Shown: positions 1 through 64,000, counted from the first letter of the stretch. The stretch: DNA of 64,000 bases from Candidatus Poribacteria bacterium (GCA_965215015.1 OZ244042.1:2976001-3040000), one strand, 5' to 3'. Notes: generated by a model not told the origin, from the sequence alone. Translations and numbers: made by a program.

Positions 1-314
1 GCCCGAACAATCGCAGGGAAATAGAGATTTGCCTTCCCGGATACTTCTGCGTATTCGAGAAACATGCCTCCTGCAAATGGCTCAATCTGATGCTCCCGAT
101 ACTTTTTCAACTTCGCTTCCAGTATATCATTTGACAACAAGCGGGAGATGCCGACAGCAATTTTTGCAAAGTCGAAGTGCGCTGCCGCCGTCTCGATGAG
201 GTCTGCCTGTTCATGTAGCCCAATGCCCCAATCAATAACCATCGTCAGACCACGATCTCTCGGTTTCCCTTGGCGTCCAATGCCATCAATTCCTTCAAAG
301 AAATGTGGGATCAT
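1..314 (-). CDS. comA: Phosphosulfolactate synthase (ComA family), 5' part; runs off the window edge
   Basis: Not in the ORF track. Manual translation from ATG 314 gives MIPHFFEGIDGIGRQGKPRDRGLTMVIDWGIG...HFDFAKIAVGISRLL...IEPFAGGMFLEYA, matching ComA motifs KPR-x-GLTMV-x-D-x-G and GG-x-x-x-E. GGAGG lies upstream. Confidence 0.85.
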   Translation of the reverse strand, partial: MIPHFFEGIDGIGRQGKPRDRGLTMVIDWGIGLHEQADLIETAAAHFDFAKIAVGISRLLSNDILEAKLKKYREHQIEPFAGGMFLEYAEVSGKANLYFPAIVR

Positions 315-386
315 TTGCCATATACCTCCACTACACCTAAAAACTCGGAACTAAGACTTACAGCTAAATGGCACGGTTCCAGGTAC

Positions 387-1808
387 TTATCTCCCCTCTG
401 CAAACTCAGGTCTGCCCAGCGCATCGGTCTTTTCCTGCCGCTCATAGTGCTGCAGTTCACCACCTGCATCCGCCAAGATTCGTTCCCGTGCAAAAGCGAC
501 CCGATCCGCTGCATCTGACGCAATATTATGCTGACACGTCGGATCTGCCTCTAGGTCAAAGAGACGGAGATTGGGGGAATCCACACCGCTGAAGAACCAA
601 TTTTTTGAATCCTTGTACCAAACAGAGTTACCATAACGGCAGGTCAGATATTCCCGACTCTGAAATCCATTCCCTCCCGCTGCCAGTGGAAGCAGATTCT
701 GTCCCTCTATTTCGCCGATTGGTTCGACGCTAGCAGCGGCAACGACTGTCGCCGGTACATCCAAAGTATAGACAAGTTCTTCGCGCGTACTGCCGGCACC
801 AGTCCCTTCCGGATGGCGTAGCAGCATCGGGATGTCCATTGTCCCCGGATACATAAAATCCGCCGGTTTTCCTGTGACACGATCTGGGTTTTCACCGAAG
901 TTAGTCCCGTGATCGCTCAGAAAAATCACGAGCGTGTTCTTTTTCAACCCCAACCTGTCGATGGTATTAATCAGTTTTCCAAACCACGTATCGACCATCG
1001 TCACCAAACCGGCATAATTCGCCCGGATGCTGGGCAGACGTGCTTCGACTTCGGGGTTGCGGTCAATGGGCCCATAAGGTGCGGAGAGATAAATCGGTTC
1101 CCGATCTTCCCGCATCCCGTAGAGGTCGTAGTAGTGGAGTGGTGCTTCCCAAGTTTCATGCGGTGTAAAGCTATCGACGTACAAATAAAATGGACGGTTG
1201 TTATAATTCTGCTCGACAAACTTTATCGCAGCGCGAAATGTGCGTGCAGTGGGCCACATCTCTTCTGCCTGCTCCGGCTGCACGTTGACTAGATGCGCCC
1301 GAATCCGATCCGCGCTCCCACGATAGCGTGACAGCAGCGTCTCATCCGCATGTGCGATAGCATTGTACCGGTCTTCCGCCTGACCGCGGATATACTCCCA
1401 TTGCAGAAATCCACGCGTAAAATTCATACCCGGCACGAAATAGTGTGGCACATCTGCAAAGAAACCTGTGTGATAATCCTGACGGACAAGTGCCTCCGCT
1501 ATCGTGCTTTCCTCCGACGATAACGGCTGCCAGCCTGGAATATAGACATTATCCCAAGGCACAGGGCGATAGTTCCGAAATGGGAATGCCCGCCGACCGC
1601 TGTGCAAGGTGCGACGCGTCGGAATCGTTGGCAGACATTCTGGATGTGCATTTGTAAATCGCACGCTATCTTGAGCAAACCGGTCCAGATTGGGTGTATG
1701 AATCCATCTATTCCCATAAGCCCCCAGATATGCTGCCCTAAACGTGTCCGAAACCACAACCACGATATTCCACGGATGATTTACGCTCGATGTCACTTTT
1801 TCAGCCAT
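387..1808 (-). CDS. Sulfatase-like hydrolase (alkaline phosphatase superfamily)
   Basis: N-terminal VVVVSDTFR, TPNLDRFA, TIPTRRTLHSGR, PHETW, IFLSDHG and LFDLEADP motifs. Confidence 0.9.
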   Translation of the reverse strand: MAEKVTSSVNHPWNIVVVVSDTFRAAYLGAYGNRWIHTPNLDRFAQDSVRFTNAHPECLPTIPTRRTLHSGRRAFPFRNYRPVPWDNVYIPGWQPLSSEESTIAEALVRQDYHTGFFADVPHYFVPGMNFTRGFLQWEYIRGQAEDRYNAIAHADETLLSRYRGSADRIRAHLVNVQPEQAEEMWPTARTFRAAIKFVEQNYNNRPFYLYVDSFTPHETWEAPLHYYDLYGMREDREPIYLSAPYGPIDRNPEVEARLPSIRANYAGLVTMVDTWFGKLINTIDRLGLKKNTLVIFLSDHGTNFGENPDRVTGKPADFMYPGTMDIPMLLRHPEGTGAGSTREELVYTLDVPATVVAAASVEPIGEIEGQNLLPLAAGGNGFQSREYLTCRYGNSVWYKDSKNWFFSGVDSPNLRLFDLEADPTCQHNIASDAADRVAFARERILADAGGELQHYERQEKTDALGRPEFAEGR

Positions 1809-1830
1809 AACCTCTCCTTGTTTATTTGCT

Positions 1831-2178
1831 GGGTTCTGTTGACATCTGACAGACTCGGTTCGGCTTGAATCTCACAAATCTGTAGGGGCAGGTCTGGTGT
1901 CTGTCCAACTCTTGATAATCGGGAGGTGGGTTGGGTGTTGGGTTTCACTATATCTACTTATAAAACAGTGGTGTTGAAAAACTGAGTCGCTATCGTCGTG
2001 GATATGCATTCGCTTTGAACCATTCAACCTAACCTACAACCCATACCTGTAGATTGGGAATCTTGCCCGATCCGCAAAGCCCCAGCGGGGCGACATGTAT
2101 ATTAAGTTCAGTTTTTGACCGATTGCCCGATGAGGACAGCACTTGTCGAATCGACAACACCAAAATGTCAACATGCCC
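1831..2178. mobile_element. MITE, family A (TIR GGxxxTGTTGACAT), containing GTAG-type REP-like hairpins
   Basis: Left end gggttctgttgacat, right end atgtcaacatgccc. Same termini at 38628-38819; one end at ~29545-29560. Confidence 0.65.
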
Positions 2179-2190
2179 GAGCAACTTGCG

Positions 2191-3075
2191 TTAACCAATA
2201 GTTACCCCAATTTCCCGTCCAACATGCCGGATATACTGCTGCCCCGCAATTGTCTCTAGCTCCGGGAAGTGCTCTACATGCACAGGAACATCATTGTCCA
2301 ATGCATCCAACCGCCGGAGTATCGTCGCGTAATCCATCATACCTGTCCCCGGTACGGCTTCATCAACGCGGCTAATAATGCTAATTGGCTGCGCTGACCA
2401 CATTGTAACATCTTTTGCGTGCATCGTGACAATTTTATCCCCAATTCCATCGAAAATTTCATTGATAAAGTCTGTCATTCTGAGGAACATGTGGGGCCAT
2501 GTCATATTCACAGGGTCGAACAGTGCCTTTAAGCGCGGAGAGGGAACGGCATCAAAGAGTTCCTGATATCGCTCGACAGAGTAGATAGGTGTAATGATGT
2601 GGGGATGTATCGCCACGTCCATCTCAAATTCCTCCGCATAAGGCATGAGTTCCTCGACCGCACCGATACACCGTTTCCACGTCTCCTCAGACCACATTGG
2701 AGGGACGGTCCCATCCCGCTCCGCGAAAGTTTTTGGCATCTCGTCAATCCAAACTCTACCGATGAGTATTGCACAGGCGATGCAGTGTGCTCCTATGATG
2801 TGCGCGTGACGCAACTGACGACGATGTCCCTCAATGGCAGCTCGGTACTCCTCCGGATTTGCCGAGCCAAATCCCCCTTGATGGCCACTAAATTCGCCCA
2901 CTCGGATGCCGTGGTCATCAAGGAACCGTTTGGCTCTCTCAACATCTGCATCGCTCCAATCGGTAGGTGTGTTTGTTGTAACAGTTTTAACTTCCATTAA
3001 CTTGACCTTTTGGAGGAAGGTAGCCTGTTCCTCCGAGGTCTTGCCCAAGCGCACAGACGGACTCATTAAAATCAT
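2191..3075 (-). CDS. Sugar-phosphate isomerase/epimerase (xylose isomerase-like TIM barrel)
   Basis: LFDPVN, TMHAKD, VPGTGMMDY and HVEH motifs of the AP_endonuc_2 family. Confidence 0.85.
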   Translation of the reverse strand: MILMSPSVRLGKTSEEQATFLQKVKLMEVKTVTTNTPTDWSDADVERAKRFLDDHGIRVGEFSGHQGGFGSANPEEYRAAIEGHRRQLRHAHIIGAHCIACAILIGRVWIDEMPKTFAERDGTVPPMWSEETWKRCIGAVEELMPYAEEFEMDVAIHPHIITPIYSVERYQELFDAVPSPRLKALFDPVNMTWPHMFLRMTDFINEIFDGIGDKIVTMHAKDVTMWSAQPISIISRVDEAVPGTGMMDYATILRRLDALDNDVPVHVEHFPELETIAGQQYIRHVGREIGVTIG

Positions 3076-3139
3076 TTGACACCTCTAGATATTTGAATTG
3101 ACGATGCAATTGGCTGTGCCCCCTACTTAATCCCCAAAA

Positions 3140-3195
3140 GAAAAGCCTCCTGATACCGATAGAAAATATATCGATTCGATCGAATATCAGGAGGC
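3140..3195 (-). terminator. Probable intrinsic terminator downstream of the LamG gene
   Basis: Stem gcctcctgata/tatcaggaggc followed by a T-run on the minus strand. Confidence 0.5.
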
Positions 3196-3245
3196 AAATA
3201 ATCAGAAGATTCCGAGCCGCAAAGTTGACTCAACCCAGTTAAGGT

Positions 3246-4049
3246 CTAGTAATTACGTTTGAGTTTACCCCATGTTGTTGATAGCTTGCCTACGCCCGGC
3301 TCAACCGCTAACGGTTTGAAGGGTGCATCATCCACCTCTTCCCATGTCGCCTCATCGACTAAGCCGTGATGCTCAAAAGCAGAAGAATCCTTGGCTTCGC
3401 CCCCTTGTCCCTCATTAAAGTGCATGAGGAGAACGGTATTGCGATCCCGTTCTTCAAATTCGGTCGTCGGTCTCGGAAAGTTGGCGGCTGGGTATCTGGG
3501 AATGTTAGAAATCCGGACTTCGTCAATTAATCCAGTAAACGCTTCATTCCACTGGGGGAGCCAACCGATATAAACATCTGACAGAGATGTGTTGATATCC
3601 CCTGGATCTTCGACTTCATCTTTCAACTTGCCATCAACGTGGAGCAGGTAGGCACGACCATCGAAGGAAGTCGCAACATGAGTCCACCTGTCCAAGCTGA
3701 TTTTGCCCGTACCTTCCCAACCCCACTGTGCAGCGTTGACTGCTGCCTGGTAGGTTGATTGTTTGTTAAAGAGGGCGTGCATCCAGGTATCTGTCTTCCC
3801 GGTAATCATCATTCGTCCTCCGCCCGAATCAAGGGCAGTAGGGTAAATCCATGCTTCGAGTGTTAGCTTATCTGCGAGGTTCAATTCCTCGCTATGGTCA
3901 ATAATAATTCGTGTCCCTTTTTCTCCATTATCCTTTTTTGCATCAAACTTGAGCGCAAAGTTCTTTGGCGCAGCAAAACCGCCTTGCGTCAATGAGAGCG
4001 CAAATGCAAAAACCAAGGCTATAGAGATTAATCGACCTTTTTTCATCAT
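3246..4049 (-). CDS. Secreted LamG/concanavalin-A-like domain protein with conserved C-terminal tail
   Basis: Signal peptide; LTLEAWIYP, WTHVA, FTGLIDEVRISN; tail AVEPGVGKLSTTWGKLK. Confidence 0.85.
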   Translation of the reverse strand: MMKKGRLISIALVFAFALSLTQGGFAAPKNFALKFDAKKDNGEKGTRIIIDHSEELNLADKLTLEAWIYPTALDSGGGRMMITGKTDTWMHALFNKQSTYQAAVNAAQWGWEGTGKISLDRWTHVATSFDGRAYLLHVDGKLKDEVEDPGDINTSLSDVYIGWLPQWNEAFTGLIDEVRISNIPRYPAANFPRPTTEFEERDRNTVLLMHFNEGQGGEAKDSSAFEHHGLVDEATWEEVDDAPFKPLAVEPGVGKLSTTWGKLKRNY

Positions 4050-4309
4050 AATATCCTTCCTTTAATAGGGGTTTTGAATTCTGACGGAGTACTACAATAA
4101 ATTCCACGACTGTAGACCAAGATCCTATCTTGTTTTGCTTCAATCGCCGCAGGTTGTTGTAGTCAGTTTAGAAAACCGATATAGAACAGGATTCAATTTT
4201 GACGTAACGTTATAGGATTAGGGGAGCCTGTGGAAAAACAGCTTTAGTCACATAGACATATTAACATTTTTCTGCTGAACAAGTCAAGTGCAAACAAGGC
4301 ACTTTTACA

Positions 4310-4338
4310 TTGACATTCCATGCTTTTACCGATAAACT
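4310..4338 (+). promoter_or_regulatory. Sigma70-type promoter for the LamG gene run
   Basis: TTGACA-17 nt-TAAACT. A divergent TTGACT..TAATAT is present on the minus strand at ~4258-4287. Confidence 0.6.
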
Positions 4339-4404
4339 GTAAAGGTTATCGGGGGTGGACAGATATATCGGTACATACTTTGGAGAATAATAGACAAGGA
4401 GGCG

Positions 4405-5265
4405 GTGGAAATGAATGGTTTCATCAATAGGCTAAGCAAAATTGGACTCGGCTTAATCACCATGAGTTTAATATTGACAACCGTGAGCGATGCCAAATTG
4501 TCAGGGCCGGAGCTTCTAGAAGCGGCTGTTGCAATATGGACCTTTGAGGAGACGGAAAGGAATAAGGATAACGACCCTTTTGTCAAGGACGTTTCCGGCA
4601 ACGGCCATGATGCGGTGATGATAAATCGACCACGACTAGTAGAGGGGAAGTTTGGCAAGGCAGTGGAGTTCAGGGATGATGCAAAAAACTACTTGGAAGT
4701 GCCACACCATGAGGATTTCGACCTTGATGAAGCCATCTCGATTTCGGTATGGGTGAAACGACCGCCACGGCCACAAGCAACTGATATCGCACCCTATTTT
4801 ATTCTCGAAAAAGGGGGAGAATGGCAGCATGGTCGACCCACTTTTGGAATAGCCCTGCATAAGGTTTTTAACAACATGTTCTATTTCTGGTATAAAGATG
4901 GATTTCAAGGAGTAAACGGGATAAAGGATGATCAGTGGCACCACTACGTTGTGGTTGCCAAAGATAGGGAAAGGGACCCTGCCATGTATATTGATGGCGA
5001 GTTAAAGGCGGTCGAACATCGGGACGGTCAGCGGGTAATCACGTTGGAACCTTCACCGGGGCGCGCACTACACATCGGAGCAATGTTCCCAGAACGATTC
5101 GATTCGTGGACCAATAACACTATAGACGATCTTGCCATTTTCAACGTTGCGTTGAGCCACGCTGATGTTGAACGGCTTGGGAAAGGAGTTGATAACTCAA
5201 TCTTCGCGGTTTCTCCATCGGGCAAGCTTGCCACAACGTGGGCAGTACTTAAACAAAGCCGCTGA
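4405..5265 (+). CDS. Secreted LamG domain protein
   Basis: Signal peptide; DVSGNGHD, GKFGKAVEF, QWHHYVVV, IDDLAIFNVALS; tail AVSPSGKLATTWAVLK. Confidence 0.85.
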   Translation: MEMNGFINRLSKIGLGLITMSLILTTVSDAKLSGPELLEAAVAIWTFEETERNKDNDPFVKDVSGNGHDAVMINRPRLVEGKFGKAVEFRDDAKNYLEVPHHEDFDLDEAISISVWVKRPPRPQATDIAPYFILEKGGEWQHGRPTFGIALHKVFNNMFYFWYKDGFQGVNGIKDDQWHHYVVVAKDRERDPAMYIDGELKAVEHRDGQRVITLEPSPGRALHIGAMFPERFDSWTNNTIDDLAIFNVALSHADVERLGKGVDNSIFAVSPSGKLATTWAVLKQSR

Positions 5266-5291
5266 ATCAGCGAAAAGGGAGCCACACAACT

Positions 5292-6131
5292 ATGAAAACT
5301 TTTACGACAAAGTTAAGTACAGTCGGTATCGGCTTAATTATCTTGAATATAGTGTTCACGGCGGTGAGCGATGCCCAGTTGAGAGGACGTAAATTTCTAG
5401 AAGCGGCTGTTGCAATATGGACCTTTGAAGAAGTCGGTAGAGTTGGCGTCCCGGATGTTACCGGCAACGGTCATGACGCGAAGTTGGTAAATAAGCCCGC
5501 CTTAGTTGATGGGAAATTTGGCAGGGCAATAGAGTTTAGTGACAGCAGAAAAAACTATTTGGAGGTGCCGGATGATGTAGACTTAAACCTTGAAAAGGTC
5601 ATCTCGATTTCGGTATGGGCGAAACGACCACCACGGCTACAAGCGACCGATGTGGCACCTTATTTCATTCTACATAGGGGATCGGAATGGCAGCGTCAGG
5701 GACCAGGTTACGGCATCGCACTCCACAAGGTTTTTAACAACATGTTTTATTTCTGGTATCAAGATGGATTTCAGGGTGCCAGCGGTATCAAGGACGATCA
5801 GTGGCACCACTATGTCGCTGTTGCCAAAGATGGAGAGAGGGCACCAACGCTTTATATTGATGGCGAATCGAAGCCTGTCGAACACGGCGATGGTAAGAAA
5901 AAGATGGTATTGGCACCAGCACAGGGACGACCGATGTACATTGGCGCGTTATTGCCAGAGCGGTTTGACTCATTCAGTAAGAGTACCATTGATGAGCTTG
6001 CTATCTTCAAGGTTGCATTGAGCGCGGCAGATGTAAGGCAGCTCGGAAAGGGAATCGATACAGCAATCTTCGCGGTTTCTCCATCGGGGAAGCTCGCCAC
6101 AACGTGGGCATCAATCAAAAATAGCCATTGA
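5292..6131 (+). CDS. Secreted LamG domain protein, close paralog of 4405-5265
   Basis: Identical blocks (GIALHKVFNNMFYFWY, GIKDDQWHHY); tail AVSPSGKLATTWASIK. Confidence 0.85.
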   Translation: MKTFTTKLSTVGIGLIILNIVFTAVSDAQLRGRKFLEAAVAIWTFEEVGRVGVPDVTGNGHDAKLVNKPALVDGKFGRAIEFSDSRKNYLEVPDDVDLNLEKVISISVWAKRPPRLQATDVAPYFILHRGSEWQRQGPGYGIALHKVFNNMFYFWYQDGFQGASGIKDDQWHHYVAVAKDGERAPTLYIDGESKPVEHGDGKKKMVLAPAQGRPMYIGALLPERFDSFSKSTIDELAIFKVALSAADVRQLGKGIDTAIFAVSPSGKLATTWASIKNSH

Positions 6132-6164
6132 CCCCCCAGGTTCCACCCCAAGGGATATTTTCAA

Positions 6165-7013
6165 ATGAAATATATGAACAAAATTGCGGTTTACAGTGTA
6201 GTTTTTGTGCTGGGACTCACTAGTTTTGCAGTAGCAGCGCAAAAGGTGGTTCCGGGTGCGGTGATCCACCTCGATGCCAGAGAGCAGAATAAGCGGGAAA
6301 TCGCTTGGAAGAACCTCGGTTTAGCCGGTGGAAAAATGCCAGCCGACAATGAGGTGCCTGAATTTGAAGCGGGGAAAATCAGAATACCCGTACTCGGTAT
6401 CAATGAGGACGCAAAGTGGTATACCGCCACACGAAAGTCCGAGACTTTTGGCGGTCCCCCGGATGTACTCCCCAAATTGCAACTTGAGGATTGGACAATG
6501 GAGGTTCTCATCAAACGCAACGGTCCCAAGTGGCCAGATCTCGTTGTGGCTTCCCAAGTCCTCGGATTTAAATCACGTGATAGGGAATTGCAACATTTTC
6601 AGGTTTCTCTCAACGGACCGGATACCGGCGAACTCATCGCACGGTTTAAGGGTCGAGCAAATAATAAAGGGAAGTGGTTAATCCCGGAAGATCTCGGCAT
6701 CGATATTAAGGAAAAGGAGTGGCACTGGATTGCGTTTGTCTTCACCGATCAGAAAACAGTTGAAACCTACCAAGATGGTGAAGAGGTTGGGAGGGTTGAG
6801 ATTAATCAGGATTTTGATCCTGAAGAGCCGGTATGGCTATCAATATTTTGTTCCAATGACAGGGATCGAAACTTCAACGGCTCAATCGCTATCCTTCGTA
6901 TTTACGACAGACCGTTGAGTAGAGACGAGATTCTCCAAAACATCACAGGTAAGTTGGCGGTTGAACCAACCGACAAACTGACAACAGCCTGGGCACAGAT
7001 AAAGGCACACTGA
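6165..7013 (+). CDS. Secreted LamG-like domain protein
   Basis: Signal peptide; WHWIAFVF, FNGSIAILRIYDRPLS; tail AVEPTDKLTTAWAQIK. Confidence 0.8.
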   Translation: MKYMNKIAVYSVVFVLGLTSFAVAAQKVVPGAVIHLDAREQNKREIAWKNLGLAGGKMPADNEVPEFEAGKIRIPVLGINEDAKWYTATRKSETFGGPPDVLPKLQLEDWTMEVLIKRNGPKWPDLVVASQVLGFKSRDRELQHFQVSLNGPDTGELIARFKGRANNKGKWLIPEDLGIDIKEKEWHWIAFVFTDQKTVETYQDGEEVGRVEINQDFDPEEPVWLSIFCSNDRDRNFNGSIAILRIYDRPLSRDEILQNITGKLAVEPTDKLTTAWAQIKAH

Positions 7014-7249
7014 AAATAATCCTCGATAAAGACAGCTCCTTGCGAGAACAAAAAAGCGGTACCATACCCTGTAAAGAAAAGGGCGTGATACCGTCCTACC
7101 GTGTTGGGGACACCGCCTTATCTGACGCGGAACGGACAGACGGCTCGCGCCCCTTCTGCTCAAATTGTGCTGCAGCTTCAGGGTCAAATTCCTTCAACCG
7201 GTGGAATCTCTCAGGAATCGAAAAAGGCCGTGCGAAACCCAAAGAGAAT

Positions 7250-7298
7250 CGAGTTTTCAAGAAAAAACTCGGTGTCTGTTACACGATTTCTTAACATG
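7250..7298. repeat. Dispersed repeat family C, right end
   Basis: gagttttcaagaaaaaactcggtgtctgttacacgatttcttaacatg, near-identical to 58021-58074 and similar to 16331-16394. Confidence 0.6.
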
Positions 7299-7329
7299 CG
7301 TCAAAACCAAATGAGGAGGAATAATCAGT

Positions 7330-8175
7330 ATGGTTTATGGAAGTGGTGATTATCGATACGAAGTTGTAGAAGGTTGGGGGCAGATACCACAGTTGGGGCT
7401 TGCTTCTGGTGTGGCTTGCGACTCCCAGGACCGGGTCTATGTGTTCAATCGGAGTCCTAACCCCGCCATGCTCGTTTTTGAGCGCGATGGGAGGTTCATC
7501 GGTTCGTGGGGGGAGGCTCTCTTCAAAACACCACACGGGATTTGGATCAGTCCCGACGATGAAATTTACACCACAGACACCGAGGACCACACCGTTCGGA
7601 AATTCTCGCTCTCTGGAGAACTTTTACAGACGTTGGGAACTGTGGATGCACCGGGGTCGCCGGGGCAGCCATTTAATCAACCGACCCGCGCTGTCTTATC
7701 CCAATCGGGTGAAATCTACGTCTCGGACGGCTACGGGCAGTCGCGGGTTCACCGCCTGACATCTGATGGCGAAGTCATCGTTTCGTGGGGCGCACCGGGC
7801 TCAGGGCCCGGCGAGTTTAACCTGCCGCATGATGTCACGGTGGACAAAAATGACCGAGTCTACATCTTAGACCGAGGAAACCTACGGTGTCAGATTTTCG
7901 ATTCAAATGGGGAATACATCACAGAGTGGGGAGATCTGCGTTCTCCCAATGATCTGTTCATAGATTCGGATGATGTCATCCATATCGCAGAGGGTGGGCA
8001 GCGCATCACTGTTATGACGCTTGACGGTGAGATTATCACCCAATGGGGCGGGCAGGGCGAGGGGCCGGGTCAGTTCAGCAATTCGCCACACGGTATATGG
8101 ATTGACTCTCATGGCGATGTCTATATCAGTGAGGTCATCGCGGAAAAACGGTTCCAGAAGTTTGTACGGGTCTAA
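7330..8175 (+). CDS. NHL-repeat beta-propeller protein (peptidyl-alpha-hydroxyglycine alpha-amidating lyase-like)
   Basis: Repeated FxxPHGI, FNQPT and FNLPHDV NHL motifs; YVSDGYG. Confidence 0.85.
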   Translation: MVYGSGDYRYEVVEGWGQIPQLGLASGVACDSQDRVYVFNRSPNPAMLVFERDGRFIGSWGEALFKTPHGIWISPDDEIYTTDTEDHTVRKFSLSGELLQTLGTVDAPGSPGQPFNQPTRAVLSQSGEIYVSDGYGQSRVHRLTSDGEVIVSWGAPGSGPGEFNLPHDVTVDKNDRVYILDRGNLRCQIFDSNGEYITEWGDLRSPNDLFIDSDDVIHIAEGGQRITVMTLDGEIITQWGGQGEGPGQFSNSPHGIWIDSHGDVYISEVIAEKRFQKFVRV

Positions 8176-8196
8176 TTGAAGAGTTAAAGCGACGCC

Positions 8197-10377
8197 TTAT
8201 TGCGTCGCTTTGACCTCTCTCCGACGAGCGTGCAGCACAGGCTCAGTATAGCCGTTGGGCACCGTTCCTCCCTTAAAAACCAGATCTAGTGCTGCCTGAA
8301 AGGCGATGCTCTTGTCAAATTCGGGTGCCATGTTTCGATAGTTCGCATCCCCTGCATTCTGTCTGTCGACAACCGCAGCCATCCGCTCGAAGGTTTCTAT
8401 AATCTGTTTTCTCGTCACAACACCGTGATGTAGCCAGTTGGCAATATGCTGACTCGATATACGTAGCGTTGCCCGGTCCTCCATCAACCCGACGTCATGG
8501 ATGTCCGGCACCTTTGAGCAGCCAATTCCTTGATCAACCCAGCGCACCACATAGCCTAGTATTCCTTGGGCATTATTATCCAGTTCCTGCTGGATGTCCG
8601 CCTCTCCGAATTCACCATCCGATAATGGTGGTGTCAGAATATCCGACAGACTAGCACGCCCTCTGCTCGCCAGTTTTGTCTGCCTGCTTGCAACGCTCAC
8701 CTGATGATAATGTATGGCGTGGAGTGTAGCAGCCGTTGGCGAAGGTACCCAAGCAGTTGTCGCTCCGGCCTGGGGATGACCTATCTTTGTCTCGACCATG
8801 TCAGCCATTTCATCCGGCATCGCCCACATCCCTTTACCAATCTGTGCCTTACCGGGAAGCCCTGTCTCAATACCGATATCCACGTTCCAGTCCTCATAGG
8901 CGAGCATCCATGGCTGGCCTTTGATATCAGGCTTAGGTATCATCGGTCCCGCTTCCATACTTGTGTGGATTTCATCGCCAGTCCGATCCAGAAATCCGGT
9001 GTTGATAAACACAACCCGTTCTTTCGCTGCGCGGATGGCTTCTTTCAAGTTAATAGTGGTTCGACGCTCCTCATCCATAATCCCAATCTTCAACGTGTTT
9101 GGTTCAAGCCCAAGGGCGCGCTCGACCCGTTCAAACAGTTCAATCGTTGCTGCAGCTTCCTCAGGACCGTGCAGTTTTGGTTTGACGATGTAGATGCTGC
9201 CTGCCCGGCTGTTGACATATTTCCCATTTCTTTTAAGGTCGTGTATGGCTGCCAGCGATGTAACCATCGCATCAAGGAAACCTTCGGGAATATCCTGATC
9301 GTCTGCTGTGGTGACTGCATCGGTGTACATGTGAATCCCGACATTCCGAATCAGCAGAAGACTTCGCCCCGGGAGTGTTAGCGTTGCCCCGTCCGGCGTC
9401 TTAAAGGTCTTATCTGCATTTAGGCTTCGGGTCATTTGCTCCCCACTCTTCTCAAAGGTTGCTTCTAGCGTACCCTGCATGATGCCATTCCAGTTGCTGT
9501 AGACTTTTGTTTTGTCCTCCGCATCAACAGCGGAGACAGAATCTTCACAGTCCTGAATTGTCGTGATAGCAGATTCCAGCACCACATCTTTTACGCCTGC
9601 GGGATGGGCTTTGCCAACGGGATGATTGCGGTCAATTTGGATTTCAATGTGTAATCCATTATTTCTGAGCAAGACACCCGACAGTTCACCATCTTTTTCA
9701 TTAAATCCGGCAAATGTACTGGTGGCGGCTAAACCTACTTCGCTGCCATCCTTAAGTTTTGCGACCAATTGCCTAGTTCCATTAACATCTTTGAGTGAGA
9801 ATCGCGTGACTTCTGAGAACTTCCCTTGTTCAAGCCCCACCGCCTCATCTAAGAATGCCTCCGCTTGGGCGATGACCGCTGCGCCGCGCACAGGATTGTA
9901 CCCTTCACTCCTCTCCTTCCCGTCTTCATCGGAAATCACATTTGTGCCGTACAACGCATCATACAGACTCCCCCAGCGAGCATTGGCGGCATTCAGCGCG
10001 TAACGGGCGTTATCCACCGGCACCACCAGTTGTGGGCCGGAAACCTCTGCGATTTCGGGGTCTACATTCGCCGTGGTCGCTTGGAAATGTCCGCCTTCGG
10101 GGAGGAGATAACCAATCTCTGCAAGAAATTCCTCATATTCATTTGGATCGACCGGCTCGCCCTTTGTAGATAAATGCCATTCGTCAATCCGTTGCTGCAA
10201 TGCATCCCGTTTATCCAGAAGTGTCCGGTTTTTGGGCGCAAGATCTGTAACAATCTCACCTAGCGATGTCCAAAATGCATCCGCTTCCACACCTGTGCCG
10301 GGCACAATCTCGTCTTGTACCAGACGATACAATCCCTCGTCAATTTTGAGCTGACCAACTTCAATTCTATCTGCCAT
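8197..10377 (-). CDS. glcB: Malate synthase G
   Basis: [63 protein letters not shown]. Start placed at ATG 10377 after GGAGG. Confidence 0.97.
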
Positions 10378-10452
10378 TCTTTCATATGCCTCCACGTTTT
10401 AGGACTTCCGAAAAAAGTCAATTTTTGAACAGTTTTGCGTCTGATTCCTATT

Positions 10453-10714
10453 TAGGAGTTACACACTTGAGTTTGTAGGCGCGCCATTCAACCCACGTTT
10501 TTAAGGTAGTAGGCATACGGCACGGCGGAGCGTACCTAGCTACTGTAGAATTAACTGTAGTTGCCCGATTCATCGGGCGTCGTGAGTCGTATGGTCCGGT
10601 GACTCATCACCGAGGATACCATGACTATTGCGCCATAATCCTGGCTCAACCAACCGTAACCATTGCGCGACCTTTTTTGGTGTTGGCTTTGAACGTTCAA
10701 CTGCGTAAGTCCTA
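10453..10714. mobile_element. MITE, family B (termini TAGGAxTTAC ... GTAAxTCCTA)
   Basis: Termini taggagttac and ctgcgtaagtccta; internal ctgtagttgcccgattcatcgggcg shared with 21619-21781 and, inverted, 41394-41646. Confidence 0.7.
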
Positions 10715-10764
10715 CCTATTTTAACCCGATCTGTCTCATCCTGTCAAGATGCTTAGGTTTCAAC

Positions 10765-10852
10765 TAGGGCTATTTAGTTTTTGGTGTTCTTCCTATCTGA
10801 ATAGGAAGTCGCAATTCGGAGATCCCTCCTGCGAGAGAACTAAATGACTCTA
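10765..10852. repeat. Short inverted-repeat element, family D
   Basis: tagggctatttagttt ... aactaaatgactcta; related to 23796-23971; extra end at ~10961-10973. Confidence 0.5.
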
Positions 10853-10990
10853 ATCACCGTTTGCAGTGAATTGACAAATCCACTGCAAAGGTGCACAGAT
10901 GGCTTGGATATGTTTATCCAAGCCGAAACAGAACAGGATGCAAAACACGATACTGGAGAACTAAACGTCCCTAACCCTTTTCTTTCGCTT

Positions 10991-11019
10991 TTGACAATAT
11001 AGATCGAGTATGGTATTAT
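10991..11019 (+). promoter_or_regulatory. Sigma70 promoter upstream of hisG
   Basis: TTGACA-17 nt-TATTAT. Confidence 0.7.
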
Positions 11020-11227
11020 AGAGTATCATATATTATTTCTCGAATCACCGTGTTACAGACCACAGCAAAAGAACAACTGAAAGCCTGCTCGTAGCTTGTC
11101 CTCAAATGAAGTGAAGCAAGTACAGCAAAAGGGATTCCATTACGAAGCAATCTCTGTAACAGTGAAAGTTGGATTTAATCTCAGAACGAAGCAATCAAAA
11201 AAAATTGGAGGCAGAACACAAAAACTG

Positions 11228-12100
11228 ATGAACAAACTCAAATTAGGCATTCCCAAAGGATCGCTACAGGCATTCACTATTGATCTTTTCAGACAAGCAG
11301 GTTATACAATTACAATCAACGGTCGGTCGTACTATCCACATATCGACGACAACGAGATCGAGGTGATGCTGCTGCGCCCACAGGAGATGGCACTCTACGT
11401 AGAACGCGGTGTCCTCGATGTGGGGTTAGCAGGACGAGATTGGGTCCGCGAATGCAACGTTGACGTACTAGAAGTCGCTTCGCTAACCTACGGCAAGCAA
11501 ACCAGGCAGCCAGCGCAATGGGTGCTAGCAGTCGCGGAAGATTCTCCCATCCAGTCTGTCGCCGATCTGGAAGGGACAGTCATTTTCACCGAATTGGTTG
11601 AAGCGACCAAATCATACCTCAAGGATAATGGCATCAATGCGACCGTCAAATTTTCACACGGCGCAACAGAGGTGAAGATTCCTCATCTCTGCGATGCAAT
11701 TGTAGAGCTTACGGAGACTGGTAGCACCTTGCGTGCTAACCAATTAAGAATTGTCGATGTCGTCATTGAATCGGTAACGATGTTGATCGCCAATAAGGAG
11801 AGTTGGGAGGCTGAATGGACGCGCAACAAGACGGAAAGTTTGTACATACTCCTTGCCGGGGCGTTGGCGGCACAAAACAAAGTCGGCCTCAAAATGAACA
11901 TTGCCCAAGAAAACCTTCAATCTTTGCTTGCCATTTTGCCGGCGATGAGAAAGCCCACGATTTCCCAACTTAGCCAAGATGAATGGTATGCTGTCGAAAC
12001 GATTGTTGATGAGCACATTGTCCGGGACTTTATCCCAGAGCTTAGGAATGTGGGAGCAGAGGGCATTATTGAATATCCGTTGAGCAAGGTAATTCCGTGA
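11228..12100 (+). CDS. hisG: ATP phosphoribosyltransferase, long form
   Basis: LKLGIPKGSL, RPQEM, ELTETGSTLRAN and the C-terminal regulatory domain (GAEGIIEYP). Start ATG 11228 follows GGAGG. Confidence 0.96.
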   Translation: MNKLKLGIPKGSLQAFTIDLFRQAGYTITINGRSYYPHIDDNEIEVMLLRPQEMALYVERGVLDVGLAGRDWVRECNVDVLEVASLTYGKQTRQPAQWVLAVAEDSPIQSVADLEGTVIFTELVEATKSYLKDNGINATVKFSHGATEVKIPHLCDAIVELTETGSTLRANQLRIVDVVIESVTMLIANKESWEAEWTRNKTESLYILLAGALAAQNKVGLKMNIAQENLQSLLAILPAMRKPTISQLSQDEWYAVETIVDEHIVRDFIPELRNVGAEGIIEYPLSKVIP

Positions 12101-12170
12101 TGGGAGAATCGTAAAGCGCGAGTCAATGCTTCCATACTATCTCGGTATGATTTCTATAGGAGATCAATCG

Positions 12171-12558
12171 AGTCAGCTACCCCACCCTAAAAAGTGAGGC
12201 GTGTTGCCTGCCCCTTTGGGATTTCGGGTTATTCGGTCTTGGCTCGTCGCTTTACACGCACGCTACCGAAGGGAAGCAGCTCCCCTTTGGAAGTCAGTTT
12301 TGTAGAGTCGGTGATTCTACTCACTCAACTTTCGTGCGATACCTTGGACAACTTCTTCCCGATTGGGAGAAGCGAAAACGAGCGTTTTCCTGAGGCGTCG
12401 AGCTACACAATATGACTTTAATACATTAACCGTGTTGTGTCAACAAAAAAGGAGTCGCAGTCTCCCCCGCAGATACCTGATACTGTTGCGTAACATGCCA
12501 GGCTGATTGAGCCAGAACTATAGCGCAACACGCTGGTATTTACGGGGGCTCCACTGCA
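12171..12558. mobile_element. Non-autonomous IS200/IS605-like element with no transposase or nuclease ORF; possible ncRNA carrier
   Basis: One end gtcagctaccccaccctaaaaagtgaggc. The other end aaaaaggagtcgcagtctcccccg...cgggggctccactgc forms an imperfect hairpin. Both resemble subterminal hairpin ends of IS200/IS605 elements. Confidence 0.5.
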
Positions 12559-12564
12559 AAGATT

Positions 12565-13626
12565 TTGATGAAATTTCAGATCAATTTATGTTTTTTTCTT
12601 ATCCTGATTTGGGCGATTATCGGCCTCGGGTGCGGCGCAGATTCGCCTTCTCCTTCGGTTGATTCCGGAGAAGTATCTGAACAGACACCAAACATGGAAA
12701 GGGAGAACGCTTCACAGTCTGGAACGGTATCAGGAATTATCACTGACGCCACGACGGGAACCCCGATTCCGGGGGTAACTGTCAGTTTGCTAAATCAGAT
12801 GGTGAAAACTGGAGTAGAGGGCAAATATGTTTTCACAGGGATTCGTTATTCGGAGACCCACAGTTTAGCTGTCATGGGCATCAATTATCAACCTAAAATG
12901 AAGCAATTTGAACTTAGGACTGAACAAGTAGAATTAAATATTTCTCTCGCTCCGAAGCTTGGGGCGGTGTCAGGCGTTATTACTGATGGCACAACAGGGA
13001 ACCCGATTGCGGGCGCAACTGTCAACCTATTAGGGCGGACTATGATAACCGAAGTAGATGGTAGATACAATTTCACACAGGTTCCCTATTCAGGGGCTCT
13101 CAGTTTAATGATTACAGCTATTGATTATCAAACCAAAACAGAAAGCTTTGAACTGAGGGCTGGCCGTGTTGGATTGAACATCCGCCTTATGCCCTCGACG
13201 AATCCTGAGACGGAGATTAATCAATTCTTGGAACGTTTCTCAGCACTAATTGAATCATTGGATGTGGGTAAATTGGGAACAATCCAAGAACTCTTTTCGG
13301 AAACTTACCTTGCAGGAGATGATCCTATTACGCTCCTTGGTTTAGCCACAGGCGTTATTCCCGCAACATTCGATGAAGTTACTCCAACAATTATTAAAGT
13401 GTTTGAAAAGTATGATGCCCTCCAATTTCAGTTTAATAAAATTCGAGTGGAGGTGACTAATTCACGTCAGGCTTCCGCGCGGCTTACCTTACACATCATC
13501 AGCGAAGAGGGGCCACAACCCAACAAAAGAGAGATTATCGTTGATTGTCAAATAGATTTCCGCAAAGAGGGCTTGGTGTGGAAAATAGTATTCTGGCAAC
13601 TTTTCAACGTCGAAATTCTTCTATGA
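12565..13626 (+). CDS. Lipoprotein with two carboxypeptidase-regulatory-like domains and a C-terminal NTF2-like domain
   Basis: Lipobox GLGC; duplicated GxVSGxITDxTTGxPIxGxTVxLL module. Confidence 0.75.
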   Translation: MMKFQINLCFFLILIWAIIGLGCGADSPSPSVDSGEVSEQTPNMERENASQSGTVSGIITDATTGTPIPGVTVSLLNQMVKTGVEGKYVFTGIRYSETHSLAVMGINYQPKMKQFELRTEQVELNISLAPKLGAVSGVITDGTTGNPIAGATVNLLGRTMITEVDGRYNFTQVPYSGALSLMITAIDYQTKTESFELRAGRVGLNIRLMPSTNPETEINQFLERFSALIESLDVGKLGTIQELFSETYLAGDDPITLLGLATGVIPATFDEVTPTIIKVFEKYDALQFQFNKIRVEVTNSRQASARLTLHIISEEGPQPNKREIIVDCQIDFRKEGLVWKIVFWQLFNVEILL

Positions 13627-13712
13627 CTTAGGCCTGACATCAGGCGAGATGTGAGTTCTCCGCTCGGACAGGGATACAAGGGTATCCCATCTAATAAAAT
13701 TGGCAATCGTAA

Positions 13713-15924
<2,212 letters not shown>

Positions 15925-16291
15925 TTAAATTGCAAAGGTATCATAGCATGTTGCCGAGTCAGCGTCAGGGCGACATTTTTCCGTGGAAGCTTTCTCAAGA
16001 ATTTTCACTTTCAATCTATCCGCTTTTATGCTATACTCCCGGTAGTTTTTTGCAAGAGGATTGAAGTTTTTTATTACAAAGTGAATTTTACGGAATTACC
16101 GTACACATTACAGACATACCAGTTCACTTAGAGGGTTGAGTCCGAAAACGAAATTATAGCTGGATTCAAGTTGTGTTTGTCCCTATTATGTTCAGGTATC
16201 TGTAGAATTTCAGAAATAGTTTTTCCTGAACAGGCTTGTAAGGCGAGGACCGGTCGGCTTGCATTCTAATTTGTCGACTAATAACAGAAAG

Positions 16292-16394
16292 GGTCATATT
16301 AAAAGAAAGTGCAGAGCAGCTCAGAGCCTCCGAGTTTTTTTAGAAAAACTTTTTGGAAAAACTCGGAGGTTTTGCACTACTTCTTAACATGAGC
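16292..16394. repeat. Palindromic element, family C
   Basis: ggtcatattaaaagaaagtgca ... tgcactacttcttaacatgagc with internal cctccgagtttt/aaaactcggagg palindrome. Confidence 0.6.
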
Positions 16395-16416
16395 GAACTG
16401 AATAGGAGAATGAAAA

Positions 16417-16554
16417 ATGAGAGGTAATAAAGGAAAAGGTGCTAAATCACTAGACAGTTCAAATAAAGGTGTCGTCAAAAAGACAGCAACCAAAAAAGGA
16501 CGTAAAGAGAAAAAACTCGCTAAACTAGAAAAACGAGCGAAAAAAACGTATTAA
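16417..16554 (+). CDS. Small Lys/Arg-rich protein, 45 aa
   Basis: AGGAG RBS then MRGNKGKGAKSLDSSNKGVVKKTATKKGRKEKKLAKLEKRAKKTY-stop; too short for the ORF track. Confidence 0.6.
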   Translation: MRGNKGKGAKSLDSSNKGVVKKTATKKGRKEKKLAKLEKRAKKTY

Positions 16555-16616
16555 ACGAGCCGGGCGATAGTTCACAAACAAGCAGACCCACGGTCAGTAG
16601 GGGCTAATCATAGTCA

Positions 16617-16760
16617 CTCATGTAAGGAATTAGTGCAACAGCAGCTACAGGGACTTGCCTCCCAATTTATCAGGGAGTAACTTTCCCCTGTTTGCGGGGG
16701 GATTAAGGGGGTATAAAAGGTTCCCTCGCTTGCTGATTTGCACTTTCTTTTGACATGAGC
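16617..16760. repeat. Element of family C
   Basis: ctcatgtaaggaattagtgcaa ... ttgcactttcttttgacatgagc inverted termini. Confidence 0.55.
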
Positions 16761-16859
16761 CATCATAATTACTCCGATAACCTCAATAAGGCGAGATTGA
16801 AATCTGCATCATGGCCTTCTGTTTGTGCTATCGCCCTTTTTTTAGGGGGTTGCTGCATC

Positions 16860-19800
16860 GTGGAATTTACTCGAAACCAGAAGAAAGCGCATGACCTTAA
16901 TCGCCATATCAGTGTGACTGCTGGGGCCGGATCTGGGAAAACCGCCGTATTGATTCATCGATACATCAAGATTTTGCTTGAAACGGATTTGCATCCCAGC
17001 CAGATTATTGCAATCACGTTTACAAGGAAAGCAGCAGCAGAACTCAAACAGCGCATCGTTAAAGAACTCGACGTAAGGCTAAGGGAAGAACCTGACAACA
17101 CAAAATTAGAAAGCGTCAAAACAGGAATGCTCTCCGCACAGATTTCGACAATTCACTCCTTTTGTGCGCGGATTCTACGGGAGTATCCGGTCGAAGCGGG
17201 GGTTGACGCAGGCTTCAACGAGTTACAAGGGATAATACAGCGGTTGACTCTCCATGAAATCATCAAGTCAACGCTTAGAGAAATCGCCGTCCGTCCCGAT
17301 GAGGACGAAACCCGTGTGAAATTAGTAGAATTGCTGCGAATCTTCGGTAAAAATCGGCTTGAGGAGCATTTATATGAACTGATTAATCAACGTGAGATCG
17401 TGGGACGCCTAGAGCGCAACTTATACTGCCGCACAGATTCAGAGGTATTAGAGATTTGGGCTGAGTTTGTACAGTTGCAATTGGCGCAGAGTTTAGTCAA
17501 TCAGTTTTCCATTGAGGATTGGCGACGTTGTTTGAAGGCAGTTTTAGCAGTTGCGAAAGGAAAAAATAAGAGTAAGGTACAGGAATTGACAGATCAGATT
17601 GAACCGGATATGGAGGTACAGGAGGCGGTTCCGTTCTTGACAGAGATTGCACCCCTCCTCCTCACCCAAAAAGGAACAATTAGCAAACAAGATTTATTGG
17701 GGCGGAGGGTTAAGATGGAGGCAGTTGAAACGGAGATTGATTTTCTGGTTCGTGCAGCAAATTACTTCCAATCCTTTCCGGTTTTTACCGATGATGATAA
17801 GTTACTCATTTGCGTGACTCGCTTGTTGTTGGCTGTTTATGATGAGGTCCAATGCGCCTACGAACACTATAAACTCCAAACGAGACGACTCGATTTTGAT
17901 GACCTTCAGATTAAGGTAAGGGACCTATTAGAGCAGGAATCAATCCATGAGCAGCTCGCCCAAAGATACCCTTATATCATGGTTGATGAGTACCAAGATA
18001 CGGACCGGTTACAATATGAAATTCTCGGCTTGCTCGCTGTCATCAACGAGAAGACTCGTGAGCAGAAGCCTTCAGATTTTAAATTGGACAACCTGTTCAT
18101 TGTCGGTGATCAGAAACAGAGCATCTATGGGTTTCGCGGGGCGGATGTGCGGGTATTCGATCGAACACGGCAGGATATAGCCGATTACCAGTCAGGATTG
18201 ATTCAAGACTTTGCTTGGCAGGACGAAACACTTGAGGCAACTGATTCGGAGAGACATGGTGAACTCCATCTTCCTGAAAATTTCCGTCTTTTGCGCAATC
18301 TCGTTGGCTTTGTCAATTTGGTTTTTGAGTCGCTCATGAAAGGACGAAATGAGTTTGAAGTTAAGTATGAGCCGCTAATACAAGGAAGAATCATCGATTA
18401 TCCCGGCCATGTAGAGCTGCTCATCGGTTCAAAGGAAAAGACAGAGGATGACTCGCAACCATCTGCGGACGAAAATCAGTTGATTGCGGCGCGCCTCCGT
18501 CACTTAGTCGGAACAGGTGAAACGATTTGGAAGGACGAAGGAGACGGCGAAAAACCCCGGCCGGTACGATACGATGATATCGCTATTCTCATTCGCAGCC
18601 GGACGCGCTTACCAGAGATTGAATCTGCCTTGCTTAAAGAGGGAATTCCGTACAAAATCACAGGAGGCATCGGATTTTATCAACGTCAAGAAATTTACGA
18701 CATCGGTAACTACCTACAATTCCTCACCAAACCTACCGACGATGTGGCACTCGCCGGGGTTCTTCGCGCCCCATTCTTCGGTGTGTCAGATGTAGACTTG
18801 TATGAAATAGCAGAACAATCTATCAGTGGATCATTTTGGCAGAAAGTCCAAGCTTACGTCGCTCAACCCGCCCGATCTTCAAGTTCTCGAATAGATTATG
18901 CAGTCCAAATGCTAAAAAGTCATCTTGAAATCCGCCACCATATCCCGCCGAGCGAGCTTATCCGAAAAATCGTCAACGACACTGGGATGGTTGGGGTACT
19001 TCCTGTTGGGCAGAGTGGTGAGCAGCGGTGGGCAAATTACGAAAAATTGTTAGGGATTGCAAGGAATTTTGAAAGATCGGAGATTACGAATCCCTTCGAT
19101 TTTTTGGAACAGCTGAACCTGCTGATTGAGGAGGAAGACCGCGAAGGACAGGCAACGGCACAATTGACAACGGACGCTGTCGAGATAATGACGGTTCATG
19201 CGGCGAAAGGGCTTGAGTTTCCAGTTGTCATTCTTCCTAACCTGGATCGGGAGTTTAGACCAGATCGAGAACCGTTTATTGATGATCAGCTAGGTATCGG
19301 TTTTAGACCCGCGGATCCGAAAAGGAATTACCAACAGAGCGATCCAGGGGCGACACAGTTGATGAGGAACCGTGCAAGAGACCGGACAGAGGCAGAGGAG
19401 CAGCGTCTTTTTTACGTGGCCACAACCCGTGCTCGCGATCGTCTGATTCTATCAGGAACAGCTGATAAAAAGGGAAATGCGTCGTGTTGGTTGAATTGGC
19501 TGCTTGATGCTCTAGAGATGTCGAAGATACCGTCGGAGGGCGAACTTCTATATCCGACAACGATTCACTTTTTACCGGAGGAGCCCACGCCAATCTCCTT
19601 TAATCTGCCGATTCGGATTATTAAATCTCTCGATGCGCTCGATCATATCGAAGAGGAAACGCCCACCCTGTCACCGTCAACCGAATTCCCGGCGTCCCAT
19701 ATCGAGCCGTTGACCGCTTCCGCTGTCAACAAAACCTTCTCGGTGCCGGAACTTACAACGTATGTCCACTGTCCAACGCGATTCTATTTGCAATATCAGA

Positions 19801-20354
19801 TTCAGATGCCGATATCGGAGCCCGAGTCTGAAGAGACTGTTGAGACAGTTCGCAAGGCTATCAATCGGTTCCTAGACTCGAAAGTTGCAGAGAGGGCGTT
19901 AAACGCAGATGAGGTTCACCGTGAACGACACATCCACGCGGAGATCGGTTCTCATATAGTCAATGGAATTGCAGACCGACTTTTCAAGGATACAAGGGGA
20001 TTGTGGCAGGTTATCAGCTACGAAACAGATAAAATTGATTGGGCAGGTATTGGTGACCCAGCGGATTACTACCGGGCACACATCGAACTATACACTCTGC
20101 TCCTTCACCGGCTCTATCCTGAACAGCAGGTCATACCGGTAACGATTTACTTCACAGATTTAGCCACCCCGTATTCGGTGGAGTTGTCGAGAAAAGAATT
20201 AATAGATATTGAGAGGGCATGGCTGGAACGGCTGAAGGCATTAGAGGTTGCTTTGAATTCCGCTGCAATCGGGGTAGGCAGGTTTGAAAAGAATAGAGAA
20301 CATTGTTCATCATGCCCCTATTTTGTTGACGGGGAGTGTATGGTTTCAGATTAA
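16860..20354 (+). CDS. addA: UvrD/AddA-family ATP-dependent helicase with C-terminal PD-(D/E)xK-like domain
   Basis: AGAGSGKT, ITFTRKAA, STIHSFC, VDEYQDT, VGDQKQSIYGFRGAD, MTVHAAKGLEF, YVATTRA. Likely start is GTG 16860 because the track's ATG lies in a repeat terminus. Confidence 0.88.
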   Translation: MEFTRNQKKAHDLNRHISVTAGAGSGKTAVLIHRYIKILLETDLHPSQIIAITFTRKAAAELKQRIVKELDVRLREEPDNTKLESVKTGMLSAQISTIHSFCARILREYPVEAGVDAGFNELQGIIQRLTLHEIIKSTLREIAVRPDEDETRVKLVELLRIFGKNRLEEHLYELINQREIVGRLERNLYCRTDSEVLEIWAEFVQLQLAQSLVNQFSIEDWRRCLKAVLAVAKGKNKSKVQELTDQIEPDMEVQEAVPFLTEIAPLLLTQKGTISKQDLLGRRVKMEAVETEIDFLVRAANYFQSFPVFTDDDKLLICVTRLLLAVYDEVQCAYEHYKLQTRRLDFDDLQIKVRDLLEQESIHEQLAQRYPYIMVDEYQDTDRLQYEILGLLAVINEKTREQKPSDFKLDNLFIVGDQKQSIYGFRGADVRVFDRTRQDIADYQSGLIQDFAWQDETLEATDSERHGELHLPENFRLLRNLVGFVNLVFESLMKGRNEFEVKYEPLIQGRIIDYPGHVELLIGSKEKTEDDSQPSADENQLIAARLRHLVGTGETIWKDEGDGEKPRPVRYDDIAILIRSRTRLPEIESALLKEGIPYKITGGIGFYQRQEIYDIGNYLQFLTKPTDDVALAGVLRAPFFGVSDVDLYEIAEQSISGSFWQKVQAYVAQPARSSSSRIDYAVQMLKSHLEIRHHIPPSELIRKIVNDTGMVGVLPVGQSGEQRWANYEKLLGIARNFERSEITNPFDFLEQLNLLIEEEDREGQATAQLTTDAVEIMTVHAAKGLEFPVVILPNLDREFRPDREPFIDDQLGIGFRPADPKRNYQQSDPGATQLMRNRARDRTEAEEQRLFYVATTRARDRLILSGTADKKGNASCWLNWLLDALEMSKIPSEGELLYPTTIHFLPEEPTPISFNLPIRIIKSLDALDHIEEETPTLSPSTEFPASHIEPLTASAVNKTFSVPELTTYVHCPTRFYLQYQIQMPISEPESEETVETVRKAINRFLDSKVAERALNADEVHRERHIHAEIGSHIVNGIADRLFKDTRGLWQVISYETDKIDWAGIGDPADYYRAHIELYTLLLHRLYPEQQVIPVTIYFTDLATPYSVELSRKELIDIERAWLERLKALEVALNSAAIGVGRFEKNREHCSSCPYFVDGECMVSD

Positions 20355-20417
20355 TAGCAGTTAATTGCCTGAATCCTTACTCGTTCTCCCCGTGCTGTAC
20401 TTAACTGAATTATCTTC

Positions 20418-20657
20418 TTACTGCACTACATCTCCCTCAATCGGTTCAACTGCCACTTTCACGTTCTTGAGATGTTCAACAACTCGTTCCAGTTCGTCAG
20501 GCTCACCCCTAATTTCCAAAACAACCCACCCTCGGTCGACTGTGACGTCGGCGCGCCGAATGCTCGTGATCACATTGTACTGCTGACCGATGTTGTGGAT
20601 AATGGGCTCAGTGATCAGATCTGGCGGAAAGGTCAAACGAAGTCTTAAAGATGCCAT
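20418..20657 (-). CDS. NIL-domain protein
   Basis: LTFPPDLITEPII...SIRRADV...GWVVLEI pattern; typical of sulfur-carrier operons. Confidence 0.8.
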   Translation of the reverse strand: MASLRLRLTFPPDLITEPIIHNIGQQYNVITSIRRADVTVDRGWVVLEIRGEPDELERVVEHLKNVKVAVEPIEGDVVQ

Positions 20658-20690
20658 ATCTGCCGCTCCTTTCTGAATTAACGAATCCTA

Positions 20691-21218
20691 TTACGCATCA
20701 AGTTTCGCGCCTATCGGCACTTCCACAAAGTCCGTATCAGCTTCGTTCCAAGCGAAGGTTTTTGTAGTTTTAACTTCAATATAAGCTGCATCACGCTGTT
20801 TTCGGATTGCCCATTCTTCTAAAGTGCCGTAGACGGAGACCACAATATAAGCTGCGCCGGGATACACCGGCTCGTCCCAAGCCATTGCATCCGCTCTATC
20901 CTTCGCCGAAAAATAGGCATCGTGATTTGGGTGTGAATGATAAAATGCCTTGATCGGTCGATTTTTGGTTTCAGCTTCTTTATGCACACGGATTAAGTCG
21001 TTAGGGTCTATCAGGTAAGCGGTGCGTGCATCGCGGGGATACGTATCCGGATCTTCGGCATGCCATTCATTTTGTATATTCCGGCACTCCCGGACGAATT
21101 CCCGGATCCCGTCGCTCAAAATGATACCACAGCACTCATCGGGAAATTCGACCTTTGCGTGCGCGTAGATTTGATCCAGAGTCTCGCTTTGTAATTCCAA
21201 GACTTCAGTTTCTTTCAT
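20691..21218 (-). CDS. JAB/MPN (M67) metalloprotease, Mec-like
   Basis: FPDECCG and FYHSHPNHDAYFSAKD (HxHx7Sx2D JAMM motif). Likely start MKETEV overlaps the upstream gene. Confidence 0.9.
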   Translation of the reverse strand: MKETEVLELQSETLDQIYAHAKVEFPDECCGIILSDGIREFVRECRNIQNEWHAEDPDTYPRDARTAYLIDPNDLIRVHKEAETKNRPIKAFYHSHPNHDAYFSAKDRADAMAWDEPVYPGAAYIVVSVYGTLEEWAIRKQRDAAYIEVKTTKTFAWNEADTDFVEVPIGAKLDA

Positions 21219-21501
21219 GATCTGACGAACCGCCTGCGATTGCAGGGATAACTGAGATTTCGTCGCCATCCTTAACTGCGGTTGCATTGCCATCTAAGAA
21301 GCGAATATCTTCGTCGTTGAGGTAAATATTAACAAAACGGCGAATATTACCGGATTCATCACAGATGCGTTCTTTGATCCCCGGATAATTTGCCTCAAGG
21401 TTTTCAATGAGGCTTTCAATAGTATCTCCCTCCGCTTCAACTTCCGGCTGATTTTGCGTGAGTCTTCTGAGAGGGGTTGGAATACGTACGGTAATAGCCA
21501 T
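21205..21501 (-). CDS. MoaD/ThiS/CysO-family ubiquitin-like sulfur carrier with C-terminal extension
   Basis: MAITVRIPTPLRRLT...RRFVNIYLNDEDIRFL...IPAIAGG followed by SSDHERN. Confidence 0.9.
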   Translation of the reverse strand: MAITVRIPTPLRRLTQNQPEVEAEGDTIESLIENLEANYPGIKERICDESGNIRRFVNIYLNDEDIRFLDGNATAVKDGDEISVIPAIAGGSSDHERN

Positions 21502-21618
21502 TGCAAAACTCCCTTCTTTTGGGGTTAAATAAAACGAAACCAAAATTTTTCGATCGTAATTGTGATAGTTTCTATATTTATGAGGTAAAACTTAGATGTT
21601 TTGTATTTTAGGTTCTAT

Positions 21619-21781
21619 TAGGATTTACGCATTTCAGTAAGGAACAACAATTGTTGTTTCCTACTGAGCCCTTATGGGGCCTGTACTGTAGTTGCCCGAT
21701 TCATCGGGCGTTGGCAACGGTATCCAGCGGCGACAAATCACCGAACTACAAGGCGTTGAGCGTTCAACTGCGTAACTCCTA
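21619..21781. mobile_element. MITE, family B
   Basis: taggatttacgca ... ctgcgtaactccta with shared internal motif. Confidence 0.7.
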
Positions 21782-21783
21782 TT

Positions 21784-22548
21784 CTATATTGCGTAGTGAA
21801 TCCCGCATTCTTTGTTATTATCCTTGTCCGACGATGGTGCGTTTTGCCATCGCCATCGGCCTGCCCTTTTCGGTTCACCGGGTAGGATTGGCGTCGTACA
21901 GATGACGCATCCGAGTGATTCATAGTATTGTCCGTACTTCTGGGATTCCATCAGCGGATTCACAGGCACCTTGTGTTCGTGAATGAATTTCCCAATTCGT
22001 GCTTCGGGCCAATCTGCCAACGGATTGACTTTCAGTATAGGACGGCCGTTGTGCTCGATGATTTCCGATTTGGGGGTGCTTTGCCGATTATTGGATTGGT
22101 CTTGTCGCAGTCCGGAAAACCAGACATCGAGTGTATCCAACAATCGTTGCATCGGCTGCACTTTCCTGATGTTGCAGCAATATTCCTGTTTCTGTTTACT
22201 GTCGAAGAACAGGAACTCGCCGTGATTGGCTACCATTCGATCGACTGCTTCCGACTCTGGCTTAATTCTTTCAATGTGAATGTTGTAATGTGCCTCGACG
22301 CGCTCAAAGAATTGATAAGTTTCGGGAAACAGACGTAGGGTGTCAATCGTACAGGCTCTAAATGGCAGCTTATTTTCGTAAGCCATCTGGAGCAGAATCA
22401 TTCCGGACAATTGTCCACTTGTAACAATCGCGGCTCGTTCCTTAAAACGTTTAATAAGGTTGAATAAGATTTCCTGCGGTTCTTCTAGTAAGCGAACCTC
22501 GTAGCAAAGCTCTTCATTTATCAGATTCTGATTTGTCAATTCATTCAA
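21784..22548 (-). CDS. cysH: APS/PAPS reductase; Cys pattern suggests the Fe-S APS-reductase type
   Basis: IDTLRLFPETY, CCNIRKV, GLRQDQS, SLGCVICT, RAGRW, C-terminal ECGIH. Confidence 0.92.
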   Translation of the reverse strand: MNELTNQNLINEELCYEVRLLEEPQEILFNLIKRFKERAAIVTSGQLSGMILLQMAYENKLPFRACTIDTLRLFPETYQFFERVEAHYNIHIERIKPESEAVDRMVANHGEFLFFDSKQKQEYCCNIRKVQPMQRLLDTLDVWFSGLRQDQSNNRQSTPKSEIIEHNGRPILKVNPLADWPEARIGKFIHEHKVPVNPLMESQKYGQYYESLGCVICTTPILPGEPKRAGRWRWQNAPSSDKDNNKECGIHYAI

Positions 22549-22701
22549 GGGATACTCAATCCTTCCTGAGATCGAAAAATTTTCACCTAATGGTTCTTTA
22601 ATGGAGTAAAATTTTTTGGTCTTGCGTGAAACGTCATAAATGAGGAATAAGTGAACTGGTGAATTGAAGAACTCTTGAGCTTCCGAACTTATTTCCCCAT
22701 T

Positions 22702-23652
22702 TCACTCAAAACCGGCTTCCGAACCGATTTCTGATTCAAAATACTGGTCAAGACTAAAATAACGGTCCCCTGTATCCGGCAAAATGGTGACGACAGTTTT
22801 ATCTACCCCAAGCCCTCGAGCCACTTCCAATGCGGCATGGACATTCGCCCCTGAAGACATCCCAACGAGTAACCCCTCAGCTTTTGAAATTTGCCTCATC
22901 ATCCGATAAGCCTCTCCGTCGGACACAGTAACCACCTGATCGATAACATTAACATTCAACACCTCTGGAATTCTACCGGCTCCAATGCCATCAATACGGG
23001 TGGGCCCCGGCTGCCCACCGGACAAAACTGGAGAGATACTCGGCTCCACGGCGACCACTTGAGTTTTCAAACGATGGGTTTTGAGAACTTCTCCAACGCC
23101 TGTTAGGGTTCCTCCTGTCCCTACACCGGCGACAAAAAAATCAATCTCACGGTCTATGTCGTCGAGAATCTCACGCGCTGTCGTTTGCCGGTGAATTTCA
23201 GGATTCACAGGATTTTCAAACTGATTGGGCATAAAGCTGTGTGGATTCCGGGCGGTGATCTCCTCGGCTTCCCAGATTGCCCCACCCATTCCGGCATCTT
23301 CAGGTGTTAGTATAATTTCTGCACCAAAAGAGGCAAGTAGGGTATATTTTTCCCGGCTGACGTTCTCTGGCATGGTCAAAGTCACGCGGTATCCTTTTGC
23401 AATCGCGACAATCGAAAGCCCGATTCCTGTATTGCCAGCGGTTGGTTCAACAATTGTGCAGCCCGGCTTGAGCAATCCCCGTTCTTCGGCCTCAGCTATC
23501 ATGGCATAGCCGATCCGATCCTTGATGCTGCCGCCTGGGTTATATGACTCCAGTTTTGCAAAGACTGTTGCGTCATCTGGACCGGGTAGGTAGTTCAGGT
23601 GAACCAATGGGGTATTGCCAATGAGGCCGATGAGGTTTTCAGCAATCTTCAT
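22702..23652 (-). CDS. cysK: Cysteine synthase (PLP-dependent)
   Basis: IGNTPLV, KLESYNPGGSIKDR, GVGTGGT, GIGAG, ILPDTGDRY. Confidence 0.92.
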   Translation of the reverse strand: MKIAENLIGLIGNTPLVHLNYLPGPDDATVFAKLESYNPGGSIKDRIGYAMIAEAEERGLLKPGCTIVEPTAGNTGIGLSIVAIAKGYRVTLTMPENVSREKYTLLASFGAEIILTPEDAGMGGAIWEAEEITARNPHSFMPNQFENPVNPEIHRQTTAREILDDIDREIDFFVAGVGTGGTLTGVGEVLKTHRLKTQVVAVEPSISPVLSGGQPGPTRIDGIGAGRIPEVLNVNVIDQVVTVSDGEAYRMMRQISKAEGLLVGMSSGANVHAALEVARGLGVDKTVVTILPDTGDRYFSLDQYFESEIGSEAGFE

Positions 23653-23795
23653 GTTTTTCTTCTTTTAGCGTTCAAAGAGAACAAGACGGAAAATTTGCCT
23701 CCATAACGTTAGGAGTTGGTAGTATTAGCTAATTTTAGACAACCCATAACTTTAGCACATTTTATCTTAGTGCGTCAAGTTTATTTCCATCTTCT

Positions 23796-23971
23796 TAGTG
23801 CTATTTAGTTTTCGGTTTTGGCTCATGCCCCGCTGTTCATCGTCGCACCTGCTATCCCTACCCGGTACACGAGGCATCTTACTCCGCTGTTTGTAAACGT
23901 GCGTTCATGGCGTCTGCTTATGCCAGTTGTCCAGGCCGTCTTTTATCCATGTCATCTGTCAAATGACCCTA
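23796..23971. repeat. Inverted-repeat element, family D
   Basis: tagtgctatttagtttt ... tcaaatgacccta. Confidence 0.45.
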
Positions 23972-23986
23972 CCATCTTCTGCAATC

Positions 23987-25594
23987 TCAAAGATCCCTTT
24001 CGGATAATTTTCCTTCCTCTTTCGATTTTGCGGCGTAGGATTTGCGGATCCAACGCTCAAGTACCGCATCTGGATTATCCATCACCGCTTTAGTAAAGGT
24101 GAACACAGACCGTCCGGTATTTTGCTTAATAAGGTTAAGACCGTGTTGGTAGCTCTGCAGCAGTTCCTCACAGATCTCCTGTGGCATTCGTCCTTGGTTA
24201 ATTGCCATTTGGCCTAAGAGTTCTGTCGCTTCATCATCAAACTGGATTTGCATCTGATGTTCGCGCTGAAAGTCCTCTTCGTACCGGCGAACCCGCTCCC
24301 GCATCACAACTTGGCGGTTGTAGTCCGCATCTTGAAGAATCCGCTGCAGCTCACCCGCCGAATCCTCAACGACTTTCTCTGTCACAACGAATTCTTGGAT
24401 ACTAGAGGATGGCAGCTCGAACTTATACTCCCGCAGTGTTTTTTCACAGACCGTCATCAGCGCGCGCGCGCCTGTCTCTTGGACGTATGCCTGTTCAGCA
24501 ATTCGATGAAGCCCTGCATCCGAAAACAGCACCTCAATCCCATATGCTCCGAAAGCCCGTTCATACTGACGGACGATCGATCCCTCGGAGTGTTTCAGAA
24601 TATGATAGAGATCATCGGCGGAAAGATTTTGGCACACAACATGGACAGGTAGACGGCCGATTAATTCGGGTTCAAATCCGAACTCGATGAAATCCTGCGG
24701 CGTAACAAACTGAAAGGGAGCTTCCAACTCTGTTTGACTTTTTACCGTTGCATTAAAGCCAATGCTGCTCTGATTCATGCGTTTGTTGATAATCTCTTTC
24801 AAACCGTTGAATGCTCCACTGATAATAAATAGGATATGGCGCGTATTGATGATACGCTTTTCGACCATCCCTTTCTGCTGGAACTCCATCATAGCTTGCA
24901 TCTGAGAAGCCGCATCGTAACCGGCGCGGAGATCGACTTCTGTCTCCTCCATCAGTTTGAGGAGCCCAATCTGCACTCCCCGTCCACTGACATCGCGCCC
25001 AATGATGTTCGGTGGTGTCGCAATCTTGTCCACTTCGTCCAGATAAATAATACCGTATTGTGCAAGCTCAATGTCGTCGTCTGCTTGTGTCACTAGGTCT
25101 CGAATCATGTCATCAACGTTTGCACCAACGTAGCCGGTTTCGCTAAACCGGGTTGCATCCGCTTTGACAAATGGCACGCCGATCAACTTGGCGATGTGGC
25201 GAATCAGATAAGTTTTACCAACGCCTGTCGGTCCGAGCATGACGACATTTTGCTTTGAGTAATCGGTGTCAGCGACCTTTGAATTTTCGTGGACTTCGCG
25301 CACATGATTGTAGTGATCGCACACGGCAATTGCTAAGGCTTTCTTTGCGTTGTCCTGTTTGATGACATAACGGTCGAGATACTGCTTAACCTCCTTTGGT
25401 TTGAGGTCAAATTTCAGATCGAACGATTTTTGTTCAGGTGTGGCGTCTGTATCATCAGTTGTTGTTGTGTTTGGCTTCGCCTGCGACATTGTAAAGTTGA
25501 CAGTACCGCCGTATTTCTGTTTAACGAAATCCTCAAACTCTTTTTGAATTTCGTCAATGGTCGGTATTTTTTTATTCATTGTTTGGTTAGACAT
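23987..25594 (-). CDS. ClpX-like AAA+ ATPase lacking the N-terminal zinc-binding domain
   Basis: GPTGVGKT, DATRFSETGYVG, YLDEVDKI, RDVSGRGVQ, SIGF loop, PELIGRLP, TGARAL. Confidence 0.85.
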   Translation of the reverse strand: MSNQTMNKKIPTIDEIQKEFEDFVKQKYGGTVNFTMSQAKPNTTTTDDTDATPEQKSFDLKFDLKPKEVKQYLDRYVIKQDNAKKALAIAVCDHYNHVREVHENSKVADTDYSKQNVVMLGPTGVGKTYLIRHIAKLIGVPFVKADATRFSETGYVGANVDDMIRDLVTQADDDIELAQYGIIYLDEVDKIATPPNIIGRDVSGRGVQIGLLKLMEETEVDLRAGYDAASQMQAMMEFQQKGMVEKRIINTRHILFIISGAFNGLKEIINKRMNQSSIGFNATVKSQTELEAPFQFVTPQDFIEFGFEPELIGRLPVHVVCQNLSADDLYHILKHSEGSIVRQYERAFGAYGIEVLFSDAGLHRIAEQAYVQETGARALMTVCEKTLREYKFELPSSSIQEFVVTEKVVEDSAGELQRILQDADYNRQVVMRERVRRYEEDFQREHQMQIQFDDEATELLGQMAINQGRMPQEICEELLQSYQHGLNLIKQNTGRSVFTFTKAVMDNPDAVLERWIRKSYAAKSKEEGKLSERDL

Positions 25595-25711
25595 ATTTCG
25601 CCTCTATATCTGATTTTATTGTACGGACGTGACCGATTCACACTCGGGTGATGAATTCATCAAGTGAAATAACCTGTGGTGCTCCGATGCCACGCAGCCA
25701 ATTCGTCGACT

Positions 25712-27259
25712 TCATTGAACGTTGACGTAGAGAAATGGCGGCATCGTCAAAGCAACAACATCATCTTCGCCGGAAATCTCCTTCGCTACTCCTAGTGCGT
25801 CCTCTAAATTTTTCGCCCAATCTACGTCTAATCTCTTGGCGACGCGGGCATCTTTGGGACCGACCAAGATGACTTTGGACAGATATTTCAGCGCATAGGT
25901 CGCCCAATACCAGACGGTAAATGGATGAAATCCGTGATACGCAAACTTGTTGCGATAGCAGTCTATGAGATAAGGGTCGCAGGCGTATTGTTCTTGAAAT
26001 CGATTTTGCATTTCAAAGGGCTCGGTGGTTTCGGTGAGGACTTCATCGAAGAACCGCTTGTAGGGGACGTGATATTCTTCGTGAAAGATTTCAAAGGTTG
26101 GATTTAAGATAATTACGACACCACCCTCCTTAATCAACGGTTTGTTATAAAACCAGTTAAAAATGTACCCTAATATGTCGCTGACAACCAAAACAGGGTT
26201 AATCCGGGCACCGATAGCATAGGGGCTCATATCGGGCAATCCAAAGACCAAAGTGCTGAACTGTTTCGGAACGTTTATCATTAACTGATTTTTCATCGCT
26301 TTGAGGGTTTTGGAATGAACGGCATCAATGGCACCGGCGTTGATTTCAGTCGGTTCGTAATCAGCCCGGATACTTTTGAAGATTTTGTAACGTAAAATCT
26401 CCGGCAACAGGGACAATGCAGGTGGCGTCAACGTTTTTAACATTTTTTCAAAGCCGTTGCATTGAGCGTTTGGCTTACCCAGCTGTCGGAAACCTGTGGG
26501 GTAGATTTGGTTATTCATTGCGGCTTCGATGACCATGATTTGGCTATGCTTTTGAACAACTCGACTCATCCGCTCGATGCAATCGTGCATGTTTGACCCC
26601 CCAGGTTGCATGACATGTGGGCTCTCCGCAGTCATGTGCGGAGAGTGGTGTGGAGAAATTGAGTTATACGTCCCCATCCCGACAGCGACCGACTTGTGTC
26701 CACCGTTAAGGGGGATCTGGATGGTATCAACATAGATTACTATGTCGCTTTCCACAACCGCACGTTCAACCTCAACGATTTCGTCTTGCTCTGTCTTGCC
26801 TAAGTTGACGATATTATCACAATCTTCCGCATCAAAGTTTCTCAGTTGACCCGGATAAAACTCGCTCATAATCTTGCTGCCTAACATGTATGCCAACTCG
26901 TGTGTCTTCATTTTACGGTGTAGTCCGCCTGCACAGATTAGTTGTATGTTCTGCTTCTCGACCCCATAGGCGTAGAGCATCGGCAACAATGTTTCGAGAA
27001 TAATCTGGCGCATGTCAGGCTTCTTTGTCATCGGAAAAGGCTGACAGTTATTATCGAAAGCAATCACGACCTTACTATTTCCGTTGACTAGTTCCTTCAG
27101 TGGAGGCATCCCTAGCGGATTTTCCACAGTCTTTTTGAGGTGCTCTGGAATTTCGGCGCGTCTCACCCCAAGTTTTGCCGGTTGTGGATAGTAGATTTCC
27201 GAGTTATCGGGCAATTTTGCGTTAATCAGGTGATTGCCAGAATAGGTCAAATATTTCAT
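25712..27259 (-). CDS. Lactate racemase-like (LarA/DUF2088) protein
   Basis: NPLGMPPLKELV, ICAGGLHRKM, LGKT and GGHKSVAVG motifs. Confidence 0.75.
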   Translation of the reverse strand: MKYLTYSGNHLINAKLPDNSEIYYPQPAKLGVRRAEIPEHLKKTVENPLGMPPLKELVNGNSKVVIAFDNNCQPFPMTKKPDMRQIILETLLPMLYAYGVEKQNIQLICAGGLHRKMKTHELAYMLGSKIMSEFYPGQLRNFDAEDCDNIVNLGKTEQDEIVEVERAVVESDIVIYVDTIQIPLNGGHKSVAVGMGTYNSISPHHSPHMTAESPHVMQPGGSNMHDCIERMSRVVQKHSQIMVIEAAMNNQIYPTGFRQLGKPNAQCNGFEKMLKTLTPPALSLLPEILRYKIFKSIRADYEPTEINAGAIDAVHSKTLKAMKNQLMINVPKQFSTLVFGLPDMSPYAIGARINPVLVVSDILGYIFNWFYNKPLIKEGGVVIILNPTFEIFHEEYHVPYKRFFDEVLTETTEPFEMQNRFQEQYACDPYLIDCYRNKFAYHGFHPFTVWYWATYALKYLSKVILVGPKDARVAKRLDVDWAKNLEDALGVAKEISGEDDVVALTMPPFLYVNVQ

Positions 27260-27328
27260 GGGCAATTTTCCTTTGTGTGCTGTGGTTATTTAATTTTTGA
27301 CGGATGTATATTTTTAATTAGTTTAGGG

Positions 27329-27357
27329 TTGACTTTAACAAAATTATATTGTATTAT
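27329..27357 (+). promoter_or_regulatory. Sigma70 promoter of the MarR gene, with nearby imperfect palindromes (possible operator)
   Basis: TTGACT-17 nt-TATTAT; gtatccgttatac palindrome just downstream. Confidence 0.55.
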
Positions 27358-27425
27358 ATCGTATGCAATAGAATTGTATCCGTTATACGACGTAATTCTA
27401 ACAATCCGAAAGAGATCCAGAGAAA

Positions 27426-28292
27426 ATGTCCAAATACGCTGAAAATGCGATGCTGATTATGCGCGTGATGCGACACGCACAGGCTGCCGTGAAGTCGCGC
27501 TTTGTGCAGCAGGTTGTACCGAAGAAACTCACGATCGTGCAGTTTAACGCTTTACTGCACCTCCATTGGTATGGGGGTGAATCCGGTATGACCATCAGCG
27601 AACTTGGAGAACATCTCGGACTCGCTCATAGCACGGTCTCGGGCCTTGTAGACCGCCTTGAGCGCGATGAGTGGACGATTCGTCGTAAATGCGATACAGA
27701 TCGTCGGCAGAACCGTATACAGCTGACGGAAAAATCAGAGCAGCTTTTTCAGGACAGGGCAGAGAGCGCGACTGATTTCTGGCATCAGACGATTGGACAG
27801 TTGACTTCCGAAGAACAGGCGGAACTGATTACAAGTTTGACGCGCTTGAAACAGGTAATGGACAAACCGGTTTGGCCGAGCTATGCTCAGCTTCATCCTC
27901 GCGATCCTGGGCATGTGAAAAAACGTCTGGAAGCCGAATTGGACGAGTTAGCACATGCAAAGTTGACTTCAATTGGTACACGATTTATTTTGGCACAGAT
28001 AGCGGAACAACAAAATCAACACGAACTCGCTGCCTACCTTAAGCAGGTAGCTTCGGAGGAGATTCGCCATGCCAATCAAATCTTTGAGCTGCTTGGCCAT
28101 GAACAAAGCCTGAAAACAGCACTGTCCGATCTAATTCGTCAAGATCGGGTCGTGCTTGAAGAGGTACTAGATCTCATGGATACTGCACAGATTGCGGATC
28201 ACAAACAAAGTTTAGAACTGTTACAGCAAATCGTTCAAGATAATAAGAGATATAAACGTTGGTTTTCCAATATGTTCAAACAGATGGATTAA
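27426..28292 (+). CDS. MarR-family regulator fused to a ferritin/rubrerythrin-like domain
   Basis: LTIVQFNALL, ISELGEHLGLAHSTVSGLVDRLE, DRR; C-terminal helices containing ASEEIRHA. Confidence 0.8.
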   Translation: MSKYAENAMLIMRVMRHAQAAVKSRFVQQVVPKKLTIVQFNALLHLHWYGGESGMTISELGEHLGLAHSTVSGLVDRLERDEWTIRRKCDTDRRQNRIQLTEKSEQLFQDRAESATDFWHQTIGQLTSEEQAELITSLTRLKQVMDKPVWPSYAQLHPRDPGHVKKRLEAELDELAHAKLTSIGTRFILAQIAEQQNQHELAAYLKQVASEEIRHANQIFELLGHEQSLKTALSDLIRQDRVVLEEVLDLMDTAQIADHKQSLELLQQIVQDNKRYKRWFSNMFKQMD

Positions 28293-28437
28293 TCCGGCAC
28301 TTTATTATTTCTTTGGTCTATTAGCGGTAAAAACTTAGTTATCAATCAGGCGTTCATAATTGAGGGCTAAACACGCCGAATTTGTTACAATTCCTAAAGG
28401 GAAATGTGTGACTGCGGCGTTTTTTGTGAAAGGCAAA

Positions 28438-29052
28438 ATGCAAGAAGAAGATTGTCAAAAAACATTACCACAATATGCACAAGCGTTTCCCGATGACGCG
28501 CAGCTGATTGAGCAGTTTCAGCAGGGAGATAAATCGGCTTTCGATCAATTGGTGGTGCGCTATCATGACCGCACCCACCGACTCGCTCAACGTTTTGTCC
28601 CGAATTCCGAAGATGCTCTCGATATTACTCAGGATGCTTTTATCAGAGCCTATCAGGGACTCCCAGATTTCAAGAGAAAGTCCCAATTTTATAGCTGGCT
28701 TTACCGCATTACTGTCAATCTTTGCATCGATTTCTTGCGTAAGAACGCGCGACGCGAAACGATGAATTACCCACTGGAATCTGATAATCTGCCAATGATG
28801 AACATCGCAGACCACAACCTGAAACCACCAACACAAGCAGTTGAGGATAAAGAACTGTTAATCTATCTCCGGAGAGCTATCAGGCAACTGGCTCCCAAAC
28901 AACGTGAGATTTTCATCCTTCGCCACTGGGAGGGGCTTTCGCTCAAGGAGATTGCGAATACTTTGGGACGTTCAAGCGGCACTGTGAAAGCACATCTCTT
29001 CCATGCACACCGGAATTTAAGAAAGCTGCTTCGCCACTATCTTCAGGCGTGA
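28438..29052 (+). CDS. ECF RNA polymerase sigma factor
   Basis: AFDQLVVRY, DALDITQDAF, FYSWLYRITVN, EGLSLKEIA...GTVKAHL. Confidence 0.92.
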   Translation: MQEEDCQKTLPQYAQAFPDDAQLIEQFQQGDKSAFDQLVVRYHDRTHRLAQRFVPNSEDALDITQDAFIRAYQGLPDFKRKSQFYSWLYRITVNLCIDFLRKNARRETMNYPLESDNLPMMNIADHNLKPPTQAVEDKELLIYLRRAIRQLAPKQREIFILRHWEGLSLKEIANTLGRSSGTVKAHLFHAHRNLRKLLRHYLQA

Positions 29053-29202
29053 CTATTCAGTGGTGGATGAAACATCAAAATTAATCGGTAGGAGTCGCTT
29101 GTCACTCGCTGTCTACCAAATGCCAGTCGCGCTCTGACTTAATCCGTGCTCTGCATCAGACTCAAGCACTTTTCTGTCCGCTAGATTGCCTTACTTACCT
29201 CA

Positions 29203-29363
29203 GGGGTGCTCGTAAATAGGTCTTGATGCGTGTACGTCTCGACACCTCTCCATGCGTAGGAGGTGGGGGCCAACCTGTCGGGCTTCGTTTCCAAGCCCCT
29301 ACGATCGACCGAGGCACCCTCGCTTGAATTCCGCTATAATGTGTCTCGAATTATGACCACCCC
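29203..29363. mobile_element. MITE with 3-bp TCA target duplication (family E)
   Basis: TIRs ggggtgctcgtaaat / aattatgaccacccc, flanked on both sides by tca. Confidence 0.6.
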
Positions 29364-29832
29364 TCAATTACCTGCCTCCTCTTTAGCTATCCTGCCTCTG
29401 GGTGATAAATATCACTCTGTAAACATTTTCATTCCATTTTAAAAGCTTCTCAGCACTTTTAATACAGCCCTAACATAGCCAAAGTGTGTCTATGGATTGT
29501 ATTGGTTACGTTTGTATCCAGCAACCGTAATCACTTTATTTGCCAAATGTCAACAGAACCTAGCAACTTGTGTTAATAGCACTCCCCAAACACCCTCATT
29601 GCGTTGATTTATCGGGTGCCAGTTGAGCAATTTGAGGGCTGCTCAGAATGTATTAGATTTGGAATTTGTAGGGTTGAGGCAAGCATATCAGAAAGGCAAG
29701 CATGTGTCAAGGTGAAAGATCCGTTTTATCCTGTGAATCACTCGCATAGTTTTTTTTCAGTTGACCGCATTTTCAGAGTGATGTATCATATCCAAATCAC
29801 TTGATGTTGTTCATTTACAGGAGGCACCGAAA

Positions 29833-31299
29833 ATGGCAAAAGCTGACATTGGACTCATTGGATTAGCCGTGATGGGCGAAAACTTGACTCTCAATATTGA
29901 GAGTCGAGGATTTCGAGTCTCGGTATTCAATCGTACTGTCTCAAAGGTGGATCATTTTATCGCAGGACGGGCAAAGGGTAAGAATGTCGTTGGAACACAC
30001 TCAATCAAGGAGTTCATTGGTTCACTGAGTACGCCGAGGAAAATAATCCTAATGGTGCAAGCTGGGGCTGCGGTCGACGCATGTATCAACGAATTGGCGC
30101 CACATCTGTCAGAAGGCGATCTAATCATTGATGGCGGGAACTCGAATTTCCAAGACACCATCCGCCGTAATAATGACCTCGCAGCGAGGGGAATACGGTT
30201 TATGGGAACCGGCATATCGGGTGGTGAGGAAGGGGCTCGATATGGCCCCGCGATGATGCCCGGCGGCGATCCCGAGGCTTACGCGCTTGTCGAACCTATC
30301 TTCACAAAAATTGCAGCCCAAGTTGATGCGACTCCGTGTGTATCTCACATCGGTCCCGATGGTGCCGGACACTATGTGAAAATGGTGCATAACGGCATCG
30401 AATACGGAGACATGCAAATCATCTGTGAGACGTACGCCCTGATGAAACACGCCCTCGGCCTGAGTGCTGAGGAGATGTACCGGACTTTCAAAGAATGGAA
30501 TGAAGGTGAGTTAGATTCGTACCTGATTGAGATTACAGCTGACATCTTCACGCAGATGGACAAATCGGGTGTGCCCCTCGTGGAGGTCATCCTTGATGCT
30601 GCGGGTCAAAAGGGGACGGGAAAATGGACCAGCATCTCTGCGCTTAATACTGGCATTGCTGCTCCGACAATCGCTGAGGCGGTCTTCGCGCGGTGTATCT
30701 CGGCGGTTAAGGAGGAACGGGTCAAAGCCTCAAAAATTATCCGCGGTCCTCGTGGAAAATATGAAGGCAACAAATCGGAGTTGCTGGCGGCTATCCACGA
30801 CGCCATGTATGCTTCTAAAATCTGCTCCTACGCCCAGGGGTTTGCGTTGATGCGCGAAGCAAGCGGTGAATATAATTGGGATCTCGATCTGGGGACAATC
30901 GCTCTCGGCTGGCGCGGGGGGTGCATTATTCGCGCCCGCTTCCTGCATCGCATTGCTGATGCTTACGAGAAAGACGCTAACTTGCCAAATCTGTTACTCG
31001 ATCCCTACTTCCTCGAAGTCATTGAACGGACTCAGGACAATTGGCGTCATGTGGTTACAACTGCTATACAATTCGGTATTCCGACACCTGCCTGTAGTTC
31101 GGCTTTGGCGTACTTTGATAGCTACCGCAGTGCTCGTGTATCCGCCAACCTCATCCAAGCCCAACGGGATTACTTTGGTGCACACACTTACAACCGGATT
31201 GATGCTGATGGAAAGACAGTTGTCGGATCGGATGGGCAGCCGACAGTATTCCACACGGAGTGGATGGTGGAGGGTAGGCCAGAAGTCGTCGTCGGGTAA
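29833..31299 (+). CDS. gnd: 6-phosphogluconate dehydrogenase, decarboxylating
   Basis: [46 protein letters not shown]. Confidence 0.98.
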
Positions 31300-31397
31300 G
31301 ATACTGTTTATGGATTCATGAGTTCAGTGAAGCGATAAATCTATGAATACTTGAACTTATGTCAATCCGATGGGCCGGATTGAAGGGGGAGAATTGA

Positions 31398-32294
31398 ATG
31401 GATCAAGATCCAGCAGCAGCACTAAAAAACTTCCGACCGAAACATAGCTATTTCGTCGGAATTGATTCGGATGGTTGTGCGTTCAACTCGATGGAAGTCA
31501 AGCACAACGACTGCTTCAGCGTTAACCTGATTAAGCACTTTGGGCTTCCCGCCGTTTCGCGACAAGTCCATCAAGCGTGGGATTTTGTGAATCTTTACTC
31601 AAAAACACGCGGCTGTAATCGTTTCAAAGCAATCCTTCTTGTCTGTGATTTTCTTCGGGAAATGCCGAAAGTTCAGAAAGCTGGTGTTTCAGTTCCAGAT
31701 TTTCCGTATCTTCGGGAATGGGCAGAATCGGAAACCAAGCTCGGCAATCCCACACTCAAGGCAGTGATTGAAAACACAACGGGAGCACAGCAGGAGGAGT
31801 TGAGCCAAGTGCTTGAGTGGAGTCTTGCTGTCAATGAGAGCATCGCTGAGATTGTCCACAATCTGCCTCCCTTCCCCGGTGTCCGTGAGACCCTGCAAAG
31901 TCTACAGGGGCGCGCTGATGCAATTGTGGTTTCAGCGACCCCCAACGAGGCTCTCAGACGGGAATGGGCTGAGCACAATATCGATCAATATGTCGCGGTG
32001 ATTGCAGGGCAGGAGATGGGGTCAAAGACGGAGCATCTCACGCTGACAGCAAAAGGGAAATATCCATTGGACCATATCCTGATGATTGGCGACGCCCCCG
32101 GCGATCTGAAAGCCGCTCGGGACGTTGGTGCACTGTTTTTTCCCGTCAACCCTGGATACGAGGAGGAATCGTGGGAACGCTTGGTGGAGGTCGGAATGGA
32201 TAGGTTTTTCAACAACAAATATGCCGGAGCGTATGAAACCGAGCTGATTGAGGAATTTGAAGCGTTGTTGCCTGAAGTGCCACCGTGGAAATGA
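31398..32294 (+). CDS. HAD-family hydrolase
   Basis: GIDSDGC (motif I), VVSAT (motif II), MIGDAPGD (motif IV). Confidence 0.85.
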   Translation: MDQDPAAALKNFRPKHSYFVGIDSDGCAFNSMEVKHNDCFSVNLIKHFGLPAVSRQVHQAWDFVNLYSKTRGCNRFKAILLVCDFLREMPKVQKAGVSVPDFPYLREWAESETKLGNPTLKAVIENTTGAQQEELSQVLEWSLAVNESIAEIVHNLPPFPGVRETLQSLQGRADAIVVSATPNEALRREWAEHNIDQYVAVIAGQEMGSKTEHLTLTAKGKYPLDHILMIGDAPGDLKAARDVGALFFPVNPGYEEESWERLVEVGMDRFFNNKYAGAYETELIEEFEALLPEVPPWK

Positions 32295-32384
32295 AGTGTC
32301 TATAGATGTGTAGCGCAAAGGGAACTTGAGAAAATGGGCAATTACCCTTTTCTCTATTTTTAATTTTTTAACTGGAGCCTGTTT

Positions 32385-33332
32385 ATGAAAATTTTGGTAC
32401 AAAGACCAAATTCAGATGAAGAATTGAATCAAATCATCCGGGATGCTGCGGGTGAGGAAAATATAGTTGTATTTGCAAAGTCGGACGAAGAGTATGTCAG
32501 GGAAGCTGCGGACGCAGAAATCCTTTTTGGCGGTTGTAATGAGGAACTGTTCAAGCAGATGTCGAACCTGAAATGGATTCAATCCTCCAGTGCGGGGATG
32601 GATAGTACACTGCATCCTGCCCTCATAAATAGTGACGTCATTTTGACGAATGCGGCGGGATTATATGGCTCTCACGTTGCGGATCAAGGTTTCGCCCTGC
32701 TGCTTGCTCTCGCGAGGGGCATTGACCAATTCACCCGTAATCAAGATCAGCGTAAATGGGGCGGTGGACGCCCGATGATCGAGCTTGGTGGTTTCACGAT
32801 TGGCATTGTTGGCATGGGTGGGATTGGTCAGCACATGGCGAGACGCGCCAAAGGCTTTGAGATGTACGTCATCTCCGTGGATGCCTACCGCACAGATAAA
32901 CCCGATGTTGTTGACGAACTGATGCCGATTGATCAGCTCCCCGACCTCATGAGTCGCGCAGATGTAGTGATGATTGCATGTCCATTAACAGATGAGACAC
33001 GAGGCTTAATCAACGCCGAAAACCTTGCGCGAATGAAGTCGACCGCTTATTTTATCAATGTTGCCCGAGGCCCAATTGTTGACGAGCCTGCCCTCATTGA
33101 AGTCCTCAAACAGAGAAAGATTGCCGCCGCGGGGTTGGATGTCACCGAAATTGAACCATTGCCGCAGGATAGTCCTCTGTGGGATATGGACAATGTGATC
33201 CTCACGCCTCATGCCGCTGGTGGATCACAGCACCGCCCGCGCCGCACTATCGAGTTTTTCTGCGATAATATCCGGCGATATAGAGCGGGCGAACCACTAA
33301 AGAATGTAGTTAGGAAAACATTAGGATTTTAG
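32385..33332 (+). CDS. D-2-hydroxyacid dehydrogenase
   Basis: GIVGMGGIG, CPLTDET, INVARG, GLDV, EPLP, LTPH. Confidence 0.92.
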   Translation: MKILVQRPNSDEELNQIIRDAAGEENIVVFAKSDEEYVREAADAEILFGGCNEELFKQMSNLKWIQSSSAGMDSTLHPALINSDVILTNAAGLYGSHVADQGFALLLALARGIDQFTRNQDQRKWGGGRPMIELGGFTIGIVGMGGIGQHMARRAKGFEMYVISVDAYRTDKPDVVDELMPIDQLPDLMSRADVVMIACPLTDETRGLINAENLARMKSTAYFINVARGPIVDEPALIEVLKQRKIAAAGLDVTEIEPLPQDSPLWDMDNVILTPHAAGGSQHRPRRTIEFFCDNIRRYRAGEPLKNVVRKTLGF

Positions 33333-33340
33333 GCAAGATT

Positions 33341-33370
33341 AAGGGACTGGAACAAACAGTCCCTTTTTTG
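33341..33370 (+). terminator. Intrinsic terminator
   Basis: agggactg-loop-cagtccct followed by a T-run. Confidence 0.75.
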
Positions 33371-33480
33371 TTTGCTAGGAGTGCCACACTTATGGGCGGG
33401 GATGTATCATCTAGAACAGGTCATCGAACGGGAAACATATCTCTCGAAGGCATGAATTGAAACTATGAGGAGAGAACGCC

Positions 33481-34281
33481 ATGGGGAATCGCTTAAAAGA
33501 TAAAGTGGCAATTGTGACCGGCGCGGGGTCAGTCGGCCCGGGTTGGGGTAACGGCAAGGCGACCGCTGTTCTTTTTGCACGCGAAGGGGCAAAGGTCTTT
33601 GCGATCGACATCAACCTCGCCGCCGCCGAAGAGACGCAGGAGATTATCGATCAAGAGAGAGGGGATTGTACCGCCCATCAGATGGATGTCTCCAAGTCTG
33701 AGGCGGTCCCGGCGATGGTGGAACGCTGCCTTGAAACTTACGGACGTATTGACATCCTTCACAATAACGTCGGTATTCTTGAAATCGGTGGTCCTGTTGA
33801 AGCGAGCGAAGAGAGTTGGGATTTCGTCAACAACGTCAACCTCAAGAGTATCTTCTTGACCTGTAAATATGTACTGCCCCAAATGGAGCGGCAGGGAGGG
33901 GGCGTCATTGTCAATATTTCCTCCATAGCTGGCATCCGCTGGCTGGGGGTGCCCTACATCTCTTACAGCACAACCAAAGGGGCAATCAGGCAGTTCACCC
34001 AGAGCATTGCTATGCAGTACGCGAAAAAGAACATCCGAGCCAACAGCATTCTGCCCGGTTTCATGAACACACCGATGGTGGTGAAGTCACTTGCCGATAG
34101 CTATGCGGACGGAGATGTAGAGAAAATGATTGAGGTACGGAATGCTCTCTGTCCCACCGGAAAGATGGGTGATGCTTGGGATGTGGCGTATGCTGCTCTG
34201 TTTCTCGCCTCAGACGAAGCAAAATACATCACCGGCACCGAACTTGTCGTTGATGGTGGGGCGAGTTGTAAATGCGTTTGA
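33481..34281 (+). CDS. SDR-family oxidoreductase
   Basis: VTGAGS..G.G, HNNVG, NISS, YSTTK, YITG. Confidence 0.92.
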   Translation: MGNRLKDKVAIVTGAGSVGPGWGNGKATAVLFAREGAKVFAIDINLAAAEETQEIIDQERGDCTAHQMDVSKSEAVPAMVERCLETYGRIDILHNNVGILEIGGPVEASEESWDFVNNVNLKSIFLTCKYVLPQMERQGGGVIVNISSIAGIRWLGVPYISYSTTKGAIRQFTQSIAMQYAKKNIRANSILPGFMNTPMVVKSLADSYADGDVEKMIEVRNALCPTGKMGDAWDVAYAALFLASDEAKYITGTELVVDGGASCKCV

Positions 34282-34294
34282 GAAGGAGAGCGAC

Positions 34295-35386
34295 ATGGCG
34301 AAGTATCGTGCAGGGGTTATCGGGCTGGGGTGGATGGGACTGCTCTCCGACCTTGCCGAACGGATTTGGGCTCCGTACAACGTCGATGATGTGGATCGTC
34401 CTACCCCTAAACTCGATATCCACCGTAGATTTCACTTCCACCAACATCATGTACCTCATAGCTGGGCAGAAGTAATGTGGGACCGGCTGGAGGTTGACTT
34501 AGTCGCCGGAGCAGATCGCGACCGGAAGCGGTTGAAAACATTTGGAGAACGCTACGGCGAAGTTGCACTTTACACCGACGCGACTGAGATGTTGCACACG
34601 GAGGCACTCGACATTGTCGCCATTGCTACTAACACAAAAGGGCGCGCTGATTTAACCTGCCTGGCAGTCGCGTGCGGCGTGAAGGGAATTGCGACTGAAA
34701 AACCGATGGCGCACACGCTGGAGGAAGCCGACCGCATGGTTGAGACATGCGCCGCTGCCGGTGTGCCACTCTGCTGCGGTGCGATCCCGGTGAACCATCC
34801 CTCTTACGCTAAAGCGAAGGAATTGGTCAGCAGGGGCACCATTGGCGAGATTCTCTCCATTGAGGCGGAAGGACCAACCTCACAGAAGCAATATTGGTCC
34901 TATTTTGTTGATAGTGCCCCCGCGTGGGTTATCGGTGTTGGTGATCAACCCCGACGTGAATCAGGCAGCGATGAGTTCACCGGACAGGGGTTGATGGTTA
35001 CTGTGGATGGCAAGTTTATCCATTTCCGAAAGGGAGCGGATGTAATCCGTCTGACCGGTGCTGATGGCGAGATACAATTTCACACAGGGCATCCGGGTGG
35101 TTGGCGGTTAGGGCAGGACATTGATACGCCTGAAGGACAGAGGCGTATAGAGATGCCGTGGCCTCCACCTCAATTTATCGGTGGGTATAACGCAGTCTAT
35201 GGACTAGCAGACATTATCGACTGTCTCGAAGGTAGACTTGATGAACCCAAGAACTCCGGTAGGCGGGTTGCCGTGGCACTTGAAGTTGAACTCGGACTAA
35301 AGCAGTCCTCCGCACGGGGAGGTGTGCGCCTTGACTTGCCGCTCAAGGACCGCTCATTGGGTCTTCATTATGATTGGTTCAGATAG
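34295..35386 (+). CDS. Gfo/Idh/MocA oxidoreductase
   Basis: GVIGLGWMG and TEKPMA. Start ATG 34295 after AGGAG. Confidence 0.88.
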   Translation: MAKYRAGVIGLGWMGLLSDLAERIWAPYNVDDVDRPTPKLDIHRRFHFHQHHVPHSWAEVMWDRLEVDLVAGADRDRKRLKTFGERYGEVALYTDATEMLHTEALDIVAIATNTKGRADLTCLAVACGVKGIATEKPMAHTLEEADRMVETCAAAGVPLCCGAIPVNHPSYAKAKELVSRGTIGEILSIEAEGPTSQKQYWSYFVDSAPAWVIGVGDQPRRESGSDEFTGQGLMVTVDGKFIHFRKGADVIRLTGADGEIQFHTGHPGGWRLGQDIDTPEGQRRIEMPWPPPQFIGGYNAVYGLADIIDCLEGRLDEPKNSGRRVAVALEVELGLKQSSARGGVRLDLPLKDRSLGLHYDWFR

Positions 35387-35517
35387 GATTTCTGCTTGGG
35401 TATTACCATTGAATCACACCGTGGTAATATGTTAAAATTTAATTTGATCGGAGCAAGGGTGACTTACTCACGCAGTACTGCATGAAAATCAGTATTAGAA
35501 GGAAGTGTGTGAAAACC

Positions 35518-36329
35518 ATGAAAACCTTATGTCAAACACGGGGCAATTTATCAACGGGTCTACTAATCTTCGTTTGTGCAAGCATCATGTTGTGGCATGT
35601 CAGCACTGACGTTGAAGGACGTATTTGGTCTGGTACGAGGCATATAGATCGACACATCGATGCCCGGTTAAAAGAAGAAGAAATTAAACCATCAAAACAA
35701 TCCAGTGACGCTGAATTTTTGAGGCGTGTGCATTTGGATCTGATATGATTCACGGATATGATCTCCGGTACTTGATGCGGACCCTCCTTAATACCAAAAC
35801 CTATCAACGTACCTCTGAGACGAATAAAAGCAATCAATATGACGACCTCTATTATTCGCACACCTACGTTAAACCGTTGACTGCGGAGCAGTTCTTCTAT
35901 TCAATGTTAGAATCAACCGGGTTTGAGCGACTTCAAAAGCGGCGAGATCGGGGTCAACTGGAAAGCATGAAACGCCGCTATTTGGAACGGTTTCTTTTTC
36001 TGATTGATAACGGCGAGATGGAGGAAATCGAAGCGTTTAACGGCACAGTTCCGCAAGCTTTGATGATGATTAATGGGGCACTGGTCAATGATAGTGGAAA
36101 CCATAGAGCGCGGGGCGGTCTGCTCCACCACATCCTTAAAACGTACCGGACCAAGCGAGCGCGACTCGATCAGATTTACCTTACTACGCTTTCGCGTTAC
36201 CCCCGGACCTCAGAAAGGACCTATTTTGATCGATACCTGCGGTCAAGTCTGTATCGCAACGACGCACTCGCATACGAAGATCTTTACTGGGCACTACTTA
36301 ACTCTGCCGAATTTGCGCTGAATCATTAG
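35518..36329 (+). pseudogene. DUF1549/DUF1553 protein with a large internal deletion and frameshift
   Basis: DUF1549 start (IDRHID...DAEFLRRVHLDL) is joined out of frame to the DUF1553 end (GYDLRYLMRTLLNTKTYQR...VPQALMMIN...EDLYWALLNSAEF). Confidence 0.75.
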
Positions 36330-36394
36330 ACGTGCAATATGACACATTAACCCGTTTAATCAGTGAAATAGAGGTAAAAGGAAAATCACCCATT

Positions 36395-36772
36395 ATGGAA
36401 ATCCATCCGGAAACAACTGAACTTAAGGATATGGTTCAGCACCTCAGCGATCTGGTGGTGCAAGTCTCCAAAGATGTTAACCAAATGCGTGGTGAGTTGA
36501 ACCAGATTAACGAGCGTCTCAGTTCATTGGAGGGACGTATTGGCACGCTCGAAACACGGATGAGTGTGCTTGAGACCCGAATGAGTGCACTTGAAACACG
36601 AGTTGAGACCCGAATGAGTGCGCTTGAAACACGAGTCGAGACCCGAATGAGTGCGCTTGAAACACGAGTCGAAAGACGAATCACGGATATTTTCAAGTGG
36701 ATGGTCGGTATGATGGTGCCGGTCTGGATCGGTATTCTCGTCGCCATCATCACTCAGTTTATCAAAGGATAA
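36395..36772 (+). CDS. Coiled-coil protein with 11-residue repeats and C-terminal transmembrane anchor
   Basis: (ETRMSALETRV)n followed by WMVGMMVPVWIGILVAII. Confidence 0.7.
   Translation: MEIHPETTELKDMVQHLSDLVVQVSKDVNQMRGELNQINERLSSLEGRIGTLETRMSVLETRMSALETRVETRMSALETRVETRMSALETRVERRITDIFKWMVGMMVPVWIGILVAIITQFIKG
36572..36670 (+). repeat. 33-bp coding tandem repeat, three copies
   Basis: Unit gagacccgaatgagtgc(a/g)cttgaaacacgagt(t/c). Confidence 0.9.
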
Positions 36773-36788
36773 AAAAAGAAGGATTGCG

Positions 36789-38105
36789 ATGAAAACACAA
36801 GTTAGAATACCTGAAAGTGAAACGTTCAATTCCCGGGAGAAAGGTGTTTCACGACGTGATTTTCTCAAGTTTGGAGTAAGCAGTTTTCTAGGACTAATTG
36901 CGATGCAGCATTTGCAATCATCGGCGTTGACACTGATGGACGGCCTCAAGGCTCGTGCCAAACATTGCATCGTCCTGTTCATGAACGGCGGTGCTAGCCA
37001 ATTAGATACCTTTGACCCGAAGCCGGATACGCTTAACGCCGGACCTTCGCAGCGATTCCAACAAACGTGGAAGGCATCCAGTTTTCTGAACATCTACCTT
37101 TACTCGCGGAACAAGCGCACCATCTGTCGATCATTCGGTCAATGGTCTCACGTGAGGGAAATCACGAAAGGGCGCGCTATCTGCTCCACACCGGCTACGC
37201 TCCAACCGGCTCTGTGAAGCACCCGACCTTGGGTTCGATCGCCTCGCACTATCTGGACGATAAAGATTTTGAACTGCCCAACTGCGTCAACATCAATGCA
37301 CCCGCTTTTACGAGCGGGTTTCTTAGTGCAGAACATGATCCCTTTATCGTCAGCGATCCGATGAAACCGATTGAAGACCTTGAATATCCCCCGCAGATGG
37401 ATGCACGTCGATTTCATCAGCGACTCCAGATGCTGACAGATTTGGAAAAGGATTTTCTCAAGAAGCGTTCAAATCGGAGTACAGAAGCCCATCAAGCTAT
37501 CTACAAAAAGGCGGACAAGCTGATTAATTCCGCGCACGTGAAGGCGTTTGATCTCTCAGACGAGCCGATAGGGGTGAGAGAAGCCTACGGTATGAATCAA
37601 TTTGGGAACGGCTGCTTGATGGCACGGCGGCTGGTTGAGGCAGGTACGAAATTTGTTGAAGTTTCGCTCGATGGTTGGGATACTCATGACAATAACTCAT
37701 GACAATAACTTTGAGCGGGTCAAAAACCTGCTCGAAACGCTTGACCCTGCCTTCTCGATGCTTGTGACAGATCTTGCCAATCGGGACTTGTTAGATGAAA
37801 CTATCGTCCTGTGGATCGGTGAGTTTGGACGTACTCCCCAAATTAATGAGAATGATGGACGTGACCACTTTCCCAACGGTTGGTCGGTTGTCCTTGCGGG
37901 GGGTGGAATTCGCGGTGGACAGGTGATTGGTGCTACCGATACGGAAGGAATAGAGGTTGTGGATCGCCCTGTTTCCGTCCCGGATCTTTTTGCGTCGCTC
38001 TGTTTTTCGCTCGGTATTGATGCGGAGGATCAAAATTACTCCAGAGGCGGGCGACCAATTCGGGTAGTGAACGACGGGAGCGTTATTAAGGAGTTGTTTG
38101 CTTAA
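36789..38105 (+). pseudogene. DUF1501 Tat-exported protein with two frameshifts
   Basis: SRRDFLK Tat motif, GGASQLDTFDPK, CLMARRLVEAG, GWDTH, GEFGRTP, GRDH spread over three frames. 1-nt loss near 37045 and a 13-bp duplication (actcatgacaata) at ~37682-37707. Confidence 0.85.
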
Positions 38106-38196
38106 TTTGTCAGTGTTTGGGAGTCTAGTGCAACAATCTAAAGGTGCAGATCTGCAATACGAATGATGATTCCAAAGCAAAAGGAGAAATTTAGTT

Positions 38197-38960
38197 GAGA
38201 AGTTTACGGATGATATTACTAGTAGGTTACTTGTGTTTGGTTATGAGGCAATTGCTGCCGAGGCACAAGTTGTAGAGATTTCCGATCCGAGGCTTCGGGA
38301 AGCAATCGAGGAGGCTCTTGGCAAATCCCCGGGGACACTAATTACGGCAAATGATATGCTAACTGTAAGATCGATTGACCGATGGAGTTGGGGGCCTTCC
38401 GATATAGATGAGGGCACGCTTCCTTTTCAGCATGACATTGCCAATCTCAAAGGTCTTTTGGAGGCGATGCTCCCGATAAAACTACACTGCTCGCAAACTA
38501 TCCCAATCCCTTTAACCCAGAGACGTGGATACCGTATCATCTGTCGAACGATGCTGATGTAACACTTACTATTTACGACACAAAAGGCGCGGTCGTACGT
38601 CAATTTCTTTGGGCTATCAACAAGCTAGGTTCTGTTGACATTTGCTCAATTGAACCGATCTCTATTCCGAGTGTTTTCAATGTGTCAGTCAATTTTCCAA
38701 AATTGACAGTGGCTGTCGAGGTGTGAATCTCGACCGACAGGTTCGGCGAGCACGCCCAACCTACAAATTATTGACAGTTACAGATTTCTAATTGGCGATA
38801 GCAAAATGTCAACACGCCCTAGCTACTACGCAGATAGGACAAAAGCCGCTTATTGGGATGGGCTAACAACGTAGGTGAATCAGTGGGAAGTGGGGGCTAT
38901 TTTTGCCAGCCGGAGGTGGAGGATTATTCTGCCATGCGAAAGATGGTTATTCTCAAGTAG
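38197..38960 (+). pseudogene. Remnant of an internalin-like LRR protein with FlgD-like/T9SS-type-A-like C-terminal domain
   Basis: VVEISDPRLREAIEEALGK cap, LRRs deleted, then LLANYPNPFNPETWIPY...YYADRTKAAYWDG...RKMVILK-stop across several frames; interrupted by a MITE. Confidence 0.75.
38628..38819. mobile_element. MITE, family A, inserted in the pseudogene at a duplicated CTAG/TA target
   Basis: caagctag-gttctgttgacattt ... aaaatgtcaacacgcc-ctagctac; removing it restores QQASYYADR. Confidence 0.8.
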
Positions 38961-39084
38961 GAAATGGGGATTTGCATTCCCTATTCGGAGTATTCCCAAA
39001 ACAGATTGTCGGAAGCAGCCGTCTTTGATCGCAAGATTAGATAGGTTGTAGCAAAATCTCGTTACATGTGACTGCCTTGCAAAC

Positions 39085-40176
39085 CTACGCAATTGATGGT
39101 GGCCCTGTATAGCCAATGCTCTCCCAGCCTGCCACATCGCCGCCTTTCAGGCGGTAGGGATGGGGGTAGATTTTAAGAGATCGATCTTCCAACGGCAGGG
39201 AAATCCGTTGATGCCCATGGTGGGCAGACTGTTTTAGGGCAACCGCAATTTCCAATGCTTGACGGTAATCGTGTCCACTGCACAGGGCATCTTCGCTGGT
39301 ATCTACTGCCCTCATAAGCCGTTCAATGGCTGACGTAAACCCGTCTTTTCGAGGACTATCCAGAAATTCCGGCTGAACTGGCGTTGAAGTAGCCCCTTGT
39401 CCTTGAATAAGGACTGGTTTGGGAGAGCTAATCCATACCCGTCCATTCTCACCGGTAACTGAAACAGGGCAGAATACTTTCTGATCGATTTGTGGCTTGA
39501 CGATTTCGCAAACGATCCCACCGGATAGCCCCAAACGACCATAAGCAGGAGAATCGGTCTCTACCGCTGGAAATTCGACAGGCGGCATCCAGCCGGATTG
39601 CGGTGGTAATGCCCATCCTTCTGCCCATTCGATCTCCATGCGAGTGAGCAGCCGCATGATGGTCAGTTGAACACACCCACCACCCGACACCTCTGTCGGC
39701 AGCCCACCGGGAATCGCTGCACCGGTCAGTTGACCGATATTGCCCGCACGAATCCAATCGGCGGTCTCTAACAAATAGGGCGCGTCCCAGTAACCCGTCC
39801 CGCAGCCGAAGGCGGTTCCCCGTTCTCGGCAGGTACGCACCATCTCATCCGCCTGCAATAGCTCAACGGCTATCGGCTTTTCGCATGAAACCGCCTTAAC
39901 ACCCGCTTCAGCGCAGGCGATGACCGTCTCAGGATTATGTCCGACGGGCAAAATAACTGAGACGATGTCAGGCACCTCTTTGGCAAAGAGTTCGTCCACT
40001 GTATCAAAGACGCTCTTGATACCATAATGGTCAGCGAAGGCACCCCGTCTGTCCCGGGCGCGGTCTACCAGTGCGACAATTTCGCACTCTGGATGGTTGG
40101 CGTAAGCGCGCAAATAAAAACGTCCCCAGGTCCCAGCACCCCCGACAACTGCAACGCTGTATTTTTTCGTTGGCAA
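39085..40176 (-). CDS. Gfo/Idh/MocA oxidoreductase
   Basis: AVVGGAGTWG and SCEKPIA. TTG start after AAGGAG. Confidence 0.88.
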   Translation of the reverse strand: MPTKKYSVAVVGGAGTWGRFYLRAYANHPECEIVALVDRARDRRGAFADHYGIKSVFDTVDELFAKEVPDIVSVILPVGHNPETVIACAEAGVKAVSCEKPIAVELLQADEMVRTCRERGTAFGCGTGYWDAPYLLETADWIRAGNIGQLTGAAIPGGLPTEVSGGGCVQLTIMRLLTRMEIEWAEGWALPPQSGWMPPVEFPAVETDSPAYGRLGLSGGIVCEIVKPQIDQKVFCPVSVTGENGRVWISSPKPVLIQGQGATSTPVQPEFLDSPRKDGFTSAIERLMRAVDTSEDALCSGHDYRQALEIAVALKQSAHHGHQRISLPLEDRSLKIYPHPYRLKGGDVAGWESIGYTGPPSIA

Positions 40177-40252
40177 GATGAAACTCCTTTCGTACCTTAG
40201 CATGTACATCGCAGTGAAAACTAGACAACTAGACGGTTGAGCCACCCGTTCA

Positions 40253-41371
40253 TCAAAACCGGTCGGGCCACCAAACGTGCGGATAGCCGAGTGGAAAGAG
40301 GGTTTCCAAAATGGGAATAATTCCCCCGGTTACGGAAACATCGGGATCAATGGCAAGATCTTCGATGCTTCGCCTCCCCATCATCATTTGGATCAGCTTG
40401 TCCTGCGGCATCTCAAGCCGGAAGGCGTTCACCTTACTATTGGTGTGTGCAACGCGCCCCCGATCAACCCCCAAACAATCCTGCCCTAGCTCTGTTGCGA
40501 TCAGAATCTTTCCACTCCACTGTGAGAGATGGGCAGAACGTCGTAGGCGTTTTTCCAATTCACCGGTAATCCGTTTTAAGGTGCTCGATTGGTTGATAAT
40601 CCGCATCATGCCCCCGCGGTCCTTTGGGTTATGAGTATTTGTCCGGCAGCCATAGCGTCGGCAGAAGATAGCAAACGGATGGTCAGCGGGCATTGAGCAT
40701 TCAATTTGTGCTGCCCCAATGCGTTTGGCGCGATCACCAAGAAAGCGGACGATTGTCTCAAAAATCGTCCTATTCTGAAATCCAATGTCACAGAGGATAC
40801 AGTTTTCCTCCGTATCATCGCAGACGAAATAGCCGATTACCTCATCGGCTTCGTTCAGGACAACAAAAGGGTCAGCGGCAACCCCAAAGTCGCTCCCCAT
40901 CTTGAATTCCTTCCAATGGGTCTCGTCTCGCAAAGGTGTACCAGTTCGTTCGGCGTTGTTCGCTGCGTAGAGAGCCAATATTTTCGGCACGTCCTCTACC
41001 TCAAATTGGCGGATTTGATATGTGGAGGTAGCTGCTTGTGCCGCCCCTGTATCAAGCTTCACCCACGTTTCCGGTAGTGCCGTTGCATAGCCGAATTTAG
41101 GGTAGAAGTTTGGGATACCAAACAACATGGCGACATCGAATCCGTTCTCTGTCATGAACACCGTGGAGTTTTCCATGACGCGCCGAGAATATCCTTTGTT
41201 GCGGTGCTCTTCATTGGTGCCGACACCGGCGATGCCGCCCATCTTGAGTTGTGCAGTACCAAATCGCATTCGGTACTCAATAAGCCAGAGGCGACTCACA
41301 TCTTCTTCGTCTTCGGTCGAAAGGGAAATCTTCCAAACATTATCAGTTTGTAATAAGTAGTCAATTTTCAT
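40253..41371 (-). CDS. GNAT acetyltransferase, Eis-like
   Basis: GGIAGVGTNEEHRNKGYS, FYPKFGY and a C-terminal SCP2-like region. Confidence 0.85.
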   Translation of the reverse strand: MKIDYLLQTDNVWKISLSTEDEEDVSRLWLIEYRMRFGTAQLKMGGIAGVGTNEEHRNKGYSRRVMENSTVFMTENGFDVAMLFGIPNFYPKFGYATALPETWVKLDTGAAQAATSTYQIRQFEVEDVPKILALYAANNAERTGTPLRDETHWKEFKMGSDFGVAADPFVVLNEADEVIGYFVCDDTEENCILCDIGFQNRTIFETIVRFLGDRAKRIGAAQIECSMPADHPFAIFCRRYGCRTNTHNPKDRGGMMRIINQSSTLKRITGELEKRLRRSAHLSQWSGKILIATELGQDCLGVDRGRVAHTNSKVNAFRLEMPQDKLIQMMMGRRSIEDLAIDPDVSVTGGIIPILETLFPLGYPHVWWPDRF

Positions 41372-41393
41372 AAAAATTCCTCAATTAGTATTC

Positions 41394-41646
41394 TTGGAGT
41401 TACGCAGTTGAACGTTCAACCCCTCCGTTCCGAGAGTCTTCGCCTTGTAGTTCGGCGATTTATCAAATACCAAGTGTGTCACTTGACAGCGTTTGGTGAA
41501 TGGAGCCGGGGACTGTTGCACGACAGTGTCGGTATCTATACGACTCACAACGCCCGATGAATTGAGCAACTACAGCAAGGACTCTACCAAGAAGCTCCGA
41601 GGGCACACCGATCGGTGGGCCCTATCAATGAAGGGCGTAAGTCCTA
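41394..41646. mobile_element. MITE, family B, inverted orientation
   Basis: ttggagttacgcagttgaacg ... cgcccgatgaattgagcaactacag ... gcgtaagtccta. Confidence 0.7.
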
Positions 41647-41685
41647 TCTCAATATATTAACACAGGTTATATTACGATTAACACA

Positions 41686-42783
41686 TCAATCGGCGCGCCA
41701 CTGCTCCAGGGGATGCCGGCGATCAGCGAGCGGCAATTCGACACGGCGTCCACCTTCGCGGTGGGACTGATAGATCGCCATCATCATCTCAAACGCCCAA
41801 CGTCCCTCCTCCCCGCTACTCGGCGGTTGCGTGTCCGTTTCGATCGCGTGAATCATCCTTTGGTACATGGTGACGATTGGCGCATCAAGCCCCACATCTG
41901 ATAAATCTACTTGCTGCCAATCTGAGAACTGTGCCGGTGCTCCCTCCATCGAACGCGGCAGATGCCACAGGTTGTCCCTCACGTTTGCCGATGCACGCAC
42001 CGCCAACTGTCCCTCCGTTCCGAGAATATCCACGCCGTAATTCTCGCTCATTGTCTTGGCGTAGTTAATAAAGTGCGTTTCACCCCAGATACCGCCTTGG
42101 AAACCGTAGTGCGCTATCGCGCGTGTTCCCATTACCAATCCAGAGTCCCGATCTCGCGGAGACATCTCCTTTGCCTCCATAATGTCCCCGGGTCCGGCGG
42201 GTTGGTCCTCGTTGTAAACCGTTCCCGAACACCACTCCGGAGTCCCACCGAAGCAGAGCATCATGTCGGCGACATGTGTCCCCATCTCCATGAACTCATT
42301 CCCACTTTTGCGCCCGGCTTTGTTTCTCCCACGCACCAAGACAACATCGCCGATAATGCCCTCTCCCACCATCGCCTGCGCTTTCCGGATGCCGGGGTTG
42401 ACATGGTTCTGTTGATTGATAGCAATCTTCGCGCCGGACCTTTCTGCGGCGGCGACCATATCATCCGCTTCAACGAGGTCAATGGCAATCGGTTTCTCGC
42501 ACAAGACGGAAATCCCTCGCCGTAATGCTGTAACCACTGGGGCATGATGGCCTCGCGTCTGTGTAGCGACAGTGACGAGGTCTAAATTTGCCTCGTCGTA
42601 CATCTGATCAAAATCGAGATAACGCGCTTCGACGCCATATTCGTCCCCAGATTGATTGACAGCATCAGGGAAAATATCGCAGAGCGCGACGAGTTCAAAT
42701 TGGGGTAAGTCGTTGAGAACGCGGAGATGGTGGCGTCCCATGCCGCCGCATCCAACGAGTCCTGCACGATAGGTTTTGGACAT
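41686..42783 (-). CDS. Gfo/Idh/MocA oxidoreductase
   Basis: GLVGCGGMG, LCEKPIA, EMGTH. Confidence 0.9.
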   Translation of the reverse strand: MSKTYRAGLVGCGGMGRHHLRVLNDLPQFELVALCDIFPDAVNQSGDEYGVEARYLDFDQMYDEANLDLVTVATQTRGHHAPVVTALRRGISVLCEKPIAIDLVEADDMVAAAERSGAKIAINQQNHVNPGIRKAQAMVGEGIIGDVVLVRGRNKAGRKSGNEFMEMGTHVADMMLCFGGTPEWCSGTVYNEDQPAGPGDIMEAKEMSPRDRDSGLVMGTRAIAHYGFQGGIWGETHFINYAKTMSENYGVDILGTEGQLAVRASANVRDNLWHLPRSMEGAPAQFSDWQQVDLSDVGLDAPIVTMYQRMIHAIETDTQPPSSGEEGRWAFEMMMAIYQSHREGGRRVELPLADRRHPLEQWRAD

Positions 42784-42895
42784 GATTGTGTCTCCTATTG
42801 TGTGAAATCTGAAACGTAATGGGTGATGCGCTTCCGGATAAACTTGTCACAACCTGTAATTGCTAAAGGACATAAGTCCTGAGCTAAAAGAATGA

Positions 42896-42938
42896 AAAAA
42901 GCCGTTTTCCCATGTTACGCGGAGGAAAACGGCTTTTC
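42896..42938 (-). terminator. Intrinsic terminator downstream of thiC (possibly bidirectional)
   Basis: aaagccgttttcc / ggaaaacggcttt stem with T-runs on both strands. Confidence 0.75.
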
Positions 42939-42978
42939 GGCAAGTGCGGGCAAACCAGTGTTTGTTCCTTCTGATTTT

Positions 42979-44907
<1,929 letters not shown>

Positions 44908-44931
44908 CTATGTGGTAAGCAAACGTCGATC

Positions 44932-44968
44932 GAAAAAAAACCGCCTCCCTACATAAGGAAAACGGCTC
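44932..44968 (-). terminator. Expression-platform terminator of the TPP riboswitch (duplicate at ~48124-48160)
   Basis: Minus strand ccgttttcct-tatgt-agggaggcgg followed by tttttttt, in the thiC leader. Confidence 0.7.
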
Positions 44969-45014
44969 AACAATACAAGTCAGGAACAACGAACGTTGCT
45001 CTTTACTCTGAAAC

Positions 45015-45105
45015 TCATATTTCCCTACGCTGGTATTATCCAGATCAGGTCTAAAGGGTATATTCTCAGCTCTCCGGCTCAACCGGAGTGCACCCCAAAG
45101 CATGA
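45015..45105 (-). ncRNA. TPP riboswitch, copy 1, upstream of thiC
   Basis: Minus strand GGGGTGC...GCTGAGAATATACCCTTTAGACCTGATCTGGATAATACCAGCGTAGGGAA matches the THI-box consensus. Confidence 0.95.
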
Positions 45106-45186
45106 TAGCAATGGCGAATTTTCAGTTTCAGCTATTAAGGTATAGGCCGGCGCGTCCTTCTCTCGATGTCGTGAGAAACTGAAGGT

Positions 45187-46506
45187 TCACCGTTCTTCGT
45201 CTTCTTCCGAGGCATCTTCATCAGGACGTTGGGACGAGTAGCGTTCCCGATACGCCTCTGATTCCCGCCGAACCGCTTTATCGTCAGGGAAACGCTCCCT
45301 CGCCTGTCGGTAAACTGCTGCGGCTTTCTCATCTTCGCCCGTTTCTTGGTATGCCCGCGCCAACCTTAGATAACTCTCCGCCCGATTCGGACGAGATTCG
45401 ATAGAACGCTCTAGGTCTGCAAGCTGTCCCTCAACGGCAGCGGATGGGTCTGACGGGCTGCTTAGCGACGCTTCGTACTCTTCAATGATTTGAATCAGCT
45501 CCTCGATGGATCGTTGGTCTGCTGCGCTTGCTTCCCTGCTTTCGCTGGGCGGCGTGGAGTCTCCCGGCTCGTCATTAAGTCCGGTTTCACGACCAGTTCC
45601 TTCAGGCGGAGCCGGTGGGGGCTCTGCCTCCTGAAACGGTGATTCGGGAAACGTGTCTTCAGGAGCAGATTTTTCAGGCAATTGTCTCTGAGATTCACCT
45701 TGGATCCGCTTAAAGATAGGGTTTCCTGCCTCAATCGCTTGAATATGCATAAGAGACACTACAGGATGCCACCTACGAATGTCAAATCCAGGGGGAGGTA
45801 ACTTAGATCCCTTCTTATAAGCCGCTAATGCTTCATCATACATGCCCAATCTTTCGTAACTTTCACCTAAGGCACGATACGCCGAACCGTGCGACGGGTC
45901 TGCCGCAATAGCCGCTTTGAGATAGGGAATAGACTCCGCTGGCTGGGCGGTGTTGATTGTTGTTCCGAGTCCATACAGAACATCCACAGAAGTGGAATCC
46001 ATCTCGACCAATCGTCGAAAGATTGCTTCTCTTCCATTTTCTTCATCAGGAGGGAGCAGTTGACCCAGTAAGAGAAGTTCCTCAAAAGCCCCTGGATTTT
46101 CCGCCACCGCCTTCCGGGCATATTGCCGGGCGTAATCCAGAAACCCGCTTCTTTTCAACCCCTTGGCTGCGGTGAAGGAATCAACGCCTTCGACTATAGG
46201 CGCGATTATCTCCAACATCGGGTCTGTCCCCAAATCATCGGTAGGCGGAGAGGCGTCTAATGATGCTTCAGTAGTTCCATGTACAGAAACACCAGATTTC
46301 TGATTTGCACGAGCAGGCTGATCTGCTCCGGTTGAAAGTGAGGGTTCTGAAGGCGTTGTTTCCATTTCAGGTAGTGTTACTTCTCCTATCAGATTCTCGT
46401 CTTTGTCCAAAGTCGATGGTTGTCTATATAAGATAAAGAAAATTACCCCGAATACCGATAGAATTATGAGGGGTAGTGTCCAAATCCGTTGTAATTTTTG
46501 CATCAT
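45187..46506 (-). CDS. Membrane-anchored TPR protein, family A copy 1
   Basis: N-terminal TM helix, central TPRs (AYRALGESYERLGMYDEALAAYKK), Pro/Glu-rich linker, C-terminal TPR (ESYLRLARAY...AAAVYRQA). Confidence 0.8.
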   Translation of the reverse strand: MMQKLQRIWTLPLIILSVFGVIFFILYRQPSTLDKDENLIGEVTLPEMETTPSEPSLSTGADQPARANQKSGVSVHGTTEASLDASPPTDDLGTDPMLEIIAPIVEGVDSFTAAKGLKRSGFLDYARQYARKAVAENPGAFEELLLLGQLLPPDEENGREAIFRRLVEMDSTSVDVLYGLGTTINTAQPAESIPYLKAAIAADPSHGSAYRALGESYERLGMYDEALAAYKKGSKLPPPGFDIRRWHPVVSLMHIQAIEAGNPIFKRIQGESQRQLPEKSAPEDTFPESPFQEAEPPPAPPEGTGRETGLNDEPGDSTPPSESREASAADQRSIEELIQIIEEYEASLSSPSDPSAAVEGQLADLERSIESRPNRAESYLRLARAYQETGEDEKAAAVYRQARERFPDDKAVRRESEAYRERYSSQRPDEDASEEDEER

Positions 46507-46561
46507 TCAATTTTGACTAAGATTGACTATCGGGAAAATTCCAAAAACTCTGTTAATTCAA

Positions 46562-47401
46562 TCAGTTTTCCTCTTCATCAGAACGTTCTAGCAGACGTTC
46601 AGGCTCCGCCTCAAACTCTCGTTGAACTCGTTCATCTTCAGGGAAACGTTCCCTCGCCCGTCGGTAAACTGCTGCGGCTTTCTCATCTTCGCCCACTTTT
46701 TGGTATGCCCGCGCCAACCTTAGATAACTCTCCGCCCGATTGGGTCGGGATTCAATAGAACGCTCTAGGTCTGCAAGCCATCCCTCAACGATAGTGGATG
46801 GATCTGACTGGCTGCTTAGCGACGCTTCGTACTCTTCAATGATTTGAATCAGCTCCTCGATGGCTCGTTGGTCCGCTGCGGTTGCTTCTCCATCTTTGGG
46901 AGAAGGCGGTTCTTCAAAAAGCGATTCATCGAAGCCTGTTTTACGTTCCAAACCCGAAGGCGCGTCGGGAGTGGGAGGCGTATTTTCTTGCGGTGGTGGT
47001 TGAGGAGGCATTCCTTTGAAAGGAAGCTCTTTGGACTCTGGTGTTTCAGATGGCAACGGTTTTATGCGAGGATTCCCGGCTTCAATCGCTCGAATATGGG
47101 CGAGGGTCACCAGGCCTTGACTAATCTCAAAGGCTTTCTTATAGGACACCAACGCTTCATCATATCGCCCCATTCCCTCATAACTCTTCCCTAACACGTA
47201 ATGTGCTGTACTATCCGATGGATCTTCTGCAATAGCGGCTTCAAGATAGAAGGGCACTTCCTCAGGCAAGACCACTTCTGGAGAGGAGAGGCTGCCATTA
47301 TCCAAAGTGGGTTGGGGGCTCTTTAGGGAGAACAAAACCACTATGAATACAGCGAGTGCAGCGACAATAACTATCAAGATCAATCGGTGCTGGCGCATCA
47401 T
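46562..47401 (-). CDS. Membrane-anchored TPR protein, family B copy 1, with in-frame internal deletion
   Basis: Nearly identical to 49724-50999 but jumps from VLPE to FYLEAAIAEDP. Confidence 0.7.
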   Translation of the reverse strand: MMRQHRLILIVIVAALAVFIVVLFSLKSPQPTLDNGSLSSPEVVLPEEVPFYLEAAIAEDPSDSTAHYVLGKSYEGMGRYDEALVSYKKAFEISQGLVTLAHIRAIEAGNPRIKPLPSETPESKELPFKGMPPQPPPQENTPPTPDAPSGLERKTGFDESLFEEPPSPKDGEATAADQRAIEELIQIIEEYEASLSSQSDPSTIVEGWLADLERSIESRPNRAESYLRLARAYQKVGEDEKAAAVYRRARERFPEDERVQREFEAEPERLLERSDEEEN

Positions 47402-47709
47402 AATCTCTCCTTGTTAAATACCCCAACTTTCTGAGATAAACGGTTGTGCTAAAATAGGGCATAGCAGCAAGTGACTCCATAATCATTCCTAACATAACTA
47501 ATAAAATGCTAAACATCACTCGCTGTTGCATATTGATTCTTTCTTTAGCGTTTTAAGAACGGGTTATTGCCCATCAGCTTCACAGACACAAAATGCCATG
47601 ACATTGATGATAATAAAATAAATAAACCTAAAATGCAAGAAAAATTATACCATATTAGAATTTTTTGTGCCAATGAATTGTTTTAGCGTCTACCCATCCA
47701 TGGAGCTAT

Positions 47710-48087
47710 TTACAGAATCTCCAATTTAATCCCGACCAGTCGCCGAAAAGTTGCCTCCCTCTCATTTCCATCGTGAGGTAGCAATTGGCCCAATAAGAGA
47801 AGTGCTTCAAAAGATTCGGGGTTTTCCGCCACCGCCTTCCGGGCATATTGCCGGGCGTAATCCAGAAATCCGTTTCTTTTTAACCTTTTGGCTGCGGTGA
47901 AGGAATCAACGCCTTCGACTATAGGCGCAATTATCTCCAACATCGGGTCTATCCCAGAATCATCGGTAGGCGGAGAGGCGTCTAATGATGCTTCAGTAGT
48001 TCCGTGTACAGAAACATCGCCGTTGATACGATGCTTGGTAGGTTCTGTTGCCATCGTGTATCCCATGTGGTTGATGCCCGTCTTCAT
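47710..48087 (-). pseudogene. Chimeric truncated family-A TPR ORF starting at the duplicated thiC start codon
   Basis: A unique ~24-aa N-terminus, then VSVHGTTEASLDAS...REATFRRLVG, then stop. Uses the copied thiC RBS and ATG. Confidence 0.6.
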
Positions 48088-48206
48088 CGTCTCAACCTCC
48101 TATGTGGTAAGCAAACGTCGATCGAAAAAAAACCGCCTCCCTACATAAGGAAAACGGCTCAACAATACAAGTCAGGAACAACGAACGTTGCTCTTTACTC
48201 TGAAAC

Positions 48207-48297
48207 TCATATTTCCCTACGCTGGTATTATCCAGATCAGGTCTAAAGGGTATATTCTCAGCTCTCCGGCTCAACCGGAGTGCACCCCAAAGCATGA
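48207..48297 (-). ncRNA. TPP riboswitch, copy 2 (complete, with the whole thiC leader)
   Basis: Reads identically to copy 1 at offset 3192; identity runs down to the ATG. Confidence 0.92.
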
Positions 48298-48378
48298 TAG
48301 CAATGGCGAATTTTCAGTTTCAGCTATTAAGGTATAGGCCGGCGCGTCCTTCTCTCGATGTCGTGAGAAACTGAAGGT

Positions 48379-49668
48379 TCACCGTTCTTCGTCTTCTTCC
48401 GATGCATCTTCATCAGGACGTTGGGACGAGTAGCGTTCCCGATACGCCTCTGATTCCCGCTGAACCGCTTTATCGTCAGGGAAACGCTCCCTTGCCTGTC
48501 GATAAACTGCTGCGGCTTTCTCATCTTCGCCCGCTTCTTGGTATGCCCGCGCCAACCTTAGATAACTCTCCGCCCAATTCGGACGAGATTCGATAGAACG
48601 CTCTAGGTCTGCAAGACGTCCCTCAACGGCAGCGGATCGATCTGACTGGCTGCTTAGTGACGCTTCGTACTCTTCAATGATCTGAAGCAGCTCCTCGATG
48701 GCTCGTTGGTCCGCTGCGCTTGCTTCCCTGTTTTCGCTTGGCGGCGTGAAGTCTCCCGGCTCGTCATTAAATCGGGTGTCACGACCAGTTCCTTCAGGCG
48801 GAGCCGGTGGGGGCTCTGCCTCCTGAAACGGTGATTCGGGAAACGTGTCTTCAGGAGCGGCTTCTGCCGGCAATTGTTTCTGAAACTCACGCTGCAAGGG
48901 CTTAATAATCGGATTCCCAGATTCGATGGCTTGGATATACCTCAAAGTCCGGGGGCTATGACTAATATCATAAGCTATTTTATGAGCCGTTAATGCTTCA
49001 TCATACCTCCCTAGTCTTTGATAACTCTTGCCCAAGACGTGATACACAGGACGATACAACGGATCTGACTCAATGACGGCTTTGAGATAGGGAATAGCTT
49101 CTGCTGGCTTGCTGTAGGAGAGCGTTTGCCCGAGTCCATACAGGGCATCCACAGAAGTGGAATCCATCCCGACCAATCGCCGAAAAGTTGCCTCTCTCTC
49201 ATTTCCATCGTGAGATAGCAATTGAGCCAATAAAAGAAGTGCTTCAAAAGATTCGGGATTTTCTGCTACCGCCTTCCGGGCATATTGCCGGGCGTAATCC
49301 AGAAATCCGTTTCTTTTTAACCTTTTGGCTGCGGTGAAGGAATCAACGCCTTCGACTATAGGCGCAATTATCTCCAACATCGGGTCTATCCCAGAATCAT
49401 CGGTAGGCGAAGAGGCGTCTAATGATGCTTCAGTAGTTCCGTGTACAGAAACACCAGATTTCCGATTTGCACGGACAGTCTGATCCAACTTGCTTGAAAG
49501 TAGCTGTTCTGAAGGCTGACTTTCCATTTTAGGCACTGGAATTTCTTTTGTCAAATCCTTGCCCTTATCCAAAGTAGATGGTTGCCTATACAAGATAAAG
49601 AAAATTACCCCAAATACCGATAGAATTATGAGGGGTAGTGTCCAAATCGGTTGTAATTTTTGCATCAT
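48379..49668 (-). CDS. Membrane-anchored TPR protein, family A copy 2
   Basis: Same N- and C-termini as 45187-46506 with a different central TPR block. Confidence 0.8.
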   Translation of the reverse strand: MMQKLQPIWTLPLIILSVFGVIFFILYRQPSTLDKGKDLTKEIPVPKMESQPSEQLLSSKLDQTVRANRKSGVSVHGTTEASLDASSPTDDSGIDPMLEIIAPIVEGVDSFTAAKRLKRNGFLDYARQYARKAVAENPESFEALLLLAQLLSHDGNEREATFRRLVGMDSTSVDALYGLGQTLSYSKPAEAIPYLKAVIESDPLYRPVYHVLGKSYQRLGRYDEALTAHKIAYDISHSPRTLRYIQAIESGNPIIKPLQREFQKQLPAEAAPEDTFPESPFQEAEPPPAPPEGTGRDTRFNDEPGDFTPPSENREASAADQRAIEELLQIIEEYEASLSSQSDRSAAVEGRLADLERSIESRPNWAESYLRLARAYQEAGEDEKAAAVYRQARERFPDDKAVQRESEAYRERYSSQRPDEDASEEDEER

Positions 49669-49723
49669 TCAATTTTGACTAAGATTGACTATCGGGAAAA
49701 TTCCAAAAACTCTGTTAATTCAA

Positions 49724-50999
49724 TCAATTTTCTTCTTGATCGGAACGTTCTAGCGGACGTTCAGGCTCCGCCTCAAACGCCTCTGACTCTCGTTGAATTC
49801 GCTCATCTTCAGGGAAACGTTCCCTCGCCTGTCGGTAGACTGCTGCGGCTTTCTCATCTTCGCCCGTTTCTTGGTAAGCCCGCGCTAACCTTAAATAACT
49901 CTCCGCCGGATTCGGACGAGATTCGATAGAACGTTCTAGGTCTGCAAGCTGCCCCTCAGCTACAGCGACTGAGTCTGACTTGCTCATTAGCTGAGCTTCG
50001 TATTCTTCGATGATCTGAATCAGCTCCTCGATGGCTTGTTGGTCCGCTGCGGCTGCTTCGCCATCTTTAGGGAGAAGGCAGTTCTTCGAGAAGCGATTCA
50101 TCGAAGCCTGTTTTACGTTCCAAACCCGAAGGCGCGTTGGGAATGGGAGGCGTATTTTCTTGCGGTGGTGCTTGAGGAGGTATTCCTTTAAAAGGAAGCT
50201 CTTTGGACTCTGGTGTTTCAGATGGCAACGGTTTTATGCGAGGATTCCCGGCTTCAATCGCTCGAATATGGGCGAGGGTCACCAGGCCTTGACTAATCTC
50301 AAAGGCTTTCTTATAGGACACCAACGCTTCATCATATCGCCCCATTCCCTCATAACTCTTCCCTAACACGTAATGTGCTGTACTATCCGATGGATCTTCT
50401 GCAATAGCGGCTTCAAGATAGAAGGCCGCTTCTCGTGGTTGATTATTAATCCTGAGTGTTTGTCCCAGTCCATATAATGCCTCGACAGAGGTCGGGTCTG
50501 TTTCAACTAATCGCCGGAAAATTGCTTGTCTCTCATCTCCTTCGTGAGGAAGAAGTTTTCCCAATAACAGCAGTGCTTCAAAAGAATCTGGATTTTCTGC
50601 TACAGCCAGCCGTGCATATTCTCGGGCGTAATTCCATTCACCTGCTTCTCTGAGTTTCTTGGCTACGCTCAACGGAGACTCCCCCTTGAACAAGGACGCT
50701 AATCTTTCTCGTTCAAGATTTGTTGTCCTCTCACCAACGAGAGGGGAAGTCGATTTTGACGTTTCGATAACTGTATCTGCAGAAACACGAGATCCCCGGT
50801 TTGTACTTGAATTTGCTCGGTTATTTTTTACCGACCGCGTTGACAGCTCAACTTCCATTTCAGGCAAGACCATTTCTGGAGAGGAGAGGCTGCCATTGTC
50901 CAAAGTGGATTGGGGGCTCTTTAGGGAGAACAAAACCACTATGAATACAACGAGTGCAGCGACAAGAACTATTAAAATCAATCGGTGCTGGCGCATCAT
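49724..50999 (-). pseudogene. Family-B TPR protein copy 2, frameshifted
   Basis: An extra T (tct ccc taa aga versus tct ccc aaa gat in copy 1) at ~50069 splits it into ORFs 50067-50999 and 49724-50101. Confidence 0.75.
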
Positions 51000-51134
51000 A
51001 ATCTCTCCTTCTTAAATACCTCAATTTTCCGAGATAAACGGTTGTGCTAAAATAGGGCATAGCAGCAAGTGATTCCATTTAACCAGAAGGGGTGATGCGT
51101 CCGCGTGAGACAGATTACACCCCTGGTGAGAAGG

Positions 51135-51816
51135 CTAATCTTCTCTGAGTTTGTACCCCTGAAAGTTGGTCGCATGATCCGATCCATAGTTATCACTACG
51201 GGCTGCGGGCAGTATCAATATATCCATAATGCATGAATTATGGGTACAGTGAGTTAGGTTGATGGTATGGCCTATCTCATGACCAACGACGTTCTTTCTT
51301 GCTGCAGCTCGATCCGATTGCGAACTATATAGGTTATCGATTCCAAGGGTATAGATAAAACAGTCCCTAACTTCATTAGGGATATATTCATCTGGCTCCT
51401 CGGCTGGAATTGGCCAACCTATGTAAAAGGTAAAACCAAGATTATCTGGATTCTCCGTAATGTTATCCTCTAACACTTTTACTACTTTCTGAGAGCGGTG
51501 TCCGGGCACATCAGTTCCCTTGAAATTCACGAAGTAGTTCGGATAACCTGAGTGTTCATTAGAGTCAATTGGACGGGGACGTATCTCACTTGGTAGATTA
51601 CTTGCATCTCCTATACCAGTTAGACTGCCAGTAGTATTAACATTTATCAATAGATCTTTCTTTGAGGGATCTAGTCGGTCGTGACTTCCCTCCATTATAA
51701 ACCCCCGATATTCCGTAAAAACAGAGAAGTTGTCGCCATCATGAATATTACTTCCTGGGCCCTCTTCATCGTCAGCAGACGCATTATAGTTTTCCAACTC
51801 ATCATTGTTCCACCCA
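51135..51816 (-). pseudogene. C-terminal fragment of a zinc metallopeptidase-domain protein, 5'-truncated
   Basis: DGDNFSVFTEYRGF...DPSKKDLLI and VVGHEIGHTINLTHC...CIM (HExxH plus third His and Met-turn). No start of its own; joined to TPR copy A3. Confidence 0.65.
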
Positions 51817-52766
51817 GTTCTCGCTTGGCGGCGTGAAGTCTCCCGGCTCGTCATTAAATCCTGTTTCACGACTAGTTCCTTCAGGCGGAGCCGGTGGGGG
51901 CTCTGCCTCCTGAAACGGTGATCCGGGAAACGTGTCTTCAGGAGCAGATTCTTTAGGCAATTGTTTCTGAAACTCACGTTGGATCGGCTTAAAGATAGGG
52001 TTTCCTGCCTCAATCGCTTGAATATGCATAAGAGGTACTGTAGGATGCCACCTACGAATATCAACTCCAGGGGGAGGCAACTTACAACTCTTCTTAAAAG
52101 CCGCTAATGCTTCATCATACATGCCTAGTCTTTCATAGCTCTTTCCCAAATTGTGATACGCCGAACCGTGCGACGGGTCTGCCGCAATGGCAGCTTTGAG
52201 ATAGGAGATAGCCTCTGCCGGCTGGTCATAGTAGATTGTTACTCCCAGGCCATATAATACATCCACAGAGACTGGATTCATGTCAAACAATCGTCGAAAG
52301 ATGGCTTCTCTTCCATTTTCTTCATCAAGAGGGAGCAGTTGACCCAATAAGAGAAGTTCCTCAAAAGCCCCTGGATTTTCCGCCACCGCCTTCCGGGCAT
52401 ATTGCCGGGCGTAATCCAGAAATCCGTTTCTTTTCAACCCCTTGGCTGCGGTGAAGGAATCAACGCCTTCGACTATAGGCGTAATTATCTCCAACATCGG
52501 GTCTATTGCAGAATCATCGGTAGGCGGAGAGGCGTCTAATGATGCTTCAGTAGTTCCGTGTACAGAAACACCAGATTTCCGATTTGCACGGGTAGGCTGA
52601 TCTGCTCCGGTTGAAAGTGAGTGCTCTGAAGGCATTGTTTCCATTTCAGGCGGTGTTACTTCTCCTATCAGATTCTCGTCTTCGTCCAAAGTCAATGGTT
52701 GTCTATACAAGATAAAGAAAATTACTCCGAATACCGATAGAATTATGAGGGGTAGCGTCCAAATCT
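51802..52766 (-). pseudogene. Family-A TPR protein copy 3, lacking its native start and C-terminal TPR
   Basis: Begins at IWTLPLIILS, joined to the end of copy 4; ends at TPPSEN fused to the peptidase fragment. Confidence 0.7.
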
Positions 52767-53917
52767 GATTCCCGCCGAACCGCTTTATCCTCAGGGAAAC
52801 GCTCCCTCGCCTGTCGGTAAACTGCTGCGGCTTTCTCATCTTCGCCCACTTTTTGGTATGCCCGCGCCAACCTTAGATAACTCTCTGCCCGATTCGGACG
52901 AGATTCGATAGAACGCTCTAGGTCTGCAAGCCGTCCCTCAACGATAGTGGATGGATCTGACGGGCTGCTTAGCGACGCTTCGTATTCTTCAATGATTTGA
53001 ATCAGCTCCTCGATGGCTCGTTGGTCCGCTGCGCTTACTTCCCTGTTTTCGCTTGGCGGCGTGAAGTCTCCCGGCTCGTCATTAAATCCGGTTTCATGAC
53101 CAGTTCCTTCAGGCGGAGCCGGTGGGGGCTCTGCCTCCTGAAACGTTTCTTCAGGAGCAGATTCTTCAGGCAATTGTTTCTGAAACTCACGTTGGATCGG
53201 CTTAAAGATAGGGTTTCCTGCCTCAATCGCTTGAATATGCATAAGAGGTACTGTAGGATGCCACCTACGAATGTCAAATCCAGGGGGAGGCAACTTAGAT
53301 CCCTTCTTATAAGCCGCTAATGCTTCATCATACATGCCCAATCTTTCGTAACTTCCACCTAAGGCACGATACGCCGAACCGTGCGACGGGTCTGCCGCAA
53401 TCGCCGCTTTGAGATAGGGAATAGACTCCGCTGGCTGGTCGGTATTGATTGTTGTTCCGAGTCCATACAGGGCATCCACAGAAGTCGAATCCATCCTGAC
53501 CAATCGTCGAAAGAGGGCTTCTCTTCCATTTTCTTCATCAAGAGGGAGCAATTGAGCCAAGAAGAGAAGTTCCTCAAAAGCCCCTGGATTTTCCGCCACC
53601 GCCTTCCGGGCATATTGCCGGGCGTAATCCGGAAATCCGTTTCTTTTTAACCTTTTGGCTGCGGTGAAGGAATCAACGCCTTCGACTATAGGCGCAATTA
53701 TCTCCAACATCGGGTCTGTCCCCAAATCATCGGTAGGCGGAGAGGCGTCTAATGATGCTTCAGTAGTTCCGTGTACAGAAACATCAAATTTCTGATTTGC
53801 ACGAGCAGGCTGATCTGCTCCAGTAGATGGGTATCTATACAAGATAAAGAAAATTACCCCGAATATCGCTAGAATTATGAAGGGTAGCGTCCAAATCCGT
53901 TGTAATTCTTGCATCAT
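52703..53917 (-). CDS. Membrane-anchored TPR protein, family A copy 4, with altered tail
   Basis: Full TM-TPR-linker-TPR architecture; after AVRRES it reads into copy 3 out of frame. Confidence 0.75.
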   Translation of the reverse strand: MMQELQRIWTLPFIILAIFGVIFFILYRYPSTGADQPARANQKFDVSVHGTTEASLDASPPTDDLGTDPMLEIIAPIVEGVDSFTAAKRLKRNGFPDYARQYARKAVAENPGAFEELLFLAQLLPLDEENGREALFRRLVRMDSTSVDALYGLGTTINTDQPAESIPYLKAAIAADPSHGSAYRALGGSYERLGMYDEALAAYKKGSKLPPPGFDIRRWHPTVPLMHIQAIEAGNPIFKPIQREFQKQLPEESAPEETFQEAEPPPAPPEGTGHETGFNDEPGDFTPPSENREVSAADQRAIEELIQIIEEYEASLSSPSDPSTIVEGRLADLERSIESRPNRAESYLRLARAYQKVGEDEKAAAVYRQARERFPEDKAVRRESDLDATPHNSIGIRSNFLYLV

Positions 53918-53973
53918 TTACCCCATGGTAGGTCAAACCTATCTTATTTTGTATCCATTTAAGTTGACAGCGT

Positions 53974-54072
53974 GCTGGTATTATCCAGATCAGGTCTAAA
54001 GGGTATATTCTCAGCTCTCCGGCTCAACCGGAGTGCACCCCAAAGCATGATAGCAATGGCGAATTTTCAGTT
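53974..54072 (-). repeat. 99-bp direct repeat: 3'-truncated TPP riboswitch, copy 3
   Basis: Reads identically to 45029-45127 and 48221-48319; lacks the GTAGGGAA and P1 3' strand. Confidence 0.9.
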
Positions 54073-54084
54073 CCTGCTCACAGT

Positions 54085-54912
54085 TCACGCCTCCAGCTTC
54101 CACTCATCACCAAGGATAACCTCTAGTTGGTCATGCGGCTTGAAGTAATCGGTCGGGTGATAATTTTCACCCATGTATCCGAACAAGCGCTTCCGACGAG
54201 GTGTCATTCGCTCCAGCACATGCGGCGGCAGGGTCTCGTAATCGTAGGGACGGCTCCACATCTGGCCGTAACGGAAGGTGACACTCTTACGAATCTGATC
54301 GGTTTTATTCGGTCCAACCGAGTGCCACTGTGCCCATGGAAAGATGACAGCATCGCCCGGTTCGGCAAGCACTTGAATCGCTCCTTCTGGGAGAAATTCC
54401 GGTTCCGGGTGTTCAGGGAAAGGTTTTCGGTGACTGCCCGGCACTAGCATGAAATTCGCGCTGTCCGGCTGCGATACATCGGTCAGGAAAAACTGAACCT
54501 TAAATTGCAGCGGGAGGCTTTGGGGGTGGGGGTGAATCTGTTGTAGCGAAGGGCCGGCATCCGTATGGAAACCCAGCAAAGGGGCATCGCTGGGATGTCG
54601 AGTGTAGATTTGCGTCCCCATAATCTGGAGGTAGGGCCCCATTAATGCGAGAATCGTTCCAAAGATGTTGGGATGGTCTGTCAAGAGGTCCAGCGCATCC
54701 GTTCTTTCAATCGCCCGAATGATGGTGAAAGCTCCTTGGCCAAACTGGGGAGCATCCGAACTATACTGTTCCCGAACATAGGCTTCAATAACCGGATCGA
54801 CAGCGTCCAAAAGAGTGTGGACCTCTTCGGGGGACAGCACCTGTTTCACAATGAGATAGCCTTGTTCATCCCAGTGTTTGCGTTGCTCCTCTGTCAAGTA
54901 TCCGTTTACCAT
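54085..54912 (-). CDS. Phytanoyl-CoA dioxygenase (PhyH) family Fe/2OG enzyme
   Basis: WDEQGYL, FHTD (HxD), LVPGSH, PGDAVIF..WHSV..N. Confidence 0.88.
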   Translation of the reverse strand: MVNGYLTEEQRKHWDEQGYLIVKQVLSPEEVHTLLDAVDPVIEAYVREQYSSDAPQFGQGAFTIIRAIERTDALDLLTDHPNIFGTILALMGPYLQIMGTQIYTRHPSDAPLLGFHTDAGPSLQQIHPHPQSLPLQFKVQFFLTDVSQPDSANFMLVPGSHRKPFPEHPEPEFLPEGAIQVLAEPGDAVIFPWAQWHSVGPNKTDQIRKSVTFRYGQMWSRPYDYETLPPHVLERMTPRRKRLFGYMGENYHPTDYFKPHDQLEVILGDEWKLEA

Positions 54913-55046
54913 CGTGATTCCTCCTATTGTCAGTCGTAAATGAACCTTGAGATTTGAGATTTGCGTCGGTCAACAACATTATAGATGATTTTGTGAACGA
55001 GATCCAGCGGAAAGTGATTTGGCAAAATGTCAGCACTATTTTTTAA

Positions 55047-55074
55047 TTGACGCAGGTTCATATATCCGTATAAT
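55047..55074 (+). promoter_or_regulatory. Sigma70-type promoter overlapped by an inverted repeat
   Basis: TTGACG-16 nt-TATAAT; gttcat...atgaac spans the -10 element. Confidence 0.5.
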
Positions 55075-55143
55075 GAACTCCTATTCCGGCTTTTGGGCAC
55101 AGGTTTGTAGAATATAGAAAGATTTCAGTTGAGGAGATAGCGT

Positions 55144-56145
55144 ATGAGCGATGTACTGTCGGTGGGCGTTATCGGCGCAGGAGGGATTGCTCGATCGCAT
55201 ATGAACGCAATCGAAGCAAATGATAACATCCGGCTGGTCGCAGTTATGGATGTAGATACCGACCGAGCGGGTGCAGCAGCGGAGGAGTTTAGTGCTAGTG
55301 CTTATACAGCGCTTGAACCGCTTTTAGACGATGCGCGGGTGGAGGCGGTGCATGTCTGTACACCTCACTCCTTACACGCCGATCAGGTGGTTACGGCAGC
55401 GGCGGCGGGGAAACATGTGTTGGTGGAAAAGCCGATGGCATTGACGCTGGCAGATTGCGATCGGATGACCGATGCCTGCGATCGAGCCGGAAAGATTCTG
55501 ATGGTGGGTCAAGTGATGCGGTACTACCCGGTAAACCGTATGATACGGAATATGTTGGTTGACGGAGAAATTGGGCAGGTGGGACACCTGATACGGCGGC
55601 GGTACAGCTATTTCAACCCAACACCAGCGGGGAGCGACTCTCGACATTGGTATCTCGATCTGGAGATGGGGGGAATTTGCGTCCTCTACTGCTTTGGGCC
55701 CCATGAATACGACATTCTACACTGGTATCTTAATTCGCCTGTAAGGCAGGTCTACGCCCAAGGGTCAGAGAGTACCGATCTGTACCGGGGACAAAAAGAC
55801 TCCTATACCGCCATGATGACGCATGAAAATGGCGCAGTGAGCGTACTATCGCAAACGGTTGTCTGTCACACCAGTGCCCACGATCAGTACATCGTCGGCA
55901 GCACAGGTTCAATGATGCTAACAGGCGATAAGTTGACCGTCAACGGAAAGGAAGTGTCGGTAGAAGGATCGAGCCGAGAAGGCATGTCCAACCAGATACG
56001 AGAGTTTGCGACCTGCTGCCTCGAAGGCCGTAAACCCGATGCGAGTGGTCACTCCGTGCGTCACTCGATGGCGGTGATTGAAGCGGCTAAACTGAGTGCC
56101 GAACGGAATGTACCGGTTCAAATGTCCGAATTTGATAGAACTTGA
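55144..56145 (+). CDS. Gfo/Idh/MocA oxidoreductase
   Basis: GVIGAGGIA, CTPHSLH, GKHVLVEKPMA. Confidence 0.92.
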   Translation: MSDVLSVGVIGAGGIARSHMNAIEANDNIRLVAVMDVDTDRAGAAAEEFSASAYTALEPLLDDARVEAVHVCTPHSLHADQVVTAAAAGKHVLVEKPMALTLADCDRMTDACDRAGKILMVGQVMRYYPVNRMIRNMLVDGEIGQVGHLIRRRYSYFNPTPAGSDSRHWYLDLEMGGICVLYCFGPHEYDILHWYLNSPVRQVYAQGSESTDLYRGQKDSYTAMMTHENGAVSVLSQTVVCHTSAHDQYIVGSTGSMMLTGDKLTVNGKEVSVEGSSREGMSNQIREFATCCLEGRKPDASGHSVRHSMAVIEAAKLSAERNVPVQMSEFDRT

Positions 56146-56203
56146 TAAGCGAGTATAATCCGCCCCCTCAAACGATTTTGAATTAGATGAAAGGAAATCC
56201 TGT

Positions 56204-57802
56204 ATGAAACTACCTCAACGAAAGTACGGCACTGTAGTTGGGCCTCACCCTAGGACCGCCAATGCTGGTATGAATATCCTTCAATTGGGCGGCAACGCGG
56301 TGGATGCTGCTGTCGCGGCTGCTTTCACCGAAGGAGTCGTTGAACCGAGCCACAACGGCGTAGCGGGTTATGGCGGATGTATGGTCATCTACTTGGCGGA
56401 TCAGCAAAAAGTTGTCGCCATTGACTACAATACAGTGGCTCCTGCCGCTGCGTCGGATCAGATGTTCACCATCGAAAAAACCGATACCCCAGCAGGCTAC
56501 CGGGTGCCAGGGAGAGTTAATCTCCACGGCCCCTTGGCAGTCGGCGTCCCCGGCGTGGTAGCAGGATTATGTTTGGCACTCCAGCAATTTGGATCCATGC
56601 CCCTCACCGAAGCGGTTAAACCGGCTATCCGATCCGCCCGTTACGGATTTATCCCCAACACCGCTAATCGAAACGGCATAGCTGGTAACGCGGAACGCTG
56701 GCGTCAGGAGTTCCCAGAGACCGCGCGTGTTTTTCTGAAAAACGGTCGTCCGCCGAAGCCGGGTGAACGGCTTACAAACCCCGATCTCGCTCGAACACTA
56801 GAAACCGTCGCCGAAGGTGGATCCCTCGCCTTCTACCAAGGTAGTATCGCACAAAACATCGCCGATTACATCCAAGAAAGTGGTGGATGCTTGACCGTTG
56901 AAGATTTTCAGCGTTATACACCGCGGGTGCTTGAGCCGTACGAAATCAGTTATCGGGGATATCGGGTCTATACAGCCCCGCTCGCTGCCGGGGGATTGAC
57001 CACCTTGCAGATACTTCGATTAATTGAACCGTATGACGTTGGAAGTACCTCTCTCGTTGAGCGAACACACCTCCTCGCCGAAGCGATGAAAATCGGTTGG
57101 TGCGAGCGGCTCAGTCTATTTGGCGATCCCGATTTTGTGGAGATTGATGTCTCAGAGGAGCTTTCGGATTCATTCGTCACTAAATTCATGCCGCAGCTGA
57201 AAGAGGGACTGAAATCACCAAAGCCGGGGAAAATTGTGTATTATGAGCCGCTCAATTGCACCAGCCACATCTCCACAGCGGATAGCCGTGGAAATATGGT
57301 GAGCCTCACACAAACGCATGGCGGCGGATTTGGCTCAATGGTTACTGTACCGGGGACAGGACTGCTGTTCGGTCACGGGGTCGGTCGTTTCGATCCGCGA
57401 CCGGGGTTTGCTAACTCCATCGCGCCCGGCAAACGCCCGTTGCATAACATGGCACCGATGCTCGCGTTGCGGAACGACGCTCCCTTCGCTACTTACGGTA
57501 TTCCCGGTGGGCGCACTATTCCGAACAATCAGCTCAGTATCTCGGTGAACCTCATTGATCTGCAAATGACCGCTCAAGAAGCCTTAGATGCACCTCGCGT
57601 ACACAATGAAGGTGCAGAGCCGATTGGCGTCGAAGAGCGCGCCGGTGCGGATGTGCTCGAAGAGTTGCGAGAACGGGGGCATCAGGTTGACACACAGTCA
57701 GGCATTGGCGGGCCCGGCCATGCGATTGTGCTTTCGGATGATCCGACTGTCCAATCCGGGGGCACTGACCCGCGCGGTGAAGGCCGAGTAATATCGCTGT
57801 AA
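56204..57802 (+). CDS. ggt: Gamma-glutamyltransferase family protein
   Basis: GGNAVDAAVA, VGVPG, TSHISTAD (Thr nucleophile), IAPGKRP, PGG, DPRGEG. Confidence 0.9.
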   Translation: MKLPQRKYGTVVGPHPRTANAGMNILQLGGNAVDAAVAAAFTEGVVEPSHNGVAGYGGCMVIYLADQQKVVAIDYNTVAPAAASDQMFTIEKTDTPAGYRVPGRVNLHGPLAVGVPGVVAGLCLALQQFGSMPLTEAVKPAIRSARYGFIPNTANRNGIAGNAERWRQEFPETARVFLKNGRPPKPGERLTNPDLARTLETVAEGGSLAFYQGSIAQNIADYIQESGGCLTVEDFQRYTPRVLEPYEISYRGYRVYTAPLAAGGLTTLQILRLIEPYDVGSTSLVERTHLLAEAMKIGWCERLSLFGDPDFVEIDVSEELSDSFVTKFMPQLKEGLKSPKPGKIVYYEPLNCTSHISTADSRGNMVSLTQTHGGGFGSMVTVPGTGLLFGHGVGRFDPRPGFANSIAPGKRPLHNMAPMLALRNDAPFATYGIPGGRTIPNNQLSISVNLIDLQMTAQEALDAPRVHNEGAEPIGVEERAGADVLEELRERGHQVDTQSGIGGPGHAIVLSDDPTVQSGGTDPRGEGRVISL

Positions 57803-58020
57803 TACAAAGTAAGAAAGTAGTAGGCACACTCCGCGTGCCGTAAACCACACAACCGTTATGGCATATTGCTTCGCTAACGCTCAACTTCCATTAAACTGCC
57901 AACCCCGTCGGTCGGGCATCTTGCCTCATCTGCCATCTGAGACCAATACCTGTATCCGTGCAATCTGCGTCAGTCATTTGTTGAATCCGCGATTTAGACA
58001 ATAATAAAGCACGAAGAGAA

Positions 58021-58074
58021 ACCAAGTTTTGAAGAAAAAACTCGGAGGCTGTTGCACGATTTCTTAACATGAGC
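58021..58074. repeat. Dispersed repeat family C, right end
   Basis: aagttttgaagaaaaaactcggaggctgttgcacgatttcttaacatgagc. Confidence 0.6.
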
Positions 58075-58093
58075 CACACTCTTAGAGACAAAC

Positions 58094-59335
58094 ATGATGA
58101 ATACATACCGGACCAATCTTTTTATTAACACACAGGTTCACCCTCCAGCAGACTACGGGCCAGCACAAAAAGCATTACTGAACCAGGACGCCTTTGCCGA
58201 TGTGGAAGCAGAGGTTACAAACCTGCCCGGTTATAGACCGACGCCGCTGATGGCGTTGAATGGTCTTGCTTCGGCGAGCGGTGTCGAGGCCCTGTGGTGC
58301 AAGCACGAGGGATATCGATTCGAGGTGGGGAGTTTCAAACCAACGGGGCCCGTCTACGCAATGCTATCCGTGTTGAAAGGTGAAATCAAAAAAGCCATAG
58401 GTGTGGAAACAGTTACGACGCAAGACTTGATAGATCGGAAGTATGAATCGGTGACGCCAGGGATTGTCGTCTCGGCGGCAACGTCGGGTAATCACGGGCG
58501 AGCGTTGGCTTGGGGTGCCCGTATGTTCGGTTGTGGGTGTGCCATTTACATGAACGATGGCGTCAGTGCCGGCAGGGAGGCAGCGATTGCTGCCTACGGC
58601 GCAGAGGTGGTACGGGTGCCGGGAAACTATGACCGAGCGGTCCAACGCTCCTATGCGGATGCTAAGACATTAGGCTATTTTGTCATCTCGGATGACAAGT
58701 CCGCCGACTATCCCCACGTTGCCAGCGAGATTATGCAGGGCTACGCAATGGTTGCGGACGAAATCGTGCAACAGTTCATCAACGCTCCCCCCCCCACCCA
58801 TGTCTTTATCCCCGGCGGTGGCGGTCGATTTGCTGGTGCGACCTGCGGGCATTTGTGGGAGCGATATGCGAGCAACCATCCGCGGGTAGTTGTTGTTGAA
58901 CCCACCACGTCTGACTGCCTATATCAAAGCATGGTCAAAAACAGGGCTACAACCGTCAGCGGGGATGGGCGGTCAGTTATGGACGGACTGGTTGTCGAAT
59001 CGGCTTCGCCCCAAGCGTGGAGTATTCTCAGGGATGGTGCTTTCGCTTTTCTTACTATCCCTGACGAAGCGGCTGTTGACGCCATACGGCAAGCAGCGGC
59101 AGGTGTCGGTGGAGATTCCCCGGTCGTCATTGGTGAGACAGGGATTGCAGCTTGGGCAGGATTTCTGGCAGCAAGCCGCGATGAAAATCTGCGTCAGCAG
59201 CTTGAGCTTGATTGTAACAGCCGGATCGTCCTCATTGCGACAGAGGGTGCGACCGATCCGGAGGTGTATCACAACCTTGTCGGTGCAAGTCCGGAAGCGG
59301 TTTTGACGGGACCCAAACCTCAATCAACAGAATAG
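58094..59335 (+). CDS. Diaminopropionate ammonia-lyase-like PLP enzyme
   Basis: PGYRPTPL, GSFK, ATSGNHGRALAW, IMQGY, ATEGATDP. Confidence 0.85.
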   Translation: MMNTYRTNLFINTQVHPPADYGPAQKALLNQDAFADVEAEVTNLPGYRPTPLMALNGLASASGVEALWCKHEGYRFEVGSFKPTGPVYAMLSVLKGEIKKAIGVETVTTQDLIDRKYESVTPGIVVSAATSGNHGRALAWGARMFGCGCAIYMNDGVSAGREAAIAAYGAEVVRVPGNYDRAVQRSYADAKTLGYFVISDDKSADYPHVASEIMQGYAMVADEIVQQFINAPPPTHVFIPGGGGRFAGATCGHLWERYASNHPRVVVVEPTTSDCLYQSMVKNRATTVSGDGRSVMDGLVVESASPQAWSILRDGAFAFLTIPDEAAVDAIRQAAAGVGGDSPVVIGETGIAAWAGFLAASRDENLRQQLELDCNSRIVLIATEGATDPEVYHNLVGASPEAVLTGPKPQSTE

Positions 59336-59346
59336 GGAGATTACGA

Positions 59347-60735
59347 ATGGCAGATTGTGTTCTCCAAACCTTGATACCAGACATCGAACGCTTGGCAGAA
59401 ACAAAGGTTGCAAAATATAGGCTTCCCGGCATGGCACTCGGCATTATCCGTGATCAAGAACTCGTTTGGTTCGGCGGGTTCGGTGCAGCGGATCTCGATT
59501 CGGGTCAAACACCTACCGAAAACACGATTGCCCGTATCGCTTCAGTGACGAAGACCTTCACGACAACTGCGGTTATGCAGTTGCGGGATCAGGGGAGGCT
59601 CACACTGGAAGATCCACTGACGCAGCACATTCCCGAATTCGCTTTGGCTCGCGCTATCCGCGGCGATGTTGAAGGCGTGACGCTCCGACGATTGCTGACG
59701 CACCGCTCCGGATTAGTCACCGAGTCCCCGACGCCCGGTTGGAACGCTCTCGACTTCCCAAGCAGTGAGGAGATGCTTGACAAACTGCCGGAGACAGGGA
59801 TTGTTATCCCACAAGACTCCGCCTTCAAATACTCAAACCTCGCATTTGGGTTACTTGGCGAGGTGGTATATCGACTCACCGGTACGTCATATACCGAGTA
59901 CGTTCACACCAATATTATCGATCCACTTGGTCTAACGTCCACGGTCTTTGACCTCACGGACAAATTGCGTCCTCACTTCTTCGTCGGCTATAATCCGACA
60001 CCTTACCAAGACCGTCCTGAACGTGCTCTCTACGCCCACCTGAAAGGAATTTCATCGGCGGGGCAACTGCATTCCACCGTCAGCGACTTGGCAAAGTGGG
60101 TGTCGTTCCAATTCCAAACCGATGGCGGCGATCGCCGGGGAGCACAGGTGCTCAAGGGGCAAACACTCGTAGAAATTCAACATCCGCAATACGTCGAGCC
60201 GGATTGGTCGGCGGGGCAGTGCCTAGGCTGGCGGGCAACCCGCATCGGTAACCATGTCTATCACAATCACGGCGGTGGGATTCACGGCTTTGGAACACAG
60301 GTATGGTTTCATGTTCCGAGTAAAACGGGTGCGGTTGTTCTCATCAATATGTGGCCCCCGCACGGTGGTCTTGAGATAGCGCAAGAGGTGCTTGAGATGG
60401 TACTGAATGCCGACGAAGCGGTGCAGCCTGTACCAGAACAACCAACGCTTGAACCAACACCAGAGGCATTACAGTGCTTCATCGGTCATTACCGCGCTGA
60501 GCCGGGCATTGACGTGAACATTGAGATGCGTGACGGTAGCCTACGACTTGTGGCCCACGGTGGAGTTGCGTATTCCCTACACGCCCCGGCAACTCTCGAA
60601 CCGACCGCCAAGGAGAATGAATGGCTCGTCCTCGGTGGACGTGCAGCTGGAGAAATCGCCCTCTTTAAGTTTGACGACGATGATCGCGTGGTCAGCTACG
60701 AGTTGGGAGCTTTTGTGTTCAAAAAGCTGGTATGA
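59347..60735 (+). CDS. Serine hydrolase, beta-lactamase class C-like
   Basis: IASVTK (SxxK), LLTHRSG, YSN, HGGG. Confidence 0.88.
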   Translation: MADCVLQTLIPDIERLAETKVAKYRLPGMALGIIRDQELVWFGGFGAADLDSGQTPTENTIARIASVTKTFTTTAVMQLRDQGRLTLEDPLTQHIPEFALARAIRGDVEGVTLRRLLTHRSGLVTESPTPGWNALDFPSSEEMLDKLPETGIVIPQDSAFKYSNLAFGLLGEVVYRLTGTSYTEYVHTNIIDPLGLTSTVFDLTDKLRPHFFVGYNPTPYQDRPERALYAHLKGISSAGQLHSTVSDLAKWVSFQFQTDGGDRRGAQVLKGQTLVEIQHPQYVEPDWSAGQCLGWRATRIGNHVYHNHGGGIHGFGTQVWFHVPSKTGAVVLINMWPPHGGLEIAQEVLEMVLNADEAVQPVPEQPTLEPTPEALQCFIGHYRAEPGIDVNIEMRDGSLRLVAHGGVAYSLHAPATLEPTAKENEWLVLGGRAAGEIALFKFDDDDRVVSYELGAFVFKKLV

Positions 60736-60808
60736 GGGCACTGTTGAACGTACAGCTTATCGTTCGCGTCATATAGAATATAACTTTCTGAATTATCCGT
60801 GGATTGCG

Positions 60809-61309
60809 TTACCGTATCCTTGAAATTTTGGGGACCCTGGCATTTGGGCTATAGGCAAACGGGTACCATTCATAGTAGGCAGCATAAGAGTAGTACGGAT
60901 TTTTATTTTTATGCCATGCTGTATCGGTGCGAACCCCCTCAAAATACTCTATATCTAATTGTCCTTCCTTGATAATCCCTGAGACTTCAATTGGACGATT
61001 TTCCCTCCGGGCGGCTGCCGCCATTTGGAGCATCGATCGGATGCGAGGCTGGTTCTCGAAATTGACCTTCTCTGTGCAGTTAATCCCGTTGACAACGATC
61101 CTCCATTCTCCTTCGTTGTCGAGCATTGGTGGCAAGAAATCACCGTGGTGAGGAGCTTCGGGAACACCAAGTATTGATATACGCTGTCCTTCGTAACGAT
61201 TTAGCTGTACCCTCAAGTTGTCGATAGCAATGGATTGATACGTCTTTCCACATCCTAGCCAAGTAACACAACCCCAGCATAAAATCAGAATAATCTTTAC
61301 CAGTTTCAC
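60809..61309 (-). CDS. Hypothetical lipoprotein
   Basis: GAGGAG RBS and signal peptide with lipobox WLGC. Confidence 0.65.
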   Translation of the reverse strand: MKLVKIILILCWGCVTWLGCGKTYQSIAIDNLRVQLNRYEGQRISILGVPEAPHHGDFLPPMLDNEGEWRIVVNGINCTEKVNFENQPRIRSMLQMAAAARRENRPIEVSGIIKEGQLDIEYFEGVRTDTAWHKNKNPYYSYAAYYEWYPFAYSPNARVPKISRIR

Positions 61310-61390
61310 CCTTTAATTCCTCCTCGAATTGACAAATAGATTCTTGAGTAAAATAGCATACATTGTACCGCCGGTCAAGCCATAAATCAT

Positions 61391-62734
61391 GTCTCACTTA
61401 CCCCCATTTTTTTTAGAGTTGTAATGTTGGTTGTTTTTGCGAGGTCTAGATGTGAGAAAGGGTTATCAAATATGGTAAAATACCTCCCTGTATAAAATAA
61501 CCATTGTTTTAAACAAGGAGGTATTATGAAAGGCACCCACCGCCATAAGCGGGTGAATCCCAGTTCTATGATAACCACTCTGACCGAGATTTTCAACCCC
61601 GTATTGAAAAAACCGGCGTTAAAAAACCTGATACTCACGATCCTAGCCATTGTGTTGGCCCAGAAGTTTCGGATAAACGAAATTGCTTTACGCTTGCCAG
61701 TAGCCGTCAAACATCAAAAGACGAAACAGAAACGCCTGCTTCGATTCTTAGCTCGTCGCTTTCCTATTGACGCGGTGATGGGGTGCTGGTTGGGCTTTGT
61801 GCTCCGCCGGGTCTGTGAACGTCACGCCGGACGCCGGTTGATTTTAGTGGATGAAACCCAGGTGTTTGGCCATTTCAAAGCGATTGTTGCCGCGGTGCCG
61901 TTCCGCCGCCGGGCGGTTCCTATCTACTGGCACCTCTACACCGATGCTGAGATTCAACAGTTGACCTATACCAGCCATAATGAGATTATCCAACGCTTTT
62001 GTCTCACACTGTATCAAAAGACAGAAGCGATTTTACCGCCCCCGTGTGAAGCCACGTTGATATTCGATAGAGGCTTCGCGCGTGCTAAATATGTGATAAA
62101 GTTTCTCAAGACACAACGGATTCCGTTTATCATCCGCGTGTGTCGTAACGCGCGCATGACCGTCTGGGGCACTGTTAAAAAGGCAGAACAGTTGCAGGAA
62201 ACGGGGTTCTATCCACAGATTCTCTATCACTTAACCGAGCAGATTCGCCTCAACCTGTATGTCGTCAGACAGGCGCGGTTGGCTGAACCGATGTATCTGA
62301 TTTCAAGTCATCTGACGGGGCGTCAAATATACCACTATTATAAGCGAAGAATGCAGATTGAACACGGCTTTCGGGACATCAAGACCGGTTTTGGCTTTGG
62401 CAGCTTGAGACTCAAAAAACCGTCAAAAGCCCGCATCAACCTGTTATGGCTCTTAGCTTGTATCAGTTATGGCTTACTGTTTATCACCTATCAAAAGTCA
62501 GGCGATCGATGGGCAAAAACATTCAACACACGGACTAAAATATACTCACTCATTACCGTGATAAAGCGAGTGGTGGCTGAGGCGTGGAGCGGGTGGTGTC
62601 TCAATCCATGGTTCACACTCCCACTGTGCAGGGGAGATACATGCAAACACCCTTAATGACAGGTATTCTCACTATCCTAAATCATAAAAATATCTCAAAT
62701 CTATAACCAAAAAAAAATGGGGGTAAATGAACAC
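61391..62734 (+). mobile_element. IS4-like insertion sequence
   Basis: Imperfect TIRs tcacttacccccatttttttt / aaaaaaaaatgggggtaaatga; flanking atcat direct repeat. Confidence 0.85.
61526..62656 (+). CDS. DDE transposase, IS4-like
   Basis: LVDET, IFDRGF and YKRRMQIEHGFRDIK (YREK motif). Confidence 0.92.
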   Translation: MKGTHRHKRVNPSSMITTLTEIFNPVLKKPALKNLILTILAIVLAQKFRINEIALRLPVAVKHQKTKQKRLLRFLARRFPIDAVMGCWLGFVLRRVCERHAGRRLILVDETQVFGHFKAIVAAVPFRRRAVPIYWHLYTDAEIQQLTYTSHNEIIQRFCLTLYQKTEAILPPPCEATLIFDRGFARAKYVIKFLKTQRIPFIIRVCRNARMTVWGTVKKAEQLQETGFYPQILYHLTEQIRLNLYVVRQARLAEPMYLISSHLTGRQIYHYYKRRMQIEHGFRDIKTGFGFGSLRLKKPSKARINLLWLLACISYGLLFITYQKSGDRWAKTFNTRTKIYSLITVIKRVVAEAWSGWCLNPWFTLPLCRGDTCKHP

Positions 62735-62839
62735 ATCATTATTATCTTGACAATTATGATTATATCTCAATTTCATGAATTTTACAAAAAAATCTGCTGG
62801 TTTCAGAGTATTTTAACCCATTACCCCGTAACATGAAGT

Positions 62840-62868
62840 TTGACAGGGATCTGGACATAAAGTATAAT
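62840..62868 (+). promoter_or_regulatory. Consensus sigma70 promoter of the response regulator
   Basis: Exact TTGACA-17 nt-TATAAT. Confidence 0.8.
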
Positions 62869-63057
62869 AACCACAACCAAAACGTGGAGAAAATTGCCCT
62901 TGCGTTTTAGGCTTCATATCCAACAATGTAGCGTTTATTCTTTTAACGGTTGAGGCTTCCTTGAGCTTAGTGATAGAATTATTTCCAACAACACATATTT
63001 ACGCCATCAATCCAGAAAATCATAGACCTGTAGGTGATTCTAAGGCGGGCAATTGCA

Positions 63058-63756
63058 ATGAAAACTTATAAAATCCTAGTTGTCGATGATGAAGTAGATA
63101 TCGTTGATTTCATCAGTGATTATCTGACGGGAGAGGGATATGAAGTTGTCAAAGCCTACGATGGGGTTGAGGCACTGGATAAAATGCGACAAGATTACCC
63201 GGATCTCGTTGTCCTCGACATTATGTTACCGGGATTGGATGGCTTTGAAGTCTGTAGGCAAATGCGGGCAGAGTCTGCTGTTCCAATTTTAATGGTAACG
63301 GCGAAAGGTAGCGATGTGGATAAGATCGTCGGACTGGAGATTGGCGCGGATGATTATATCCCGAAACCGTTCAATCCACGTGAATTGATGGCGCGGGTTA
63401 AAGCAATTTTACGAAGAACCTATCGCCAAGATTATCAACCTCATAGCCAGATGACAGCATTAAAATATAAAGACTTGTCCATTGATACCGAACGCCGGAG
63501 GGTAACCATCGGGAATAAGCTGTTGGAACTCACCATGAAGGAATTCGATCTTCTGCTATTTCTGATGCGAAACCCAGGACATGTCTATTCACGTGATCAC
63601 CTACTCGACTATGTGTGGGGTCGGGACAGCTTCGTGGGAGCGCGCACTGTTGATGTGCATATCCGGCGATTGCGAGAACAAATTGAGACAGATGGAAGCC
63701 ACCCGCAGTATATTAAAACCGTCTGGGGAGTTGGCTACAAATTTACCGATGAGTAG
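63058..63756 (+). CDS. OmpR/PhoB-family response regulator
   Basis: ILVVDDE, LDIMLPG, GADDYIPKPF, RTVDVHIRRLR, TVWGVGY. Confidence 0.95.
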   Translation: MKTYKILVVDDEVDIVDFISDYLTGEGYEVVKAYDGVEALDKMRQDYPDLVVLDIMLPGLDGFEVCRQMRAESAVPILMVTAKGSDVDKIVGLEIGADDYIPKPFNPRELMARVKAILRRTYRQDYQPHSQMTALKYKDLSIDTERRRVTIGNKLLELTMKEFDLLLFLMRNPGHVYSRDHLLDYVWGRDSFVGARTVDVHIRRLREQIETDGSHPQYIKTVWGVGYKFTDE

Positions 63757-63859
63757 TTTTTTAATTGGACGGAAGAGTGGAAGCGTAAACCGATTGTGGA
63801 TTGCTGTGATTTGCCACTGCTCTAATCTCCCAATCTCACATTCTGCTCGCTCTCCCGCC

Positions 63860-64000
63860 TCAACCTTCCGTTCTTGCCCTCATCCTCTTCGCCAGCCTAC
63901 TTTTCTGTTTAAGCTGACCCTTTTTCTTATACTGATCGGAATAGAGATGCCAGGGGTCTCCGTGCATACGTATGCGGCATTTGAAGATGGGTTTATCGGT
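63860..64000 (-). CDS. Possible 3' end of a gene entering from the right edge
   Basis: Open frame TDKPIFKCRIRMHGDPWHLYSDQYKKKG...TEG-stop; family not recognised. Confidence 0.3.
   Translation of the reverse strand, partial: TDKPIFKCRIRMHGDPWHLYSDQYKKKGQLKQKSRLAKRMRARTEG

Follow-up and report, generated by a model that had tools for sequence, protein, structure and literature searches.

The window that we analyzed is a 64,000-nt stretch of DNA from Candidatus Poribacteria bacterium (GCA_965215015.1 OZ244042.1:2976001-3040000; coordinates count from its first nucleotide), whose genome is assembled as a single 5.94-Mb contig. Between thiC and a phyH-family dioxygenase gene, it holds an array of TPR genes interspersed with DNA of the riboswitch-bearing thiC leader, arranged as follows:

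42979..44895, minus strand: thiC (638 aa), the native riboswitch-controlled gene (Pfam ThiC_Rad_SAM, E 7e-187; protein 93-96% identical in 18 genus-mates)
44896..45167, minus strand: native thiC leader, with its aptamer at 45005-45107 (RF00059, 62.1 bits)
44938-44968, minus strand: terminator-like hairpin of the native leader
45102-45131, minus strand: promoter-like site of the native leader
45134-45167, minus strand: native upstream DNA, ~35 nt, which aligns with G022 as far as 45167
45187..46506, minus strand: TPR-A copy 4, intact, 439 aa, a hydrophobic N-terminal anchor followed by TPR repeats (Pfam TPR; 86% identical to the paralog at 5726104-5727402)
46562..47401, minus strand: TPR-B copy 2, 279 aa, ~435 nt shorter than the 367-aa paralog (47252-45252 matches 5728156-5726148, and 47480-47264 matches 5728807-5728591)
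47481..47728, minus strand: unassigned filler of ~250 nt, with a weak match of 47610-47652 to DNA immediately 3' of phyH in G022 (81% identity across 43 nt; E ~1e-5, from a small search space)
47710..48087, minus strand: chimeric ORF, 125 aa, made of the thiC ATG, an SDR remnant (48084 to ~48014, codons 163-186) and a TPR-A fragment (48016-47729), all in frame
48085..48402, minus strand: second complete thiC leader, with aptamer (48197-48299), terminator (48130-48160), RBS and ATG
48379..49668, minus strand: TPR-A copy 3, intact, 429 aa (Pfam; 79% identical to copy 4)
49724..50999, minus strand: TPR-B copy 1, split by a frameshift into ORFs 50067-50999 and 49724-50101 (Pfam; collinear with the paralog)
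51165..51812, minus strand: unique 650-nt stretch for which neither the genome nor the relatives' loci hold a DNA relative; it belongs to a 309-aa ORF that has a weak metallopeptidase-like motif
51813..52765, minus strand: TPR-A copy 2, 5' fragment only, ~950 nt (90.7% to 5726430-5727382)
52703..53917, minus strand: TPR-A copy 1, a 3'-truncated 404-aa ORF (Pfam) with an out-of-frame joint to copy 2 at ~52766-52770
53918..53973, minus strand: 56-nt leader between the truncated riboswitch and the start codon of TPR-A copy 1, with no other genomic copy
53974..54078, minus strand: truncated riboswitch, made up of the 5' part of the aptamer and promoter-proximal DNA (33 bits), its -35-like hexamer changed at 2 nt
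54085..54912, minus strand: phyH-family dioxygenase gene, the left anchor (Pfam PhyH; orthologs 89-93% identical in 18 genus-mates)

A sequence-only reading had described this locus as a TPR island bracketed by a duplicated TPP riboswitch. The direct repeat behind that description is real: a k-mer chain recovered an exact 99-bp match (45029-45127 = 53974-54072), which extends to 105 bp at 98% identity (45029-45133 = 53974-54078) and covers, as had been stated, the 5' portion (~80 nt, minus strand) of the TPP aptamer of thiC, together with promoter-proximal DNA. The phyH-side copy had likewise been recognized correctly as cut and the thiC-side copy as complete. The former breaks off after ...TAATACCAGC, 1 nt past the P5 hairpin, so that it lacks a terminator as well as the P4 and P1 3' strands, and scores 33 bits against the Rfam TPP riboswitch model (RF00059, gathering threshold 54.3 bits), compared to 62.1 bits over model positions 1-105 for the latter. 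However, the genome search for other copies of the 99-mer that had been proposed yielded three riboswitch copies, not two. The third, a complete aptamer with the same score and model coverage, lies in the middle of the array in a 318-bp block (48085-48402 = 44893-45210, 100% identity) that also carries the terminator hairpin, the RBS and the thiC ATG; the repeat is therefore no simple bracket around the array. The thiC site is the sole TPP riboswitch locus of the genome. Both full units show the same joint between a TPR tail and native upstream DNA, ~60 nt upstream of the aptamer, which suggests that the first TPR entry may have left the riboswitch uncut. The aptamer part can be aligned in 18 of 18 genus-mates, and the 35 nt 5' of the thiC copy only with G022. 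The phyH-side copy has lost its native left flank and adjoins the phyH stop codon across ~12 nt of filler, rather than native upstream DNA, so it need not have been made at the first insertion.

For comparison we used the 18 genus-mates that have the thiC locus, leaving out G013, where it was not found. All 18 share the order phyH, SDR gene (252 aa), spacer, riboswitch and thiC, none has TPR genes there, and the relatives' DNA departs from that of the present genome within a few nt past the phyH stop codon. Since the TPR genes are absent from the locus in each of these genus-mates, this comparison of genomes supports the view that the 8.8-kb TPR array between phyH and thiC is a lineage-specific insertion. 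The empty site anticipated by the sequence-only reading thus exists insofar as TPR genes are concerned, but it contains an SDR gene, and the expectation that removal of the interval would restore a simple phyH-riboswitch-thiC locus does not hold: deleting the array does not give back the ancestral locus, as the relatives' SDR gene is absent here. Only ~70 nt of it is left, which we found by tblastn with the relatives' SDR and by DNA comparison, in frame directly behind the ATG of the middle riboswitch; its DNA is 82-93% identical to the SDR gene of 19 of 19 relatives (86-93% in 17 of the 18 genus-mates).

The TPR cargo has a close relative elsewhere in the genome. A two-gene unit, TPR-B plus TPR-A, lies intact between sodA and ilvB at 5.726 Mb, 2.7 Mb away; array positions 48444-51164 are collinear with 5726148-5728893 at 85.6% identity (51164 pairs with 5728893), other array copies are 90-91% identical to this resident unit, and the cargo is paralogous to it at 86-91% identity. 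The two units of the array match each other in a mosaic fashion, with identity of 45-100% per 100 nt, the pattern expected from gene conversion. The claim that the interval lacks an integrase stands: TPR families are the only Pfam matches among the array ORFs of at least 80 aa, and no recombinase was found in the 9 array and 6 flanking ORFs of that size scanned at the thiC locus. The genome-wide search for integrases that had been suggested returned 11 matches to the tyrosine recombinase family PF00589, the nearest more than 110 kb from the array, and 0 matches each to PF00239 (serine recombinase), RVT_1 and Ku. Microhomology could be read at two joints only, those with an identifiable donor: the ATG/SDR163 joint has 1 nt in common and the SDR186/TPR-A joint has ATGT. 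The filler behind the middle ATG is assembled from pieces of SDR, TPR-A and spacer DNA.

The same fast-evolving TPR family occupies other sites in this genome. At tRNA-Leu(CAG), a 1.6-kb TPR insert is flanked by an 84-bp duplication of the 5' half of the tRNA, which begins at the promoter -10 and stops 1 nt beyond the anticodon hairpin; all 18 readable genus-mates have an empty site there. At the nuo promoter, which is single copy in 10 of 11 inspected relatives, a 51-bp duplication flanks a 5.85-kb insert with TPR and a type IIG RM gene (Eco57I/MmeI-like). In both cases the long target duplication is clean, with both copies aligning to the relatives' single copy. Between sodA and ilvB, the TPR pair stands in place of 63 nt without a duplication, and a T-box leader follows 28 nt downstream of its end; of 19 genus-mates, 18 have an empty site here and G003 has a remnant. 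Considering that the genome has only 2 T-box leaders and 49 tRNA genes, and that 3 of the 4 reconstructed TPR sites lie in or beside a riboswitch, a T-box leader or a tRNA gene, the recurrence of one family at such RNA sites looks either targeted or strongly selected. Two other repeat-flanked loci that we examined are dispersed repeats rather than long target duplications, so such insertions may not be general in this genome.

On balance, we lean towards the interpretation that the locus is a copy-paste recombination scar and not an island for which the riboswitch served as attachment site. Copies of the lineage-specific two-gene TPR unit would have entered just upstream of the thiC leader via illegitimate, microhomology-guided recombination, most likely by replicative template switching (compare Hastings et al. 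2009, PMC2621351) after a replication fork stalled at the hairpin-rich transcribed leader. A TPR block together with the whole leader would then have been tandemly duplicated, giving rise to the second complete riboswitch, whose ATG became joined to a patchwork drawn from SDR, TPR-A and spacer sequence. The SDR gene of the ancestral locus would have been deleted, and the TPR copies would have kept swapping blocks through gene conversion. The order of these events and the capture of a promoter are steps that we infer. Homologous duplication, which the sequence-only reading had kept as a fallback, comes nearer the mark than its main proposal, although these joints are of the illegitimate rather than the homologous kind. 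Because the riboswitch DNA was duplicated, thiC retains an intact, TPP-controlled leader, and the truncated copy puts a terminator-less promoter-proximal segment ahead of the first TPR gene.

Among known systems, insertion with long target duplication followed by tandem duplication matches the locus best, rather than site-specific integration like that of tRNA islands. Such insertions (Nobusato et al. 2000, Gene 259:99; Furuta, Abe and Kobayashi 2010, NAR 38:2428, PMC2853133) involve, according to the latter paper, variable direct duplications of more than 30 bp around inserts without mobility genes; the repeats often span gene starts or stops, the target survives, and amplification may follow. 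The criteria given there include an insert under 20 kb, missing from a relative whose flanks align; a direct duplication of more than 30 bp with both copies alignable to the single copy of the empty-site genome; no other mobile-element gene; and, for its screen, RM genes in the cargo. Here, the inserts at thiC (8.8 kb), tRNA-Leu (1.6 kb) and nuo (5.85 kb) are all below 20 kb and have empty relatives, and no other mobile-element gene was found in the insert. The likeness extends to the empty site in relatives, the variable duplications of more than 30 bp (clean at tRNA-Leu and nuo), the lack of an integrase or transposase, repeats that cross functional boundaries, a target that stays intact and the possibility of amplification, and at nuo also to the type IIG RM gene. 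There are also differences: RM genes occur in the nuo insert only, and the cargo of the tRNA-Leu and thiC inserts is TPR without them; what was targeted is the 5' portion of a riboswitch in one case and of a tRNA in another, along with promoters; thiC is not a clean case, a neighbour gene having been deleted there; and the internal full leader stems from an illegitimate tandem joint instead of crossing-over between flanking repeats.

Two further comparisons bear on how the array itself may have been shaped. Tandem paralog arrays evolve through unequal crossing-over and gene conversion, and the array resembles them in the mosaic identity of its TPR units and its mixture of intact, truncated and frameshifted copies, although such a process alone does not explain arrival at thiC, tRNA-Leu and nuo. 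The FoSTeS/MMBIR model of replicative template switching was reportedly made for human CNV and E. coli amplification. The locus is like its products in mixing duplication, deletion and short templated filler, in the 1-4 nt of microhomology (two joints read) and in the retained donor-like copy, but the model does not predict one recurrent cargo family. Random template switching leaves unexplained why one family is the cargo four times, and why 3 of 4 sites lie at rare RNA elements.

Within the recombination-scar interpretation, the truncated copy itself may represent either the original target duplication or the leftover of a third tandem unit. The latter, in which more TPR DNA and a deletion up to the phyH stop codon cut the third unit down to a stump, we regard as possible but the less probable course. 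With the shared TPR-tail joint of the full units ~60 nt upstream of the aptamer, it needs no cut in the riboswitch at first entry; tandem duplication of the whole leader demonstrably happened; the truncated copy is 100% identical to the full copies over 99 bp; and TGAAAC, which occurs both in the phyH stop region of the relatives and at the start of the repeat, could have guided the deletion. Against this, at least 2 additional events are required, and the clean cases at tRNA-Leu and nuo are 5' target duplications made in one step.

Alternatively, a dedicated insertion mechanism may target transcribed, hairpin-forming 5' regions (riboswitch, tRNA, T-box and strong promoters) through staggered breaks 50-140 nt apart and thereby trap a copy of the promoter. 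It would account for one family having inserted four times, for cargo orientation that always equals that of the target, and for 3 of 4 sites falling at RNA elements, which by a rough estimate make up about 1-2% of intergenic regions; moreover, the two breakpoints that fall inside an RNA each come 1 nt after the 3' side of a hairpin arm, P5 in the aptamer and the anticodon stem in the tRNA. A possible further case is found in another genus, where G021 has TPR between 68-bp promoter copies, but this repeat has 4 weaker copies elsewhere in G021 and there is no empty site for comparison. No candidate enzyme was found, the cassette ends are unconserved, the duplications differ in length (51, 84 and 105 bp), and the sodA-ilvB insertion replaced 63 nt without any duplication. 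Selection alone could also suffice, if the survivors are those insertions that spared an essential RNA and were expressed. We therefore consider this mechanism rather improbable, and offer only as speculation the wider proposal that this membrane-anchored TPR family of a symbiont lineage spreads as recombinase-free cassettes, preferentially into the hairpin feet of transcribed 5' RNA elements, duplicating 50-140 nt of the target. If true, each insertion would spare the essential RNA while giving the cargo a captured promoter, amounting to a structure- or transcription-guided "promoter-trap" form of gene mobility, and the sites would form a natural series from which the mechanism behind insertions with long target duplication could be worked out.

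Much less likely is a non-autonomous island that integrated site-specifically into the TPP riboswitch, with its recombinase acting in trans or since lost and the 105-bp repeats as attL and attR. The geometry of tRNA-targeting islands, to which the sequence-only reading had appealed, is seen in part: the order of truncated 5' copy, cargo and complete RNA recurs at tRNA-Leu(CAG), a tRNA gene with the same cargo family, and at nuo. In addition, the insertion is lineage-specific, and the 11 tyrosine recombinase genes could work in trans. As in integrase-borne tRNA and tmRNA islands, a structured RNA gene is split with one complete copy beside the cargo; an integrase-borne element in a small-RNA gene is exemplified by the attB site in ffs (PMC12540744). 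Those islands, however, have an integrase in or beside them, a duplicated 3' part of the RNA and a fixed att core, none of which is present here. The usual tRNA att site, according to PMC2853133, starts at the anticodon loop and extends through the 3' end, and the insert contains an integrase, whereas the part duplicated here is the 5' part plus promoter. None of the three inserts contains a recombinase; their duplicated segments (105 bp at thiC, 84 bp at tRNA-Leu, 51 bp at nuo) are unrelated in sequence and share no common core; and no conserved element ends were found, the cassette ends differing between the three loci. A full riboswitch within the supposed island, microhomology at the joints, and an SDR gene that is present in the empty site, lost here and represented by a piece inside the array, argue further against the riboswitch as a site-specific attachment site.

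Finally, that the extra riboswitch copies are mis-joins is barely credible: the region does contain identical 318-bp blocks and numerous TPR repeats, which interrupt short-read contigs, but the genome is in one contig and Logan contigs (X1 and X5, from studies P1 and P2) bridge the joint between phyH and the truncated riboswitch (reaching 36 nt into the repeat and more than 200 nt into phyH) as well as, in 770-nt contigs from both, the two flanks of the unique 650-nt stretch. The long-range order of the array is beyond proof by short contigs. An X5 contig over the middle leader and the ATG/SDR joint shows 6 differences at 48091-48107, and at the matching, contig-covered thiC-side positions no variant is present in X5 among the differences listed; the two full copies are therefore separate loci.

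The TPR array between phyH and thiC is bracketed by duplicated riboswitch DNA. A k-mer scan recovered the exact 99-bp direct repeat that the sequence-only reading had reported (45029-45127 and 53974-54072), and the match extends to 105 bp at 98% identity; on the minus strand the order is phyH (54912-54085), repeat, TPR genes, repeat, thiC (44895-42979). That reading's distinction between a complete TPP aptamer beside thiC and a cut one beside phyH also held, with Rfam scores of 62.1 and 33 bits, respectively, against a cut-off of 54.3 bits for the TPP riboswitch. The last letters of the phyH-side copy (...TAATACCAGC) lie 1 nt past the 3' arm of the P5 hairpin. This truncated copy retains a -10 region with TG, has an altered -35-like hexamer and is without a terminator. 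The genome as a whole contains exactly three riboswitch copies: the two previously claimed and one, overlooked until now, in the middle of the array. The latter lies within a block (48085-48402) that is 100% identical to the thiC leader (44893-45210), taking in a terminator-like hairpin, RBS and ATG, and is referred to here as the middle leader. The two complete aptamers are:

45005-45107, minus strand, complete TPP aptamer on the thiC side (Rfam, 62.1 bits)
48197-48299, minus strand, complete TPP aptamer of the middle leader (Rfam, 62.1 bits)

The genome is a single 5.94-Mb contig, and the region is present in Logan contigs of four sequencing runs from four studies, which are short and therefore informative on joints, not on long-range order. 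Contigs of two of these runs (X1 and X5) span the joint between phyH and the truncated copy, as well as both flanks of a unique 650-nt stretch of the array. The X5 strain has 6 differences in the middle leader (48091-48107); none of the X5 differences listed falls at the corresponding positions on the thiC side, for which there is also an X5 contig. Because the listed differences concern the middle leader and not the thiC side, the two full copies are separate loci. Contigs of X1, X5 and another run, X8, also contain a joint from 46765 back to 45426, with 14 additional letters, that the assembly lacks and that may represent a paralog elsewhere or an alternative form of the array in the population.

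For the comparison with relatives, we considered up to 20 kb downstream of phyH in 18 genus-mates and in two genomes from other genera (G022 and G024). Orthologs of phyH (89-93% identical) were found in 18 of the 19 genus-mates; for the remaining one (G013, 88% completeness), the search gave paralogs only. All 18 share the order phyH, an ORF of 252-301 aa, a variable spacer, riboswitch, thiC and the same two downstream genes, and none has a TPR gene at this locus. Thus the phyH-thiC neighbourhood is old, and the TPR array is a lineage-specific insertion, in keeping with what had been proposed from the sequence. The further proposal that excision would restore a simple phyH-riboswitch-thiC locus failed: the intervening ORF, identified in the genus-mate locus L037 (252 aa) as a short-chain dehydrogenase gene (SDR; Pfam adh_short_C2, 2.6e-61), is gone here, so removal of the interval does not yield the relatives' locus. 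The SDR-riboswitch spacer is a variable spot across the genus, measuring ~275 to 1300 bp and holding small ORFs. Only a few nt from the phyH stop, the relatives' DNA already departs from that of this genome. For the stretch preceding the thiC aptamer (45099-45167), no alignment was obtained with the 18 genus-mates, whose common stretch holds TTGACT...TAACAT; this DNA does align, as far as 45167, with G022, where phyH is followed by 436 bp, the riboswitch and thiC, without an SDR gene.

In Pfam, the ORFs of the array match TPR alone, save one with a weak metallopeptidase-like motif, and the array is built from copies of a two-gene unit, TPR-B plus TPR-A. Its ORFs are:

45187-46506, minus strand, intact TPR-A
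46562-47401, minus strand, TPR-B with internal deletion
47710-48087, minus strand, chimeric 125-aa ORF of ATG, SDR remnant and TPR-A fragment (joint sequences)
48379-49668, minus strand, intact TPR-A
49724-50999, minus strand, TPR-B with frameshift
51135-52064, 309-aa ORF with weak Peptidase_M54-like motif (E 3e-4)
51813-52765, minus strand, 5' fragment of TPR-A
52703-53917, minus strand, 3'-truncated TPR-A, fused to the 51813-52765 fragment

The 309-aa ORF crosses the 650-nt stretch, which is without a DNA relative in the genome. The array has a slightly reduced GC content (44-52%, against 51-54% in its flanks). A resident TPR-B plus TPR-A unit, located between sodA and ilvBNC (genome 5726027-5728893), is collinear with 48444-51164 at 85.6% identity and 90-91% identical to other array copies. 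The two array units resemble each other in a mosaic fashion, with 45-100% identity per 100 nt, as would be expected from gene conversion among paralogs. The TPR family is narrow, with 21 close relatives among 5.8 billion protein clusters and matches in 1 of 19 genus-mates (G003, a remnant) and in a few genomes of sister genera; searches of genome contigs and metagenome contigs found no TPR-A relatives.

Part of the SDR gene persists inside the array. With a relative's SDR as query, tblastn gave one odd match of 33 residues (48090-47992), and the corresponding remnant of ~70 nt (48084 to about 48014) is 82-93% identical to the SDR genes of all 19 relatives compared (18 genus-mates and G024; 86-93% for 17 of the 18 genus-mates). 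This remnant starts right behind the middle-leader ATG and continues in frame into a 288-nt TPR-A fragment, with joint microhomology to the donors of 1 nt (ATG/AAG) and 4 nt (ATGT). Within the 250 nt past the TPR-A fragment of this chimeric ORF, 43 nt weakly match the DNA that follows phyH in G022. In the ancestral order the SDR gene is upstream of the riboswitch, and its piece now lies downstream of a riboswitch copy; such a displacement is the mark of a joint formed by tandem duplication, with templated filler, and not of integration.

The same TPR family occupies other sites. At tRNA-Leu(CAG) (genome 5.712 Mb), an 84-bp segment, spanning the -10 of the tRNA promoter to 1 nt beyond the anticodon stem, is present in two copies (88% identical): the left copy, which has the native TTGACA...TAGACT promoter and ends as a dead half-tRNA, is followed by a 1.6-kb insert with a frameshifted TPR gene and then by the complete tRNA. 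All 18 genus-mates that could be read have an empty site, the promoter abutting the complete tRNA; one further locus was left out because it ran past the end of its contig. The dead half-tRNA copy (L058:6441-6524) has four changes, all to A (three G>A, one C>A). The nuo operon (0.997 Mb) has a 5.85-kb insert containing a TPR gene and a 1093-aa type IIG restriction-modification (RM) gene, framed by two copies (96% identical) of 51 bp from the nuo promoter, and a single copy aligning to both repeats marks the empty site in 10 of the 11 relatives inspected, G003 differing. Between sodA and ilvB, the TPR pair stands in place of 63 nt of spacer present in the relatives, with no duplication, and its end lies 28 nt before a T-box leader (101.8 bits), one of only two in the genome (5725773-5726031, or L057:6774-7032, heading ilvBNC; and 3194677-3194937). 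This site is empty in 18 of 19 genus-mates; the other, G003, has TPR remnants there (L087, G003:C1:3020741-3024487), so this insertion seems older than those at thiC, tRNA-Leu and nuo. The head of the tRNA-Leu cassette has a 24-nt match to a nuo-type promoter motif, a hint that cassettes may carry along pieces of earlier targets. The promoter-like motif TTGACA-N-CTTTCAAAATGTGAG has four occurrences:

L104:2660-2700 and 8555-8600, nuo promoter and its duplicate
L058:6520-6555, heading the tRNA-Leu TPR cassette
L105:1150-1230 (genome about 3041194), 1.2 kb past the right end of the window

In a genome of another genus (G021, locus L239), two 68-bp promoter copies flank a TPR gene, with a methyltransferase gene downstream; this case is only suggestive, because the 68-bp repeat has 4 weaker copies in that genome and there is no empty-site relative. 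The repeat pair at L240 is 79% identical, and no flanking target repeat was detected at L238, L241, L242 or L243 at the settings used. Rfam searches of this genome's TPR loci at 0.997, 1.660 and 2.780 Mb, and of six loci in G021, G022 and G041, gave no RNA element.

Taken against the empty sites, the footprint of these insertions, with direct target duplications of tens to hundreds of bp that are variable in length and unrelated in sequence, no mobility gene and a target left functional, best fits insertion with long target duplication. Passages of PMC2853133 describe such insertions with RM genes as cargo, first in Helicobacter and then across many bacteria, citing an earlier description (Nobusato et al. 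2000), and state that the repeats permit amplification; the common property offered there is double-strand breakage only. The nuo case fits this class fully, the tRNA-Leu case fits except for RM cargo, and the thiC locus is a worn, multi-event version. The class as such is poorly understood. Of the sequence-only interpretation, what holds is that the thiC array is an insertion confined to this lineage and accompanied by duplication of riboswitch DNA; the observation behind it is borne out in part.

At the thiC locus, we infer at least four events. In the first, a TPR-B/TPR-A unit would have entered upstream of the leader; the joint of TPR tail and native upstream DNA (~45168) is identical in both units and therefore formed once. 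As this joint common to both units lies 60 nt upstream of the aptamer, the first entry may have left the riboswitch uncut. The second would be a tandem duplication carrying the full leader, its new joint consisting of the ATG and patchwork filler; the third, loss of the SDR gene and its spacer; and the fourth, placement beside phyH of the truncated leader, an unassigned 56-nt leader and two broken TPR-A copies. The truncated copy could be a duplication of the target made at the original insertion, like the one at tRNA-Leu, or else what is left of a third unit. As mechanism we propose replicative template switching (the MMBIR/FoSTeS model, PMC2621351); it is favoured because of the microhomology, the filler from nearby templates, the mix of duplication, deletion and replacement, and the retained donors. 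None of the alternatives (a recombinase, a transposase, retroposition, Ku-dependent joining) appears to account for these features as well. In the two RNA genes that were broken internally, aptamer and tRNA-Leu, the breakpoint falls 1 nt beyond a hairpin arm, which, in a sample of two, would suit stalling at structured, heavily transcribed DNA.

Template switching leaves two features unexplained, the one recurrent cargo family and the RNA-element sites. Of the four reconstructed sites, three lie at RNA elements: the sole TPP riboswitch locus, a T-box leader (the genome has only two) and a tRNA gene (of 49); such elements make up perhaps 1-2% of intergenic regions (a rough estimate), and in this post hoc comparison the coincidence is unlikely to be due to chance. 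Selection may do much of the work, with insertions surviving only if the essential RNA was rebuilt, and with expression from the captured promoter in addition. A dedicated mechanism, guided by structure or transcription, seems to us improbable, and is retained because the cargo family is the same each time and the RNA-element sites are unlikely by chance. The riboswitch-specific attachment site of the sequence-only reading, conceived as an analogue of tRNA-targeting islands, is made very unlikely by the tandem-joint signature of the SDR piece, the SDR-containing empty site and the lack of a recombinase: as that reading had stated for the interval, Pfam searches on ORFs of at least 80 aa in the array and in 4 kb on either side found none, the nearest of 11 tyrosine recombinase matches in the genome lies >110 kb away, and the whole genome has no serine recombinase match. 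Among the titles and abstracts listed in our literature search, none describes a riboswitch as insertion or attachment site, and such a paper may exist. Retroposition was set aside (0 RVT_1 reverse transcriptase matches genome-wide; promoter DNA heads the tRNA-Leu cassette), as were Ku-dependent end joining (0 Ku matches genome-wide) and, despite three cas1 genes, none of them at the array, Cas1-type integration, the duplications being of variable length (51 to 105 bp).

The thiC leader itself appears to stay intact. Through the middle leader, TPP control could extend to the chimeric ORF and perhaps to the TPR genes that follow it, and the truncated copy, if active, would drive TPR-A copy 1 without TPP control. 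Scans for promoters and terminators gave overall no excess over shuffled controls, so promoter capture is argued from sequence identity with the thiC leader only. With a second complete TPP riboswitch heading a chimeric ORF and a terminator-less stump heading a TPR gene, the locus illustrates one way in which riboswitches multiply, and a plausible route for new genes into, or out of, metabolite control. In addition, several independent events with one non-RM cargo family, one of them with an RM gene too, and with empty sites in up to 18 relatives, form a natural series in which accidents of repair or replication might be told apart from targeted insertion. If this organism is a sponge symbiont, the way in which TPR "eukaryotic-like" proteins multiply would be of interest, since they are considered important in host interaction (PMC13747020).

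Candidates with non-TPR cargo were collected by a genome-wide k-mer scan for isolated direct repeats combined with ORF filtering. No clean long target duplication was found among the three loci examined (L244, L246 and L249 lay outside the comparison with relatives): the PD40 locus is a paralog array, L247 is a dispersed element of about 170 bp, and the RM locus at 4.098 Mb is ruled out by a 144-bp tandem array. The ~170-bp element (L247:4237-4405, genome about 5671236-5671404) has >20 copies in the genome, 78-92% identical. The array of ~144-bp units (L248:590-1450, genome 4098089-4098951) immediately precedes a type IIG RM gene of 1054 aa, and a further ~144-bp copy follows that gene.
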